Source: Lytechinus pictus (taxonomy: Eukaryota). From it: a DNA stretch of 64,000 nt. Each line of letters starts with the position of its first letter. The first letter of the stretch is position 1. Positions 1-64,000 of this stretch are shown here, piece by piece. The stretch covers positions 24,304,001 to 24,368,000 of the forward strand of contig NC_087247.1 in assembly GCF_037042905.1 (NCBI RefSeq). Reading direction: 5' to 3'. The notes beneath the pieces are model-generated. The model searched no databases. It had not been told where the DNA came from and saw nothing but the letters and a program-made list of their open reading frames with translations. A program made the position numbers and the translations under genes.

Positions 1-98
1 ACGAAGATGGCCGTTAATAATAGTTCTACTACTTTAAGAACACGGTTCAGATTTGGATAACGACTTCGAAGGCATTCGCAGGAGACCAAACAGTAAGT
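1..98 (+). other. Possible first (probably non-coding) exon of an unidentified gene
   Basis: YY1-like AAGATGGC at 4-11, donor CA|GTAAGT at 93-98, then a CpG-rich patch (about 125-240). No downstream coding exons identified. Confidence 0.25.
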
Positions 99-878
99 TA
101 GATAACCATCTTCTAAGATTTTCTTTTCGGAGCGCGGCTTGCCTTTGGCTTTAGATTTCGTGCACTGACACTACCCGGCCGGGGTGGCTGCCCCGAGCGC
201 CGGCATGCTGAATAGGACAGGCTGCGCTGGTGGGCTCAGGGCCCAAGTCTGCACAGACACAGTGCACACTTTAAGGTAAATGCCAGTTGTGGTAACGATA
301 TCAAAATGAGTTCGTACAGAATCCAATGAAATGACCACCAAAGTGTCTGTCTATATTTATAAATAATATACCGTATGTGCCAAAGGATTCTGGAAGAAAT
401 TGTGTAATTGCTGCGAAATAAGCAAAAAAAGCACAGGATTTGGGTCAACTCGAGCCAAGGCCAAGGCAAGCGTCGGGCCGACATTAATCAGAGCAATAAT
501 AACTGTCCCACGTGCTCTTATCTGTGTTGGTGATCTTCAGTTTGAACATTTTTCAGCGTAGATTTCAAGATTTCACAAAGTTCAGTTTATGTAACTGTAC
601 CAGATCTACATGTACCGGTATACCTAGTTGTTGTGTGTCCGGACAGGTTGTTGGAAAAATTTACAAGCGAAGTTTCATCAATTTTTAGTTCAAAATGTTA
701 GGAAATATTAGAGAGAACAAAATCGAAGATGATTATAAAATATAACTATTGAATTCATATTTTTAGTGTAATCCAAAGACAAAAAAGAAGGCTTCAAAAA
801 TATAAAGTGTCCGGACACCCGATCCCCCATCCTACTATGTAGATCCTCGATGATATACCGTACTGACAATTTTTTTAA

Positions 879-1654
879 TCCTAAATCTACCGGGGTATTT
901 TGATTCTTGTCATTCCCGGGGGGGGGGGGGGGTATTATTGCCCCCCCCCCCTTATAAGATCTCGGCCGTGGATTGCACGATCACAACGAAAATTTGCATG
1001 ATGGTAGAGAATGACGTAATCTACGTAGTTGCATTGGTAAATTTCACTGAATTCATATTTTTTTATTTTATATGAATTAATTATGCTAATTTATTCATGA
1101 AATCATACTTTTTGCTCTGATTCACTAAATAAAGCTCCTAGAATGCTATTTTTTGGGTGAAAATATTCTTTATAGCATTCCTAACAATTGTGAATGAAAA
1201 AAAATCTGGTACCAAGACCGATTTCTTATGTATTTTATTATTTTTTTAATCATGTATTTCTTTGTTTTTTTACATTTTGTTTTTTTATTGTATTTTCGAT
1301 GGAAATCGTTCTAGACTTAATTCTAATCATAAACAAGGCAAAATTAATTAAGTTTAATCAGTAAAAGTAGAAATAATGATAAATTTATGAATTTTGGCTA
1401 AATACACAATTTGCATTGGATTTGTACATGAAATCATGTTTATGAGCAATTTTGGGTCTGACATGCACTTACATAATGTTGCGTAATGTCGTAACCGCGT
1501 ACCCGGGCGTCACAAATTTGGTCTCAAAATTTGCGCAAGACTTGAAAGTAAAAAGTCAGTGAGCGGCGCGATCAAATTTTTTTGCGCGACAGCGTAGTGA
1601 TGAAATTTGTTGAGGGGGGGGGTCAAATTGACCCCCCCCCCAGTTTAATAAGGG
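879..1654. mobile_element. piggyBac-like non-autonomous DNA transposon (MITE)
   Basis: TTAA at 875-878 and 1655-1658; termini TCCTAAAT...AATAAGGG; G-run/C-run subterminal palindromes at both ends; no ORF. Confidence 0.55.
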
Positions 1655-1747
1655 TTAAGGGCGTCACATGAAATGTCCTATATTCATTATTTTTCTACCA
1701 AAAGCACCATTTTGAGTAAGATTTTTAATGAATAGATCTGTTTGACA

Positions 1748-1945
1748 TTTCAGGAGAAAGAGAGGGAGACACAAAACCACCTGTCTCGGTGTCACACATG
1801 AGGAGTTGAGGAGGAGATGAAGTCAGTGAATATGACCTGGCCTGGGGGAGTTTCCAGAAGAAGGCCCAGAATCGCTGGATGCCAGGAGTGGAGATCCTTC
1901 GTTGCTGCCCTACATGATAGGAGGCATCGGGCAGTAGGTAAGTTA
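1748..1945 (+). mobile_element. 3' end fragment of an RTE-clade LINE
   Basis: Frameshifted translation resembles the RTE ORF C-terminus (EEEMKSVNMTW...QEWRSFVAALHDRRHR), followed by a TAGG/TAAG-type tail. Confidence 0.6.
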
Positions 1946-3089
1946 GAAGGCTATTTCAGATGTAAAGCCTTTTTGGGGGGGGGGATCATTGGGAACCTCT
2001 ATTATCAGAATCACGCAGATATGGGTGTGCACAAACTCGGGGCACCTTATAATCTGTTAATGGTCCTGACTGTACTTCGAGGACTCTGTGATATTTTTTC
2101 ATTGTATTTTCATTCACGGAGCCTAGACAAGTCTCTGTTGCCTGTAGAACTTTGTACACTAGGATGGATTTCCCTAGAAAATCCACCCTTCCCACAATAA
2201 TTTTGGGGCAAACATTTAATTTGTCCAATTTGTAAGCTTTTGTACTCTAAATGCATACAAAGGCTTAAAAAATGTTAATTGTTGGAAGGTAAAAATTTTG
2301 AAGGATCACTTTCTTACAATTCCCACGCTATATAACGCAATGACATGAACCATAACTCGAGTGACGTACGTATGCAAGAAATACAGAATTGGTGCACATG
2401 CATAGGTGATTGATTCATTGTGCTAGTACTGGTACTAGATCGGTTAATTTGGACGTTCTAATTTCAATTTTTCAATTTTCAATTTTGCATTGGTCGATCT
2501 CGCGATGCCAGAAAACTAATTCCACCTCTAAATTTGTCAGATTTTTTTTTCAAAATATATATTTAATTGATCCTTGACCTGAATTTAAGCCAAATCAGGC
2601 ATAGGGAATGGCTGTATTTCAGCCTCGAAGTTCGAATTCTCGGTCCTGACAGTCCTGGTTACCCCATAACCATTTAAAACACATAAAAAAGGCATGAATT
2701 AAAATTGTAATTATAAAAAAATAATATGTTTTATGTGTCAAATAAATTGATTCTAAAATTCCCTTCCTTATACAGAGATGGTTAAAGGTCTTGAGGGCAT
2801 CATGCCCCCCCCCCCCCGACTTGACTTAACATGTTAATATTTGAAGTATAAAATATGTAACAAACCCCACATCGTTTTTTAATCATTTAAAATAAATTGG
2901 AAATTAATATTGAAACCATCTAATTTTTAATGAAGATTAATAAATAGTTTATGTAGAAAAAGTTTTTATGTTTCTCCTCTTCTGTTATTTTTGCAGATGC
3001 TGTAATTTGAAACGGAAGGTGTCCTGCCAATAAATTTTCATCCCACCTGAACTGCCTTGCCTGCCTGCACCCAGTCATCTGTTCCTGAG

Positions 3090-3711
3090 CATTTTCATTT
3101 TCCTCTATTTTTCATCATCGTTTGTTTCGGCCTGTATGAAGTGAATTTCACATTGATTGGTGGAGCTGCTAAGTTGGCATTACAGGGCCACGCCGGGGTA
3201 TGATCCTTTGGGTTGAACATCATGACTGCTAGTTGGTCGGCAAAGGTGATGGGATCGATCAATGTCACATGGAGTAAGATCGATACCAATCTGCTTTGCT
3301 ACATTTCGAACAATCTCATACGGATACGGATATTATTGCGACAGGAGTACTGCTCGATGTGGTCAAGCCTATTTGACAAAGCATTATGGTGTTAGTCATG
3401 TTATCAGAAACCGATTTTTCAAAATCACGGAGTTGCTTCAATTTAGTATCGATAGATATTTCAAGAACGTGTAGACTAGTGAGCTTTTCATCAAGAATTT
3501 CACGCAATTTATTTTCGCGCTTATCCATGTCATCATTGAGTTTTTGTCTCTCGCGTTCCATTGCCACGGCCACCGCTCTTTGAACGACTGTATCAATATG
3601 ATCTAGGTATGCTGGGCTTTGTTTAGATCCAGTTAATGATGAAGCAGAGGATTGTGTACATGCGTTAGCCGAGTGCAAACGGCCTCTTGATCTGGTGGAT
3701 ATCTTAGACAT
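3090..3711 (-). pseudogene. Decayed LINE ORF1 (coiled-coil plus RRM, L1/Transposase_22-like as found in CR1/L2-group elements)
   Basis: Coiled-coil ORF 3316-3711. Across frameshifts it continues as LDHIEQYSCRNNIRIR, IGIDLTPCDIDRSH and PPINVKFTSYRPK, matching the EQYSRRNNLRI / DIDRxHR / PIIVKF motifs of this ORF1 type. Confidence 0.7.
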
Positions 3712-4250
3712 GTTAGAGATTACGTAATGATATAATTGAAAAGTGGGATGGGCTGTGCATCTGCCAACTCACCAGTCAACCAATTAGAGACGGCCTTCCA
3801 AAGTGACACAGCACGAAAATATCAATATGGGACTGGTCTAGTCAACACATAGATCCTGACAAAACCATGGAGACCGCAGACGCAAAATGACTTCCATACA
3901 TAAAGATATGATGCACAATTTCCAGTGGGTTCAAAACACTGAACACATGCTATGCTGATACACAGACTATCATATTAAAGAACTTTATCAAGCAAAGGAA
4001 ATCTGGTATGAAATCTCTCAGCTCACATAAAAAGCCTACGTAGCTACATGTAGGGAAGAAAATGTGTAATTGCTGAGAAATGAGCAAAATAAGCATGTAA
4101 TTCTATCAAATGTCGGATATTTTTCAAATCAATCATAATACACTGTCCTGTCCCACATATGCTTTTCTGTGTTAGTGATCATCAGAATTATTGATTTTAA
4201 GATCAAAATTCATGATTTTACAAAGATACAAGTTTACATTAATTTACCAG

Positions 4251-4520
4251 GGCCCCGTCTTACAAAGAGTTATGATTGATCCGATCAATCGCAACTATGG
4301 ACGGTCAGCAACGTTAACATCTATTAAGCATGTTTGTTCAAAATATTTTCTAGCTATGATGTATGTTCATGCATTCATTGTTTTCTCAAAAATTCGCTGC
4401 GCTTCTCTTTGCATACAAAGGACATTGTGCAAATTTTTCGTAGAAAAAATTATGACACTGATGGATTTCCATAGAGTTATGATTGATCGGATCAATCGTA
4501 ACTCTTTGTAAGACAGGGCC
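4251..4520. mobile_element. PIF/Harbinger-like MITE
   Basis: TIRs of about 45 bp (GGCCCCGTCTTACAAAGAGTTATGATTGATCCGATCAATC...) and a 3-bp TSD CAG (4248-4250, 4521-4523). A related copy of the host repeat near 598-609 shows the empty site TACCAGATCTA. Confidence 0.8.
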
Positions 4521-5324
4521 CAGATCTAGATTATGTACAATATTTTGACAATTAACCTTAATTTAAGAGACTTTCCGAAGAAATAATTGTTTGCTGCAAC
4601 TACTGTCTTTTACCCCTGGCCCTAAGTGATAGTGTAATACAACCCAAACATTTCATAAGAATTAATGTACATGTATGATTCTTTCACCCAAATGCGAGCT
4701 TCCATAAATCCTGAAACTATTCTAACTCGGGTATTTTTTTTAAAAAAAGTATATTTTTACCTACATTACATAGTTGTCTAAAGTTGAAGGTATATTTAAT
4801 TACAATTTCAACGAAAAAGCTTTATTCTTGGAGATCATTATGCCTCTGTTATGTATTAATGTGTATTTATACATGTACAATTGTATGTATTGGTATAACA
4901 AACATTGTTATTTCATTCCTTTGACCCTAATACTGCATTTTCATAGAAAAGTGTTTTTTTTTTCAATCTATTTAGAGTTTTCAACATTTTGTATTCCTTT
5001 TTTTTTTGCTGGTAATATGTTATGCAACTTTTATTTATTAATAGAATATTTGCCACGATTTCGTAATTGAAATGCGTACATGTATTTGATTTCGTTTTCC
5101 ATTTTTGTATATATTCTTTTTCGGGGGGGGGGGGGGTCATGTTCTTGAGACCGAGACAAGTTATGCAAGGCCCTGGCATGGAGGATCATTATATTGTTAC
5201 TGGGAATGCTGGACATTGTCAGACCACCTCAGTATTCACCAAATATAGATAATCCTCAATGACAAGGTCTTTGAAGTGATGTGTGTATGTACATTGCATG
5301 TAGAATTTAATGTTTAGGTCATTA

Positions 5325-5912
5325 TCACGTCAGAATACGTTAAGATATCATAGTTGACTCCAAAAGACGTCATATTCATTTCAATATGCGACGTCAATAT
5401 GACGTCTATTACTAGTCAGCAATATTTTGCAAAGTCGTCATTCAGACGTCGTAGTTGACTTATAAACACGTCATAATTACATCAATATGACGTCTAAAAC
5501 TGGTCAGGAATACGTCGCAAAGTTGTCATTAAGACGTCGTAGATGACTTTTAAAGACGTCATAATTACATCAATATGACGTCTAAATCCGGTCAGGAACA
5601 CGTTACACGGATGTCATTAAGACGTCGTTGTTGACTCTCGAAGACGTCATAATCACGTCAATACACGACGTCATTCTGACCCTTGATACTGGTCAGGAAA
5701 ACGTTGTAAAAACGTTGCTAAGACGTCATTAAGACGTCGTAGTCACTCTTGGAGACGTCATAATGACGTCAATATACGACGTCATAATGACGTTATTCGC
5801 GGGTGCAAGATCCCGTCAATAAGACGTCATGATACGACGTCAAAATGACGTGACACTCGTCGTTAAACTGACGTAATTATGACGTCATTTTTACCAGTTT
5901 CTGCTATCAGGG
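5325..5912. repeat. GACGTC-rich tandem array (about 88-bp unit), probably one arm of a CMC/EnSpm-like non-autonomous element
   Basis: About 19 GACGTC hexamers; unit starts GTCATTAAGACGTCGTAG at about 5437, 5525, 5613 and 5725; right end ...CTGCTATCAGGG followed by TA; no matching left terminus found. Confidence 0.6.
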
Positions 5913-6048
5913 TAGGTGCTAGCAATGCACCACCGTACTACACCTCCATCCTGTCCCGTAGACCGTTTTCACACCGCCCGGTATATAGATTTAGTTCCCA
6001 AGCCAAGTATTTTACCCTTGTACTGTTGTAGTCAGTTCCTTAGTCTTA

Positions 6049-6601
6049 TACCCTTTTTACACACGCTAAAATTTCCTTAACCCCGTACTATAGGTGGGGC
6101 TAAATGGCAATTTAGCCCCACCTATAGTACGGGGTTAAGCTTAGCCCACTTTCTTTTTACACAGCATTTTTGCAAAGTGGGCTAACCCCACCTTTAGTAC
6201 GGGATTATTTGGCCCTGCAAAAAAGCAGGGTTATCCCAGCAATTGCGGTGCTAAGAGCGATAGTACGGGGTTAAGATCGCTAGTGTAAAACGAAAGTGGG
6301 CTAAGCTTAACCCCGTACTATAGGTGGGGCTAAATGGCAATTTGGCCCCACCTATAGTACGGGGTTAAGGAAATTGTAGCGTGTGTAAAATGGTACGAGT
6401 GAAGTACTTGTACTACGAATGATCGACAAAAACCACTAGTCCGGGGTTAGCGAGTTTCGTGTGTAAAAAGCAAGCATTCCTTATCCGGGGTTAGCAATAA
6501 CAATTTGGCATGTGTAAAAAGGAAAAAAAATAGTACGGGGTTAAGGATAGTACGGGGTTAGCGATAGTCCGGGGTTAAGAAAATCCTGTGTAAAAAGGGT
6601 A
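6049..6601. mobile_element. PIF/Harbinger-like MITE with internal TAACCCCGTACTA repeats
   Basis: TIR TACCCTTTTTACACA...TGTGTAAAAAGGGTA; TSD TTA (6046-6048, 6602-6604); many internal direct and inverted copies of TAGTACGGGGTTA. Confidence 0.8.
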
Positions 6602-7461
6602 TTAGACCCATATTTTAGGGTTTCGTGAGGCACGCCCCCATCAAAGTATAATTTAAGTGCCCCCCCCCCCCCCCCCCGAGTCGCTATTCTACTAGTTCTA
6701 CATGAACGCCACTCATTCTATGAACAAGGTTATGATATAACCTTGAACGCAAGTGATGGACAAAATAAGAAATCAATCACACAAACATTTTTGTTTTTTT
6801 CAACAAAGTCAAATGTTTTGAAAAACATTTTTAAATAAATGAATGTTTTAAAAAACATTTATAAATATAAGTAAACAAGTTGGACCAGAGGCAGAGCCCA
6901 TGGAAAACTCATCTGCATTAATTACACAATAATATAAATTCTTAACAGTGAAATAATTAATCAACACCATTTGTGAAATCAATACCATTTGTTTCTTGTG
7001 ATTGTGAAATCCATTTTTTGATTATCAATATCATTAGACATTATGCAAGTTTGATTTTGATAACTCAGACATAACTTAATCAATGTCATTCAGTTTAGTA
7101 TAATAATAAGATCTAGAGACCTTTAACTCCGGCATGCTTGATGGCCAGTCTGATGGATCAGTAATGGTAAAGAATTCCATTAATTCAGAATTCCTTTCGA
7201 AGATAGATGGGCAGGTCGGCAAAGTCTTCTGTATCCAACACGGTTTTCAGCATATGGGACTGCACATGACATTTCCCGTGCTTCTCATAGCATCGATCGT
7301 GCAAAGTCAGCTGTTGGCTGTTCGTGGCGGGAAGTTTGTGATTGAACTCCGCGCGTAAAATTACATCACACTGCGGTTTCGTTTACATAAAGTACATACC
7401 GATACACACATACGGTATGGGGTATTTGTTTATGTTTATCTCCCTCTCATACATGTATATG

Positions 7462-8267
7462 AAAAATTTGGTTACAAAAAGGGTTAGGTCCACATTTCAC
7501 CATTCCGAGAAAAATCAGGGTTTTTTTAAATTCCCACTTATTGCATTATTCTTATGAGAAACTAAATTGTCGTGATGTATCATGTGAACATAAAATTGGG
7601 TATAAAAGAAATCTTCCTGTCTTCAATTTCATTTTCTATATATTTTTTCAAAAATTATCATTGAGGACCTTACCCCTTTTGCAAGCAAACTGAAATGAAT
7701 CCAATCTCTTTTGAATAATAAAGGTGATTTTTCTTTGCCACTTTTATCCACGTGTTAATGTGAATTTCAAATTTTCTTTTGTATCACCAGAGCGACTAAA
7801 AATCTTTAGGTTTTGAGATAGAAAACAATAAAATTTATGAAAAATGGACCTTACCCATTTTGACAAGTGAGCTCTTCAGAAGAGTTTGGTTGCAAAAGGG
7901 GTTAGGTCCACTCCAAGAAAATCATATATTTTTAATTCTGCCATTTGCAATATTCTTATACGAAATTTTTCACGATTCCCTGCCATATGAACATAAAATT
8001 GGGTGTAAAAGAAATCTACCGGTCTTCATATTTTTGGATATTCTTTTCCAAAAAAAAAATCTTTGTGGACCTAACCCCTTTTGCAACCAAACTGAAATGA
8101 ACGTAACCCCTTTCGAAAAAAAGTGATTTTTCTTTGCCATTTTTGTTCACTTTTTAATGGGAATTTAAACTTTTCTTTGGTATCATCTTATAGAGCTACT
8201 AAAAATATATTAATTGAGACAAAAAAAATGATAAAATATAGACCTAACCCATTTTGCAACTGAACTC
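7462..8267. mobile_element. Tandem dimer of a MITE of about 400 bp (GAG...CTC termini, Sola-like)
   Basis: Two similar units (about 7462-7876 and 7882-8267), each with GGTTGCAAAAGGGGTTAGGTCC-like and GACCTAACCCATTTTGCAAC-like inverted ends. Confidence 0.5.
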
Positions 8268-8717
8268 TATTATAGTTTGTGCAATTTTTACTATGCTTAT
8301 TTTATTATTTTTTGTTGTTGCTTTGCTCTGCTTTATTGGGTTTAGTTTAATTTTGGCCATTGATTAAGTTTTTAAATTTAGTTTAGTTTTAATTTTAGAT
8401 TAGGATTATAGAATACAGCCTACTTATGTTAGTAACGTTAGAAATCTAAACGTATTATTGTATTTCTGTGGCCCTGGTAGAGGCGAGTATATTGTTGGAC
8501 AGTTTAATAGTTACTTCAGTACAATTGGATCCAAACTTATAACTAGTTACCATCGAGCGACTTGCATTTTTCATTTTTATGAAAAGAAAAATAGATCATT
8601 CCATGATCTAAGATAAATGTCTAGTTTTCAAGTTAAAATATCAAAAAAATTCTGCTCGCACTTCGCGCTCGCGTCAATTGATTAGTTCGAAACCAATTTG
8701 TTCACGGTTACAAAAAG

Positions 8718-11700
8718 GGTGACCCGACAATTGCTCCGCCGACATCTGCTCCGCCGACAATTGCTACGCAAAATAAGACAGTTGCTCCGCCGACAATTGC
8801 TCCGGACAATTGCTCCGCCGACAGTTGCTCCGTCGACACTTGCTCCGCCGATATGTGCTCCGTCGACACTTGCTCCGCCGATATTTGCTCCGCCGATATT
8901 TGCTCTGCCGACATGTGCTCCGCCGACATCTGCTCCGCCGAAAATTGCTCCGCCGACAATTGCTCCGCCGATAATTGCTCCGCCGACATCTGCTCCGATT
9001 ATACGACAATTGCTCCGCGACAATTGCTCCGCCGATATTTGCTCCGCCGACATCTGCTCCGATTATACGACAATTGCATGAACATCTTATTTCTCCAAGT
9101 TGGTCTATGTTAAATGATAAGAAATTCATCCTGATACAAATTGTTTTGTCGTTGTCTTGTTTTTGTTATTCGTTAATGTTTTATTTATTTTATTCTCCCC
9201 CTATCATCACAGCTTTCTGCTTAAAAAACAAAACAAATTGTTCTCCCTGCCGCTGCCACTTGACAAATTGTAACGGAGAAGGGGAATGACACACTCCCCA
9301 TTGAAATTGTGAATCAGGATTTTTGTTCATATATTATTATCATTGGTTTCACTCCGGTCTTGAGCGGGGAGAGAATTTGGGGGGGGGGGGTGCTGGACAC
9401 AATATCTCTTCTGCTTTCCAGCAACTTATACACCATACATTCGCGCGGGCTCTCTCTCTCTCTCTTTCTCGTTTTGTTCTTTCACGTTGTTTATTTTTAT
9501 TGGTGACCGCTTGATTTATTGTATATTTATCAGTATTATAATTATTAATATTTGTATCAATAATTTTTATTTACGTCTTCGGCCTTATCTACCCTTGCAC
9601 TTTTTTTTCCTTCAATTTGTTTCAAACGAAAGTATGATCATCACTGGCGTACAGATGGGGGAGGGGCGTGCTAGGGGTCACGGATCCCCCCATTCTCCCT
9701 ACCAATGAAAAAAAAAAGAATAAAGGAAAGGAAAATAAATGTCATTCTTGTCTCGCCCCCTCCATTTTTTGTTGTTGGCTCATTACGCTACTGGTGAGTT
9801 ACTATAAAACTAGACTTCGGTTGTATTTTTGTTCTATTCTGTGCAATAGCGACAATATAAATATATTATAATAAATGAATATATGTATGTATCTCTCTCA
9901 TTACGTCTAAACAAATAATGTTATTTTTAAAAGACAATAATATATATACCAGCAATAATATAGTTACAAATTCATGAAACCCAATACGCATCTCACTGAA
10001 TTTATAATGCGAGCACAAAGCACGAGCTGTTATTGACATGGAAAGGGGACATTTATACGCCTATTTAAAATTGTAAACATGAAGCATATCTCGGGGGGGG
10101 GGGGATATCTCGTAAAAGAAATGAGAGCACGATGCGATAATTTAATATTTTGGATATATTTACCAGAGTTACAATTCTATATATTTCTTTTTCTTTGTGT
10201 TATTTCTTTCGACAAACTGTAATTGAAGTATTGAAGAGTATATAGGATGTTATGCCTGCTGATCATGATAGAATGTGGATTATTTTGCTGATTCATTAGA
10301 TCTTAACATGTGTTCTTTAAATTTGGTAATTTGGGTACATGTTAGAAACACAGGCATTGTGCATTCAGATGCACATTGTGGAAATGAGATTCAGTATTCC
10401 TTGCAGCTAAGAAAGGTTTTAAAAATGACACTACTCTCAATTACATGTATACTATGTCCATAGTTGCGACTTGCGAGTGTGTGAAAATGAAGGTGTTTGC
10501 AGTCATTAAAGTGTAGTTTTGGTTGGAAAACGTTAATAAAACTGTCGAGAACGTACAGTCTTCATGATTTCATTTATCTCATGTTATGATCAGTAAATCA
10601 AATAAAAAATTATAATGACAAGAACTTGTTAAGTTTATCCTTCTATTTCAATCCCATGAATAAACAGAAATCGCGATATTCAGAAATAATAAGTCATACA
10701 CCTCCTATTTTCCTCAAGCTCTCACTCACTCCCCCTCTTTCTCTCTCTCTCTCTCTCTCTTTCCCTCCATAACCCTTTTCACAATCATTTTTGTTTGATT
10801 TCCGCATAATCAAAACGATCGACGACGACAATGATAATGATGGTGATGATGAAGATGCTGATAATGATGCTGATGATGATAATGGTGGTACAATGATAAT
10901 GATAATAAGTACATGAACACACGTTTTCTTCTCATATAGTTCATTCTTGGAAAATACATAGGCGGCCATATACACATGAAGGTATATCATTTATAGAAGA
11001 AAATCTTGTTTGATTGATTTTTTTATTTTTTGAAACTACGTGTAAAATTATATCCCCCATCAACAACAAATTGTTACTTACATTATAACATCATAATGAA
11101 TATAATTCGACTATTGGCGGACCATATTTAGATTTAGATTAAGATTTATTCATTTTCCGTTCACAAAGCACAACAAAATCAAAGTAACAATACATAGTCA
11201 AATTTAAAGTACAATATCAATCGGTATAATGCATAAGAATTAGAACGTATAAACAATGAGAACTAATGCGAACTAAAGTAACCTTGACTAATAACTATAT
11301 AAAACAGAACATATGGATTTTATTTTTGGATTATTAAAAAAAAAAAATTATCCTTTTGCTATCAGTGAAGAAAACAATCATGATCAACATAAAACAAAAA
11401 AGCAACTCACTATTATTTACAGTATTATCATAATCTAAAAACCTACGGTGTGTATGACATGATGTGGATGTTGAGACCATGCAGACTGAGAGCACTGTGT
11501 GTACGATAGGATATGGAAACCAGAGTGGAGGGGTGTGCCGAGAAGGTGACACGACATGTAGCCTTTCACAAGTTGGTATTTTCTTGAATATAAATTTTTA
11601 CTTACTGAATGTCTTGGTCATGTTTGTATGGCACAAAATTTGCCGACAGTAAACATTTTGCGTGACTACAGTACAGGTTTTCGACAAAATAAGGTGGGGT

Positions 11701-12537
11701 ATACCGTTGAATTTCACCTGGAGCAAATGTCTCCACTTCGGAGCATATTTCGCCAGTCTGAGCGATTTTGACGCTAAGAATGGGGTATGTCTAATTTGTT
11801 TCTACTGTTATAACATGGAGCTATATGGTTATAATAATTACATGAAAACGCGTTTTTTTTTTTTTTATCGCCAGGCACGTAATAAAACTTACACAAATGC
11901 TCCCCCCCCCCCCCCATCATGAATAAGCATTAAGAATATCTATCCCTCCTTTGTGCTTACCCCTTTTTTTCTATTTCTTTCTATATGCATGTATCAGGGG
12001 CCGCGGAGCCGGGGGGCTTTAGCCCCCCAATTTTCCAAAGCCGTGTACAAAAAACGTAAGAATGACCATATGATTGTGATTTTTAGCATGGACAGCCCTC
12101 ACTTTGAAAACCGTTCCGCGGCCCCTGTGTATGACATTTAATATATCATGCAAGCATAGTTTAAGTTTACTTTGTAAATTCATGGAGCTATATGCTCCAT
12201 GGTAAATTGACGCCTTCAGCCTGTGCTAAAATTGTTATGCGTATGAAAGTACGAATAAAAAAATAAATAAATAATTGTCGCATTATCGGAGCAATTTACG
12301 GCGGAGCAGATGTCGGCGGAGCAATTATCGGCGGAGCAATTGTCGTATAATCGGAGCAGATGTCGGCGGAGCAAATATCGGCGGAGCAATTGTCGGCGGA
12401 GCAATTTTCGGCGGAGCAGATGTCGGCGGAGCAAATATCGGCGGAGCAAATATCGGCGGAGCAAGTGTCGACGGAGCACATATCGGCGGAGCAAGTGTCG
12501 ACGGAGCAACTGTCGGCGGAGCAACTGTCATGGAACC
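8718..12537. mobile_element. TU-type foldback transposon with 15-bp tandem-repeat inverted arms
   Basis: Left arm 8718-9076 is (GACAATTGCTCCGCC)n; right arm 12273-12537 is its reverse complement; termini GGT...ACC; perfect 8-bp TSD ACAAAAAG at 8710-8717 and 12538-12545; no transposase ORF inside. Confidence 0.88.
11995..12127. mobile_element. Short hAT-like MITE nested in the foldback element
   Basis: TIR CAGGGGCCGCGGA...TCCGCGGCCCCTG; TSD not clean. Confidence 0.5.
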
Positions 12538-12545
12538 ACAAAAAG

Positions 12546-13260
12546 TGCTTATAATATCCAGTTCTTAGGCCGGATTATTAACAATTTCAGCTCGCGTTTC
12601 GTGCTCACATAACTGTTTAGGTATATTCATCCTGTTAATAGTTAAATGAAGTGCTTAGAATGTCCGGTTTTTAGGTCGGAATATAAAAAATCAAAAATAT
12701 CAAAAATATATCATTAGAAACAAATTTGTTCACGGTTACACAAATTGCTTAGATCGAATATCAAGTTCTTTGGTCGGAATATCAAAAATTTCAGCTCGAG
12801 CTTCGCACTGGCATAAAATTCCACCCTGTTCATAATTAAATGAAGTGCTTAGAATGTAAAGTTTTCAGGTCGAAATATCAAAGATTTTCTTATCGCGCTT
12901 CGCGCTCACACCAATTAATTGTTTTTGACTACCATCTTGTTCATAGTAAAAAAAAAAAGAAAAAGGTGCTTAGAATGTCCAATTTTCAGGGGGGAATATC
13001 TAAAATTTTCAGCTCGCTCTTTGCGCTCGCACCAATTAAATATTCAGTTAGAAACCATTTTGTTCATGGTTACTAAAAGTTTTAGCTCGCGCTTCGCGCT
13101 CGCACGACTGTTTAGATACCCATCATGTAAAACTGTTTAGAATGTCTAGTGTCCAGATAGGAATATCAAAATGTTTAGCTCGCGCTTCGCGCTCGCATAA
13201 TTTGTTAAAGAACCCATCCTATTTATAATTAAGTGCACAAAATGTATCACTTCGAAAATT
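12546..13260 (+). repeat. Degenerate tandem repeat containing GCTCGCGCTTCGCGCTCGC (host of the foldback insertion)
   Basis: Several units with AAATTTCAGCTCGCGCTTCGCGCTCGCA and AAGTGCTTAGAATGTCC. It continues on the other side of the foldback at about 8615-8717, and related units lie at about 55060 and 55440. Confidence 0.7.
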
Positions 13261-14860
13261 TTCTCCGGCCCCAAAGTTTCAACGTAAAAAAAATTAAGGG
13301 TTTTGAATGCCATTGACATCAAAATCCCCATTCCGTGCCATATTCTTTACATTATGGGCTTGATACATTCAATGGTTGCTCTTGAAAGTTTTCGTTCTTT
13401 TAACACAAGATAACTCACTCGCCTTTATGGATAAACGAAACGCAGAAACCACTTTCCTGATTACCGTTGTCTGTACAGCCCACTTTATCGATCGTGAAGT
13501 GGAATCACATGTCCTCGGGTTCATCCATAAAATCCATTGGGGCATGATGGGTGTTATATGCATAGAATAGATGAAAATAATGATTATGAAAATCATTCTC
13601 AAGCATTATGAAAGTGTTGTTGCTGCTTGGTTAGTTTAAGGCTACCCACGATATGCCATTTTCATTGTATTGAATAGACTAACATTTTAAATTCCCCTCC
13701 TCTCCCCTGTTCGTCCATGCACACGTCACCATTATTGATCTCTCATCTCTCTCTTAAATTCCTCTTCATTTTCTTTTCTTTACATGACGAGCTAACATGA
13801 AAACTTGGACTAAATCCATGTTTTATCATTTGGCATTTTCGGGCATGTTTAAATAGACATTCACCATGTGCATCAAACTGACTTAGGTCCAACTATCAAA
13901 ACTTTCCCGAAAAGATGTCTTTTATTTTATATGAATTTAGGGATTTAGTGTCTTTTGCATGAAAATTGCCTAGGGTTAACAGTTCTCTCTAATTCCCTTA
14001 ACCTTCATTATTGTCAGTCTAGGTTTACTGTTCTGTTTGCTTGTGTTTACTAGTTACATGTATAACCTTTTCCTGATATAGCAACAACTTGAAATTTATT
14101 TCTATGAAAAAGGGACTAAATTCCCAAAATGATAATTTATATGAAAAATCATGTAAAATAAAACACACACCTACATGATGTTTTTAATTGTCATTTTTGT
14201 TACCTGTATTGATGACTCTTAAACATAGTGGAATAATTAACTTCCTGAATGGAAACAGATTTGGGTGAAACAAAAACGAAGATTTATGAAGAATGAGCAA
14301 AAGTGGATTCGCGTTTCCTACTTTAACTAACACCACAGCAAATACAATTTCATTCATATAGGGTTTTATACCTACTGTGTCTATTTCAGTATATGCCCGG
14401 GATCCGCATTCAACAATTATTCCCTTCAAGTGGATTCCTCCTATTTCCTATGAACTATATATAAAAAAAGGATGAGTGAATATGATTTTTCTTGAGCCAT
14501 AATTTTAAAATGCTTTATCAATATTATTTTCATCGTTGATATTTTTTATTTTATTTTATTTTTTATTTTATTTCATTTCCAGGTACACATACTCATAACA
14601 ATAGTCAAATTCATTACAATGAAAATAATCATCATACAACATCCAATATACAATATCAATAAAAAAAAAGAAAAAAAGAAAAAAAAAAGAAAGAAAGAAC
14701 ACCAGCTAATGCCTGGGGATTATCAAAAGAAATCAAGTTTCTGTTAAAAGACTCTCCTCATTAGCTGGTGCTAAAAAAAGAACACTAACATTAAAATACA
14801 GTTAAACCAAATAACAAATAAAAATGACATTTGAAGACATAATTTGCTAATGCAGGTTTA

Positions 14861-14880
14861 GAAGGAAAGAAAGAAAGAAA

Positions 14881-14918
<38 letters not shown>

Positions 14919-14940
14919 AGAAAGAAAGAAAGAAAGAAAA
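14861..14940 (+). repeat. (GAAA)n microsatellite
   Basis: Direct reading. Confidence 0.9.
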
Positions 14941-15345
14941 GGAGAGGAAGAAAAGGAGTAAACAAGAAGGAAAGAAAGAAAACAAAAGCTGGATAAAAGT
15001 GAAAAAGGAGAAATGGTGAAAGCAAAGTAAGAAGAGAGGGTGGGAGCTTGAATGGAAATAGAGAGAGGTAGAATTAGTGTAGAGGGGGGTGAGGTGGCAA
15101 AATTACTGATATGCATTTTTTTTTCTTAAACGATTGATGGCTAGAATGAAGAAACTGCAATGTTTGAATTACACAAAAAAAAATATTGATGATATCTACA
15201 TGTAAGTTTTTAATTGAATTTTGTTTAGATTTATATATTCATTTGTATATTTTGATGGTTTTATTTGAGCATCTCAATTTCACAATCATCACAATAAGGT
15301 ATTTATCCCTCTCGATATAGCATTCTGAATGCATGCGGCATAACA

Positions 15346-15778
15346 GGGTAAATTGCAAATTCGTCTACTGCCAACTCGTCCACTCACCACACACATGGTC
15401 TACCTTCATTCAGTCTAATGCCATTCGATCCGTCCATCAACGTTTCGTCTAAGAAACATTTGGTCCAATAACCATTTCTTGATCCAATCATCACTTCGTC
15501 TAATCACCAGTTTGTCTATGACCATTTCGTCTCATAACCGGTTGGTCTAATATTCGTTCATTTTCATTCATTTTGCCTAATTAACACTTAGTCAAATTAT
15601 ACCAAAATAATGGCCTTTGGACTAAATGGCTATTGGACCAACTTATTTAGACGATATGGTGAGTGGACGAAATGGCAATTGGACCATGTGGAAATTGGAC
15701 GAACTTATGATAGACCAAATGATAGTAGAAGAGTGGGAAATCGGGCAAATTGGCATTAGACCAAATGAAAATAAACCC
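15346..15778. mobile_element. Small degenerate foldback-like MITE with 15-16-bp repeat arms
   Basis: Left half has (TTGGTCTAAT/TTCGTCTA)-type units and right half the complementary (TAGACCAAATG/TGGACGAAATG) units; termini GGGT...ACCC; no clear TSD. Confidence 0.55.
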
Positions 15779-16085
15779 ATTGCCATAAGAGTGGCCCCGA
15801 AAGGGCAACTAATTTCTCAACAGTGGAAGTTGGGTCCAAGTGGAGTTACGACCATTTTTCGTTTAGTACCCCTCTGTTCCTCTCTGTCCATGTAGCAGGG
15901 GAAATCCACTCAAATAAAGTTGATTTTGATAGAAAGAGAAAAATGGAACGAGTAAAACGTTGAAAATGTAATTACTGTCGGATCTAAAATAAGAAAGCTA
16001 TTAGATTTCTCCTATTTTTCACAAAACAGTCTTATGCACAACGCAGGTGAAATGCAATTATTGAGAGGCGACGATATCACTCACT

Positions 16086-16354
16086 CAGGGGCGGATCAAG
16101 GATTTTCCAAAAGGGGGGGGCAAATTTTTCGGAGGAAAATTTTGACAAGCCAAAAAAAAGGTTTTCAACCACAATTAAAGGATATTTCGTACCCGAACAA
16201 ATTTGACAATCAAAATAAAAAAAGGGTCTTCAATTTAATTTCAAAAGAGGAGGCACACCTCTGTTTTAATGGCATATTTACATTACAAATTTCAATTTTG
16301 CTTCTCAAAGGGGAGGGGGCACCCCTGTGCCCCCCCCCCCTGGATCCGTGCCTG
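16086..16354. mobile_element. hAT-like MITE nested in a decayed Kolobok-like MITE
   Basis: Termini CAGGGGCGGATC...GATCCGTGCCTG and 8-bp TSD CACTCACT (16078-16085, 16355-16362). The flanks resemble the 55549-56138 family. Confidence 0.8.
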
Positions 16355-16672
16355 CACTCACTATTCCTTTTTATATTTTACTGTTTGAATTTCATTTTTT
16401 GTTGCAGATTGACAAAAGGGAGACTCCTCATCAATTTATAGCAATGGCAATTCAGGAGAAATGAACTTTGTTTCATATCATAATGGCGAGAAAATGAAAA
16501 TATTTCATATTTCGTATTATGAAATACAAAATCAACACTAAATTCAACGAAAGGGAGTGATAATTTTAACCTAAAACAGGGACATGCTCAGCACTGAATC
16601 ACATTAAAAAAATAATTGCATAGTACTGAATATAAAAGTAAGATAATATGGCTATATGATAAATGTATCTTG

Positions 16673-19012
16673 TCAATATTCTTCCTTTGGATGTTTCTTT
16701 TCCTCCTCCTTTGCCTCTCGGTTGCCGAAATAGTTATAGAATACTACTGCCGGTACCATGATGACGAGACCGCCGAGAACGAACGCCGTGGCGAGATTGA
16801 AAACAGGCTTCCAATGGAACGACGGGTCGGGATTGAAGAGCGTCCAGAATATGGCACCGAGTGGGGTGACGAGAGCCTGGACGATGACAAGATACACGGC
16901 ACCTTCGGCGAAGCGGACGAGGAGGAAGATGAATAGATTGGCGAGACAGTAGCTTATGATGAAGAGGATGGCGTAGAGAACGGCATCGCTGCAGGTTGGG
17001 TACTTCTGACCGTACATGCAGTTAAAGCCATGCTTCAGGTTATCCCAGAATTCCGATGGATTGCTGGCCTGGAAAATCAATAACGATTACCATTATAAAC
17101 ACGAAACTTTTTTTTTCTTACATTATCATTGATAAAGTGATAGAATTCATGGTTATTTCGAAGAAAATAACCCGGGGGAATCCAGTCAACAGTGTTCTCT
17201 CTCTCTCTCTCATTATTTTTTTCTCTCTCATTCTCTCTATATGCGTTGCTCTATTTTATAGGTCCTTATTGTCACGATTGTATTCATTGATCGAACGATA
17301 TTTTCCTTTGTTGCATCATAATAGCAAAATGATCGAAACAATTTCAGGTCTTCATAATGTAAAGTGGATTTCTAATATTAAGATAATGACAGAAAACTTA
17401 TACTTACCGCTCCAAAACCAGGAATAAAATCTGTCCAGAAGAGAAGGCAAATGATTATTGTGCTGTAGAATTGAACCCAAGTCTGGAAAACTAGAGATTG
17501 TGTCTGCGTGTAAAAATAAAAATAAGGGGATAATAATCATTAAGAGAGAAAGGATAGATATTGGTAATGTATAGTGACGAAGTTGAACGCACCCCTTTTC
17601 CTACTTTTTGCCATCGTACCAATTAATGACCAGATTTCTGTAAAGATTGACAATCAATATTAATGTCGCTATAAAGTTAGATGTACAAAATGAAACTGAA
17701 CTGAACTTAAGTGGAATAATGGCGCTGAAAATAAACCATGGAGCATCCAACCTGATCTCGTTTGAGTTCCCTCTCGATGAGTGTGTTGAGGATACCCAAT
17801 GGCAGGAAACCAAGGGCGAACACGAAAGGCCAAAGAACCTGAGCAACACTAGTCCCATGTCCACCACCACCGCCGCCACCTCCGCTACCACTGTCAGGTT
17901 GATCAATGCTGAATATAACTGGCTCAAGAGAGATGAAGAGACCAATCAGGACAATTCCTGTGCATACCAATCGAGCTCGACTTACACCTATAAATGCATA
18001 GACAATAAACGATGATTAAGTACATTACTGAATTGACAAGTGACATGTTTTAGCTAGCTCGATCGCTTCACTCGCTCTTTGCATAATCCAACCCGTCATA
18101 ATTATGTTTAGAACAGTTTTCCTATTTTTGATGAATTTTGATATGACACAAAAAGTTTTTAAATTAAGTCATTAACTTATTTTCGAAAAGGTAGCAGATT
18201 AATTCTGGTGCCCATCGATCTCCTCACTTAGAAAATAAATTAAAAGACAATGGTATATGCCACTAATTCTGCATCGGTGTAAGCTCACTGGCTTATTTTG
18301 TCACACCCTGTCCTGGTAAAAATTATCGATTAAGAGTGACTTCTACATCATGCTGTCAAGATGATGCCTTATTTCAGGATTGTCTTGTGAGATATACTTG
18401 ATCTGTGTAACGGACACTATACTGTTTCCCTATTGTCTATTCACCTTTTCTTAAAATGATGTATCGGGATATTACGGTAAATGGGATAACCGAAGTACCC
18501 AGGATGGCCTGTAGCTGAGGACTCGTTCTCTCGGGATCACTGGCATACACCACCAGAAGACCATTCAGTGAATTCATCCCTCCCACCATAGCCATGACCC
18601 GGTGACTGACCGTCGACTTCAGACTCATCTCGGGATCGATGAGCTTGTTGATGGCCACGAGACCGAGAAAGAAGATGGGGAACCAGAGAGCAGTGAAGAA
18701 AAGAACCGGATACTCGTCCGTCGAGCTCTCCGTCACCATCGACGCCGAAAAGAGCGGAAGTGTGATCGCCATCATTAAGCTGCTCAACACCGTCATGATC
18801 GTGAGAAAGATGTTGAGGACAGTCAATCGTAGTCGACATGAAGATTGACCACGGAACCTGAAGTCGTAGTACTTTGCTGGATTGGCTGCGGGGGCATCTT
18901 GGTATGGTGGTGGTTGGATGTTGATACTGGTCTCATTGGGGCCTGGTTTTTCTCTGAAGAGAACACTCACATCTGTGTCATTTGCCAACAACGGCGCGCT
19001 GTCGTGATCCAT
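16673..19012 (-). CDS. CRT-like (chloroquine resistance transporter family, DMT superfamily) membrane transporter, about 431 aa
   Basis: Coding exons 19012-18445, 17987-17752, 17503-17408, 17068-16673; all GT-AG and in frame (1296 nt including stop). About 10 hydrophobic segments; motifs LNGLLVVYASDPERTSPQLQAILGTSVIPFTV, FWTDFIPGFG and AEGAVYLVIVQALVTPLG are typical of crt-homolog proteins. An upstream acceptor at about 19059 implies a non-coding first exon. Confidence 0.85.
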
Positions 19013-22000
19013 GATTGTATCAGTACTATATTACTCGTTTTAATATTTCACGATTATCTGCATGTTCGGTATAAGGTTGTGAATATGAACGTTAAGGACA
19101 AAAATCAGTAGGCCTACATGCAAAAATATAATGTAATAAAAACAGTGGCATTTTGGCATAGGCTATAGCTGGTTTCATCAGTCCTCGGGGGGGGGGGGGG
19201 TCCGTATCCACTTTCATTCCAAATATATTGAGACAGTGCAATTGTTTGTTTAACCACAACTTTAGATCAAGGGACAATACATTTTCATAGGTACATCATT
19301 GTATAAAATTACCCAAGCAGTTGTTTTAATGATTGATTCAGCTCCAGTTATAAAATTGTGAAGTATTATTATTATTATTTTGCTTCTCTTCTGAGAAAGG
19401 GTCTATGTCGTATAGGCAAAAACCTTCCTTATTCAAGGATGCCCAAATGGGCACAATATTATTTTTGTCATATTTCCCCCCCCCCTATTTTTTGCTGCAA
19501 CTTAATATGATGTTGTGAATATCCAATGATTTTAGCCTAACTTTTAGATGTCTATCTTTCTCCAAAGGATGGGAGCATATAAAAGAAAACCCAACCATCA
19601 GACATTAATGATTCGCAATTATTGGATCATAACTGCGGAAAGTATATAGGTCTAAACGAGAATAAAGGAGCAAGCAACATGAACAAGAAGATTGATAATT
19701 AATTGCAAGTTAAAACGCTAATATCCTTTTCAAACTAAATCAGGGATGGTAAAAATGTAAACTCTTCGAAACTTTCCATTTAACTCACCAAGTTGTACTT
19801 GGAAACCTGGGGGATTCACCCCCCCCCTTGTATTCCTGCATGTATATGCCCCTGACAAAAAAGCACCATGGGACAAAAACAAATCTATGTCGTCGAAAAC
19901 GTAATCTCTCTCAAATGACTCCGGAAGATATCATTATTTGGGTATTAACGAAACTAACATTCTAGATTGGTTTATATTCAACATTTTCTTAAGTGTATTA
20001 TCAATCATTACAACAAAAATTAGCATGAGTTAGATATTACATTATTAGTCAAATGATAACATGGTATATAGACCCGATAGGATAGTCCTCTGTGTGTCTC
20101 ATATTTTGTATACAAATCCTAATTTGAATAAAGAGCATGTGATCTTATTAGAGACGTCATTCTGATAATATCTTGCCCAATGCAGTGTCCCAATATTTTA
20201 AAGCCGCAATTTCTATCTACTCATGTTTCATTATGTGACTGGAATAATTTGGAGACTGGTTTGAATAATAATTGTTTAAATTAATTCAAGTAACTTACAG
20301 CTAGGCCGTCTATATGCACGTTTATTGCCAACTATACTACAATGTTGACTCCGGGAAACCAGTAAACAAAATAATGAACAAAAATAGAAATCAAAATAAA
20401 TACTCACCCAATTGCTTAGTTCGTTTTGATGAATGTATCATAAGGTTTCATGTTAGGCGTATATCATGTGTACTATACACTTTATACAGAAAATAATTTT
20501 CATTACTTTCTATATAAAGAAACCCTTTCTGTAGTTATAGGTCATTAAGTGATCACGAGGAATCAGTATCGTTATATTGCTGCTGCTTTTTTATTACTTT
20601 TCGTTGACTCTGAACGCAGTAATGCAATTGTCCAGTGACTAATGCCCCCCAAGTCAAACAAACAAATCAGTACTTTGAACCTAACTGTACGTACAGTCAG
20701 GTGACTATTATAGTTGCAAGCGAATTTATCCACCCCTCGCATTTTGGTCATCCTTGCGAATCGGGTGATGACATTACTAAAGTAGATAACATATGATTGA
20801 ATCCCGGGGATTGAATCATAAATCAAGGTTTATAAGTCAAGCGTTGCAAAGTCATGTCCGTCGGTTGAAACATTTTGCATACTGTATAAAGTTTTCCTAT
20901 TAAAAGTTTTAGGCTAGCAGTAAAATAGGCCCAAATGAACCCGTTTTTTGTATACAGATCGAGGTCCGTTCTCCATTAACGAAATGGAATAGTGTCATAA
21001 AATGATATGAAATTGGAATATACAACGTGATCATACCCACTTCATTTTATCACCCGGTACCCCAACGCATATAGTAACTGGCCTGGATGAGGTGAGCAAG
21101 GATTGATGGATTGATTTGCGAAAAGCAGGAAGAATTAAGTATAGCACATATATTAAGTATAGAAAGTCGAGATGGCTATATATAGTACAAGGGACAATTC
21201 GCGAAACTGAATGACAAATTGACAATGTTTCAATATCATAAATCATACATAAATTCCATAATGGAAAAAAAATCATTCTCACGTCAATGTTATGTTTCGG
21301 TATGCATTTTACATGGATGGATGGTAAACAAGCCTACGGGGTGATCTAGCTGCCTTAAAACCACTGTTATACCAGTCGAGGGCACATTCACGTTCGATAT
21401 AGAGATATTACATGGGTGGATGATAATTAATAATAGGTGCAGTATAAGAACCACAGAATAGCAGCATGATAAAATAAAACAATAGCGAGTCCCCTGGGAG
21501 CGAGTCATTCTTGTTTAACATGAATTTTACACGATACATGAGAAGATTGCGTATAAGCAGCGGAGAGAGTCGCCTTATTTGCTGCAAATCATACTCGTGT
21601 GATTTCCAAAACTTTATTATTTGTTATATCAGGGTGGGTTTTGTTTTGTCCGATGATTATCTAAGTCAGTGTTAGATAATGAACTTTACATAATAAGTGT
21701 ATATTGACATGTTGCTTTTAAATAAAATATTATTAAGAAGCTTCATAAAACTACAGCACAACAGTTATTTTTTCCCTCTATATAGAAAACTAAATGGCGT
21801 AAAATTTTCGCAGAACTGATTTTTAAGTAAATAAATACAGGTGAGGGTCGTTAAGGGTTAGTTCACCCAAAATAATGAAAAGGTGGTATCAAACAAACTA
21901 TAATGCTGTCAATTTCATTAAAAATGGGTGTGAAATAAGAAAGTTATACATTTTAAAATTCTACTTAATTACAAAAATGGAGTTCGGACATAAACTGGTC

Positions 22001-22350
22001 GGGCATGGCCCTTGGAAGCGGGGGTGTTTAAGCACCCCCAAGATTTTCTCCTTGGGATGCTGCTTGTGTTATTTTTTATAGGCAGCACCCCCTGGAAATC
22101 TAGAAATCCAAAACGACTTACATTTTTTGATGGAAACCTTTTTTTTTTACTTGTCGAATTCTTTTTGGAACAAAACCACCTTCTTTTTGTCGCGATTTTT
22201 ATTTTTATTTATTTTTTTTTTATTGGGGGGGGGGGGGGGGGGGTTGTCAAATTTGAACCAGCACCCCTATAACAAAAACAAAGAAAAAAATCGTTCCCGT
22301 ACAGGGCCCTGTGGTCGGTATGCAAACGGGGGAATCAATGACGTCACTCG

Positions 22351-22606
22351 AATGTTATCAATTTCCAAAGTAAAGTCGAGTCAGTCATATTTATACCGTT
22401 CATTCAGATATACATTCAAATATGATAATGATTAGTACACATAACATGGAGTTCACCGACAACATTTATGCAATTATGCAATGTTATCAATTTCCAAAGT
22501 AAAGTCGAGTAAGTCATATTTATACCGTTCATTCAGATATACATTCAAATATGATAATGATTAGTACACATAACATGGAGTTCACCGACAACATTTATGC
22601 AATTAT
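22351..22606 (+). repeat. Near-perfect tandem duplication, 129-bp period
   Basis: AATGTTATCAATTTCCAAAG...GCAATTAT at 22351 and again at 22480. Confidence 0.9.
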
Positions 22607-22989
22607 AAAAAGATGGGTAACGTCCTATTTTTCCTTTTTTTCTCTCTCTTATATTTGGGCCGCTAATAGGGGGACGCGCCCGCTTCTGCCCCTTAAATCG
22701 GACTAGATGCAATTCTTTCTCATTGCGGCAAGTGTACACATAGAGACATGAGGACGCCAGGATTTTTTATGGGAGTGCGTTAAAATATTGATAAATAGCC
22801 CCGCCATGCAGCATCTGGGCACTTACGGGATTGGTACATTTTGCAGGAATGGCGAAAACTATATGCCATAGACTACGGCACAGTTTCAACTTTCACCCAA
22901 TCGGATGACAGGATTAGAGCAGAAGTGTTAAAAGTTGTGAGGGGGATAGGCATGGCTTATATGGGACAACTTTGTTTTTAAAAAATATA

Positions 22990-23070
22990 TGTAATAGTAA
23001 TAGTTATAACGGTATATTTACCCAGGGTAGCCACTTCAGTTACGAAAATTGTTCTCCCAGCGGGCCCTGC
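22990..23070 (-). mobile_element. SINE/LINE 3'-end fragment with (TTA)-like tail
   Basis: Reverse complement of the motif GAGAACA...TAACTGAAGTGGCTACCCTGGGTAAAT. A plus-strand copy with a (TTA)n tail occurs at about 37255-37320. Confidence 0.5.
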
Positions 23071-23889
23071 TATTGTTAAAAAAAATAGAGTCTTAACATT
23101 AAAAAAATAAATTCATATTTCGTCCAATTTTTTTTATGTTGGTGGGGGGTCCATGCCCCCCCCCCCCATCTGTACACCAGTGGATTAGGGAAAGAATCTT
23201 AAAGTGATTAACATAAAGCAGGGATTCTCAAAAGATAGGACTCCCATGAAACCTAAGAGGGCCAGAGTGAACTGAAGACCAGTGGCGTAATGTGCCCAAA
23301 AGTCTTAGGGGGCAGATATGGCGAATGTCTCAAAATTTCTATTTTTAAGATGCGAGTTTTGACCCTTTAAATAAAAAAAAATCTACATTTTGGAAGGACT
23401 TTGACATATTAGTCAGAAAACAATGTAACTATTTCATCAATTCCCCTCGGGTCCTTCATTCTTTCACTATCTTTCTTGGTTGTGAAACTTACTATTGACT
23501 CTGGCTGCATTATGCAGCCAGAGTCAATAGTAATCATGAAAGAAATTTATATTAACTTATTAATCATATCATTTTAACAAATATTTGAAAGAGAGGAGGC
23601 AGATAATGTACGTTGTTCTAGTAGTAACTTTTGCCGTCAAAGTGGAGCTGTATATCAGGCATTAAGTTTCTCTTATAGTGTATCACTTTCAGCGGGAAAG
23701 TGACACTGCCTATGGGCAACAAATTGCATAAATCTTGGTACAAAATGAGTCATTGTCAGCTAGACGAAGGTATACTGGCTGGCCGGTGCAAAAATCAAGG
23801 TTACCATGAGTTCTTTAAAATATTCATTGTGGAAAATGTACCTGTATATAAGTGTGGGATGCCATCTGTGCAATTAAAAATTGATCAAT

Positions 23890-26045
23890 TCTACCATCAA
23901 TAATGGACCAAAGTTTTCAAAGATAACTAAGCTTATGCATAATGATTCTATTATTGAAGATAAAGTTCAGATGGCAAATATTTTCAACAATTACTTTTCA
24001 CAAGTTGTGATTTAAGCTCTCTAGAAGTATACCAACAAACTCCCATTCATTTCATCAATATCTGGGGGATAGAAATCAAAGTTCTATGTTTTTCTCTCCT
24101 ACGAACGCACAGGAGATAATTAAAATTATATCTAGCCTAAAATCAAATAAAAGTGCAGGATTTGATAACATTGATAACAACCTTTTACTAAAAACTATGA
24201 ATTATATAATTGACCCTCTTATTTATATATTCAATTTGTCATTATCATCGGGAAATATTCCAAAATCAATGAAAATTTCTAAGATAATACCAGTCTTCAA
24301 AAAAGGTGATAGTTCTTTAGCAAGTAATTACAGACCGATTTCATTGCTTACAAACTTATCTAAAATTCTTGAAAAATTGGTTCACATACGAACCATATGT
24401 TTTTTTAAAAAGCACAACATCCTATCCGATACTCAATTTGGTTTCCGGGAAAAGAGTAGCACTTCCCACGCAATACTTTCTTTGGTTCAAACAGTTGCCA
24501 AAGCTTATGACAAGTCTTCGAATACGATTGGTTTGTTTTTAGATTTTTCAAAAGCATTCGATACAGTTGATCATAACATTCTCCTTTATAAACTTTCTCA
24601 TTATGGAATAAGAGGGGAACCACTAAAGTGGTTCAAGAATTATCTAACCGGGCGTTCACAGTTCGTTTCACTTGATTGTAATATTTCTGAACGTAAACCT
24701 GTCCTTTGTGGAGTTCCACAGGGCAGCATTCTTGGCCCACTTTTGTTCATTACTTATATAAATGATATTGATATGTCATCTAGATTGCTCCAATTTATAC
24801 TTTTCGCTGATGACTCTAATATATTTCTGTCGCACCCCGACCCAGAGCAATTGACGCAAATATTCAATGACGAACTAAAAAATGTGTCTAATTGGATAAC
24901 AGCTAACAAACTCTCTCTTAACCTAGAAAAAACTAGCTACATGCTATTTAGCAACAAGATTACGAGTGTACCAAAAGATGTAATTTTAAATGATATTGTC
25001 ATTCAAAGAGTGCGATCTACTAAATTTTTGGGACTGATCATTGACGACAAACTTTCTTGGAAAGCACATATTGATAATATTTGTAAAATCATTGCACGCA
25101 ACATCGGTGTCATTAGAAAATTAAGTTACTTCTTACCCCATTATATTTTGTTATCATTGTATTCAACGTTAATTTTACCTTACTTGAATTACGGAGTTGT
25201 TGCGTGGGGTAATGCAGCGAATTATCAAATTAATAGACTTTTTATTTAACAAAAAAGAGTGATTCGTATTATTAGTCATGCAGAATTCAGGGCACATACA
25301 AATATTCTGTTTTTGAGAAATAAAGTCTTGAAGATTAAAGATTTATATTCTTTTCAACTCGGACAGTTAATGTTCAAGTTTATCAATAAACAATTACCGT
25401 TACCTTTTAATAATATGTTTATAAAAAATGATACAATTCATAAACACTTCACTCGCCAGGCGAGTTCCTTTCATTTACCTCTGAATAGAACATCGTTTGC
25501 ACAGAAGACATTTGTTTTTACTGGTCCAAAATTATGGAATTCTTTTTCAAAGGATATTATACAATGTAATTCAATACACAATTTCAAAGGAAAACTTAAA
25601 AAATATCTTCTGAATTCATATTAGATTATCGTTTTTTCCCAAAGTAATGTAATTCAGAACTTAATATGTAAATGTGTTTATTAATTTCTCTTTGTATATA
25701 TGTTTAATCGTTTTATGATCTCTGTATACAGTGTATACTGAATCATTTATTTTTATTATTATTTAATTTTATTTTTATTTTTTTTATTCATTATATATAT
25801 ATATATTGTTTATTTCTTTATTTTATCTTATTTTTAATTCATAAAATTTACTTATAAAAGGGGGCCTTCACCCTACAAGCTCTGCTTTTTAGTTGGTCTC
25901 CTTCCCTTTCGATTTCATGGTATTATTGTATTATAAAAAAATGATTTAAATGTTATATTTTGTAAATATGTATATTGAACTATCATTGTAAATGTAAAAA
26001 GATTGAAAGAGAAAATAAATGAATTGAATTGAAAATTGAATTGAA
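23890..26045 (+). mobile_element. 5'-truncated, inactivated CR1/L2-group LINE (ORF2 reverse transcriptase)
   Basis: RT motifs KSAGFDNI, NYRPISLL, QFGFR, FLDFSKAFDTVDH, GVPQGSILGPLLF, LFADD and KFLG in 24086-25249. In-frame TAA at 25247-25249, then continuation to 25624. Frameshifted upstream MANIFNNYFSQV; 3' tail AATAAAT(GAATT)n at about 26014-26045. Confidence 0.92.
24086..25624 (+). pseudogene. LINE reverse transcriptase ORF2 remnant with one premature stop
   Basis: ORFs 24086-25249 and 25259-25624 are in the same frame, separated by a single TAA (RLFI*QKRVIR, expected LFILQKR). Confidence 0.9.
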
Positions 26046-26502
26046 GTCGGCATCTTTCATAATATCAGTGCATGCAGACATAACGACTCAAAAGTCACAT
26101 ATTACATTTTTTTAACTTTCATATTTTGATCCTGCTACACGAAGGCGCAATGTCCTGCAATTAATGCGTCTGCAGACACAGACCCTCATCGAAACTTTTA
26201 TAAACATGTTAGTCTTGGTTTTGAGCAGGGGCCGCGGAAAAAACCCCACAGTTTGATTTTTTTTTATTACCACGTTTATGAAAGTTTGGTGGGGTACGTT
26301 CCGCGTCCCCCTGTAGAAAGAGACCGAGCACAAATCCCTGTCAGTGATCACTTCCACTGAAGTAGAAAAATACCCCGGTGCGTTTTTCTAGGTATTATTT
26401 AGATTTTTTTTCTTTTTGTTTTGAAGTTGTTTTTATTGAATTCTTTCAACACAAGACCCCATGTTTAACCATAGCTCTATGGTTTAACCATAGAGCTATT
26501 AA

Positions 26503-27086
26503 AGGAGAATGAAACTCTTGGAGCAAGTTAGCTTTTGTGAAAGCAGAAAAATCAAAGAATAAGATCAACAAAAGTTTGAGTAAAATAGGACTAGCAATAG
26601 AAGAGTTATGAGCATTTGAATGTCGAGATCACTAATGCTATGGAGATCCTCCAATTGGCAATGCGACCAAGATCTATGATGTCACAGATGAACAACTCTC
26701 CCCTTTGGGACACTGAAAATATACCCCAAAACATTTCTTTTTGCTCATTCTAATCATATGACAAACGATTCATCAATGATATAATGTTGTGAAACCTCTG
26801 TACTTGTCCTCTCATAAAGAGAACACCTCACCTTGTGATAGACTCTATAAAAGTGAGAATATAAGTGATATAAGTACTAAAGTAATGAGGGAGTTGTACG
26901 TGTGTGACATCACAGATCTTGGTCGCATTGCCAATGGTAGGAACTACATGGCATTAGTGATCTCAATATTAAAATACTCATAACTTTCTTATTATTCATT
27001 CAATCTTCCTCAAACTTTCAACAATATGTTTCTTTGATTTTTCTCTTTGATATGGATTCAGCTGGTCTCAAGGGTTTCATTCTCCT
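26503..27086 (+). mobile_element. Kolobok-like MITE, copy 1 (immediately upstream of COPG)
   Basis: TTAA TSD (26499-26502, 27087-27090); TIR AGGAGAATGAAAC...GTTTCATTCTCCT; long imperfect subterminal inverted repeats. Confidence 0.85.
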
Positions 27087-27272
27087 TTAATAGCTCCATG
27101 GTTTAACATAGGCCGGCCAGGCATGCAGCGCAGAGCAGTACGTATGTGTCTGTGTTCTGCGCAGAAAGCTGCGCAGTGACAATTAATGTGACGTGGAATC
27201 TCGACGTGCCTAGAAATTTCACTGCTGGAACAGAGAATATTTGTACAATATTTTGATAATTCCCAGTCTAAC

Positions 27273-30200
27273 ATGATGCTCCGACGTGATAAGAAAGATG
27301 AGGAAGATGGTGAGATTTATATTTACATCTTAAAGTCAATTCCGATTTTCTGTAACTATTTTGTAAATTATTTATAGTTTACGTGTGAAGGGTGAGGGAA
27401 TCGACTTTGATAATGTTAATCCCCATCTACTGTAAATGGTGTGAGTTGTTTGTTCATGCTCTCACTCTCTGACTCTTTCGGAGGCAGAGCTCTGCAGCTC
27501 TGTGTGTCATGAAGCGCTAATCTTAATGTAAACAGCCCAAATGCTCACTTATGCCCATGTGAGCAAACCAATTTTTTACTAGATAATTCTGTAGAGTATC
27601 CTGCCCAAGGCCAAGTCCAAGATTGGACATGTTCACCCTGACGAAAACTTTGTTAAAAATAGCAGAAAAATAATTTAAAATATTATATTGCATTGGTGAA
27701 CATTTGAAGGTTTGACTTTGAGGAAAATCCAACAGGTTAAGAAATTTAATAGAATGTCAATTTTTTTTATATTTATGACATCATAAACGTTGGACTTTTA
27801 TATGACAAGTTAGCATTTTCAGATGATATCATATCACACTTAACTTAGACTTAGAGGAATTCAAAACCTGGAACAACTGTCAGTTTTCCACAAAAAAATA
27901 AAAATGAATATCAGGGATTTTCAATTCCCATTGATGAATGGGAAACCATGAACTGTTAATCAGATACAATAGGCTTTTCATATTTTCCTAATTTGATTTC
28001 TCAGTAAAATTTTGTTCAGGTTTGTAAAAGAAAAAGAACTTAAGAGAGACAAAGACCAGAATTTACTCTGTAGATACATGATATATTACATGATACCAAA
28101 AATTCAATTAAAACAATTAGATATATATACTCTCAGACTTGCCACTCATTCAATGAACAAGGTTATGACATAACTTGAGAGACTTGCAATGAAACAGACA
28201 AAAAGTTGACCCTTTTGGTTTCATCATTTAGCAATAAATGGCAGACTAATCCCACTGTATTGTGGTCTGGCTAATAATATTCCACCATTGTTATCTTACC
28301 TCTGTCTCAGACCCTACATTTAATAGCAATATTTGATTTTAACTTAATCTTAATTATGTATGAATGCATGCATTTTCTATAATTGTCTAATTATCTAATA
28401 TCAATTATCCCTTTTTTTTTGCTTTCCAAACAGGAAGCAATCCATTCCAAAATCTGGACAGAAGCGCAGTCCTCCAAGAGGTAATTTTCAAATCAGTTAG
28501 AAAGCACTAGAATACTTTAAAATAATTTAAACAAGTGTTCACCCTATTCACTATTAGCTTGTATTAGTGGTGACTAGTGACTAGTGGTGACCTCCTCGGG
28601 TGGTTCCTGATATGGGACGTTGAGGAGTATAGTCAAGAAGAAGAAGACCTCAAATATTCACAGGTATTTTAAAACATTGAGAGGTCAATTTGTGTGCACT
28701 TAAAGGGGGAGTGAACTGTGTGTGGTCTCTCATTGACTCTGCGTTATAGATAGTCTTCAAATATACGTCTTCAAATATACGTTTTAAGATATCTACTAAT
28801 ACTACAGAGAATAAATTGACCTATAATTGTATTTGTATAGAAAAACTCAAATATTTTGAGAGGAAAAGTAATTGTTATGCTACTTGGTAACATACTCATT
28901 GTGGTATAAATGTATTGAGTACTGGTAATTAATTAGCATGTTATCATTCAAGTGGGTCTATATTACTAGACTACACTAGCATTATGGGTCAGGAAACTGG
29001 CCAGGTATGAGTAGTTGAGGACTCGAGATGGCGCTATTGGTTCATATCTGCTTTAAAAATGGCTCTCCCAATGTTAAAGGAGAATGAAACCCTTGAAACT
29101 AGCTGAATCCATATTAAAGAGAAAAATCAAAGAAACATATTGTTGAAAGTTTGAGGAAGATTGAATGAATAATAAGAAAGTTATGAGCATTTGAATATTG
29201 AGATCACTAGTGCCATGTAGATCCTCCCATCGGCAATGCGACCAAGATCTGTGATATCACACACGTACAACTCCCTCATTACTTTAGTACTTATTTCACT
29301 TATATTCTCACTTTTATAGAGTCTATCACAAGGTTAGGTGTTTTCTTTATGAGATGACAAGTACAGAGGTTTCACAACATTATATCATTGATGAATCGTT
29401 TGTCATATGATTAGAATGAGCAAAAAGAGATGTTTTGGGGTATATTTTCAGTGTCCGAATGGGAGAGTTGTACGTGTGTGACATCACAGATCTTGGTCGC
29501 ATTGCCAATGGGAGGATCTCCATAGCATTAGTGATCTCGACATTCAAATGCTCATAACTCTTTTATTGCTAGTCCTATTTTACTCAAAGTTTTGTTGATC
29601 TTATTCTTTGATTTTTCTGCTTTCACAAAAGCTAACTTGCTCCAAGAGTTTCATTCTCCTTTAAATAGATGTCATTTTAAGTTATGTAAGGACACTTTTC
29701 TATATATCATTTTTATAGCACTAATGGGAAAATAAAAAAAGTGCACAGGAAATATCCAAGGCCAAAAGAGAGGGGCAGTGAGGCAAATTAACAGGGCATT
29801 CAATGCCATGGCCTTTGATTGATAGCATTGAGTAATCACTGCTTTTTACAACATGTAAATTCATAACTTATTGTTTATCCAAGTTTGTTCAATCTTTCAC
29901 CTACATTTATATGCATAATTTCATTTTTGCCATAATTATCAACTTTTATGTTGTAGGCAACAACAGGAAGACAAGACATATGCTTCTCTGATCCATCTTT
30001 TTTTTTTTTAATCAAAGCTCTTTCACCTTGTCTGTATTCCCCTTTAATGAACCACAATGCTTGTTGCTATTTCACACAATCCTCACACTTTTTGTGTCAG
30101 TGAAATATTACACTTTTGTCAGCAATTTTGTCAGCAATGACCTTTATCTGCACATACACCGATTGTATCTGCATTTATTGTAATAGCTTTAAAAATGAAA

Positions 30201-33200
30201 ATGAAATGATAAGTTAGGCAAAAAGAAAATTCGTTTCAGTATTTGATTTTCATGAGCTGATTATTCATGCTATGTATTTTTTGTGATTTGTTATAGGCCC
30301 GTGTGTTCAATGCTACACCTATAAATCCAAGGAGATGCTGCCATATTTTGACAAAGGTCATGTACATCATCAACCAGGTAAGACTTTTTATTGGTGTTCC
30401 ATAGTGAGTTGGATGAATGAATTCACCCTCATAGATCAGAAGCAACAATGATGGCAGCTTCCAATTTAACGTATAAGTCTTTAAATTTTTTATTGCAATT
30501 TTGAATAAATATGGTCCTATTCTTTCAATTTCAGACATTAGTGATATCCACTATCACTGATAGGGCCTAATCACTGATGATGTGTTAGAAATTGCTTGTC
30601 ACAAAAGTTATGGTAAAATATCATTTCAGGTCAGTGAACTTAGACTATGTTATGGCATCTACATGGAATAAAAAAAACAAACTAATATAGATCTTGCATT
30701 TCAAAATAAGTTTTGAAGTATAAAAGTTTGTCATACTAAAGATAACTTTTCATAAATCGTTATCAAATATCTCCATTCATTTGAGTAAAATTTGGCGTCA
30801 CAGTGTCAAGGTCAGAGATAATTTTAGGTAAATTAATTTCGAAAAAAAGAGATTTTACTATGAAGAAAAAAATATCTGATCAACATTGTAGGGCTATAAA
30901 GTTGTATTATGTACTAATGTCACCTACCATTAAACAATTTTGTGTTGACTTTTATAGGGAGAAGCCATTGGGACTACAGAGGCTACAGAGACTTTCTTTG
31001 CCATGACGAAGCTCTTCCAATCAAACGATGTAAGTATGAAATCTAGTTCTGTAAACTTGAAATTATTTTGTTTGTACCTATTTCCCTTGTGAGAAAAACT
31101 GAATGACAGAATTGAGATATTGGAGTTGTTTTTTCTCATAATGCAGATTTAAATTACTTTGATTTTGAAACATTGATGCTTGATTCTGATGGATATTTAC
31201 CATTTTCATTTCCCTATTGTGAGGGAGTATAGTATTCTAGTATTAAGTTCCCAATTTGCAAATTGTCATTGAATCTTTACCACAGTATAGTCAGATAGCA
31301 ATGGAGATTTTTGATAGGTGATCAACATGCTGCTATTTCCATCGTTTTTTTTGGTAATATATAGTGCAAATAAATGCAAATATACTGCATGTATATGTGT
31401 CAACAGTAAAAAACACCCCAACTGTTGTAGGGGTTAATCCACAATTATTGAGTGATATTTACACACTGTGGGAAGTGTGTGTGGTTAGCGAGTGAATCTT
31501 CACACTCCCAGGTCCTCGTTTTGATGGAATAAATTCAACTTTAATAGTTACATGTAAGTTACTTTAGATTACTTTAGGGCTTCTCTAAAGTTGCTATTAG
31601 ATGTAATGCAAAATATTATTTGTTTTGAACAGAAGTAAAAATATGCCTCGTCTACAAAATATTATCTTACCTCCGTGGCGGTCAGATTGGATGGTTCTAC
31701 TTCTAATCTCAACCAATGTTTTATTTCTGTAGGTCATGCTCCGTCGTATGGTATACCTGATGATTAAAGAGATGGCTAACCTTGCAGAGGATGTGATCAT
31801 AGTGACTAGTAGTTTGACCAAGGATATGACAGGCAAGGAAGATCTTTATAGGGCTGCTGCCATACGTTCCCTCTGCAAGATTACCGATGTGAGTTATTTC
31901 AAACATTTGATGTCATATCTCTTTTAGTCTGGTACTATTAAAGATATTGCCGCAATCGATTATTTACTTTCCAGTCATTTTGAAATGTTATCTACAAGTC
32001 ATTATCTGTAATGTGACTTCCTTCTACGACCAAAGCAAGCCCCTTGTGATACTTATTCATTTATTTGCTTTAATAATGGAAATGGTTTCAGATTGTTCTA
32101 TTGCTGATGTATTTTAAACATTCCAATATCAGACAGTATAAAAAAACATATTAAGAAACTATTGAATTACCTCAATCAATCAATATGATGATTGAAGAGA
32201 GCTCTTTGATAATAGTTTTACACCCAAAAGAAGGTAATATCCTTGAAGAAAAAATGTAATGCCAAATTCTAAATGCACTTGCTCGAAAGAAGACTTTATT
32301 TTGATCAGTTTATAGATCTATTTTTATTCTTGACACCACAATGACAGTGTGTAAACATTTGTATATTAAAAATATATCTTGAGAATGACAATTCTGTTAT
32401 AAAGAATGAAATTAATGTGTACCTTTATCTTATGGCTTTGTTCTTCATCTCTTATCTCATACTATTTCCTCTTAAACTTGTGTGTGATACCAGAGCTCAA
32501 TGTTGCAAGGAATAGAGCGTTACATGAAGCAGGCTATTGTGGATAAGGTTTCTAGTGTATCTTCTGCAGCTCTCTGCTCATCTCTGGTAAGTTCTCTCAT
32601 AAAATCTTTCAGAGTTTAAAATGTTCTGCGAGTGTCAACAAAGAATATATTATAGATTTTAATTCCACAGAAAGCAAAGAAAGAAAAAAACCATCTAAGT
32701 AACTTAAATACATAACTGGGGGGGGGGGGGAGGTTCTCATAACATTCGACAAGAATCTGTTAAATGACAGAGTGCTGTGATGCTGTCCATCCAAATGAAC
32801 ATCAACAGGGTGGTGGTGATTACTGGAATAATGGATTCACAAATGAAGCATGCTGAGCTCCTCTGTATTTTGTTTTGCTCTTTTACAGTAAGCTTTATAT
32901 TAAAACAATATTGTGTTCCATTTTTCATTTGTTATTTTTGGTGAACTAGCACCTTTTGAAGCAAAGCCCTGACGTGGTGAAGAGATGGGTTAATGAAGTC
33001 CAGGAAGCCGCCTCGAATGACAATATCATGGTTCAGTACCATGCCCTGGGCTTACTCTATCATATCCGCAAGCATGATCGTCTGGCTTCTTCTAAGATGG
33101 TTAGCAAGTACACCAGGGGTGGACTCAAGTCTCCCTATGCCACCTGTTTGCTGGTATGTATACATGTACTGTAGTTTGTATGATACTTTATATTAATGGA

Positions 33201-33481
33201 TTTCTGATTAGTGATGGGTCTTTGTGTTATCATGTGGCCACTCAGGGGAAGGTGCTGTAGTGTGACCAAAGTTATGGTATTGTGCACTGTAATCAACATT
33301 TTGTGAATTGTGGACTATACTCAAAACTTTGTGAATTGTGCACTATACTAATAATTTTGTGAATTGGGCTGGTTACTCAGCACCAGCACATTGTAGTCAG
33401 CTAATGTATCCTCTTTCAAAAGCATGTTGCATGTACAAAGCAACTTTCATTTCTTTACATCAACATTATGTAAGATTTTTA

Positions 33482-33528
<47 letters not shown>

Positions 33529-36500
33529 TCCAGATAGTTGGATTACTTAATTGTAAGAAGATTGTCTACAAGATTTTTTACCGGGAATCCATGACTAACT
33601 CAATTTCTCAAAGAAGCCAAAAGATGAATGGTGAAATTATACAGGTTATTTGTATGCTTGATTTCACATAATGATCAATGTTATTATTGCACAAAAATGA
33701 GCCCTACAATCAAACACTAGGCCTTTTGTTACGTGGTCCAGAACTGATCATGATCAGTTTTGTGATAACCAGGCTTACGTAAAAGGGGGTTTTACATCGT
33801 GGAAGTTAAAAATTATTTTCTTTAATTTCTTGATAGATTCGCATTGCTGCAAAGCTGATTGCAGATGAGGATGCTGGGTGAGTATTTAGAATGAGTGATC
33901 AGTGGGACCTATTCCATTAAGCCCTACAGATTGAAGCTTGTAATCTTTATTTTGTAATCTAGTTAAATAGTGATAGCTGCTGCAGTTGAAAACAAATACC
34001 TTATTTCAAGTTCAACCTAGTGAAACAAAACCCTTGATAAAAATACCTTATGTGTAATGGTAGTATTTTGAAGAAGAAAAAATGAAATATTTTTTATATC
34101 GGACTTTATGATTACATTTGGTATTCTAGTGAAAAAAGGTAAATTTGGCAAAACTTACGTTTATTTATGAAACATTCTCTTCATTTTTTTGCAGTCATGA
34201 CAGCCCCCTGTTTGACTTCATTGAGAACTGCTTGAGACACAAGAGTGAGGTGAGTGAATAATGTAGTCATTAATCGATTTTAATTACAAAAATGTACAGA
34301 TGAGGCAAAAAATAAAGCTTTGTTATTATCATATAATATGATACCCTTTAAAAAATAATTATAAATTAAATTAAGAAATTTCTGGCCGAATCTAATTTTT
34401 AGATTTTTTGTCATCATTTTGTTTTTGTTCGTATATTTCATGATTTGATCTATAAAAATTTATTGATTTTTTTTACTGTATTGATTGATCTTTTTATTGT
34501 ATGCATTATTGCAGCTTTTTAATGGATGTAAATAAAGTGAATTTTGATTTGAAGAACTTAAATACGTGTGCAATGTATTGATATGAGGTAGTTTATATTT
34601 CATTCTCTTTATCAACACTCCTGTCCAGAACAAGTTCTTGCAGAACAGTGTATTTTTTTTTTTTTTTTTTTTCCACTGATAAGGTGAAAATCAAATAAGT
34701 ATTAGGATACTCTTTTACCAAATGTTTGTGCCACTTTGTTTGTCATGTGATTAATTTCTGATTCATCAGTAATATAAAAACTCTCTATCTATTTCTTTGT
34801 GTTAATTGATTAATTAGATGGTGATCTATGAAGCTGCCAGTGCCATTGTTAACATGAAGAATACCACATCTCGTGAGCTGAATCCAGCTGTGTCTGTTCT
34901 TCAGTTATTCTTAAGCTCTCCCAAACCAACCCTTCGTTTTGCTGCCACCAAGACTCTTAACAAGGTAAGAACCAGACAAACATTCTTCTATATGAATTAT
35001 GATGTTATGATGTTAAAAAAAAGAAAATGATTAAATAGGCCTGAGTCTGTATAATAAAATGGATATCGGTAATGATTTTCTAAGGAAAATAGTGACAGCC
35101 ACACATCTCAATGCTAATAATGTTAAACATTTTCCTAAAAAGTTGCAACAAAAATAATTTTTAGACATCACTTGGGAGCAGTTGTGTTAGGTTATGATAC
35201 ATGATAATTATGTAATAAATAGCCATCAAGTGCCATTTTCTCAGAGAAACAAAAAATATTGTACCTTTCATTAAAATATATATTTGATTTCATATATGCT
35301 TCTATGAATAATGATCTATTACAAAAATAAAGTCTGTTCTAATGTCATTAACCTTCTATCAGTCAAATTTCTCCTTAGAAGCCACTATTCCTAAAGTCTC
35401 TCTTTATAGCTTATAGCCAGAGGTGACCATATTTTGATAAATAATACTTGAGCGTGTGGCCTCAAATATTTTATAAATTCATTTGCCCTCCATTCAGGTT
35501 GCGATGACTCACCCTGCTGCTGTCACTGCCTGCAACCTTGACCTTGAGAACCTCATCACTGATGTGAACCGCAGCATCGCGACCCTGGCCATCACCACCC
35601 TACTGAAGACTGGCAGCGAGAGCAGTGTGGACAGGCTGATGAAGCAGATTGGGACCTTTATGAGTGAGATCTCTGATGAATTCAAGGTGGTGGTGGTGTC
35701 TGCAGTCAGGTCACTCTGTTCCAAGTTTCCTCGCAAGCATGCAGTCATGATGAGCTTCCTCTCCACTATGCTCAGGGACGAGGTGAGCATACTTATCTCA
35801 ATTTCTTGTGTAGATAATCATGTTGTAAATTTGTTGAAATATTATCCTCACTTGATCAATTATACATAAATATGTTTTTTGGTGTTGGAGTGGTTTATTC
35901 AAACAAATGTTGATTTTCACCGACAAATGTTACAAACTACTAAAACAATCCCTGCATGTGATTGGATGAGGCTTAGTGAGAGCAAATCAGTTGATGAAAA
36001 ATCACAGACAAACCTCTTCACAAAGAGATTACCATTACCATCATTGACTTTATGCAACTTTGCAATAAATTTCCCATTTTGTTCCCCCATTCATTCATTC
36101 TTCAGGGTGGATTTGAGTACAAGCGAGCCATTGTTGACAGTCTGATTGCTATCATTGAGGAGAATCCAGAGAGCAAGGAGACTGGACTGTCACACCTATG
36201 TGAGTTCATAGAGGACTGTGAACACACCTCTCTAGCTACCCGTATCCTTCATCTGATTGGACGGGAGGGACCACGTTCACCCAATCCAGCAAAGTATATC
36301 CGCTTCATCTACAACCGTGTCATCCTGGAGAATGCTGCCATCAGGGCTGGTAAGATCCGGCCTTTTATTTAGACAGCTGGAGATTTATATACATTTGAAC
36401 ATGCCTAAGTCACCACTTGTTTGTTAAGGCGGTTTTGCCTTTATATGATTCTTGTTAGACTATTTTATATAGGCAGACTTCCAAAGAGAACACTTTGCTG

Positions 36501-39500
36501 TTACGACCATTTTCTTGATTTTTTTTTTTAGATTCTAGAAGTCAGATAACTTTGTCATTTTGTATGTGTATGGATCCTTTCAATTGTATATTTCTACCTT
36601 GCTGACTACTGAATACTCACAGAGAAGGTTCAACATGGGAGCCTTTAATGAAAAGTTTTGTCATTGATTTTATCTGCCTAATTTATTCCCAGCCAATCAG
36701 ATAAGCTTATAACAAGTGAAAGTCACTTTGACACAACTCTTCTTGAAATGCTCCTGTATTCCCTGTAGCTCGCCGGTGTACAATCAAGCATTTTTATTTA
36801 AGATTTGAACGAAAACGCAGTAGAATATAATCAAGTGACATTTTTGTGTGGGATTAATGATAGTTTGATATGGGAACATGAATGTGACTAAGAGTGACCA
36901 CCATTGTCTCTTTATTTCTTTACAGCTGCTGTTAGTTCCCTGGCCAAATTTGGAGCCCACTGTGAGGAGTTGCTACCCAGCATTGTGGTTCTGCTTGAAA
37001 GGTAAATAAATTGTCTCTTAGCCTGTCCAAGCATTGTGATTTTGGTGCATTTATTATATCTTAATGATGCAATCCCAAGCAAAAAATAGAAATTGACATG
37101 CCATACACCAATTTTATGTTTTGTTTTCCTGAATCCTGTATGGTCCCATCCCCATGGCTTAATCTTATTTTATATATAATTAGTTTGTTTTATTTAAATT
37201 CCAGTAAGGTTTTGTCAATATCTGTCTAATATCTTCTTGATCTAATTAGTCTATCCGCTGGTAGAACAGTTTCCTAACTGAAGTAGCTACCCTTGGTAAA
37301 TAAAACATTATTATTATTTGATAAGCTTATAATAGACCTAAGAGTTGTGACACAAACAAATAAAGATGAAAAATGAAATTTTGATATCACAATGGAATAT
37401 TATGTCCTGAATTGGTCTGTGCTACTTAGGATTCTTCATTAAGATTGAAGCACATTTATTTATCGAAGCTTGTTTATTAACATAATTCGAGTAATTTGTT
37501 TCACCACATATAAGCAGTATCTAATCCAAGCTCAAGTTGCTATAAACCTAAACATTTTGTTGAATTGTGTTTGGATTAGACAAAGTTTTATTTCATCCAT
37601 TTGATATTGACCTTCATCTTATTGTTTGTTTCCTATCAGATCTTTGCTTGACTCTGATGATGAGGTTCGTGATAGAGCTACCTTCTATTTGAGTATCTTG
37701 AAGCACAGCCAGAAGCCACTTAACTCAGCTTATATCCTGAATGGTAACATCCACTTGATTATCTACTTTCCTCTTTATGCTTCTACCCTAGAGGATTCTT
37801 GGGCCATTATGTTATAGGGTTGTCTCCTCATAGCAACCATTGAATGCAATACCTTGAAGAAGCTGTGTCTAAACAAAAAAAAATCTGTGTATGTAATATG
37901 AAATGACTACATCTTCAGAAATATTGGTGTCTAGTTTTCAGATTCTGGAATTTGGAGGAATTTCATCATTGGAATTATAATTTTTGTGGAAATGCAAAAT
38001 GAAATATCCTTCTAATTTGGGATGTAATTCCAAATTTGAACTCTATTTGTATTTGAACATTGATTATTTTGGATCCATGCCATTTGAATCTGTGAATGAA
38101 TTTGTTTTTCTTCTACTATTTGATCTTAGGTTTGAGTGTATCCATTGCTGGACTAGAGAGGGCGCTTCACCACTACACCCTATCTCCATCGGAGACTCCA
38201 TTCGACATAAAGACTGTACCCATTGAGACACAGCCGTTGACAGAGCAGAAACCAATCTGTGAGTTCGAATCCAATATTGTTATGATCTTTGGAGTATTTT
38301 TTTTAATATTTAGACAAAATCAAGATGGTAAAATTCACTGTGATGTTTGCACACTGTGTACTTTAAGCTACTCAAGAGATGTATATATTCTGATTTGATC
38401 GGTGACCCAAAGGCCTGTATTCTGAACTCTGGTTGTGGTTTAACAATAGACAGCAAATCGTGACACAAATCTCTAACAGTACCGATTCAATTCATCAGCT
38501 CATTTGACCCTTAAATCAATTGTTTGAGAATGATAATTGAATTACTTTTCTTGATTATTAAAGCAAAGCAAAACAAAATATTGAACATGAGAAATATGCA
38601 ATATAAACAATTTCTTTTATTTTATGGCTTCCGAAAATCAAGTACACCTTGTGACTATGGTTTAAGTTAAACTGGACTCAGAATATGGGCCATATCGTTA
38701 ATCCATTTCTTATTGCTTGTATATTTTTTTAAATGCCTCATAATTAGTATAATTTTGTGTTTTTCTTCCATCTGATCAATTCAGCTGACATTGCTCCTGC
38801 TATGTCTAAACAAGAGAAAATGGCTCCTCCTACTCAAGATATTTATGCTGGTAAGTTGCAGTAAATATTTTCAAACACAATCACAATATTCATTTTAAGA
38901 ATACTATCTCAGACTGTATGAGAATGATATCAGATATTTTGTTGACTTGCATATTTGAACACTGTATTGGTCAGAATTGTGATTACTGCTTTGTATTTGC
39001 CATTCATCTTTAGTATTGAAGGTTTTAATATTGTTTTTACGATAAACAAGCAAATAGTAAAGGAATTGTTTGTTGTTTTAATAAAGGGGGATGAGGAAGC
39101 AAGAAACAATTTTCAGGCTCTTGTTTTCATTTTCTTGGTTCAATTTCCATTTCCATATATCTACTTTTAGATCAACTGAAAGCTATTCCCGAAATTGCTG
39201 AATTGGGACCACTGTTCAAGTCGTCAGTAAAGCCTGTTGAGCTCACTGAGTCAGAGACTGAATACATGGTTGGATGCATCAAACATACATTCCCAGAGCA
39301 CATTGTGTTCCAGGTAATTTCTTTTCATTGGTTGTTTGTATTTCATGCCACACAGAATTCATAATCTGTACATATGGATTAAGATATGTACTAGATCTGC
39401 AAGCTTTTTCTGTGTGAGAACAAAATGATTTTTTTTTCCCCCGAGCGTTGAAGGGGGGAGGGTCTCTTGCATTCCATCATGAAGTTTACATTAATAGCTC

Positions 39501-42011
39501 ATGGTGGACTGCAAGTGTCCCAATTGGTTACAATTTCGTGATCTGAAAGGCAAGTATCCATAATTATTTACAAATACAGTAAGTCTGCATTAAGTCACAC
39601 TTATTGGAGTTGAAGGAATTCTTCAGATTCTTCAGACCTGAATATGCAAAGCATGTGTTCATTTACATCTTCCAAGTTGAATTTCTCCCGAGTCGAACAG
39701 ATGTCTCTCGTCCCAAGAGATTTGGCCTGGGTAGATCCACCTGTAACTCAAAAGAAGTAGCTACATACTTCCAAAGCTCTCTGGAAAAAGACAGGGGTCG
39801 TTGAACATGATAATAGGATAATAAGATATCATTTAAGATAATGGTGTTGTATCATTGTAGTGTCATGCCCATAACACATAGAACCTAGTTTAATTATAAC
39901 AAAACTCTGCATCTCTATTCAGTTTGACTGCACCAACACATTGAACGACCAGCAGCTTGAGAATGTCACTGTACAGATGGAGTCTGCTGAAGGTTTTGAG
40001 GTACAACAGTACATTCCTGCACCCGTCCTCAAGTACAACCAACCAGGTACAACCTACACCGTGGTGCAGATGCCTGATGATACCTCCGATGGTAAGATCT
40101 CAACACACTTACATAAACAATGGGCTCAAGTATATTGTACCCATAGTATTAACAGTTGATATAATAAGAGTGCATGCATTAGTGGACTCTTTCGTAATTT
40201 TAGTGTAATTGATACATGAAATATGCATAATCTATGGTTTCAAACCACACATTCAAAACCACCTTTGTGAATGACTTGGGGCAGAAGGCTAGATCATAGA
40301 TGAGTTAATGAGAAGTCCTGGCGGCGATGAGTAGATGAAATGAGTATTGACATCATGGGCAGCTTGACTCTCCTTCATCAGAAGTGACGGACAGTGATGT
40401 ATCTTGTCCATAATAACATCCTTTTTTTTAATCAATTTTATGGAAGTAACATGTAATCTGTAATTTTCCGGTTTGAATTATAATTTCAATGACTTGTTTA
40501 TCATTTATTCTATGTCCATAGTATCGAGTGCATTTAGCAACACACTGAAGTTCACTGTGAAAGACTGTGATCCTAACACAGGAGAGCCTGATGATGAGGG
40601 TTACGAAGATGAATATGTGGTGAGTATGTATCATTAAACTCTTTACTGGATCCTGCTTTGTAAGGTGTTATCAAGAGTAAAATGATAGAAGTCTGTGACA
40701 AATTTGCTTTGGACATATAAAATCACTTTTCAACTGTAAATAGCTAGTAGCATTATAAAGATATGTCATGAAACACTTCCAAGAAGAGTGCCTGAATAAA
40801 AATGCATTCTGCAAGTCCTTAATGCATGCTTCAGTTTGGCTTAAAAAATGTATTCATTTGTTGAAATGATATTATAATGCAGTGTATTTATGAATCTGTT
40901 TTCAGTTGGAGGACATTGAGATCACCTTGTCAGATCACATGCAACGAGTACTGAAACCAAACTTCATGGCATCCTGGGAAGAAGTAGGCGATGAAAATGA
41001 AATGGAGGAGACCTATGGTCTGGCATCCAAGAGTCTTGAAGGTAAGATAATGGATGGAACAAGAGCCCTGTAAAATGAAGCTAAGTGATTGACTGTGGGC
41101 CTGATTTTTATGATTGATTACATTGATTATTGTGTATGATCAATCATGAAAATAAAATCCATTATCAATTGCTAATCTTTAAGCTAAGGGACAGGGTTCC
41201 GTTTCATAAATACATGTTATAGTAACAAATGCACAATTTCTATGACAAGTTCACTATCAGCCAATCAAATTGAATAATTTCAGTTGCTATGTACTGTTAT
41301 TGCCATTTGTTATTTGAACACATCTTATGAAAGGAGTCCCAGATGTCTGCTCAGGACCACAGGTTTAGCATTTCTTGTGAACATTAGATTGTATCTGTTC
41401 TCTGGAGTCCTGTACAGCAATCTTTGAGAATGTTTTTTTTTTTTTTTTGGGGGGGTACACTATTTTAAGAATGAAAGAATATCTGTATGAAGTCAATTTA
41501 GCTCCCCTCCCCTTTACTATAAATACTCCAAAGGTCATTACGGTTTGGGTTATTTGCAGACTGAATAATGACTCTGATCATATGTTGACTCACTGATGAA
41601 ATATCCAATCAGTCTTTAATCCAATTTTAAAACTATTTCATGTTATTGAATTTAATATAGGGTGCAGTTGGCAGATGTGCTCACATCGTTGTATAACAGG
41701 TTATTTTTGTCATAAATAGCTAAAAGGAATTGTTACATTTCATTTCCCATCCTTAATCTTCAATCTTGTTCCAATCCACAGAGGCCGTCAAAGACATCGT
41801 CTCCTTCCTGGGTATGCAGCCTTGTGAACGATCAGACAAGGTGAGTGAAGGCAGGAGCTCTCATACCCTCTACCTTGCCGGTGTGTTCCGTGGTGGCCAT
41901 GACACCCTGGTCAGAGCACGTCTTGCCCTACAAGACACCATCACCATGCACATAACAGTCAGGAGCGGTGACCCGGTGGTCAGTGAACTTATCGCATCGT
42001 CTGTTGGTTAA
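27273..42011 (+). CDS. COPG: Coatomer subunit gamma (gamma-COP), about 870 aa
   Basis: 21 GT-AG exons in continuous frame: 27273-27309, 28434-28480, 30297-30377, 30958-31029, 31733-31888, 32494-32586, 32950-33153, 33837-33877, 34195-34249, 34818-34964, 35498-35782, 36106-36349, 36926-37001, 37640-37743, 38130-38258, 38785-38850, 39171-39313, 39923-40091, 40522-40619, 40906-41041, 41782-42011 (2613 nt). Protein starts [33 protein letters not shown] and contains [44 protein letters not shown] and [11 protein letters not shown]. Confidence 0.97.
29078..29660 (-). mobile_element. Kolobok-like MITE, copy 2 (COPG intron 2, inverted relative to copy 1)
   Basis: TTAA TSD (29074-29077, 29661-29664), same TIRs; near-identical reverse complement of 26503-27086. 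Confidence 0.85.
33484..33521. repeat. (TA)n microsatellite
   Basis: Direct reading. Confidence 0.9.
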
Positions 42012-43396
42012 TCAATGTCATGGTGATGGAAGATGCCGCATACAGGATAACATGTTATGAATTAAGGTTTAAATTAATATTCGAACTAGAGATATATGAA
42101 AGAAATATAGTAAACTTGAAATTTAGTGCTGACCGTTTAAAACGATTATATTAGATAGAGGGGGTTTGAAATATTCTGGGAGTACCTGGTAAGTTTGAGT
42201 ACTTTGGAGATGCAAAGACTTGGGGTGATTATGTTCTCCAATTTAGTATTAGGTACTTACAAATACGTGCTTTTATCTGCATGGCCAACTCATTTTACAA
42301 TATTGGTAAATTTTTAACCTAACTAAAATACCCAAATATCATAAGAAATACAGGTTACAAATTACAAATGTTATTTTTCAAATGGTTGTCATATGATTTT
42401 CCAAAGCATAGTTCCCTTGCTTAGAATTCTTGAAAGAATTTGGCATGTAGATTTGCCCCCCAAATTCTTCTCTCAAGCTTAAATGTAACGGCCATTTATG
42501 TGTTAAGAAGTAATTTATTGTTCCTTGGGCCATGGGTCAAGAATGAATTCTAGCATTCAAGTTGTTTGTTTTGCAATTTACAAATTTGCAGATATCAATG
42601 AAATAAGTTTGATATTCTTCCTCCAAAACCAGTTGTATTCTGAAAAGAAGTTCACATGAAAATTTTAAGTTATGATTCAGATTGACTACTTGGCATTTAT
42701 ATTTTGCATAGATCCAGTCAATTATAAATGGATTTAGAAGGGGAAAAATTCTGGTATCATTGATTTATTTTGATGTGTGAAAACTAAGCTTTTAAAGGTA
42801 CACAACTGCTGCATTTTAGCAACGATTTCAGGCCTGATATTGTGGTTTTTGGATACGTTTAGTTGTAAAAATGTTTGCTTTCATGCAAGTGATCAAGAAT
42901 TCCATCTTGAAAGTGCATTAAGAGATGAATTTTAAAATGTGTTTCTGCTGTGATGGACAAATAGGATAACAATGTGAAGGATCCTCTTGAATGCATTAAG
43001 AGGCTTCTATTATCCATTTGAAAAAAAAGCCATACTGCTCAGCACACTGTGGAAAAGCAGAGATGGAATAGCAGAAGAAAAAAAATTGATCAAACACTTG
43101 CAGTGATTACATTACAAAACTTAAGCACAAATCATTGATTTCGAGTATATCTAGGCTCTGAAACTTGCTTGAATGCAGCTTATAATTAGAAATATAAGGT
43201 TCAGCATTTTTAATTGATATTTCACTCTGCCCTTCCCTTCTCTATTAATGACAGTCCCTTTTTACTGGTTGAATTCAAAGTATTGTGATATGATCTAGTG
43301 TAATGAATTATTGTTGTTACTGCTTACTGTAAGCACAATTTTGTGTACTATCACACTTCCTGTCACATATACGTAATATACATGTAATCATGCTTC

Positions 43397-43402
43397 AATA
43401 AA
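43397..43402 (+). terminator. Candidate polyadenylation signal of COPG
   Basis: First AATAAA I could find downstream of the COPG stop; preceded by TGTA elements and followed by a T/GT-rich tract at about 43433-43457. Confidence 0.5.
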
Positions 43403-43746
43403 GTATAGTCTAAAGAAATGGTTGCGAAGTAAATTTTGTTTATTATTGCTTGTTGTATAATATAAACGCATATATACTGACAACATGAGTGTATGGGTGA
43501 CTTCAAATACAAGACATGCCTCTCATACTCTGTAAAACTTCTAATTCAAAATCATCAGCATATGACTCCTCTCTTAAAAATATGGGTTTTTCATTGTATT
43601 GTACATAGATAACAATATTATTCATGTAAAAAAATGTTTTTACTGTGTGAAAGACAGAGAATACGACACCACATGAGGCTATAAGCTTAAGAAATGACAA
43701 AAATATGAAGTAAATAGGTCATAAATCAAAACAATCAACAATTATA

Positions 43747-44236
43747 GGCCTTATCAGTCACAAAACCAAATGAATAACTAATTCCTCTGCATTTTGTTCA
43801 AAGCAAATAGGGTATTCTTTTTGTTTAATAGTGTAAAAGAATAAAATACCACTTTGATATGTTAGCCATGTATTATGCAGGAATAATGCTTTATTAAATT
43901 CCTTCTTGTGAGCATACAGTAAAATACAGTGCATTCTGCTTCGCTAATGCTGTAAAATATTGTAACAGATTTTAAAATGAAGTTGTATTTTAATTTACCA
44001 CAAGTCAGGTTAAGATAAAAAGGGACTTTATCTGATGTATGAAGTAAATTTATATTGCACTATGTGAATGATAAATATTAGCACTAACTCTATATTAGCT
44101 AAAGTTAATACATGGCTAACATGTCAAAGTGGTATTCTTTTACACTATTATTCAACAAATTAATACAGGTACCCTGTTTGCTTTGAACAAATTGCAGAAG
44201 AATTTATTGTTCATTTAGTTCTGTGACTGATAAGGC
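43747..44236. mobile_element. MITE with imperfect TIRs of about 130 bp (Harbinger-like ends)
   Basis: GGCCTTATCAGTCACA...ATACCACTTTGATATGTTAGCCATGTATTA is mirrored by TAATACATGGCTAACATGTCAAAGTGGTAT...TGTGACTGATAAGGC. Confidence 0.7.
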
Positions 44237-44881
44237 AACTTAAAAATAATCTGGGCAGTGTGAATGAAATTCTCCAAAGCAATACACCTAACTTTGCAAA
44301 ACAACCCCGTAAGTTCATTAATGTGCAAAGAATAATTGATCTTGATAGGCAAAAATTGTAAAATGTCTTGTCCAATCTACAAACCATCATATATGCACTT
44401 TTGCACTCTGCCTATTGAAATACCCTCACTTGCCACATGTATTGTACCATTTACACAATGTGTGACGTGTACAGAATTGAGTTTTTATAGACTTTATGGT
44501 ACATGATTTGTGAAAGTGTGCCGTATAAACCTCCATTTTATATCAAAATATCAGCCACAAATGATTCAGAACAACGAAAGTTCAATTACCAGAAATCAAT
44601 GATTCGTGTAAATGGGACAATATATATGGTGAGTGAGGGTACATTTAAAAATAAATAATAGCAAATAGAATCGTTCATATCCTGGCATTTCACAAAGAAA
44701 TGTGCAATGAATTTTGCCAGTTTCACTGGGAACATGATTTATGAACATATGAGAAAAGGACTAGGATGTAATCGTGACAGATTTCAATCAAGTACAAAAC
44801 GGTTCACTACTTTTAAAACATGGAATATTTCAGTAATAATGCAGACAACAAATCCTGTGCTTATGGATAACTAACAAAGTG

Positions 44882-47800
44882 TCATCTCCGCGACTGGATC
44901 ATGTGACCTTTATATGTTGCCATGGCACCAAGCACTGAGAGAAGAATCATGAGATAGATCATACTTTGCCATCCAAATAGCTCAGCCACTATGCCAATAA
45001 CAGGGCCTTCTATGATTGTGCCTGTTGTTCCAATACCTGGAATATCATTGTGAGATAGAGAAGAGAAGAGGAAAATTCACTTGAATTATGATTTTACAAA
45101 CAATTCAACGTGCTTGTAAAAGTAGGAGTTCCATTATCAATGGATAATTTCAAGAATGATGTTTAATGAGCCCCAAACCCAACCCCACCCTGAAATTCTA
45201 TTATTCTTTTTAACTTCAAATGAACTATTGAGAGCAAAATTTGTCATCTATTGCAACTTCTATGAAAACCTTGATTTTGACTGACTATTTGGCACTGTTA
45301 CTATGCATAAAACATTGGTTACAGAAATTACCATCGGTAGTAAGTTGCCCCTGTTAAATATCATGCAATAGAGTCTTTATTTACATTTTTGAAAAAATAA
45401 ACTACCATTGAACAAGCTAAGTAGAGCTTAATTCATCATCAAATATGGATGATTAGCAGAAGACTTGCATTGTCAAATGACCCAATCAAAATAAAAATCT
45501 GAGACATTTTTTGCAATTATGATGCATGTTTGACAGAGAGTGAAATAGAGAGGGAGATATATAGTGAGAAAGGTTTTGAAATATGTGAAATACACAGGTG
45601 AAAAGGGATCCCATGCATATGTCTTTGCAATTCTCCCAATTAAGACTTCAAAAATTTGATTTCTATCTAATGAAATTAATTAGGGTGCTAGGTATCCGAA
45701 CAGTGCACAGATAAACAAGGCTTTATGCTGTTCATGAAGAAGACCATCTTTCTTACCATTGACAAAGCCAGCTACTGACGCCTGGATATCCATACCGCCT
45801 TGCTCCCCCAACGCAGAGGGGATGGACCCAGTGAGGATGGGGTCTACTCCACAGTTGAAGGCTCCTGCCAATAACATAAAGGACTGGTTCAGTAACACAC
45901 TGTGTCTGGTTGTGGAATAGAATCCAATGAAACTCAATGCGCTGAGGAGGATACAGAGGCTGGTCCCTTTGAATGCCCTATCTTGCAGGAATCTGGTGGA
46001 TAATGAATTATAAACTGAAGACTTTAGTTAAGATGAGGATATAGAGAATATACAATCCACAGAGGTAACTGGCAGCATTGTAGCTTTCTGGTGGATGAAC
46101 TCTCCCCCCAAGAGTCCCAAGCATTTATTGGCCTATAAAGAGTGAGACCAAAGAAGAAAGAGGGATAAGATAGCCTTAATAATATATGTATTTGTGTTTT
46201 TAAAGAAAAATGAAAAAAAAAATGGAAAAAGGGACTTAAAAATCACCCCACTATGTTTAATTGGATAATTGTCTCTCCAGTATGCATACATGAGCCAAGT
46301 TTCAAGTAGACCCCTCAAAGCAATTCTTCATTTATGGTGACATGGATGTTTTAATATACTGTATATAATAAAATAAGACCTTACATTTTTAAAATTACAA
46401 TGATGTTTCAAAATCTTAACCTTAAGATGTTGGTCACTAACACTTGGAAAAGCAACACTGATCTCTTTTACTCCTGCTATGCAGATGAGACACCTCCCAA
46501 CACAGACTGAAGAGTTGTTATGACAATATTTTCAAGTTACAACACTCAATGCCAACCACCTCCTACTATTCATTACCTGGTTATAAGGTACCCCACTGAT
46601 GCACTTCCTATGACTCCTCCAATCTCAAATATAGTTGAATATAATCCAGCTTCTGTTTGGCTGTATTGAAGCTGGATAAAGAAGAGGTATTATAAAGCAC
46701 GCATTTTGCATGATTTGTTCTAACCCAATTTCTTTGACTTGGGCAAATATTTGACTTATGGTAGGTCAACTTACATGTATGCGAGTTAACCTGTAATTCC
46801 CATCAGAAAGATGACTTTAAATCCTACACATTTTCAGAGAAAGGTTGTCATCCTATGCATTTCTGTTATCCTTCCATATACTACGGATTAATACAGACCT
46901 CAATAGAAATTGATAAATTAGAAATGACCATTAACAAAACAGATTGGGAGGAGTGATATTGGAAGAAAATTACTTTTGATGCATTATATTCGCAAGCACA
47001 ACAAGGATTTTCTTCTTCATATTTCCTCTTTGCTATCATCACTCGACCATTTTGTTCAAACTTTTGAATGGTATTTGGTTATCAAACCAATACTACACTG
47101 TAATGTTCCATTGGCCTTTTCTAGATTATGTTAGAATGATTCCTACTTCTTTCCATTCAGATAATGAAGAAAATTAATACCTTAACATTTGACTATTTGA
47201 TACATGCTGTGTTACAAACCTCTTGGTGAAGATACAATGGGAGCCACATAAACATACAATATCTGACAATCTTAATACAGAATGTTGCTATGGCTGCTTC
47301 TTTCACCATTCTGCAAGAGAGATGGAGAGAGAGAGAGAGAGAGGCAGATGCACACAGAGAGAAAGAGACACAGAAAGAGATAGAATGAGTGGAGAAAGAG
47401 AAAAAGTGTTATTAAACCAATCATAGATGATGCTATATCTTTCATGTGTTGATGTTCAATTAGTGGGGGTTATAGGATTCCTTGTTATAATTCAATGGAT
47501 AAGAATCAGGATTGCATGATATGCTATGAATGAAATCAAAAAAATATATAGGCCTATACATGTAATTCTGACTTGTCAAGGTATTGCCGATGAATATTCA
47601 CATAAAATAAAAAGACAATGAGAAAATCAACAACTTACGGTAGTGACCACAATTTCATCCATGGTAGAGTACTTGATGATTGCTTGGGATTAAGACCTGG
47701 TAGTGCTTCTAAGAGAGAAATATCAAGTTAATTTTATAATAATAATGGTGATGTCTTATTGAGTGCACACACCGTCCAGAGACGCTCATGGCGATAGCAC

Positions 47801-50800
47801 GCAGCAACAGTTCCAGAAAAATAAACAGAAAATGCAACCAATGAACAACATTTATTTTTCTATCACATTTTCATTTCTTTGGGAAGTAAAAGACAATGGT
47901 ATAAACTATTGGTCATTAAAAAAGTGAGGTGACTGCCTGGGCAAGTCTCACTGTGGCATTTGTGAATCTCTCTAGACATGTCTAACAATGTCTCAGTCAA
48001 ATCTGATGGCAGGGCATAATGTATATGAATGAAAATGACTAATGAACAGCTCTAGGAATATCATGTTTTGGTTTTAGTTTCAGAATCTAAAAATCTTGCT
48101 TTTCAGATGCTAAATTGGGCTTCACATTGGGCTGTAATTCTCAGTTATTACAACATGGCATCGATGAAAAAAATTATTTTGCATGTTTTTCTTAATACAC
48201 AAAAATATTATCTCAACTTTCCAATTGAATAACAATAATTACTCAGAAGGTTGCTGAATACAGTGTTTTATAAGAAATTCTTATAGAAACAATTAAAACA
48301 CAGTACTGAACACAGATGCTGATTCAAGTTGCTGGCACATGCAAGGCTGCATCAAGTAAATTACTTCTATTCAAGGCAATACAACAACAAATAAACAGGT
48401 TTGAATCATGTCAACCATGTAAAAAGGGAACTTGTTTTCATAAATATATATATAATTGCAACCTGCTATAAGGTCATCGTTTATAAGAAATTTTAAGAAA
48501 ATCATGATGTTATAATAATTGAATTTGTTCTTTTGTAATGTAATCTCCTCACCTTGCGCAGTTTCAGTTAGTGGTATTCCCATTGGAGGTTCTATCAGCA
48601 TCACAACAACTAAGACACCTACAAAACACTGTTGATGTGATAGCGAGGAGAGAGATAAAAAAAATATGTGAGATCGAAGAACTGTAGGTAGAAAGGGTGG
48701 GGTCAGACAGAGAGGGAGAGATCTTGGAGAGAGAAACGAAAAGAAAAACAAGTGGAATGCCTCTGGCCGTCTCACCTGCATCACACGATTCAATATAGCA
48801 GCAGTGCTGATTTTGAAAACTACTATAACTCGCACAAGATGTTCAGTGATACTTGGTTACTCTTATTTCCACGTTTTATGAACTAGACCAATACACTTAT
48901 AGAGATATGATGGCAATTCAACAAATACCCCCAACGTGGCCAAAGTTCTTTGACCTTACATGACCTTTGACCTTGATCATGTGACCTGAAACTCGCACAG
49001 GATGTTCAGTGATACTTGATTACTATTATGTCCAAGTTTTATGAACTAGACCAACACACTTTCAAATTTATGGCTGTAATTCAACAAATACCCCAATTTG
49101 GCCAAAGTTCATTGACCCTAAATGACCTTTGACCTTGATCATGTGACCTGAAACTTGCACAGGATGTTCAGTAATACTTGATTACTATTATGTCCAAGTT
49201 TCATGAATCAGATCCATAAACTTTCAAAGTTATGATGGTAATTCAACAGATACCCCCAATTCGGCCAAAGTTCATTGACCCTAAATGACCTTTGACCTTG
49301 GTCATGTGACGTGAAACTCATGCAGGATGTTCAGTGATACTTGATTAACCTTATGTATAAGTTTCATGAACTAGGTCCATATATTTTCTAAGTTATGATG
49401 ACATTTCAAAAACTTAACCTTAGGTTAAGATTTTGATGTTGATTCCCCCAACATGGTCTAAGTTCATTGACCCTAAATGACCTTTGACCTTGGTCATGTG
49501 ACATGAAACTCAGGCAGGATGTTCAGTAATACTTGATTAACCTTATGGCCAAGTTTCATGAACTAGGTCCATATACTTTCTAAGTTATGCTGTCATTTCA
49601 AAAACTTAACCTCAGGTTAAGATTTGGTGTTGACGCCGCCGCCGCCGTCGCCGCCGCCGTCGCCGTCGCCGCCGCCGTTGCCGTCGGAAAAGCGGCGCCT
49701 ATAGTCTCACTCTGCTATGCAGGTGAGACAAAAACTGTTGGAAAATGTGAGAACGGGGATAACGGAATAATGAAAATCAACATATGTACATTACAGATGC
49801 ATCAGAGGGTTGATGCAATAGTAAATAATAAAAAAATATTAGTACATCAATTACAAATGCAATATGGTTTTAAAAGGTGCATGACATTTGAGGGTCAAAT
49901 ATTCAAGCATTTCTATTAAAATGACTTCATAATATCAGGTACATATTGATAAATCAGACTATACTAGGAGAGGTATTTCTTACCACAAATATTGATGGAA
50001 TGAAGAAAGTCGTTTGCCAGTTGTATGTTGCCCTCAGGTAGACCTGCATCAATGGTAACAAACACAGATCTTTTTAATCACTGATCACAAAAAGTAGATA
50101 TCTTTGTTTGTTGAAAATCATAATTCACTATCAAAATTCATCACATACAGATTCTATAATCCAGAAGTTGTTCAGTAATATATGTTAATGTATATATTTT
50201 TATCTTTATTCCTATATGCCTGTATGATGTTATTGGTTTTTACTGTTTGTATAATGGAGGCATCAATTCATAAGACATTGTTCTTCTAAGCAGTCTCTGT
50301 ATTCTATTTCATTGTATATTTCTTTCTTTGTATTTTTTTTATTTTTAAAGAAAATAAACTGAAAATATTAAGAGATGAGGATGGGATTTGACAACATATT
50401 CATGCACACTCAAAGATGCTCTTGCTTAACATACCTTCAACTCATCACATCACATCATATTCCCACTTACAGGTAACTTTGCCTAAGTTGAATCTATTGG
50501 GACCACATGAATCTTTTTTACTTATATTTGAAATTTTTGAGAAAAATTTGAAATGAAAGAGATAAAAAACATGTGTTTAAGTCTGATAAATTTTGCTCCA
50601 ACTTGGGCTAATATTCAACTTATGGAAGGTTTACTAAATGCAAGTTTACCTGTGCATTATAAGTAACTCTTAGCCATCTCACGCCAAGTTACAGCTACTT
50701 GCCCAAAAAATTGTCATCCTTTGAATTTGGCATTTCTATAAAATCAATATAATAAACTAACAACTTGATGTGAAGATGAACTGAGAGACTTACAGCTACT

Positions 50801-53479
50801 GCAGTTCCAAAGATTCCCCCTGCAAAGGTACATGTTCCCCAAATCCCAAAGAGACTATTCCTCTGCTGAGTGTTGAAACACTGCCCCAAGATCTTAGTAC
50901 AGCTAGGCCAGGCCTGCGACTGTAATAAAATGATATTAAACAAAGGACCTCAATGATCAAGTCAACAGGGGGTCAAGTTTTCTGTCAATATTGCAAGTTT
51001 TTTTTTCGGGGGGGGGGGGGGGGTCTGAGACAAGTGTGCAAAGTCTGTGAACAAAGTCAATGGGAGGTAATTCTCTCCTGTAGCCATGTGATTTAAATAG
51101 GTGATTTTTAATAATTATTCATATAACACAATGATGATTCTATTACATCAATGATAGGATTTAACTTATTACAAATATAAATCCCCAATAATAAATAAGT
51201 AACTAAAATTCAGTCACAGCATAGTGTCAGTGTCCTTTATATTTATCTGATAAAATATGGAAGCAGATGCAACCCAACTCTTCCACCTCCCCCGAAGTTT
51301 AGAATAATCTTTAACCTTTTGTGTATAACTCAGATGCATTAACTATGACACTGGATAAAAATATTATAAATTGGATAAGAATAATTATGATTTCTCATTA
51401 CAGAGATTTCATTATTAACATATTTAGGGTTATGCCCAAGACAAGTCAAGCTAGGGTGTAATGTGCATTATACTGAAATAAAATTGTGTTCAGTTCGAAG
51501 AAATACCAGATTTTTTTTATCAACTTACCTGAGCTGCACCATTGATGAAGAGATGAAGACAAAGAATGTAAAAGTTTGGCCAAAAGCCAAAGCTGACCTG
51601 TCAAAAAATTAAAAGAAAAAAAAAGTATGATAAAACAAAAATCTTCAGTCTTTTTCACATTTCAATCTGATAAAATATATCTTCGTAATATAAACCATGT
51701 GTTATACTTTGCAGTGTACTGTCCTCTGAATAATGCAAGAAAGTTACAATTTTGGGGGGTATAAAAATGTATAAAAATGTTTTTATGAAGAAAAAGTAAC
51801 GTTATGTAGATCATGGGACTATTCTCTTTCCATAGTAATTAAAGAAATGTATCAGTGGCTTTGTAGAACAGATATGATATTCCAAAAAGAATTGTTAAAT
51901 CACCTATTCTTTACTATGACAATTTTTGATCACCAAAAACCAGATTTATGTGAGAATTAGACAATGAAATAATACAAAATCAACCAAAATTCTTACCATG
52001 GAAAATGCTGATAATATGAGACAGAAGCCCAAAGTTTTCCTGGCACCAGCTCTGTCTCCAAGAGATCCCAAAACAATCTATGAAATATAAACATCACTAG
52101 ATGTAATACAATCCAATTCCAAATAATGTCACTTTGGTTTGAAAATTATCAAACTGATTAATTTAAAAGTTGCAGAATCAATGCAAGAGTGTTCCCATTT
52201 GACCATGTTAATGGGGTAGCACTGTTACTCAGACTATTTGGAGATAATGGTACCAATAATTGGAATGTCTACCTCCCTTTCAAATAATATATTTCAACTA
52301 AATAAATGACAAATGTAAAATGAATGAAATAATAGTAGGTGAATAGATAGATAGATAGAAAGATAGATATACCGGTACACATAGATAGATAGTTAGATAG
52401 ATAGTATATACACATAGATCAATAGATAGTTAGTTAGTTAGATAGATAGATAGATTTACACAGATAGATAGATGATATATATATAGATAGATAGATATAC
52501 ACATAGATAGATAGATATACACATAGATAGATAGATATATAGATTTACACATAGACAGACAGATAGATGGATGGATGGATGGATGGATAGATAGACAAAT
52601 TATGCATGAATGAATGAATACATACACACATAAACAAAGAAACAAATTTAATTAACATAAATAAATATATTATAGAATATGGAACACATAATAGAGTTTT
52701 GCTGACTTCACTGACAAACCTAAGTTTTGTTTCAATAACTAAATACTTTTTGAAAGGCAATAACCTAAAATCAATACCTGAACTGTGGCATATGGAAGAA
52801 GCAGTGCAGCATCTAACCATCCAAGTTGAGCCTTGCTCATAGACAGTTCAGTGGCAAGATCTGCTTTCACCTTCAAGTATACAGAGTAATATGGACTTAA
52901 CGAAAAATAGATATTGACATTCAACATCTGCATTATTTGAATGCCCAATCAATCAAAAAGTATATACAAACTAATTATTGCACCATAGAATACATAATCT
53001 GAAAATATAAAACTTAGATGTTAAAAATAAAGCAGATCATCTGTTACAAGGTAATAAACTGTTATGTCAAACAGGAATTGGGGTAGAATAATGCATAATT
53101 TATGCACTTCTGATATCACTGGTAAATGATATAGAAATAATGGATTTATCATTCAGTATTCATGTTGATTAGTAATAATACTACCACAAAGCATAATATA
53201 ATTCCATACATCTGGAGAAACATAAAAACTGTGCATTTGAACACAATTCCTTTAAAAAAAATGCAAATCTTACATGGACACTTTTGACTGAAGGTAAAAT
53301 TCTATTTCATTTTTCTGTTATCATTTTAGTTTGCACTCAAGCACAATGCACAATTTGTGCAACATCTATCTCAACAAACAACATCTATAACTTACGACTC
53401 CAAGAGGTTTCCGTAGAAGATAAGTTGAAGCATAGGCAACCCAAGTTATGATAAATGTCTCTGCCTGGTGTCGAATCAT
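44882..53479 (-). CDS. SLC37/GlpT-like MFS sugar-phosphate (organophosphate:Pi antiporter family) transporter, about 411 aa
   Basis: 12 GT-AG coding exons in frame: 53479-53396, 52870-52778, 52077-51997, 51597-51529, 50919-50794, 50043-49984, 48628-48553, 47708-47639, 47310-47220, 46671-46577, 45992-45757, 45036-44882 (1236 nt). Motifs YASTYLLRKPLGVVK, GSLGDRAGARK, NGAAQSQAWP, KIVRYCMFMWLPLYL, FEIGGVIGS and VAGFVNGIGTTG. Probable non-coding exon 1 donor at 54007. Confidence 0.9.
48747..49734 (-). mobile_element. Helentron-associated non-autonomous element (DINE-1/pearl/Tsp-like) with internal tandem repeats of about 162 bp
   Basis: Subterminal inverted repeats GTCTCACCTGCAT (48769-48781) and ATGCAGGTGAGAC (49717-49729); extra local IR GTCTCAC; (GCC)n microsatellite at 49634-49686; about 5 tandem units starting near 48830, 48992, 49154, 49317 and 49509; ends lie in A/T runs without a TSD. 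Confidence 0.75.
52343..52620 (+). repeat. (GATA)n/(GGAT)n compound microsatellite
   Basis: Direct reading. Confidence 0.9.
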
Positions 53480-55548
53480 GATGGAATGATTAGATGCATT
53501 ACCATAGACAGGGCTGCGGGAGTAGGAGAATACAGAATAAGAGTATGAACTCAAGACAGTTGAAGAGGTAAAGACTAATAGTAATACTTAGTCGATCTGA
53601 TTTGTTTGATTTTAAAACTCTATCAACATGATGATGATCAACAGTCAAGTTAACTTTATTTATAGCAGCAATTAATGCAGCATCAATTAGAGCAATCAGT
53701 TAAAACAAAACTATAACCACAAACCAGTCAAGAGATATAAGAGGCAGCCTTTTCTGTCAAACTTTGATTAATACCACTCATCAATCACCATGCAGTTTTC
53801 TCAAAGTCGACAATACATTTCCTTCTAACGTTACGGTACTAATTACAGCAAAAACACATTAATGGGACTGTACATAATTGGAGTTAAAAACAATTTGATA
53901 TTAAATTCTAAATAACAGGTAAACTATTAAAATAGGAATTGATAAAATCTCTTGCATTATCTCTCACATGCAATCACACTTCCAAACTATTTTAAAATGA
54001 CATTTACCTTGCAATTTTGTATAATATTGTGTTTGTTCACAACATATAAATCATTTGCCGACGATACCCGACGAGATCGAGACTGCTAACATTGTTATAA
54101 TTTTTTGGTCTCCGCCTCGCTCTACCGATCCGAATCGGATAGTTGACCGGATATTATAGAACGACAAATCGGCTGTAACTTCATCATGAGCTTCGATCGA
54201 AACGGGGACGCAAGGAGGGGGCAAGGGGAAAATAAGAAAGTTGAAGAGTGAGAGTAGGAGTATGAGAAAGCGGCGAAGTGGTCTTGCACCCCTTCCCCCA
54301 AAAAAAATATAGACAAAAAATCTTCCCACAGAAATGATTTTGTTAGAGGACTAAAAGTCACATGTTGTCTGAAAAAGTCACTTTTTTATCGCTTGAACAT
54401 GACATATAGGGCTTTTTTTTTTGGGGGGGGGGGGGACAGAGCTAGGGGCCATATTTTTTTCATCCCCGATGGTACTGTAAGTAAGGTTATAGGGGATGAG
54501 AGGCCAAATGCCTATTGCATAGTGTTTGTTAAAATGAACCTCGATCCCTCCCGTTCTCTGTTGGGGCCTCCCTCCGGGGCGCAAAGGGGAACATAAATTA
54601 AAGATTGTTACCTAACAAAATAATAGAATATCATCTTCAGAAACTAAAATATACAGAAAAATAAAGGTTAATTGTTATCTCACTAAAGGGCACATTTCGT
54701 TTAGGAAAGGATTTTTCCCCCAATATAATTGTATTTATTTAGGGGTGGGGCAAATTAATTCCCCCGCCGTCTTAATTTTTGCAGAAACAAATGGGCTAAT
54801 TGCAATTTCCATACTTTATGACAGACTGAAAATTTTGAACAAACTAGAAAAGAATAGGGGCTTAATCAAATGTGGAACTTGATCAGAACAGAAACAAAAA
54901 CCGTTAGGCATAGGCGGATCCAGGGGGCGAGCCCCCCCCCCCCCCCCGCCCCTATTGGCGGAGAAAAAAGGAAAAAGAAAATGGGGAAAGACAGGATGAA
55001 ATAAAAAGAGGAATGAGGGCAAGACTTGGAAAATAACAAATTTTTCACATCACTATACAAAATATTTGCTCGCGCTTCGCGCTCGCACTGTTTGATGATA
55101 TACATATTTGCTCAATAGGTTGTTATGGAGCTTAAATTATCAAGTTTTGAAATCAATTTCAGCTCCGCCATCATCAATCTTTCATTATTTTGTTTGATTT
55201 ACAAATTGATTTTTTTTAAGTGCTTTGTCAAATTTCCGTGTTATCGCCGGTCGTGCGATCGCCGCTTATTTTATTGTCTTCTTGTATTCCATAAAGCTGT
55301 CAAACTATTCTTTTTCATGCAGGTCTGATTGTCAAAGCGTATCAGCTATAACGCTGTACGCTCGCACTTATGTATAACACTATATTAATTCTATAACAAA
55401 CTACTTAAAATCCCCTTTTCATGACAGTTTATCAAAAATATAAGCTCGCGATTTGCGCTCGCATTAATTGTAAAAAAAATATGTCAACCTATATGCATCC
55501 TATTCATAATAACAAAAGTGCTTAAAATGTCAAGTTTTCAGGCCTTAA

Positions 55549-56138
55549 AGGACAAGTCCACCCCCAAAAAGTTGATATGAATAAAAAAAGAAAGATCCAA
55601 CAAACATAACACTCAAAATTTCATCAAAATCGGATGTAAAATAAAAATGTTATGACATTTTAAAGTTTTGCTTAAAATTTCACAAAACAGTTATATGCAC
55701 ATCCTGGAGGATATGCAAATGAGGAGACTGATGACGTCATCCACTCACTATTTCTTTTGTATTACTAGTATATGAAATAGGTAATATTCTACATTTCTCC
55801 TCATTGTCAAGTGAAACAACGATTAATTCCTCCCTGAACATGTGGAATGAGTATTGTTTAATACTATATGATTCAGTTAAGTTGGTCCTTATTGTCAAAT
55901 CTATAAAAAATGAAATATTGTATTATTCAAACAATAAAAAACAAAAGAAATAGTGAGTGAGGGACATCATCGACTGTCTCATTTGAATTGTGCATATCAC
56001 TGTTTTGTGAAAAATAAGGAAAACTTTAAAATGTCATAACTTTCTTACATCCGATTTTGATGAAATCTTCAGCGTTTTGCTAGTTTGATTTTTCTCTATT
56101 TATTCAAATCAACATTTTTTCTGGGGTGGACTTGACCT
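55549..56138. mobile_element. Kolobok-like MITE (second family)
   Basis: TTAA|AGGACAAGTCCACCCC...GGGGTGGACTTGACCT|TCAA; long subterminal inverted repeats (CATCAAAATCGGATGTAA / TTACATCCGATTTTGATG). Confidence 0.75.
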
Positions 56139-56954
56139 TCAATATAAACAAATGTAGCGCTCTCATTAGGCGTATTACTATAGATTAGAAGATAATAACA
56201 TTTACAAGGGCGCTCTATTAGGCCTACACAGGTGAAAGGGGCACTGGAAGGGGCACAAAATAAATGGGGCACTGAACGCGTAAGGGATATCTGGGTATAA
56301 AAAGGGAATTCTTTAAAAAATGGGGGCAAGTTATTGGCCCTTTGCCCCCACCCTATAGTCTGCAGGCACAGACCCTGATTGAAAGTTTGATCTACTCAAG
56401 CTTGTCATTAATATACTTTTGAATCATTTTAAGTGAAATTGAATAGTGCATACTTTTGGCCGAATTTTGTGAAAATTTTCAAAGTTTTAAAAATTTCGGG
56501 GAACTGCCCCTGCCCCCCCCCCCCTCCGCTGGGTACGGCAATGATCGGGGCCTACTAATTAGTTTTTATTTATAACATTTTATAGATGTTTGTTATAGAA
56601 CCATCTACCATTATTATGTTTTCATAGGCTATATCATCCGATTGACACGTAGGCCTACCGTGTATATAGGCCCTACTTAAAAAATGAGTTTATTTAAGAC
56701 CTAGAGATCTATATCCCCGGTCTATATCTAGTGCCTACGAATTCTATGCATTAATGAATTGAAAGCTGATGTGAGATGAATCATATAAAACACTTAATTT
56801 TGTACCATTTTTTTATTAATTAATATCGTGATGTTATTTGTGTTATATTCGTCCAACGCAATTTCGGTCCAGAGCGAGCGCTGTGAAGCGCGTACCGGAT
56901 ACCCTACCGGATATTTCTGCAGCTCTCGTTTTGATGATGATATCAACAAGCAAA

Positions 56955-57014
56955 TGTTTCCGGATGGCGTAGTCGATCCAGCTAACGTGAATATCTTTTA
57001 CAAATTCGCTTGGG
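56955..57014 (+). other. Probable first exon of an unidentified plus-strand gene (possible coding start MFPDGVVDPANVNIFYKFAW)
   Basis: CpG-rich patch at about 56850-56990 followed by a strong donor TGG|GTAAGT at about 57013-57018. Product not recognised; it may be non-coding. Confidence 0.35.
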
Positions 57015-57652
57015 TAAGTTTCATAGTTGCCAGTTGATTGATATAGTATCCATCGTTGATATTATTTGTTGTTTGTTATCACCTTGACACCACTGTAGGG
57101 TCTTCTGTTAGTGCTGAAGCCAGGCCAAAATCCCAAATCATGAAAGTTTGGGAATATTCCATACACAGCTCAGCAAGGCAATTTATGATGCAATCGTGTG
57201 CGATTATTTGTATACACGAGTGAATGAGTGGTATCACGATTCTTTGTGCTATCTAATTCGAATAGCGCATGAGCAAAATCACCGGTTACATGTGTGTGTA
57301 AAATTCTCATCAAAATTTGACTGCTTAGGCCTTAGCCAGTCTTTTTGAAAATAAATTCCTTTTTTACTAGAATAAATAATGTCCAAATTTTCCTGTAGAT
57401 CTAGAGTAAGTTGCCCAGAATTCGACAAAGCTTTTTTGCAATATTTTTTGTTCTAAAAATAAATGTCTTTTCTTTCAAAAAGTGAAATGAAATGGCATCA
57501 TCATTGTTTGTTGAATTGTTTAGTCCTAACATTTTTAATTAGAATGTTTATTTTCTCCTAGAGGTCTATCTCAATATTTAGTAAAATTTTGAAATGTATC
57601 GCCATGTTTTGCGCCTGGGCCCACTCACACTAGTACGACTACGACTTACGAG

Positions 57653-58217
57653 TGTGGTATTTTTTGGTATATTAATATATATCACCTGTGAGGGAAAGAG
57701 GGGGAAAGTGGGATTAGCAGAAGGAAGGTTCACAGCTATACTCACCAGACAAAAGTTGGTGCAAGGCACGTTGAAATTAATGATAAACACAAAAAGCAGG
57801 CTCAAAGAATGATGTTGATGTGATGTATATTTGCTGTAGATACTTGATATTGGTGTGACGTATTCTTGGTGTAGATGTAGTCGAAACTCAAAGGGCGAAC
57901 GGGCGAAGCAAAAGGTAGATAAGTGTAGAAACACAGACGTCCTCGTCTCGCACCGGTCGACTCTCAAGTGATGATCAGATCCCTTGGCTGGCCTGACTAT
58001 GCAGCTATGCTGAGACCTGAGTTGTGCACCCAAGCATGGATGAATGCACAGGGCTTGGGGGTTTGGGTCTATTGTTGTGTGCACACAGCCTCTAGCCCAT
58101 AGTACATGTGTATTCTATGCTCCAACCAAGGAGGTAGTTGCTCCAACCCATCCCACAGTAGTACATGCATGTAGGGAGCAGTCGCGCGTGCCCCAGACTG
58201 TGGTACATTTTACCACA
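57653..58217 (-). mobile_element. 3' LTR (565 bp) of a Ty3/gypsy-like retrotransposon
   Basis: Inverted termini TGTGGTA...TACCACA. A polypurine tract GGGGGGAG abuts the LTR on the minus strand (58218-58225), and a gag-like ORF lies upstream on the same strand. Confidence 0.75.
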
Positions 58218-58894
58218 CTCCCCCCGACTTTAGGACATCGTTACTTCCTCTATTTTTGGACTGTCGCCGTCCGGCCATATGTCATATGTACACATGTGGA
58301 TCTAAGCAGTCCTCAGTGAAAGGAGGGAACGATAAATGTTAATCCACTGCCGCTCTCAGAGGTTTGTAAGAAACTGTCTGGAGTCGCAAGGGTCAGAGGA
58401 TGAACATGCCATTTAGTCGGTATATTTATATGCCCAAATTTATTTTAAATAAAACAACTATCCAACTTCTCAGGTAAAAAGGTCAAGGGGAGACTTATCA
58501 ATGTGACTTTTGGATACAAGTATTTTAATCAAAGAAACGCTGCCACATGATAAACTTGATGCTAATACCGAGACTACAATGGCATTTCTAATCTAAAGTT
58601 TCGCAAAAATATTAATATCAAAATGGACTGCCAGAAGAGCGAAGGTCAAGCCTTACGCCCGCAAGGGATATAAAGAATACATGAATGCATATTTTCTAAA
58701 ATGCTTAGGAAGACTTACTTAATGCTTCCATGCAATTGCGTCAAATACAGATGTTGCTGCCGAAGTATTGCGACAGGTCAGAAACTGACCAAATTAAAAA
58801 AACACAATGTAGTACGAGATTTGAAGTCTAGCACAAGTCATAGCTGTGTCTTGACTCTAGTTCTGTACTAGATTGTCTGCAACTGATTGCACTG

Positions 58895-59070
58895 CTAGAC
58901 TTGACTTCCCTGCAAGTTCTAGACCACGAGTTTCTCTGCAAGTTCTAGACCTGACTTTCCCTGCAAGTTCTAGACCACGAGTTTCTCTGCAGGTTCTAGA
59001 CTCAACTTTCACTGCAAGTTCTAGCCAAACGACTGGATATGCTACAACAATTGTTGCAAGTCTTAATCCC
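58895..59070. repeat. 24/48-bp tandem repeat (CTGCAAGTTCTAGAC core) inside the LTR element
   Basis: CTTCCCTGCAAGTTCTAGACCACGAGTTTCTCTGCAAGTTCTAGAC occurs twice, plus degenerate flanking copies. Confidence 0.8.
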
Positions 59071-61869
59071 ATCATTATTGGAACTCGACTTCCAAGAGGA
59101 AATCCCAGGAGATATCTCATATTCATAAGATGAAAACGTGGTCAATTGTAAAAAAGTTGACCAATGTAAATAAGAAATCTAGGGAGAATGACTTTGTTGG
59201 CATGTTATCACCCCACACAAGTCAAGATCTAGAAATCTTTACTCCTGTAAGGGAAAGACACCCTAACAATTGTTTACAAAAGCCGATGTGTACATTTCAT
59301 TTTAAACCAGAAAAATAATTCTTATGAAAAAGTTTAAGCTTTTTGAGCAGACAGTTAATGGGGTAGCTTATCAATGTGAATTTATGAAAGGATCCTTTGA
59401 TTGTTAAACACTTCACTTGACAAGCTTAACCTCATCCCAGGAATACTGGAATGTCTAAAATTTGTAATGTACATATGAACGCATGCTTGCAGCAGCCAGC
59501 AAAATAGTTGACCCAAAGGTCTGACAAAATTTCTATAAAATTTGTTTTACTCTTAATCCCTTCCATAAAGATAAATTCTTAGACTTGTAAGGATTTGGGC
59601 CTTGATTAATAGTACTGAATAAATACAAATCCCAATTTCTTGGGCTTGTCCTGGGCCAGGATTGGGTCTGGATTCCTTCGATGGATCTCCGCCCTCATTG
59701 CCAAGAGACGAACAATCAGATTCAGGAGAATCTGTTGATATTTGTCATCTATCCAGTAAAAAGAGAACCTCATTGAACTCTATCAATTTGCTTAGTTTTA
59801 ACGATTCTTATATCATCCTTGCAGAAATCCATAAGTTAACAGATTCCCAAGGAGGTTATAACCAGAATAAAGAAAAAGACATTCTGGTTGTGAAGTTTAA
59901 AAATGAATAACCCTGCAAAATGATGAAGTCTGAAGTCATAAAATTCAAGACCTTATACACACTAACCTACATTAAATAATCCCAGGAATATTGCGCCCAA
60001 ATGTAGCATAATATTTTTCACCCGATTTGTAAATTACTCAAACATTTTGGAAGCAATGGATTGGAAACTCATTTGCTCAAGGTATAAGTTCTATTCATTA
60101 ACTAATTCAATAAAAGACCACAAATAAAACCCCCATCTATCAAAAAGAGATTATTGGCAAGTATTTACATTCATGTAATTCCTGTCTCCAATTACAAAAA
60201 ATGTTAAAACAGTGTCAGCTTTTCAAGTTAATGATTTATAGCATAATGATAAAAAATGTGTCCCATCATAAAGTGACTTATAATGTCAATGTCAAAGAAG
60301 AATGTATTCAATGATGTCAATGACATTCTGAGTGATAGTAAAATGTCAGATTTTAGAAAATGAATGTCAATCTTGCAGCTACTTTAACAAAGACATTGTT
60401 AGTTGTCAGCACAAAAATATTCCGAGGTAACTACATGTATTTTGACCATGGACAAGCACATGGGAAATAACAAGTACTCTCAAAATAAATATGTACTGAA
60501 TAAACCAACTGAATTGGAACTCCCTGGTAACACCCCTGATTAACAATTAAGATTAATTCGGATAGACTTGGCTTCCTATGAACTATTGTATCTACTGTAG
60601 CCCTGGCAGATTCTTAAAGAGAAAGAATGCAAATTACATAACTCATTGCCCTGGAAGAGGAATTGCTCCAAAGGTAAACCATTTACAATGCTTTCACCTT
60701 TAGTCTGAAAAGTTGGGGTCACACTTAAACAATTAGATTGCCCTACCTTTCAATAAACAATATCAATTCCAACCTATTATGTATGTTCTGCAATTAAATG
60801 GAATACATACCAGGGTTGAAGACAATAAATTTTGATGTTTCTCAAGTCTGCTCTCAAATATTCAGAGGGTCTGCTTAAGAAACTTTGAACAAAAGAAATA
60901 CATTTGTATTATTTGATGGAAATTGATCAATAGCTTATTTTCGGATGCTTTCTGCAGATCTTCCAATTGATTGAAGAACCTTTTGATCAATGGAAATAAC
61001 TTTCTATAGAAAGCACTGAATGAAATTATCTAAAGCATCTGCTTAATTAAAAGGGGAGTAGTTTTGTATGATAGCTTTGAACACAATTACCTGAGGAATC
61101 TGCTTACAAACATTATCAATGGAAATAACTTTGAATCACTTTGAATTCAAAAGCATTTTGCCCCTTTTGATAATGTATGTTATATGCGCATGTTAAGCTT
61201 GGATGGAAGAAACTTAACTTTAAAAGCATTCCTCAATATAATCATTTACACTTTAAAGGGATAAAGTAACAATGTTCACAGACACGGTTTACTTTAAATT
61301 AATAAAATCACTGAATAATATTTAATGAAATTTTCATTATCCCCTACCCCCTCCTTTTTATTTTTGAGGATTCAGGGGTAATACTCCCAGAAAAATATGC
61401 TTTGAATAATAAAATATCAGAGCAATGGTTGTCACTCACTTGTTTTAGTGCATCATAAAAAGAATGAATGGTCATTCTAGATGCGAAAAATGAAAATAAT
61501 ACACTTCAGGATATTTTCCCCTTGAAATCTTTTTATAAAGTTAAAATCAAATCATGATTAGGGTTAGAGTCATTGAGCAAAAGAAATACTTTTCTCTGCT
61601 TCTCAGCTCTTGATTCCTAATCACAACTGGAAGTCAATCTTCAGGTTTGGATATTTAGAACACCATGCTTTTAAATTTAAATCAATTTTGGTAAAAAATA
61701 TGAATATCAAGCAATGGTGTAAATTCCTTTAATAGTCAAAAATTGATCAATGATTACAAGACAATTTGTCTCTAAGTAATAACTGTAAAAGGAATGTTAC
61801 GAGAATTCTCTCCAGCATTCAAATCCCTAATCGAACTTGGGAAAATCATATTATAGCAACATAAAATGA

Positions 61870-62754
61870 TCAATGCCAAAATACATTTTCTTGAATGTAT
61901 GCGAGCAAAATAAAGCATAGATCTACGCAATACCACGGTGGTACCAAGGTGGTACCGTACAACCTAAATGGATAGCAACGGTGATCTCGCGCAAAACCAA
62001 GATGCACTGGCTGGTCATTCCGCCTGAGATTGAGATGCTGAGTAACTGCAACACCATTGGTGTGGATTGTACGGTTATGCATGTTGGGATTCAATCCCGT
62101 TAACAGATTCAACTCAGTCTTACAAGTATCTACATCAAACAAATTAGACTTGGATTGAAAGACAATTTCTGAACTATCAGAAATGTTAGAATTGACAGTC
62201 ATTTTATTTACGTCAGCTGACAATTCTGTTTTGGCTGGAGTGGCTTCTCTTTCTACCACTTTAGGACTTAGAAATAAAGGATCAGAAATAATATCTTTGC
62301 ACTGCTCCTTTGCAGATTCAGAAATAATAGGAGTATTAACAAATAAGGATGGACCCTCACTAGAAAATAAGGAAACACCTTCATCTAATTTGTTGCTCAA
62401 ATCAAGCTTCACCCTTACGGTTGAAGTCAGTCCCTGGTCAGGTATGGATTGGGAGCCCTCAGTTTCAAGAGATATGGTCAAAGCCACATCTGATTCAACT
62501 TTAGGGTCAAAGCCCTTAGTTTCAAGAGATGTGGTCAAAGCCACATCTGATTCGACTTTCGGGTCAAAACCCTCCCCACTGGATTGGGAGCCCTCAGTTT
62601 CAAGAGATGTGGTCAAAGCCACACCTATTTCAACCGTTGGGTCAAAGCCCTCCCCGTTGCCAGAGATCAGACTACCAGATTTGGGTGGATCTAATTTCTT
62701 TTTGCTTAATATGGAACACTGGCCTTCTGTTATTAAGGTTGAAGGTTTGGGTGG
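61870..62754 (-). CDS. Open frame downstream of gag, Ser/Glu/Thr-rich with VALTTSLETEGSQSSGEGFDPKVESD repeats; function unknown
   Basis: Stop-free from 62754 to 61870 (294 codons) in the -1 frame relative to gag. No protease (D[ST]G), RT or RNase H motif. Confidence 0.4.
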   Translation of the reverse strand, partial: PPKPSTLITEGQCSILSKKKLDPPKSGSLISGNGEGFDPTVEIGVALTTSLETEGSQSSGEGFDPKVESDVALTTSLETKGFDPKVESDVALTISLETEGSQSIPDQGLTSTVRVKLDLSNKLDEGVSLFSSEGPSLFVNTPIISESAKEQCKDIISDPLFLSPKVVEREATPAKTELSADVNKMTVNSNISDSSEIVFQSKSNLFDVDTCKTELNLLTGLNPNMHNRTIHTNGVAVTQHLNLRRNDQPVHLGFARDHRCYPFRLYGTTLVPPWYCVDLCFILLAYIQENVFWH

Positions 62755-63314
62755 TTATTAGATTTGGAAAGTTCAGAAAGCGTACTAATGAGATTGTCTA
62801 ACTTGTTATTAATAGAGGCCATCTCAGTTTTCCATTGAGACTTTCCAACTCCATCAGAGTCCCTTGAATAGCTACATGACTTTGGGGTAGAATCCTGCAA
62901 AATATTAGGGGTAACCTGAACTGGAGATTGTGTTCTTGGGCTGGGAAAATAAGTAAACGGGCTTACAAAAGAACTATGCCATCTTTGATGGGTTTGAACA
63001 TTTTGAGGGAATGTATTAGGTGGATCATGTCCAAACCTATTTCCCAATTCAAAAACTAAATCAAAGAAATCAATTTTGGGGTTGCTTTCAAATATAGCTG
63101 CACAAAATTCAGCTGCTTGCCCCTGCAAACACAAATATAAATTATTGATTCTCTGCCTGGCGGTCCAACCTGCCTTATCGGCATACCGAGAAAATTGTTG
63201 AAGAAAAACTTCCCAACTTCCATTAATGCCATCATAACTTGGTTTGTCTAAAACAGAAACTTTATCTTTAGTACACCAAGTGGAAGAGGTCTGCCATCGA
63301 CTTCTATAAAACAT
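62733..63314 (-). CDS. Retrotransposon Gag capsid-like ORF
   Basis: KPSYDGINGSWEVFLQQFSRYADKAGWT...LYLCLQGQAAEF...FFDLVFELGNRFG matches the FDG..W..Y..QF...A..NGW...L...L.G.A pattern of Ty3/gypsy Gag capsid domains. Confidence 0.75.
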   Translation of the reverse strand: MFYRSRWQTSSTWCTKDKVSVLDKPSYDGINGSWEVFLQQFSRYADKAGWTARQRINNLYLCLQGQAAEFCAAIFESNPKIDFFDLVFELGNRFGHDPPNTFPQNVQTHQRWHSSFVSPFTYFPSPRTQSPVQVTPNILQDSTPKSCSYSRDSDGVGKSQWKTEMASINNKLDNLISTLSELSKSNNHPNLQP

Positions 63315-64000
63315 GTGGTATCCTCCACAGTTTGATCAAAAGTATTTCAAAAACATGAAACCCAATTTCACCTAACAGAAAATCTTTGCAAATTTGCTTT
63401 AATAGTTCTAAGACTTAACCAAACACAGTGAAGGAATATACTATAGAATATAAAATTCTTCCTACTAAATTGCATTCAGCACAGAACAATTTGAGATTCG
63501 ATAACATGGATTTCCAAGCAGAAAATAAATTTACTACTCCTGCCTTGAGATGTTATGAAATACTGTAGGATAATTATATTCCCAAGTACAACAAATAACC
63601 TAATTCCAAATCCTAAAAAGGTATCTACCTGGTAATTTATTCAAAAGGACCAAAGAATTTTTTGGGAAAATGTAGAAATAAAGTATTCACCTATATGGTA
63701 AATCCATAATACGGGAAGATTATTTTAATGTGGTGACCAAAATGAAATGTAATATTCACTATTGAAGGCATAAACAACATTCAGTATCAAACAGATCCTC
63801 AGCTCAACTTGTGAAAGAAGACAAGCACAATTCAGCTTGTTTCATTCACTATTAAACTGAGCCACGCCCAAGCCAAAAATTTACAAACACAACACAGCAA
63901 AGAGCATGAAAATTCAGCACTCTGAATCACTCAAAAATTACACAAACAAAACATGGGAAAGAGACTAGAAAATCTATTCTGAAAATCGCAATTTCGCACA

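What the first reader, a model, noticed from the sequence alone, without database searches (positions are those of the whole stretch)
8710..12545. Complete TU-type foldback transposon with exact 8-bp target duplication
Seen: a 3820-bp element whose arms are inverted arrays of a 15-bp unit, with GGT...ACC ends and ACAAAAAG duplicated on both sides. Removing it restores the host repeat (TTCACGGTTACAAAAAGTGCTT; compare the related unit at about 12729). Known: sea-urchin TU elements are described as foldback transposons with 15-bp tandem outer domains and 8-bp TSDs. To my knowledge their mobilising transposase is poorly defined. This copy lacks a non-repetitive inner inverted domain and encodes nothing recognisable, so it must be mobilised in trans.
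Basis: partly seen in the sequence, partly recalled or inferred. Interest (0 to 1): 0.7.

Follow-up and report, generated by a model that had tools for sequence, protein, structure and literature searches.

The report
Protein-less TU-type foldback transposon copy
This is a real, young, protein-less "foldback" jumping gene of the kind first described in sea urchins in the 1980s, one of a few hundred copies in this genome. It is a well-documented example of a known kind, and the enzyme that moves it is still not identified.

Summary
Window 8718-12537 is a 3,820-bp element. Its arms are inverted arrays of a 15-bp unit (about 22 units on the left, about 16 on the right). Its ends read GGT...ACC, and ACAAAAAG is duplicated exactly on both sides.

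It belongs to a family in this genome:
- 215 5' ends and 241 3' ends match within one mismatch.
- Of 21 full copies examined, 15 have perfect 8-bp target duplications, 4 have perfect 9-bp ones and 2 are decayed. Every duplication has a different sequence.
- The shared 3.2-kb non-coding body differs from its consensus by about 1%, so the burst is recent.
- Removing the element leaves a sequence that aligns without a gap to a neighbouring unit of the host repeat.

No copy examined encodes a transposase. Merlin, MULE, hAT and P domains exist in the genome, but none lies inside about 85 paired elements on contigs C1-C8.

The scan has already reported this family on other DNA of this genome (s1-306824, s1-320086). 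Verdict: a new member of a known kind, of modest interest.

The parts
8710..8717 (.). Left copy of the 8-bp target-site duplication, ACAAAAAG
   Evidence: identical to 12538-12545. The family-wide pattern of 8/9-bp duplications is.
8718..9077 (+). Left (5') arm: terminus GGTGACCC followed by about 22 ordered variants of the 15-bp unit GACAATTGCTCCGCC
   Evidence: The 383-bp arm recurs at 98-100% identity at 8 or more other loci. The 5' end motif occurs 215 times in the genome within one mismatch.
9078..12272 (+). Non-coding middle segment, the body shared by the family
   Evidence: At least 40 copies at 93-98% BLAST identity. Substitution divergence from the consensus is about 1%. No ORF over 98 aa and no Pfam or Rfam hit.
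11989..12174 (+). 186-bp module next to the 3' arm. In other TU-ended elements it lies inverted next to the 5' arm, so it may be one side of an inner inverted domain or part of a second body type.
   Evidence: coordinates compared with the end lists. It occurs once per element in the copies I hold.
11995..12127 (.). Nested 133-bp MITE inside the module, with ends CAGGGGCCGCGG...CCGCGGCCCCTG flanked by TGTAT on both sides
   Evidence: Read. Very high contig depth and many loose ends at 12050, 12096 and 12127 in all runs mark it as a high-copy repeat in its own right.
12273..12537 (-). Right (3') arm: about 16 inverted 15-bp units ending ...GTCATGGAACC. It is shorter than in most copies.
   Evidence: The 3' end motif occurs 241 times within one mismatch. 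Right arms of other copies carry 8-38 units.
12538..12545 (.). Right copy of the 8-bp target-site duplication, ACAAAAAG
8458..8709 (.). Host repeat, left of the insertion
   Evidence: joined to 12546 onward, it aligns ungapped with the paralogous unit at 12714-12885.
12546..13200 (.). Host repeat, right of the insertion (degenerate units of about 150-190 bp)

Best explanation
Window 8718-12537 is one insertion of a young, non-autonomous, TU-type foldback DNA transposon. A DDE transposase encoded elsewhere in the genome presumably binds the reiterated 15-bp units in both arms. It would cut at the GGT/ACC termini and re-insert the element at staggered cuts 8 nt apart, sometimes 9, whose repair gives the flanking duplication. 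What is shown: the anatomy, the copy number, the duplications, the youth of the family, the lack of coding capacity, and the spread of an internally deleted derivative. What is inferred: the cut-and-paste chemistry, the role of the 15-bp units as binding sites, and the enzyme. The enzyme is most likely Merlin (IS1595-like) or Phantom/Foldback-type Mutator, at roughly even odds, with about a quarter left for other superfamilies.
For: - Anatomy and exact duplication.
- Family size: 215 5' ends and 241 3' ends. The reversed-pattern control gave 0.
- Target duplications: of 21 full copies, 15 have perfect 8-bp and 4 perfect 9-bp duplications, all of different sequence, with no target consensus.
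- Empty site: it is restored against the paralogous host unit, and a related organism's contig skips exactly the element plus one duplication.
- Age: the body is about 1% from its consensus, with 2.2% mean pairwise divergence.
- Deleted derivative: the same internal deletion (element positions 1231 to 2807) occurs at two loci on different contigs, C3 and C5, so a 2.4-kb derivative has itself moved.
- No coding capacity: no ORF, Pfam or Rfam signal in the window copy. Longer copies owe their length to a 1.4-kb non-coding module or to a nested LINE.
- No transposase inside: none of 53 Merlin, 17 MULE, 62 hAT and 8 P-element domain hits lies inside a paired element on C1-C8.
- Literature: every Merlin family starts 5'-GG, has 8- or 9-bp duplications, often has imperfect TIRs and sometimes has internal tandem repeats (PMC8101967). 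Muta1, a Phantom-group MULE, makes 8- or 9-bp duplications and has subterminal tandem repeats (PMC5225508).
Against: - No autonomous partner with these ends was found, so the enzyme class is not shown.
- End lists were visible only for contigs C1 to C8/C9 (100 rows each), so a coding copy on another contig is not excluded.
- Only four transposase families were screened.
- No empty allele was seen in same-species runs. Those were contig data with poor coverage of the flanks, so recent or ongoing activity rests on sequence divergence alone.
- That the 15-bp units bind a protein is pure inference.
Confidence: 0.88

Rival explanations
1. The family is a Merlin-superfamily non-autonomous element, moved by one of the recently active Merlin (DDE_Tnp_IS1595) transposases of this genome.
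For: Both ends start GG, duplications are 8 bp with a 9-bp minority, and the outermost TIR is imperfect. These are the non-coding hallmarks of Merlin given in PMC8101967. The genome holds 53 Merlin domain hits. They include three equally scoring copies with open frames and a head-to-head pair at C3:5966636/5969801. Earlier scan notes report that pair as a 19.2-kb palindromic Merlin (s1-317470) and report Merlin-ended foldback MITEs (s1-322105). I did not check those notes.
Against: No Merlin hit lies inside or next to a TU-ended element on C1-C8. The one Merlin-like ORF I could read (L062) has an 'end' starting GGCGGCC, no flanking duplication and no 15-bp arrays. Its partial likeness to the unit is in the opposite orientation and is probably chance.
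Confidence: 0.35
2. The family is a Mutator-superfamily (Phantom/Foldback-type) non-autonomous element, as is proposed for Drosophila FB and the nematode Tm1.
For: Long arms made of subterminal tandem repeats and mixed 8/9-bp duplications are what Muta1 and its more than 300 derivatives show (PMC5225508). MULE duplications span 8-11 bp (PMC6446971). The genome has 17 MULE domain hits, several in open frames of 700-890 aa. Earlier scan notes describe Mutator-type foldback families here (s1-323349, s1-323391); I did not check them.
Against: No MULE hit lies inside a TU-ended element on C1-C8. Most MULE families favour 9 bp or more, whereas 8 bp dominates here (15 of 19 intact duplications).
Confidence: 0.3
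3. The family is moved by a hAT or P/Galileo-type transposase, as the reader suggested from the 8-bp duplication.
For: hAT and P elements make 8-bp duplications. Galileo (P superfamily) has foldback-like arms with many THAP binding sites (PMC3688188, seen only as a listing). The genome has 62 hAT and 8 P-element hits.
Against: Four of 19 intact duplications are 9 bp, which neither family makes as a rule. The termini are GG..., not the (C/T)A(G/A)NG of hAT or the CA... of P (my own knowledge). The targets show no hAT-like nTnnnnAn pattern. No hAT or P hit lies inside a paired element.
Confidence: 0.07
4. It is not a mobile element but a local inverted duplication or an assembly artefact around a minisatellite.
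For: Palindromic minisatellite structures are prone to misassembly.
Against: There are hundreds of dispersed copies with the same asymmetric ends and the same body. Each sits in different flanking DNA with its own 8/9-bp duplication. Independent public runs hold the arms and the body.
Confidence: 0.01

Closest known systems
TU elements of Strongylocentrotus purpuratus (Liebermann et al. 1983, Nature 306:342; Hoffman-Liebermann et al. 1985, Mol Cell Biol 5:991). Details are from my own memory. Only the 1983 citation and 'foldback element in sea urchin' could be checked, in PMC4079207.
   Same: Sea-urchin host, according to earlier scan notes. Long inverted arms whose outer domain is a tandem array of 15-bp units. 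An 8-bp target duplication. A non-coding, modular and heterogeneous middle built partly of other dispersed repeats. Deletion and insertion derivatives.
   Different: A different species, reported as Lytechinus pictus. Sequence homology to TU1-TU4 was not tested. This copy has no paired inner domain. One fifth of intact duplications are 9 bp. The outermost 8 bp of the two ends differ.
Drosophila Foldback (FB) elements and Tetris
   Same: Arms built of short tandem repeats, variable arm length between copies, mostly protein-less copies, and a link between transposon arms and satellite-like arrays (PMC4079207).
   Different: FB makes 9-bp duplications and is linked to a Phantom-type Mutator transposase. 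The unit sizes differ (10/20/31 bp in FB, about 220 bp in Tetris). There is no sequence relation.
Merlin superfamily non-autonomous elements
   Same: 5'-GG termini, 8- or 9-bp duplications, imperfect TIRs, and TIRs of up to hundreds of bp with tandem repeats in some families (PMC8101967).
   Different: No Merlin transposase has been tied to these ends. The arms are longer and more repetitive than in typical Merlin MITEs.
Muta1 (Phantom-group MULE of Aedes aegypti) and its derivatives
   Same: 8- or 9-bp duplications without target preference, subterminal tandem repeats whose number varies between derivatives, and hundreds of non-autonomous copies (PMC5225508).
   Different: No MULE transposase has been tied to these ends, and the host phylum is different.
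Galileo (P superfamily, Drosophila)
   Same: Foldback-like long arms with internal tandem repeats that carry multiple transposase-binding sites.
   Different: Galileo makes 7-bp duplications and has P-type termini. Here the duplications are 8/9 bp and the termini are GG.

Membership tests
TU foldback elements (sea urchin) | Long terminal inverted repeats whose outer domain is a tandem array of 15-bp units | tested here: met
   period-15 arrays at 8724-9061 and 12287-12529, inverted, 91-93% complementary.
TU foldback elements (sea urchin) | 8-bp target-site duplication | tested here: met
   Exact ACAAAAAG in the window. 15 of 21 family copies have a perfect 8-bp duplication and 4 have 9 bp.
TU foldback elements (sea urchin) | Heterogeneous, modular middle segments that include sequences also dispersed elsewhere; deletion and insertion derivatives | tested here: met
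   A 1.4-kb extra module, a nested LINE, a 2.4-kb deletion derivative at two loci, the 186-bp module placed differently in other elements, and 1,457-2,775 first-look candidates for parts of the body.
TU foldback elements (sea urchin) | Inner, non-repetitive inverted domain (class-1 TU elements) | tested here: not met
   There is no inverted pair inside the arms in this copy; only a one-sided module is present. As I recall, class-2 TU elements also lack the inner domain, so this does not exclude membership.
TU foldback elements (sea urchin) | Sequence homology to the published S. purpuratus TU arms | not testable with these tools
   The TU papers and sequences are not in the held library.
Merlin superfamily | Both ends start 5'-GG | tested here: met
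   GGTGACCC and GGTTCCAT (3' end read as its complement) in all 21 copies. Criterion from PMC8101967.
Merlin superfamily | 8- or 9-bp target-site duplication | tested here: met
   15 of 8 bp and 4 of 9 bp.
Merlin superfamily | An autonomous member with the same ends encoding a DDE_Tnp_IS1595 transposase | tested here: inconclusive
   There are 53 PF12762 hits in the genome, none inside or next to a TU-ended element on C1-C8.
Mutator superfamily (Phantom/Foldback type) | 8-11-bp duplication and long TIRs with subterminal tandem repeats | tested here: met
   Criteria from PMC6446971 and PMC5225508.
Mutator superfamily (Phantom/Foldback type) | An autonomous member with the same ends encoding a MULE transposase | tested here: inconclusive
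   There are 17 PF10551 hits, none inside a TU-ended element on C1-C8. The ends of the MULE copies were not readable.
hAT superfamily | Strictly 8-bp duplication, (C/T)A(G/A)NG termini, nTnnnnAn target | tested here: not met
   9-bp duplications in 4 of 19 intact cases, GG termini, and no target consensus.
P superfamily (P, Galileo) | 7-8-bp duplication, CA... termini, THAP-type transposase in the autonomous member | tested here: not met
   9-bp duplications, GG termini, and 8 PF12017 hits, none inside a TU-ended element.

The most novel reading that the evidence does not exclude
The sea-urchin TU foldback elements, which to my knowledge have had no assigned superfamily since 1983, are Merlin-type elements. 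Their GG termini and mixed 8/9-bp duplications would then be the footprint of an IS1595-like DDE transposase. This genome's unusual palindromic Merlin copies would be the autonomous source, and the 15-bp arrays would be multimerised binding sites.
Probability: 0.33. Interest if true: 0.5.

Novelty: new member of a known kind. Interest (0 to 1): 0.3.

Why it matters
On its own this is an ordinary result: a clean, young copy of a long-known kind of sea-urchin transposon, and the scan has already met this family elsewhere in the genome. Its use is as material. The family is young (about 1% from consensus). It has hundreds of copies with intact ends and a deleted derivative that has also moved. 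Its target footprint (8 bp with a 9-bp minority, plus GG ends) narrows the unknown enzyme to Merlin or Phantom-type Mutator. That makes the old question of which transposase moves TU elements directly testable in a laboratory sea urchin. Foldback elements also promote inversions and deletions, so a few hundred young copies matter for genome stability and for assembly quality.

Tried and rejected
1. I first thought the middle segment flips relative to the asymmetric ends, with both orientations among copies. That was an artefact: loci from the genome search are not re-oriented for minus-strand matches. The orientation is constant.

2. I looked for a coding copy among the longer elements.
   - The 5.3-5.6-kb class carries a shared 1.4-kb non-coding module.
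   - The 10.3-kb C6 element carries a nested LINE with RVT_1 and zf-RVT.

3. Whole-genome Pfam scans for Merlin, MULE, hAT and P domains found none inside paired elements on C1-C8.

I did not try to get those letters any other way. The one Merlin-like locus I did read (L062) has no duplication and no TU-like arms.

5. A degenerate end pattern with 3 mismatches only re-listed the known ends.

6. The original TU papers are not held and could not be found by DOI, PubMed id, a guessed PMC id or citing papers.

7. A metagenome scan found two contigs with diverged TU-like 15-bp arms, probably environmental echinoderm DNA. Both are non-coding.

8. Reads gave no empty allele in the same-species runs. 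These were contig data with poorly covered flanks, so they say nothing about absence.

9. I did not use the large protein search.
Full report
**What is there.**
One search shows an element at window 8718-12537 (3,820 bp) flanked by ACAAAAAG at 8710-8717 and 12538-12545.
- The left arm (8718-9077) starts GGTGACCC and continues as about 22 variants of the unit GACAATTGCTCCGCC.
- The right arm (12273-12537) is the inverted array of about 16 units and ends ...GTCATGGAACC.
- Tandem Repeats Finder reports both arrays with period 15 and reverse-complementary consensus units.
- The repeat finder gives arm pairs of up to 199 nt at 91-93% complementarity.
- The outermost 8 bp of the two ends, GGTGACCC and GGTTCCAT, share only GGT and one C.

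Between the arms lie 3.2 kb with no ORF over 98 aa, no Pfam match above noise and no Rfam match.

**It is a family.**
- The left arm recurs at 98-100% identity at many loci, and the middle recurs over its full length in at least 20 copies.
- The 23-nt 5' end occurs 215 times and the 3' end 241 times within one mismatch. The reversed-pattern control gave none.
- Pairing the ends listed for contigs C1-C8 gives about 85 elements. The mode is 4.0-4.2 kb, with classes at 2.4-2.8, 5.3-5.6 and 5.8-6.5 kb and a few longer.
- An apparent flip of the middle relative to the ends was my error, because minus-strand loci are not re-oriented. The orientation is constant.

**Insertion signature.**
In 21 full copies, 15 have perfect 8-bp duplications and 4 have perfect 9-bp duplications. 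In those four the element ends are intact and the 8-bp reading fails. Two more are decayed. All the duplicated sequences differ. Their composition equals the genome background and there is no positional consensus.

**Empty site.**
Joining 8458-8717 to 12546 onward gives a sequence that aligns across the junction, without a gap there, to the neighbouring host-repeat unit at 12714-12885. In Logan contigs of a related organism, one contig joins 8718 to 12547, skipping 3,828 bp, which is the element plus one duplication. Because the flank is itself a repeat family, that contig may be a paralogue rather than the orthologue. Either way it shows the uninterrupted target with a single copy of the octamer. 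Same-species runs showed no empty allele, but they are contig data with poorly covered flanks, so that is uninformative.

**Age and derivatives.**
- The shared body differs from its majority consensus by 0.6-1.6% in 20 copies and by 4.6% in one. Mean pairwise divergence is 2.2%. This is a recent burst.
- Arm length varies from 17 to 31 units on the left and 8 to 38 on the right.
- Two elements on different contigs (C3 and C5, 2,401 and 2,404 bp) share the same internal deletion, so a deleted derivative has itself moved.
- The 5.3-5.6-kb class carries a shared 1.4-kb non-coding module.
- A 10.3-kb copy holds a nested LINE.
- The 186-bp module at 11989-12174, which contains a 133-bp MITE, sits next to the 3' arm here. 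In at least 15 other TU-ended elements it sits, inverted, about 430 bp inside the 5' end. So elements with these ends have at least two body types, and the module may be the remnant of an inner inverted domain.
- Contig depth along the body is very uneven in all runs, as expected for a mosaic of other dispersed repeats.

**Who moves it.**
No copy examined encodes a protein. Whole-genome scans found 53 Merlin, 17 MULE, 62 hAT-dimerisation and 8 P-element domain hits, none inside a paired element on C1-C8.

The literature narrows the field.
- Every described Merlin family starts 5'-GG and makes 8- or 9-bp duplications, often with imperfect TIRs and sometimes with tandem repeats (PMC8101967).
- The Phantom-group MULE Muta1 makes 8- or 9-bp duplications without target preference, and it has subterminal tandem repeats whose number varies among its 300 derivatives (PMC5225508).
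- hAT and P fit poorly: the family has 9-bp duplications, GG ends and no hAT target pattern.

The one Merlin-like locus I did read was uninformative. My estimate is Merlin 0.35, Mutator 0.30, hAT or P 0.07, and the rest to other superfamilies.

**Comparison with what is known.**
As I recall the 1983 and 1985 papers, S. purpuratus TU elements have the following:
- arms with an outer domain of 15-bp tandem repeats;
- 8-bp duplications;
- one class with a common middle and an inner domain;
- a second, heterogeneous class with outer domains only.

The present family fits that description. The papers are not in the held library, so membership by sequence is untested. Only the existence of a sea-urchin foldback element is confirmed, from PMC4079207. 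Two metagenome contigs carry diverged arms of the same unit type and are also non-coding.

**Earlier scan notes.**
The scan has already reported this family on other DNA of this genome (s1-306824, about 240 copies; s1-320086). Other notes name the genome as Lytechinus pictus and describe palindromic Merlin elements (s1-317470, s1-322105). I used these as leads only.

**Verdict.**
It is a new member of a known kind, of modest interest. The open and now testable point is the transposase.

Noticed in passing
window 11995-12127: A 133-bp MITE nested in the element's body, with ends CAGGGGCCGCGG...CCGCGGCCCCTG and TGTAT on both sides (an apparent 5-bp duplication). Contig depth and loose ends mark it as a very high-copy repeat in all runs laid.
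   Followed up: partly
window 8458-8717 and 12546-13200: The host sequence is a degenerate tandem or dispersed repeat of about 150-190-bp units (motif TTGTTCACGGTTACA...TGCTTAGA). Weak copies also lie near 55059-55542.
   Followed up: partly
G000:C28:678316-700511 (L002, L004, L011, L012): Four copies of the element's 5' arm lie about 7.26 kb apart on one contig. The element seems to be embedded in a tandemly repeated 7.3-kb segment.
   Followed up: no
L061:3576-8400 (G000:C6:21298707-21303531): A LINE with a 763-aa open frame (RVT_1) and a 473-aa frame (zf-RVT) is nested in a TU-type element, which makes it 10.3 kb long.
   Followed up: partly
L062:2019-3527 (G000:C10:9580318-9581826): A 503-aa Merlin-like open frame is bracketed by a 19-nt inverted repeat starting GGCGGCC, but has no flanking duplication. 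It may be an old or domesticated copy.
   Followed up: partly
G000:C3:5966636-5970247: Two equally scoring Merlin transposase domains lie head-to-head 3 kb apart, each in a 461-aa open frame. They coincide with the palindromic Merlin element of earlier notes s1-317470 and s1-317526.
   Followed up: no
L063, L064 (metagenome contigs Ga0102810_1016180, Ga0102829_1034279): Two environmental contigs carry arrays of the same 15-bp unit type (76-82% like the arms here) next to non-coding DNA. This is probably echinoderm DNA in a water sample. One end reads TGTGACACGACATTTGCTCC, close to the 5' end here.
   Followed up: partly
window 11440-11800: Two short open stretches have splice-like borders (...ctacag / ...gg|gtatg) and a weak sub-threshold Tudor-like hit (E 0.014). 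This may be a captured gene fragment in the family body, or nothing.
   Followed up: no
window 11989-12174 versus other copies: The window copy and L032 lack about 18-20 bp that most copies have in this module (186 aligned bases against 204).
   Followed up: no

Follow-up and report, generated by a model that had tools for sequence, protein, structure and literature searches.

The proximal promoter of the sea-urchin COPG gene carries a stack of transposon scars, in which three copies of the heptamer GTTTAAC alternate with two short palindromic remnants, and the second remnant is split by a 584-bp MITE. The history that appears to account best for this arrangement, held with somewhat better than even confidence, is that a P-type transposon family inserted twice at GTTTAAC, that both insertions were excised, and that the MITE later entered the 24-nt scar left by one of them. 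Each layer of the locus corresponds to known transposon behaviour and not to a new kind of system. The window referred to below is the whole 64-kb stretch of DNA that was analysed, and positions are counted from its first letter.

Direct reading of 26200-27500 gives the following structure, in which the remnants and target copies are listed without a strand:

26463-26469, no strand: GTTTAAC, copy 1 of the 7-bp target duplication (direct reading).
26470-26481, no strand: remnant 1, CATAGCTCTATG, 12 nt (direct reading and script decomposition).
26482-26488, no strand: GTTTAAC, middle copy, common to both remnants (direct reading).
26489-26502, no strand: left half of remnant 2, CATAGAGCTATTAA, terminus positions 1-14, made up of CATAGAGCTA (26489-26498) and TTAA (26499-26502).
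26503-27086, plus strand: MITE, 584 bp, foldback, with AGGAG...CTCCT ends.
27087-27100, no strand: right half of remnant 2, made up of TTAA (27087-27090, the right target duplication of the MITE) and TAGCTCCATG (27091-27100).
27101-27107, no strand: GTTTAAC, copy 3 (direct reading).

The TTAA that closes the left half of remnant 2 also serves as the left target duplication of the MITE. Deletion of the 584 bp together with one TTAA restores the 24-nt CATAGAGCTATTAATAGCTCCATG, which a script finds to be palindromic save for a single pair (CATAG opposite CATGG). The original prediction had described the locus as target, remnant, target, remnant split by TTAA-MITE-TTAA, and target, and this string matches the DNA letter for letter; the palindrome that it expected on removal of the MITE does emerge, at 24 nt, but is imperfect by that single pair. 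A second palindrome, perfect and of the form 14+1+14, spans 26471-26499 and is centred on the middle GTTTAAC, which is itself palindromic around its central base and stands in the context ATG-GTTTAAC-CAT.

As a bare 7-mer, GTTTAAC is not enriched in the 64-kb window (11 observed versus 10.95 expected). A chance origin of the triplet is nonetheless rejected: the overall frequency is that of the background, but the placement against palindrome ends is not random, with three copies inside 645 bp, each directly against a CAT...ATG end, and a probability of ~1e-4 for an exact 7-mer at a fixed place. At position 26484 all 10 RNA reads carry C, so that the middle copy reads GTCTAAC; the same C is present in one same-species contig (run X1) and one related-species contig (run X10), while the other X10 contigs keep T. 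The C may be an allele or may be read from another locus.

The remnants are part of a dispersed family. At ≤1 mismatch, CATGGAGCTAT is found at only three loci in the window, namely the COPG site and the two following:

11807-11834, no strand: related remnant, GTTATAA, CATGGAGCTATATG, GTTATAA.
12174-12208, no strand: related remnant, GTAAATT, CATGGAGCTATATGCTCCATG, GTAAATT.

All four CAT(G/A)GAGC palindromes in the window lie between exact 7-bp repeats, and the repeat sequences differ between loci. Since each palindrome has a 7-bp flanking repeat of its own, the palindromes are best read as transposition products and not as a promoter motif. Footprints of one and the same family had been proposed for the COPG site, and a motif lacking target duplications elsewhere had been named as the observation that would speak against them; both other loci in the window have exact 7-bp duplications, and the family takes the form expected of excision scars. 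The inner lengths are 12, 14, 21 and 24 nt. With a common terminus of 15 nt, CATGGAGCTATTAAC, script decomposition resolves the 12-, 24- and 14-nt remnants each into a left-end and a right-end piece with 0-4 letters in common, and the 21-nt remnant requires two filler letters. The retained end pieces measure 1-14 nt in the window (n = 4 scars) and reach 15 nt in related-species contigs without the MITE. Remnant 1 is CAT plus ATAGCTCTATG, with 1-5 nt from one CATGGAGCTATTAAC end and 7-11 nt from the other. The 24-nt remnant is composed of terminus positions 1-14 joined to terminus positions 1-14 at the self-complementary TTAA; thus, a TTAA target exists in this scar.

No homology was found between the surroundings of the COPG site and those of the 11807/12174 cluster. 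The latter two scars are 367 bp apart, inside the central part of a foldback transposon (8710-12545) whose left arm consists of tandem ATTGCTCCGCCGAC-like subrepeats. Clusters of these scars are, therefore, not confined to promoters. A small inverted-repeat element with the ends CAGGGGCCGCGGA...CCGCG(G/T)CCCCTG occurs at 26225-26314 and 11996-12134, within ~150 bp of both CATGGAGC scar clusters, and 26122-26269 is multicopy in the reads; its presence near both clusters may be a coincidence.

In the proposed history, a DNA transposon with CATGGAGCTATTAAC ends and a 7-bp duplication would have entered the GTTTAAC heptamer of the proximal COPG promoter twice, the two insertions being probably opposite in orientation and set apart by exactly one target copy. 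Both copies would then have been excised, and the broken ends would have retained short single-stranded end pieces that could join at self-complementary stretches (TTAA in the 24-nt scar, AT or ATAG in the 12-nt scar), with the outcome target-scar-target-scar-target. The central TTAA of the 24-nt scar would later have been taken as a target, and duplicated, by the 584-bp Kolobok/T2-type MITE.

The orientation is suggested by the CATAG variant, two ends of which face each other across the middle GTTTAAC and which is absent from the five other ends in the window. With the 12-nt scar taken as CAT plus ATAGCTCTATG, two variant ends suffice, as would be expected of a single end sequence that came to lie there twice, once in each orientation. 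In the palindromic-target model of P insertion, the terminal CAT restores the target and hotspots are re-used (Linheiro and Bergman 2008, PMC2577343); double insertions are inverted with one duplication between them, as in singed-weak (PMC2577343). Double P insertions at one site are common, have the target duplication in the junction (McGurk and Barbash 2018, PMC5932611) and are found closer to transcription starts (median 169 bp, PMC5932611) than are single ones. The favoured course is a double insertion in inverted orientation and then two excisions, because the palindromic target, the ATG-GTTTAAC-CAT context and the facing CATAG ends fit this P model. Of the two successive insertion/excision cycles first suggested for the site, a double insertion at one heptamer would thus be the best fit, and one with published precedent. 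For a rough scale, the four scars in 64 kb correspond to a density of ~6e-5 per bp, and a second strike on the same heptamer under uniform chance to ~1e-4 per scar.

Another course, possible though rather unlikely, is that one insertion and one excision took place, that the extra GTTTAAC and the 12-nt palindrome arose secondarily, and that the MITE then entered at TTAA. The secondary unit could have come from fold-back or template switching at a palindromic single-stranded end during repair, or, at a later time, from slippage between the flanking GTTTAAC copies, or unequal exchange between them, with the subsequent loss of 12 nt. Several features of the locus would suit such copying. The units 26463-26480 and 26482-26499 are spaced 19 apart and agree at 89%, and fold-back synthesis would be expected to leave a perfect palindrome such as 26471-26499. 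The 12-nt scar can be derived from the 24-nt scar by loss of the 12 nt that separate two ATAG repeats and a single C>T change, and the rare CATAG variant at both ends would be accounted for. The course nevertheless needs two or three rare steps, and repeats of 7 bases are short for unequal exchange, whereas P elements often enter one target twice, with exactly this spacing and orientation predicted (PMC5932611, PMC2577343). The double insertion is, therefore, retained as the preferred reading.

The scar family most likely belongs to the P superfamily, an assignment made on account of the 7-bp duplications, the CAT(G/A) ends, the long two-sided remnants and the targets that start with GT. The ends read CATGG or CATAG and agree with CAT(G/A), which is a short motif and a weak marker. 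The ends of Drosophila P begin likewise with CAT. The zebrafish Pdre2 end, CATACCTGTCAAC, begins with CATACC (PMC10983969). The duplication is exactly 7 bp at all four remnants, within the 7-8 bp of the superfamily, and 7-bp duplications are known for its members 1360 and Galileo (PMC3698922). P transposase cuts 17 nt into the inverted repeat (Beall and Rio 1997, as cited in PMC10983969); the remnant pieces of ≤14 nt are consistent with P-type excision, since they are within the staggered cut expected of it (≤17 nt per end), in a small sample of four scars. All three duplicated heptamers (GTTTAAC, GTTATAA and GTAAATT) begin with GT, and the junction motif of double P insertions, GTCTAGAG, is most specific at its first two letters (PMC5932611).

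It is unlikely, by comparison, that the scars are real but stem from another superfamily that makes 7-bp duplications, such as a Mutator-like or Dada-like one. The length of a duplication is by itself not diagnostic, and the window yielded neither a transposase linked to the ends, nor an ORF for a THAP-domain (P/THAP9-type) transposase, nor a full-length parent element that ends in this way; the only large ORF near the site is that of a LINE:

24086-25249, plus strand: LINE reverse-transcriptase ORF, intact, 387 codons, 1.2 kb upstream of the site.

Against another superfamily stand the remnants of 10-15 nt from both ends, which are a known product of the P-type 17-nt staggered cut (PMC10983969), the ends, whose initial CAT is shared with P and Pdre2, and the three targets that start with GT like GTCTAGAG. 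A P-type origin thus remains the preferred assignment. For sea-urchin P-type scars, nothing specific was found in the literature. The 3' tail of the LINE, with its TGAATTGAA repeats, runs to ~26047 and is highly multicopy in all DNA runs.

The element within remnant 2 (26503-27086) has internal arms of 161 nt that are 78% complementary. The motif TTAAAGGAGAATGAAAC occurs four times in the window, as two inverted pairs, and a second copy of the MITE lies within the gene:

29074-29664, minus strand: second copy of the MITE, inverted, in COPG intron 1.

The two copies are 95.8% identical over 592 bp, and the second has TTAA at both ends in unrelated flanks (...CCAATG-TTAA and TTAA-ATAGAT...). The MITE is hugely multicopy in all four read and contig runs, and in hundreds of reads and contigs its other copies part from the window at precisely 26499 and 27090: loose ends without a consensus start exactly before 26498/26499 in 835 RNA reads and 96 X10 contigs, and behind 27090/27091 in 761 RNA reads. 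These loose ends and the unrelated flanks of the second copy place the MITE boundary at TTAA. The 39-nt inverted repeat (26482-26520 and 27069-27107) that passes through GTTTAAC is, therefore, a by-product of nesting. Both copies are surrounded by TTAA target duplications, and AGGAG is terminal at both ends of both.

The piggyBac elements also target TTAA, and their ends begin with CCC...GGG. A piggyBac identity was rejected for the MITE, which shares the target but ends in AGGAG...CTCCT. Judged on its termini, the 584-bp element fits a Kolobok/T2-type MITE, because the TTAA target and the AGGAG ends match the TTAA target and terminal AGGRR that form the signature of T2-MITE/Kolobok elements (PMC6004289). 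The landing of a TTAA-specific element in the scar, a further part of the original prediction, is borne out by the independent, TTAA-duplicating MITE at the centre of the 24-nt remnant.

A different arrangement, in which P-like ends around a captured Kolobok MITE formed a composite non-autonomous element that arrived whole and made the GTTTAAC duplication, is very unlikely. The 39-nt inverted repeat does run unbroken through target, P-like end and MITE end, and the RNA reads and the one contig with C at 26484 might derive from a second copy of such an element. However, depth, which is in the hundreds or thousands over the MITE, falls to ~5 (RNA) in the adjoining 26418-26491 bin, and the loose ends of the other copies begin at TTAA without a consensus, so the junction concerned, CATAGAGCTATTAAAGGAG, is not multicopy. 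Just 10-14 nt of P-like end would be left for recognition by a transposase, and the unit minus the MITE is exactly terminus positions 1-14 plus 1-14 at TTAA. The interval 26482-27107 was also considered as a single element, bearing inverted repeats of 39 nt and a duplication of 7 bp; this reading was rejected because the second copy and hundreds of reads stop at TTAA. A MITE nested in a pre-existing scar is, thus, preferred.

The RNA reads over the MITE (run X21, 26499-27090) differ from the window by A>G at 62, T>C at 43, G>A at 5 and C>T at 7 mismatches, and the X10 DNA contigs over the same interval are without an A>G/T>C bias. The excess resembles A-to-I editing, of the ADAR type, acting on double-stranded RNA from the foldback MITE family, with differences between copies and unmatched DNA as caveats.

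The gene downstream is COPG by Pfam, with Adaptin_N, COP-gamma_platf and Coatomer_g_Cpla on its downstream exons, and its start is laid out as follows:

27181-27209, plus strand: zone where COPG RNA coverage begins, the approximate transcription start (read depth).
27273-27309, plus strand: COPG start codon and coding part of exon 1 (12 codons, then a gt donor).

The depth of stranded same-species RNA is 0 at 27180, 2 at 27209, 10 at 27228 and 14 at 27299. The first ATG (27273) is 166 bp from 27107, in line with the ~165 bp given beforehand. The last GTTTAAC ends ~74-102 bp before the RNA start; thus, the stacked scar site is in the proximal promoter of COPG. P insertions are known to pile up <200 bp upstream of transcription starts (PMC7337890); of the two scar clusters, the COPG site falls within that distance and the other lies inside the foldback transposon. 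No match to a known RNA family was found in 26000-27400. A role of the palindromes as conserved regulatory sites, in place of an origin as transposon remains, is scarcely credible: their position, from ~75-100 bp (27107) to ~700 bp (26463, copy 1) before the RNA start, and the alignment of related-species contigs to 26418-26502 would agree with such sites, but the same core recurs at unrelated places in differing exact 7-bp duplications, once inside a foldback transposon, and the inner lengths vary (12, 14, 21 and 24 nt).

Alleles in which the site was empty, or held the scars alone, had been expected, and none was seen in the same-species runs, where no joint lacking a scar or the MITE was found under thin coverage by X1 contigs and X21 RNA reads. 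Contigs without the MITE do occur in the related-species run X10, in which three joints lead from 26499-26502 to 27087 with the extra letters G, CTATTAGCTG or ATATATTAACAG. These joints extend the common terminus to position 15, and their depth is 24-62 compared to ~43 for single-copy DNA; one of them has a shorter side of only 20 letters. One such contig reads CATAGAGCTATTAA-CTATTAGCTG-TTAATAGCTCCATG, and one X10 contig has TTAA, 10 nt and TTAA at the junction. The MITE-less joints may stem from the orthologous locus or from different members of the scar family, and the form with two TTAA copies, if orthologous, might reflect imprecise excision of the MITE in that lineage.

Other small palindromes are present in the window. 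Two in COPG intron 1, at 28567-28591 and 30553-30577, are enclosed by exact 8-bp duplications (GTGGTGAC, TAGTGACTA, GTGGTGAC and ATCACTGA, TAGGGCCTA, ATCACTGA) and have the appearance of scars left on excision by a hAT-like family with TAG...CTA ends. A 28-nt palindrome, GTGGGGCTAAATGGCAATTT(A/G)GCCCCAC, occurs twice with one letter different, at 6088-6127 and 6318-6357; the two are 230 bp apart, each flanked by CTATAG, and are probably parts of one repeated unit and not independent scars.

If the double insertion and later nesting took place as proposed, the core promoter of COPG, an essential housekeeping gene, would hold a compact record of at least three transposon events, and a functional COPG promoter would tolerate ~640 bp of foreign DNA from ~75-100 bp upstream of the start. 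The fly model of P-type elements that return to palindromic targets in inverted pairs would also come to cover an echinoderm, and scars fixed in the germline. The scar family could mark ancient insertion preferences genome-wide. In a bolder extension, offered as a speculation that is more probably wrong than right by a wide measure, the sea-urchin genome would hold a dense P-type fossil record of tens of thousands of fixed scars, palindromic GTNNNAC heptamers near transcription starts would have been struck repeatedly, and the central TTAA of the commonest scar, itself set in a palindrome, would be a preferred landing pad for Kolobok MITEs, one transposon family thus preparing targets for another.

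The MITE resembles the T2-MITE/Kolobok elements of Xenopus (PMC6004289) in its TTAA duplication, terminal AGGRR, noncoding nature and very high copy number; by contrast, it represents a sea-urchin family and has long internal foldback arms. The scars are similar to the excision footprints of P elements (Beall and Rio 1997, as cited in PMC10983969), in which both targets are kept and ≤~15 nt of each inverted repeat are joined at microhomology. In comparison to those footprints, the sea-urchin scars are known from sequence alone, are fixed in the germline and are apparently numerous. The arrangement proposed for COPG is also like that of Drosophila singed-weak and its palindromic-target model (PMC2577343), with two insertions in one palindromic target, one duplication between them, a predicted inverted orientation and a terminal CAT that restores the palindromic target (here ATG-GTTTAAC-CAT). 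It differs from singed-weak in that scars only are present, the duplication is 7 and not 8 bp, a sea urchin takes the place of the fly as host, and the P transposase is presumed. The P-element dimers of fly populations (PMC5932611) similarly have the target duplication between the units, a location near a transcription start and a target that begins with GT. However, these dimers are intact, very young and mostly head-to-tail, whereas the COPG locus consists of old scars that were probably head-to-head.
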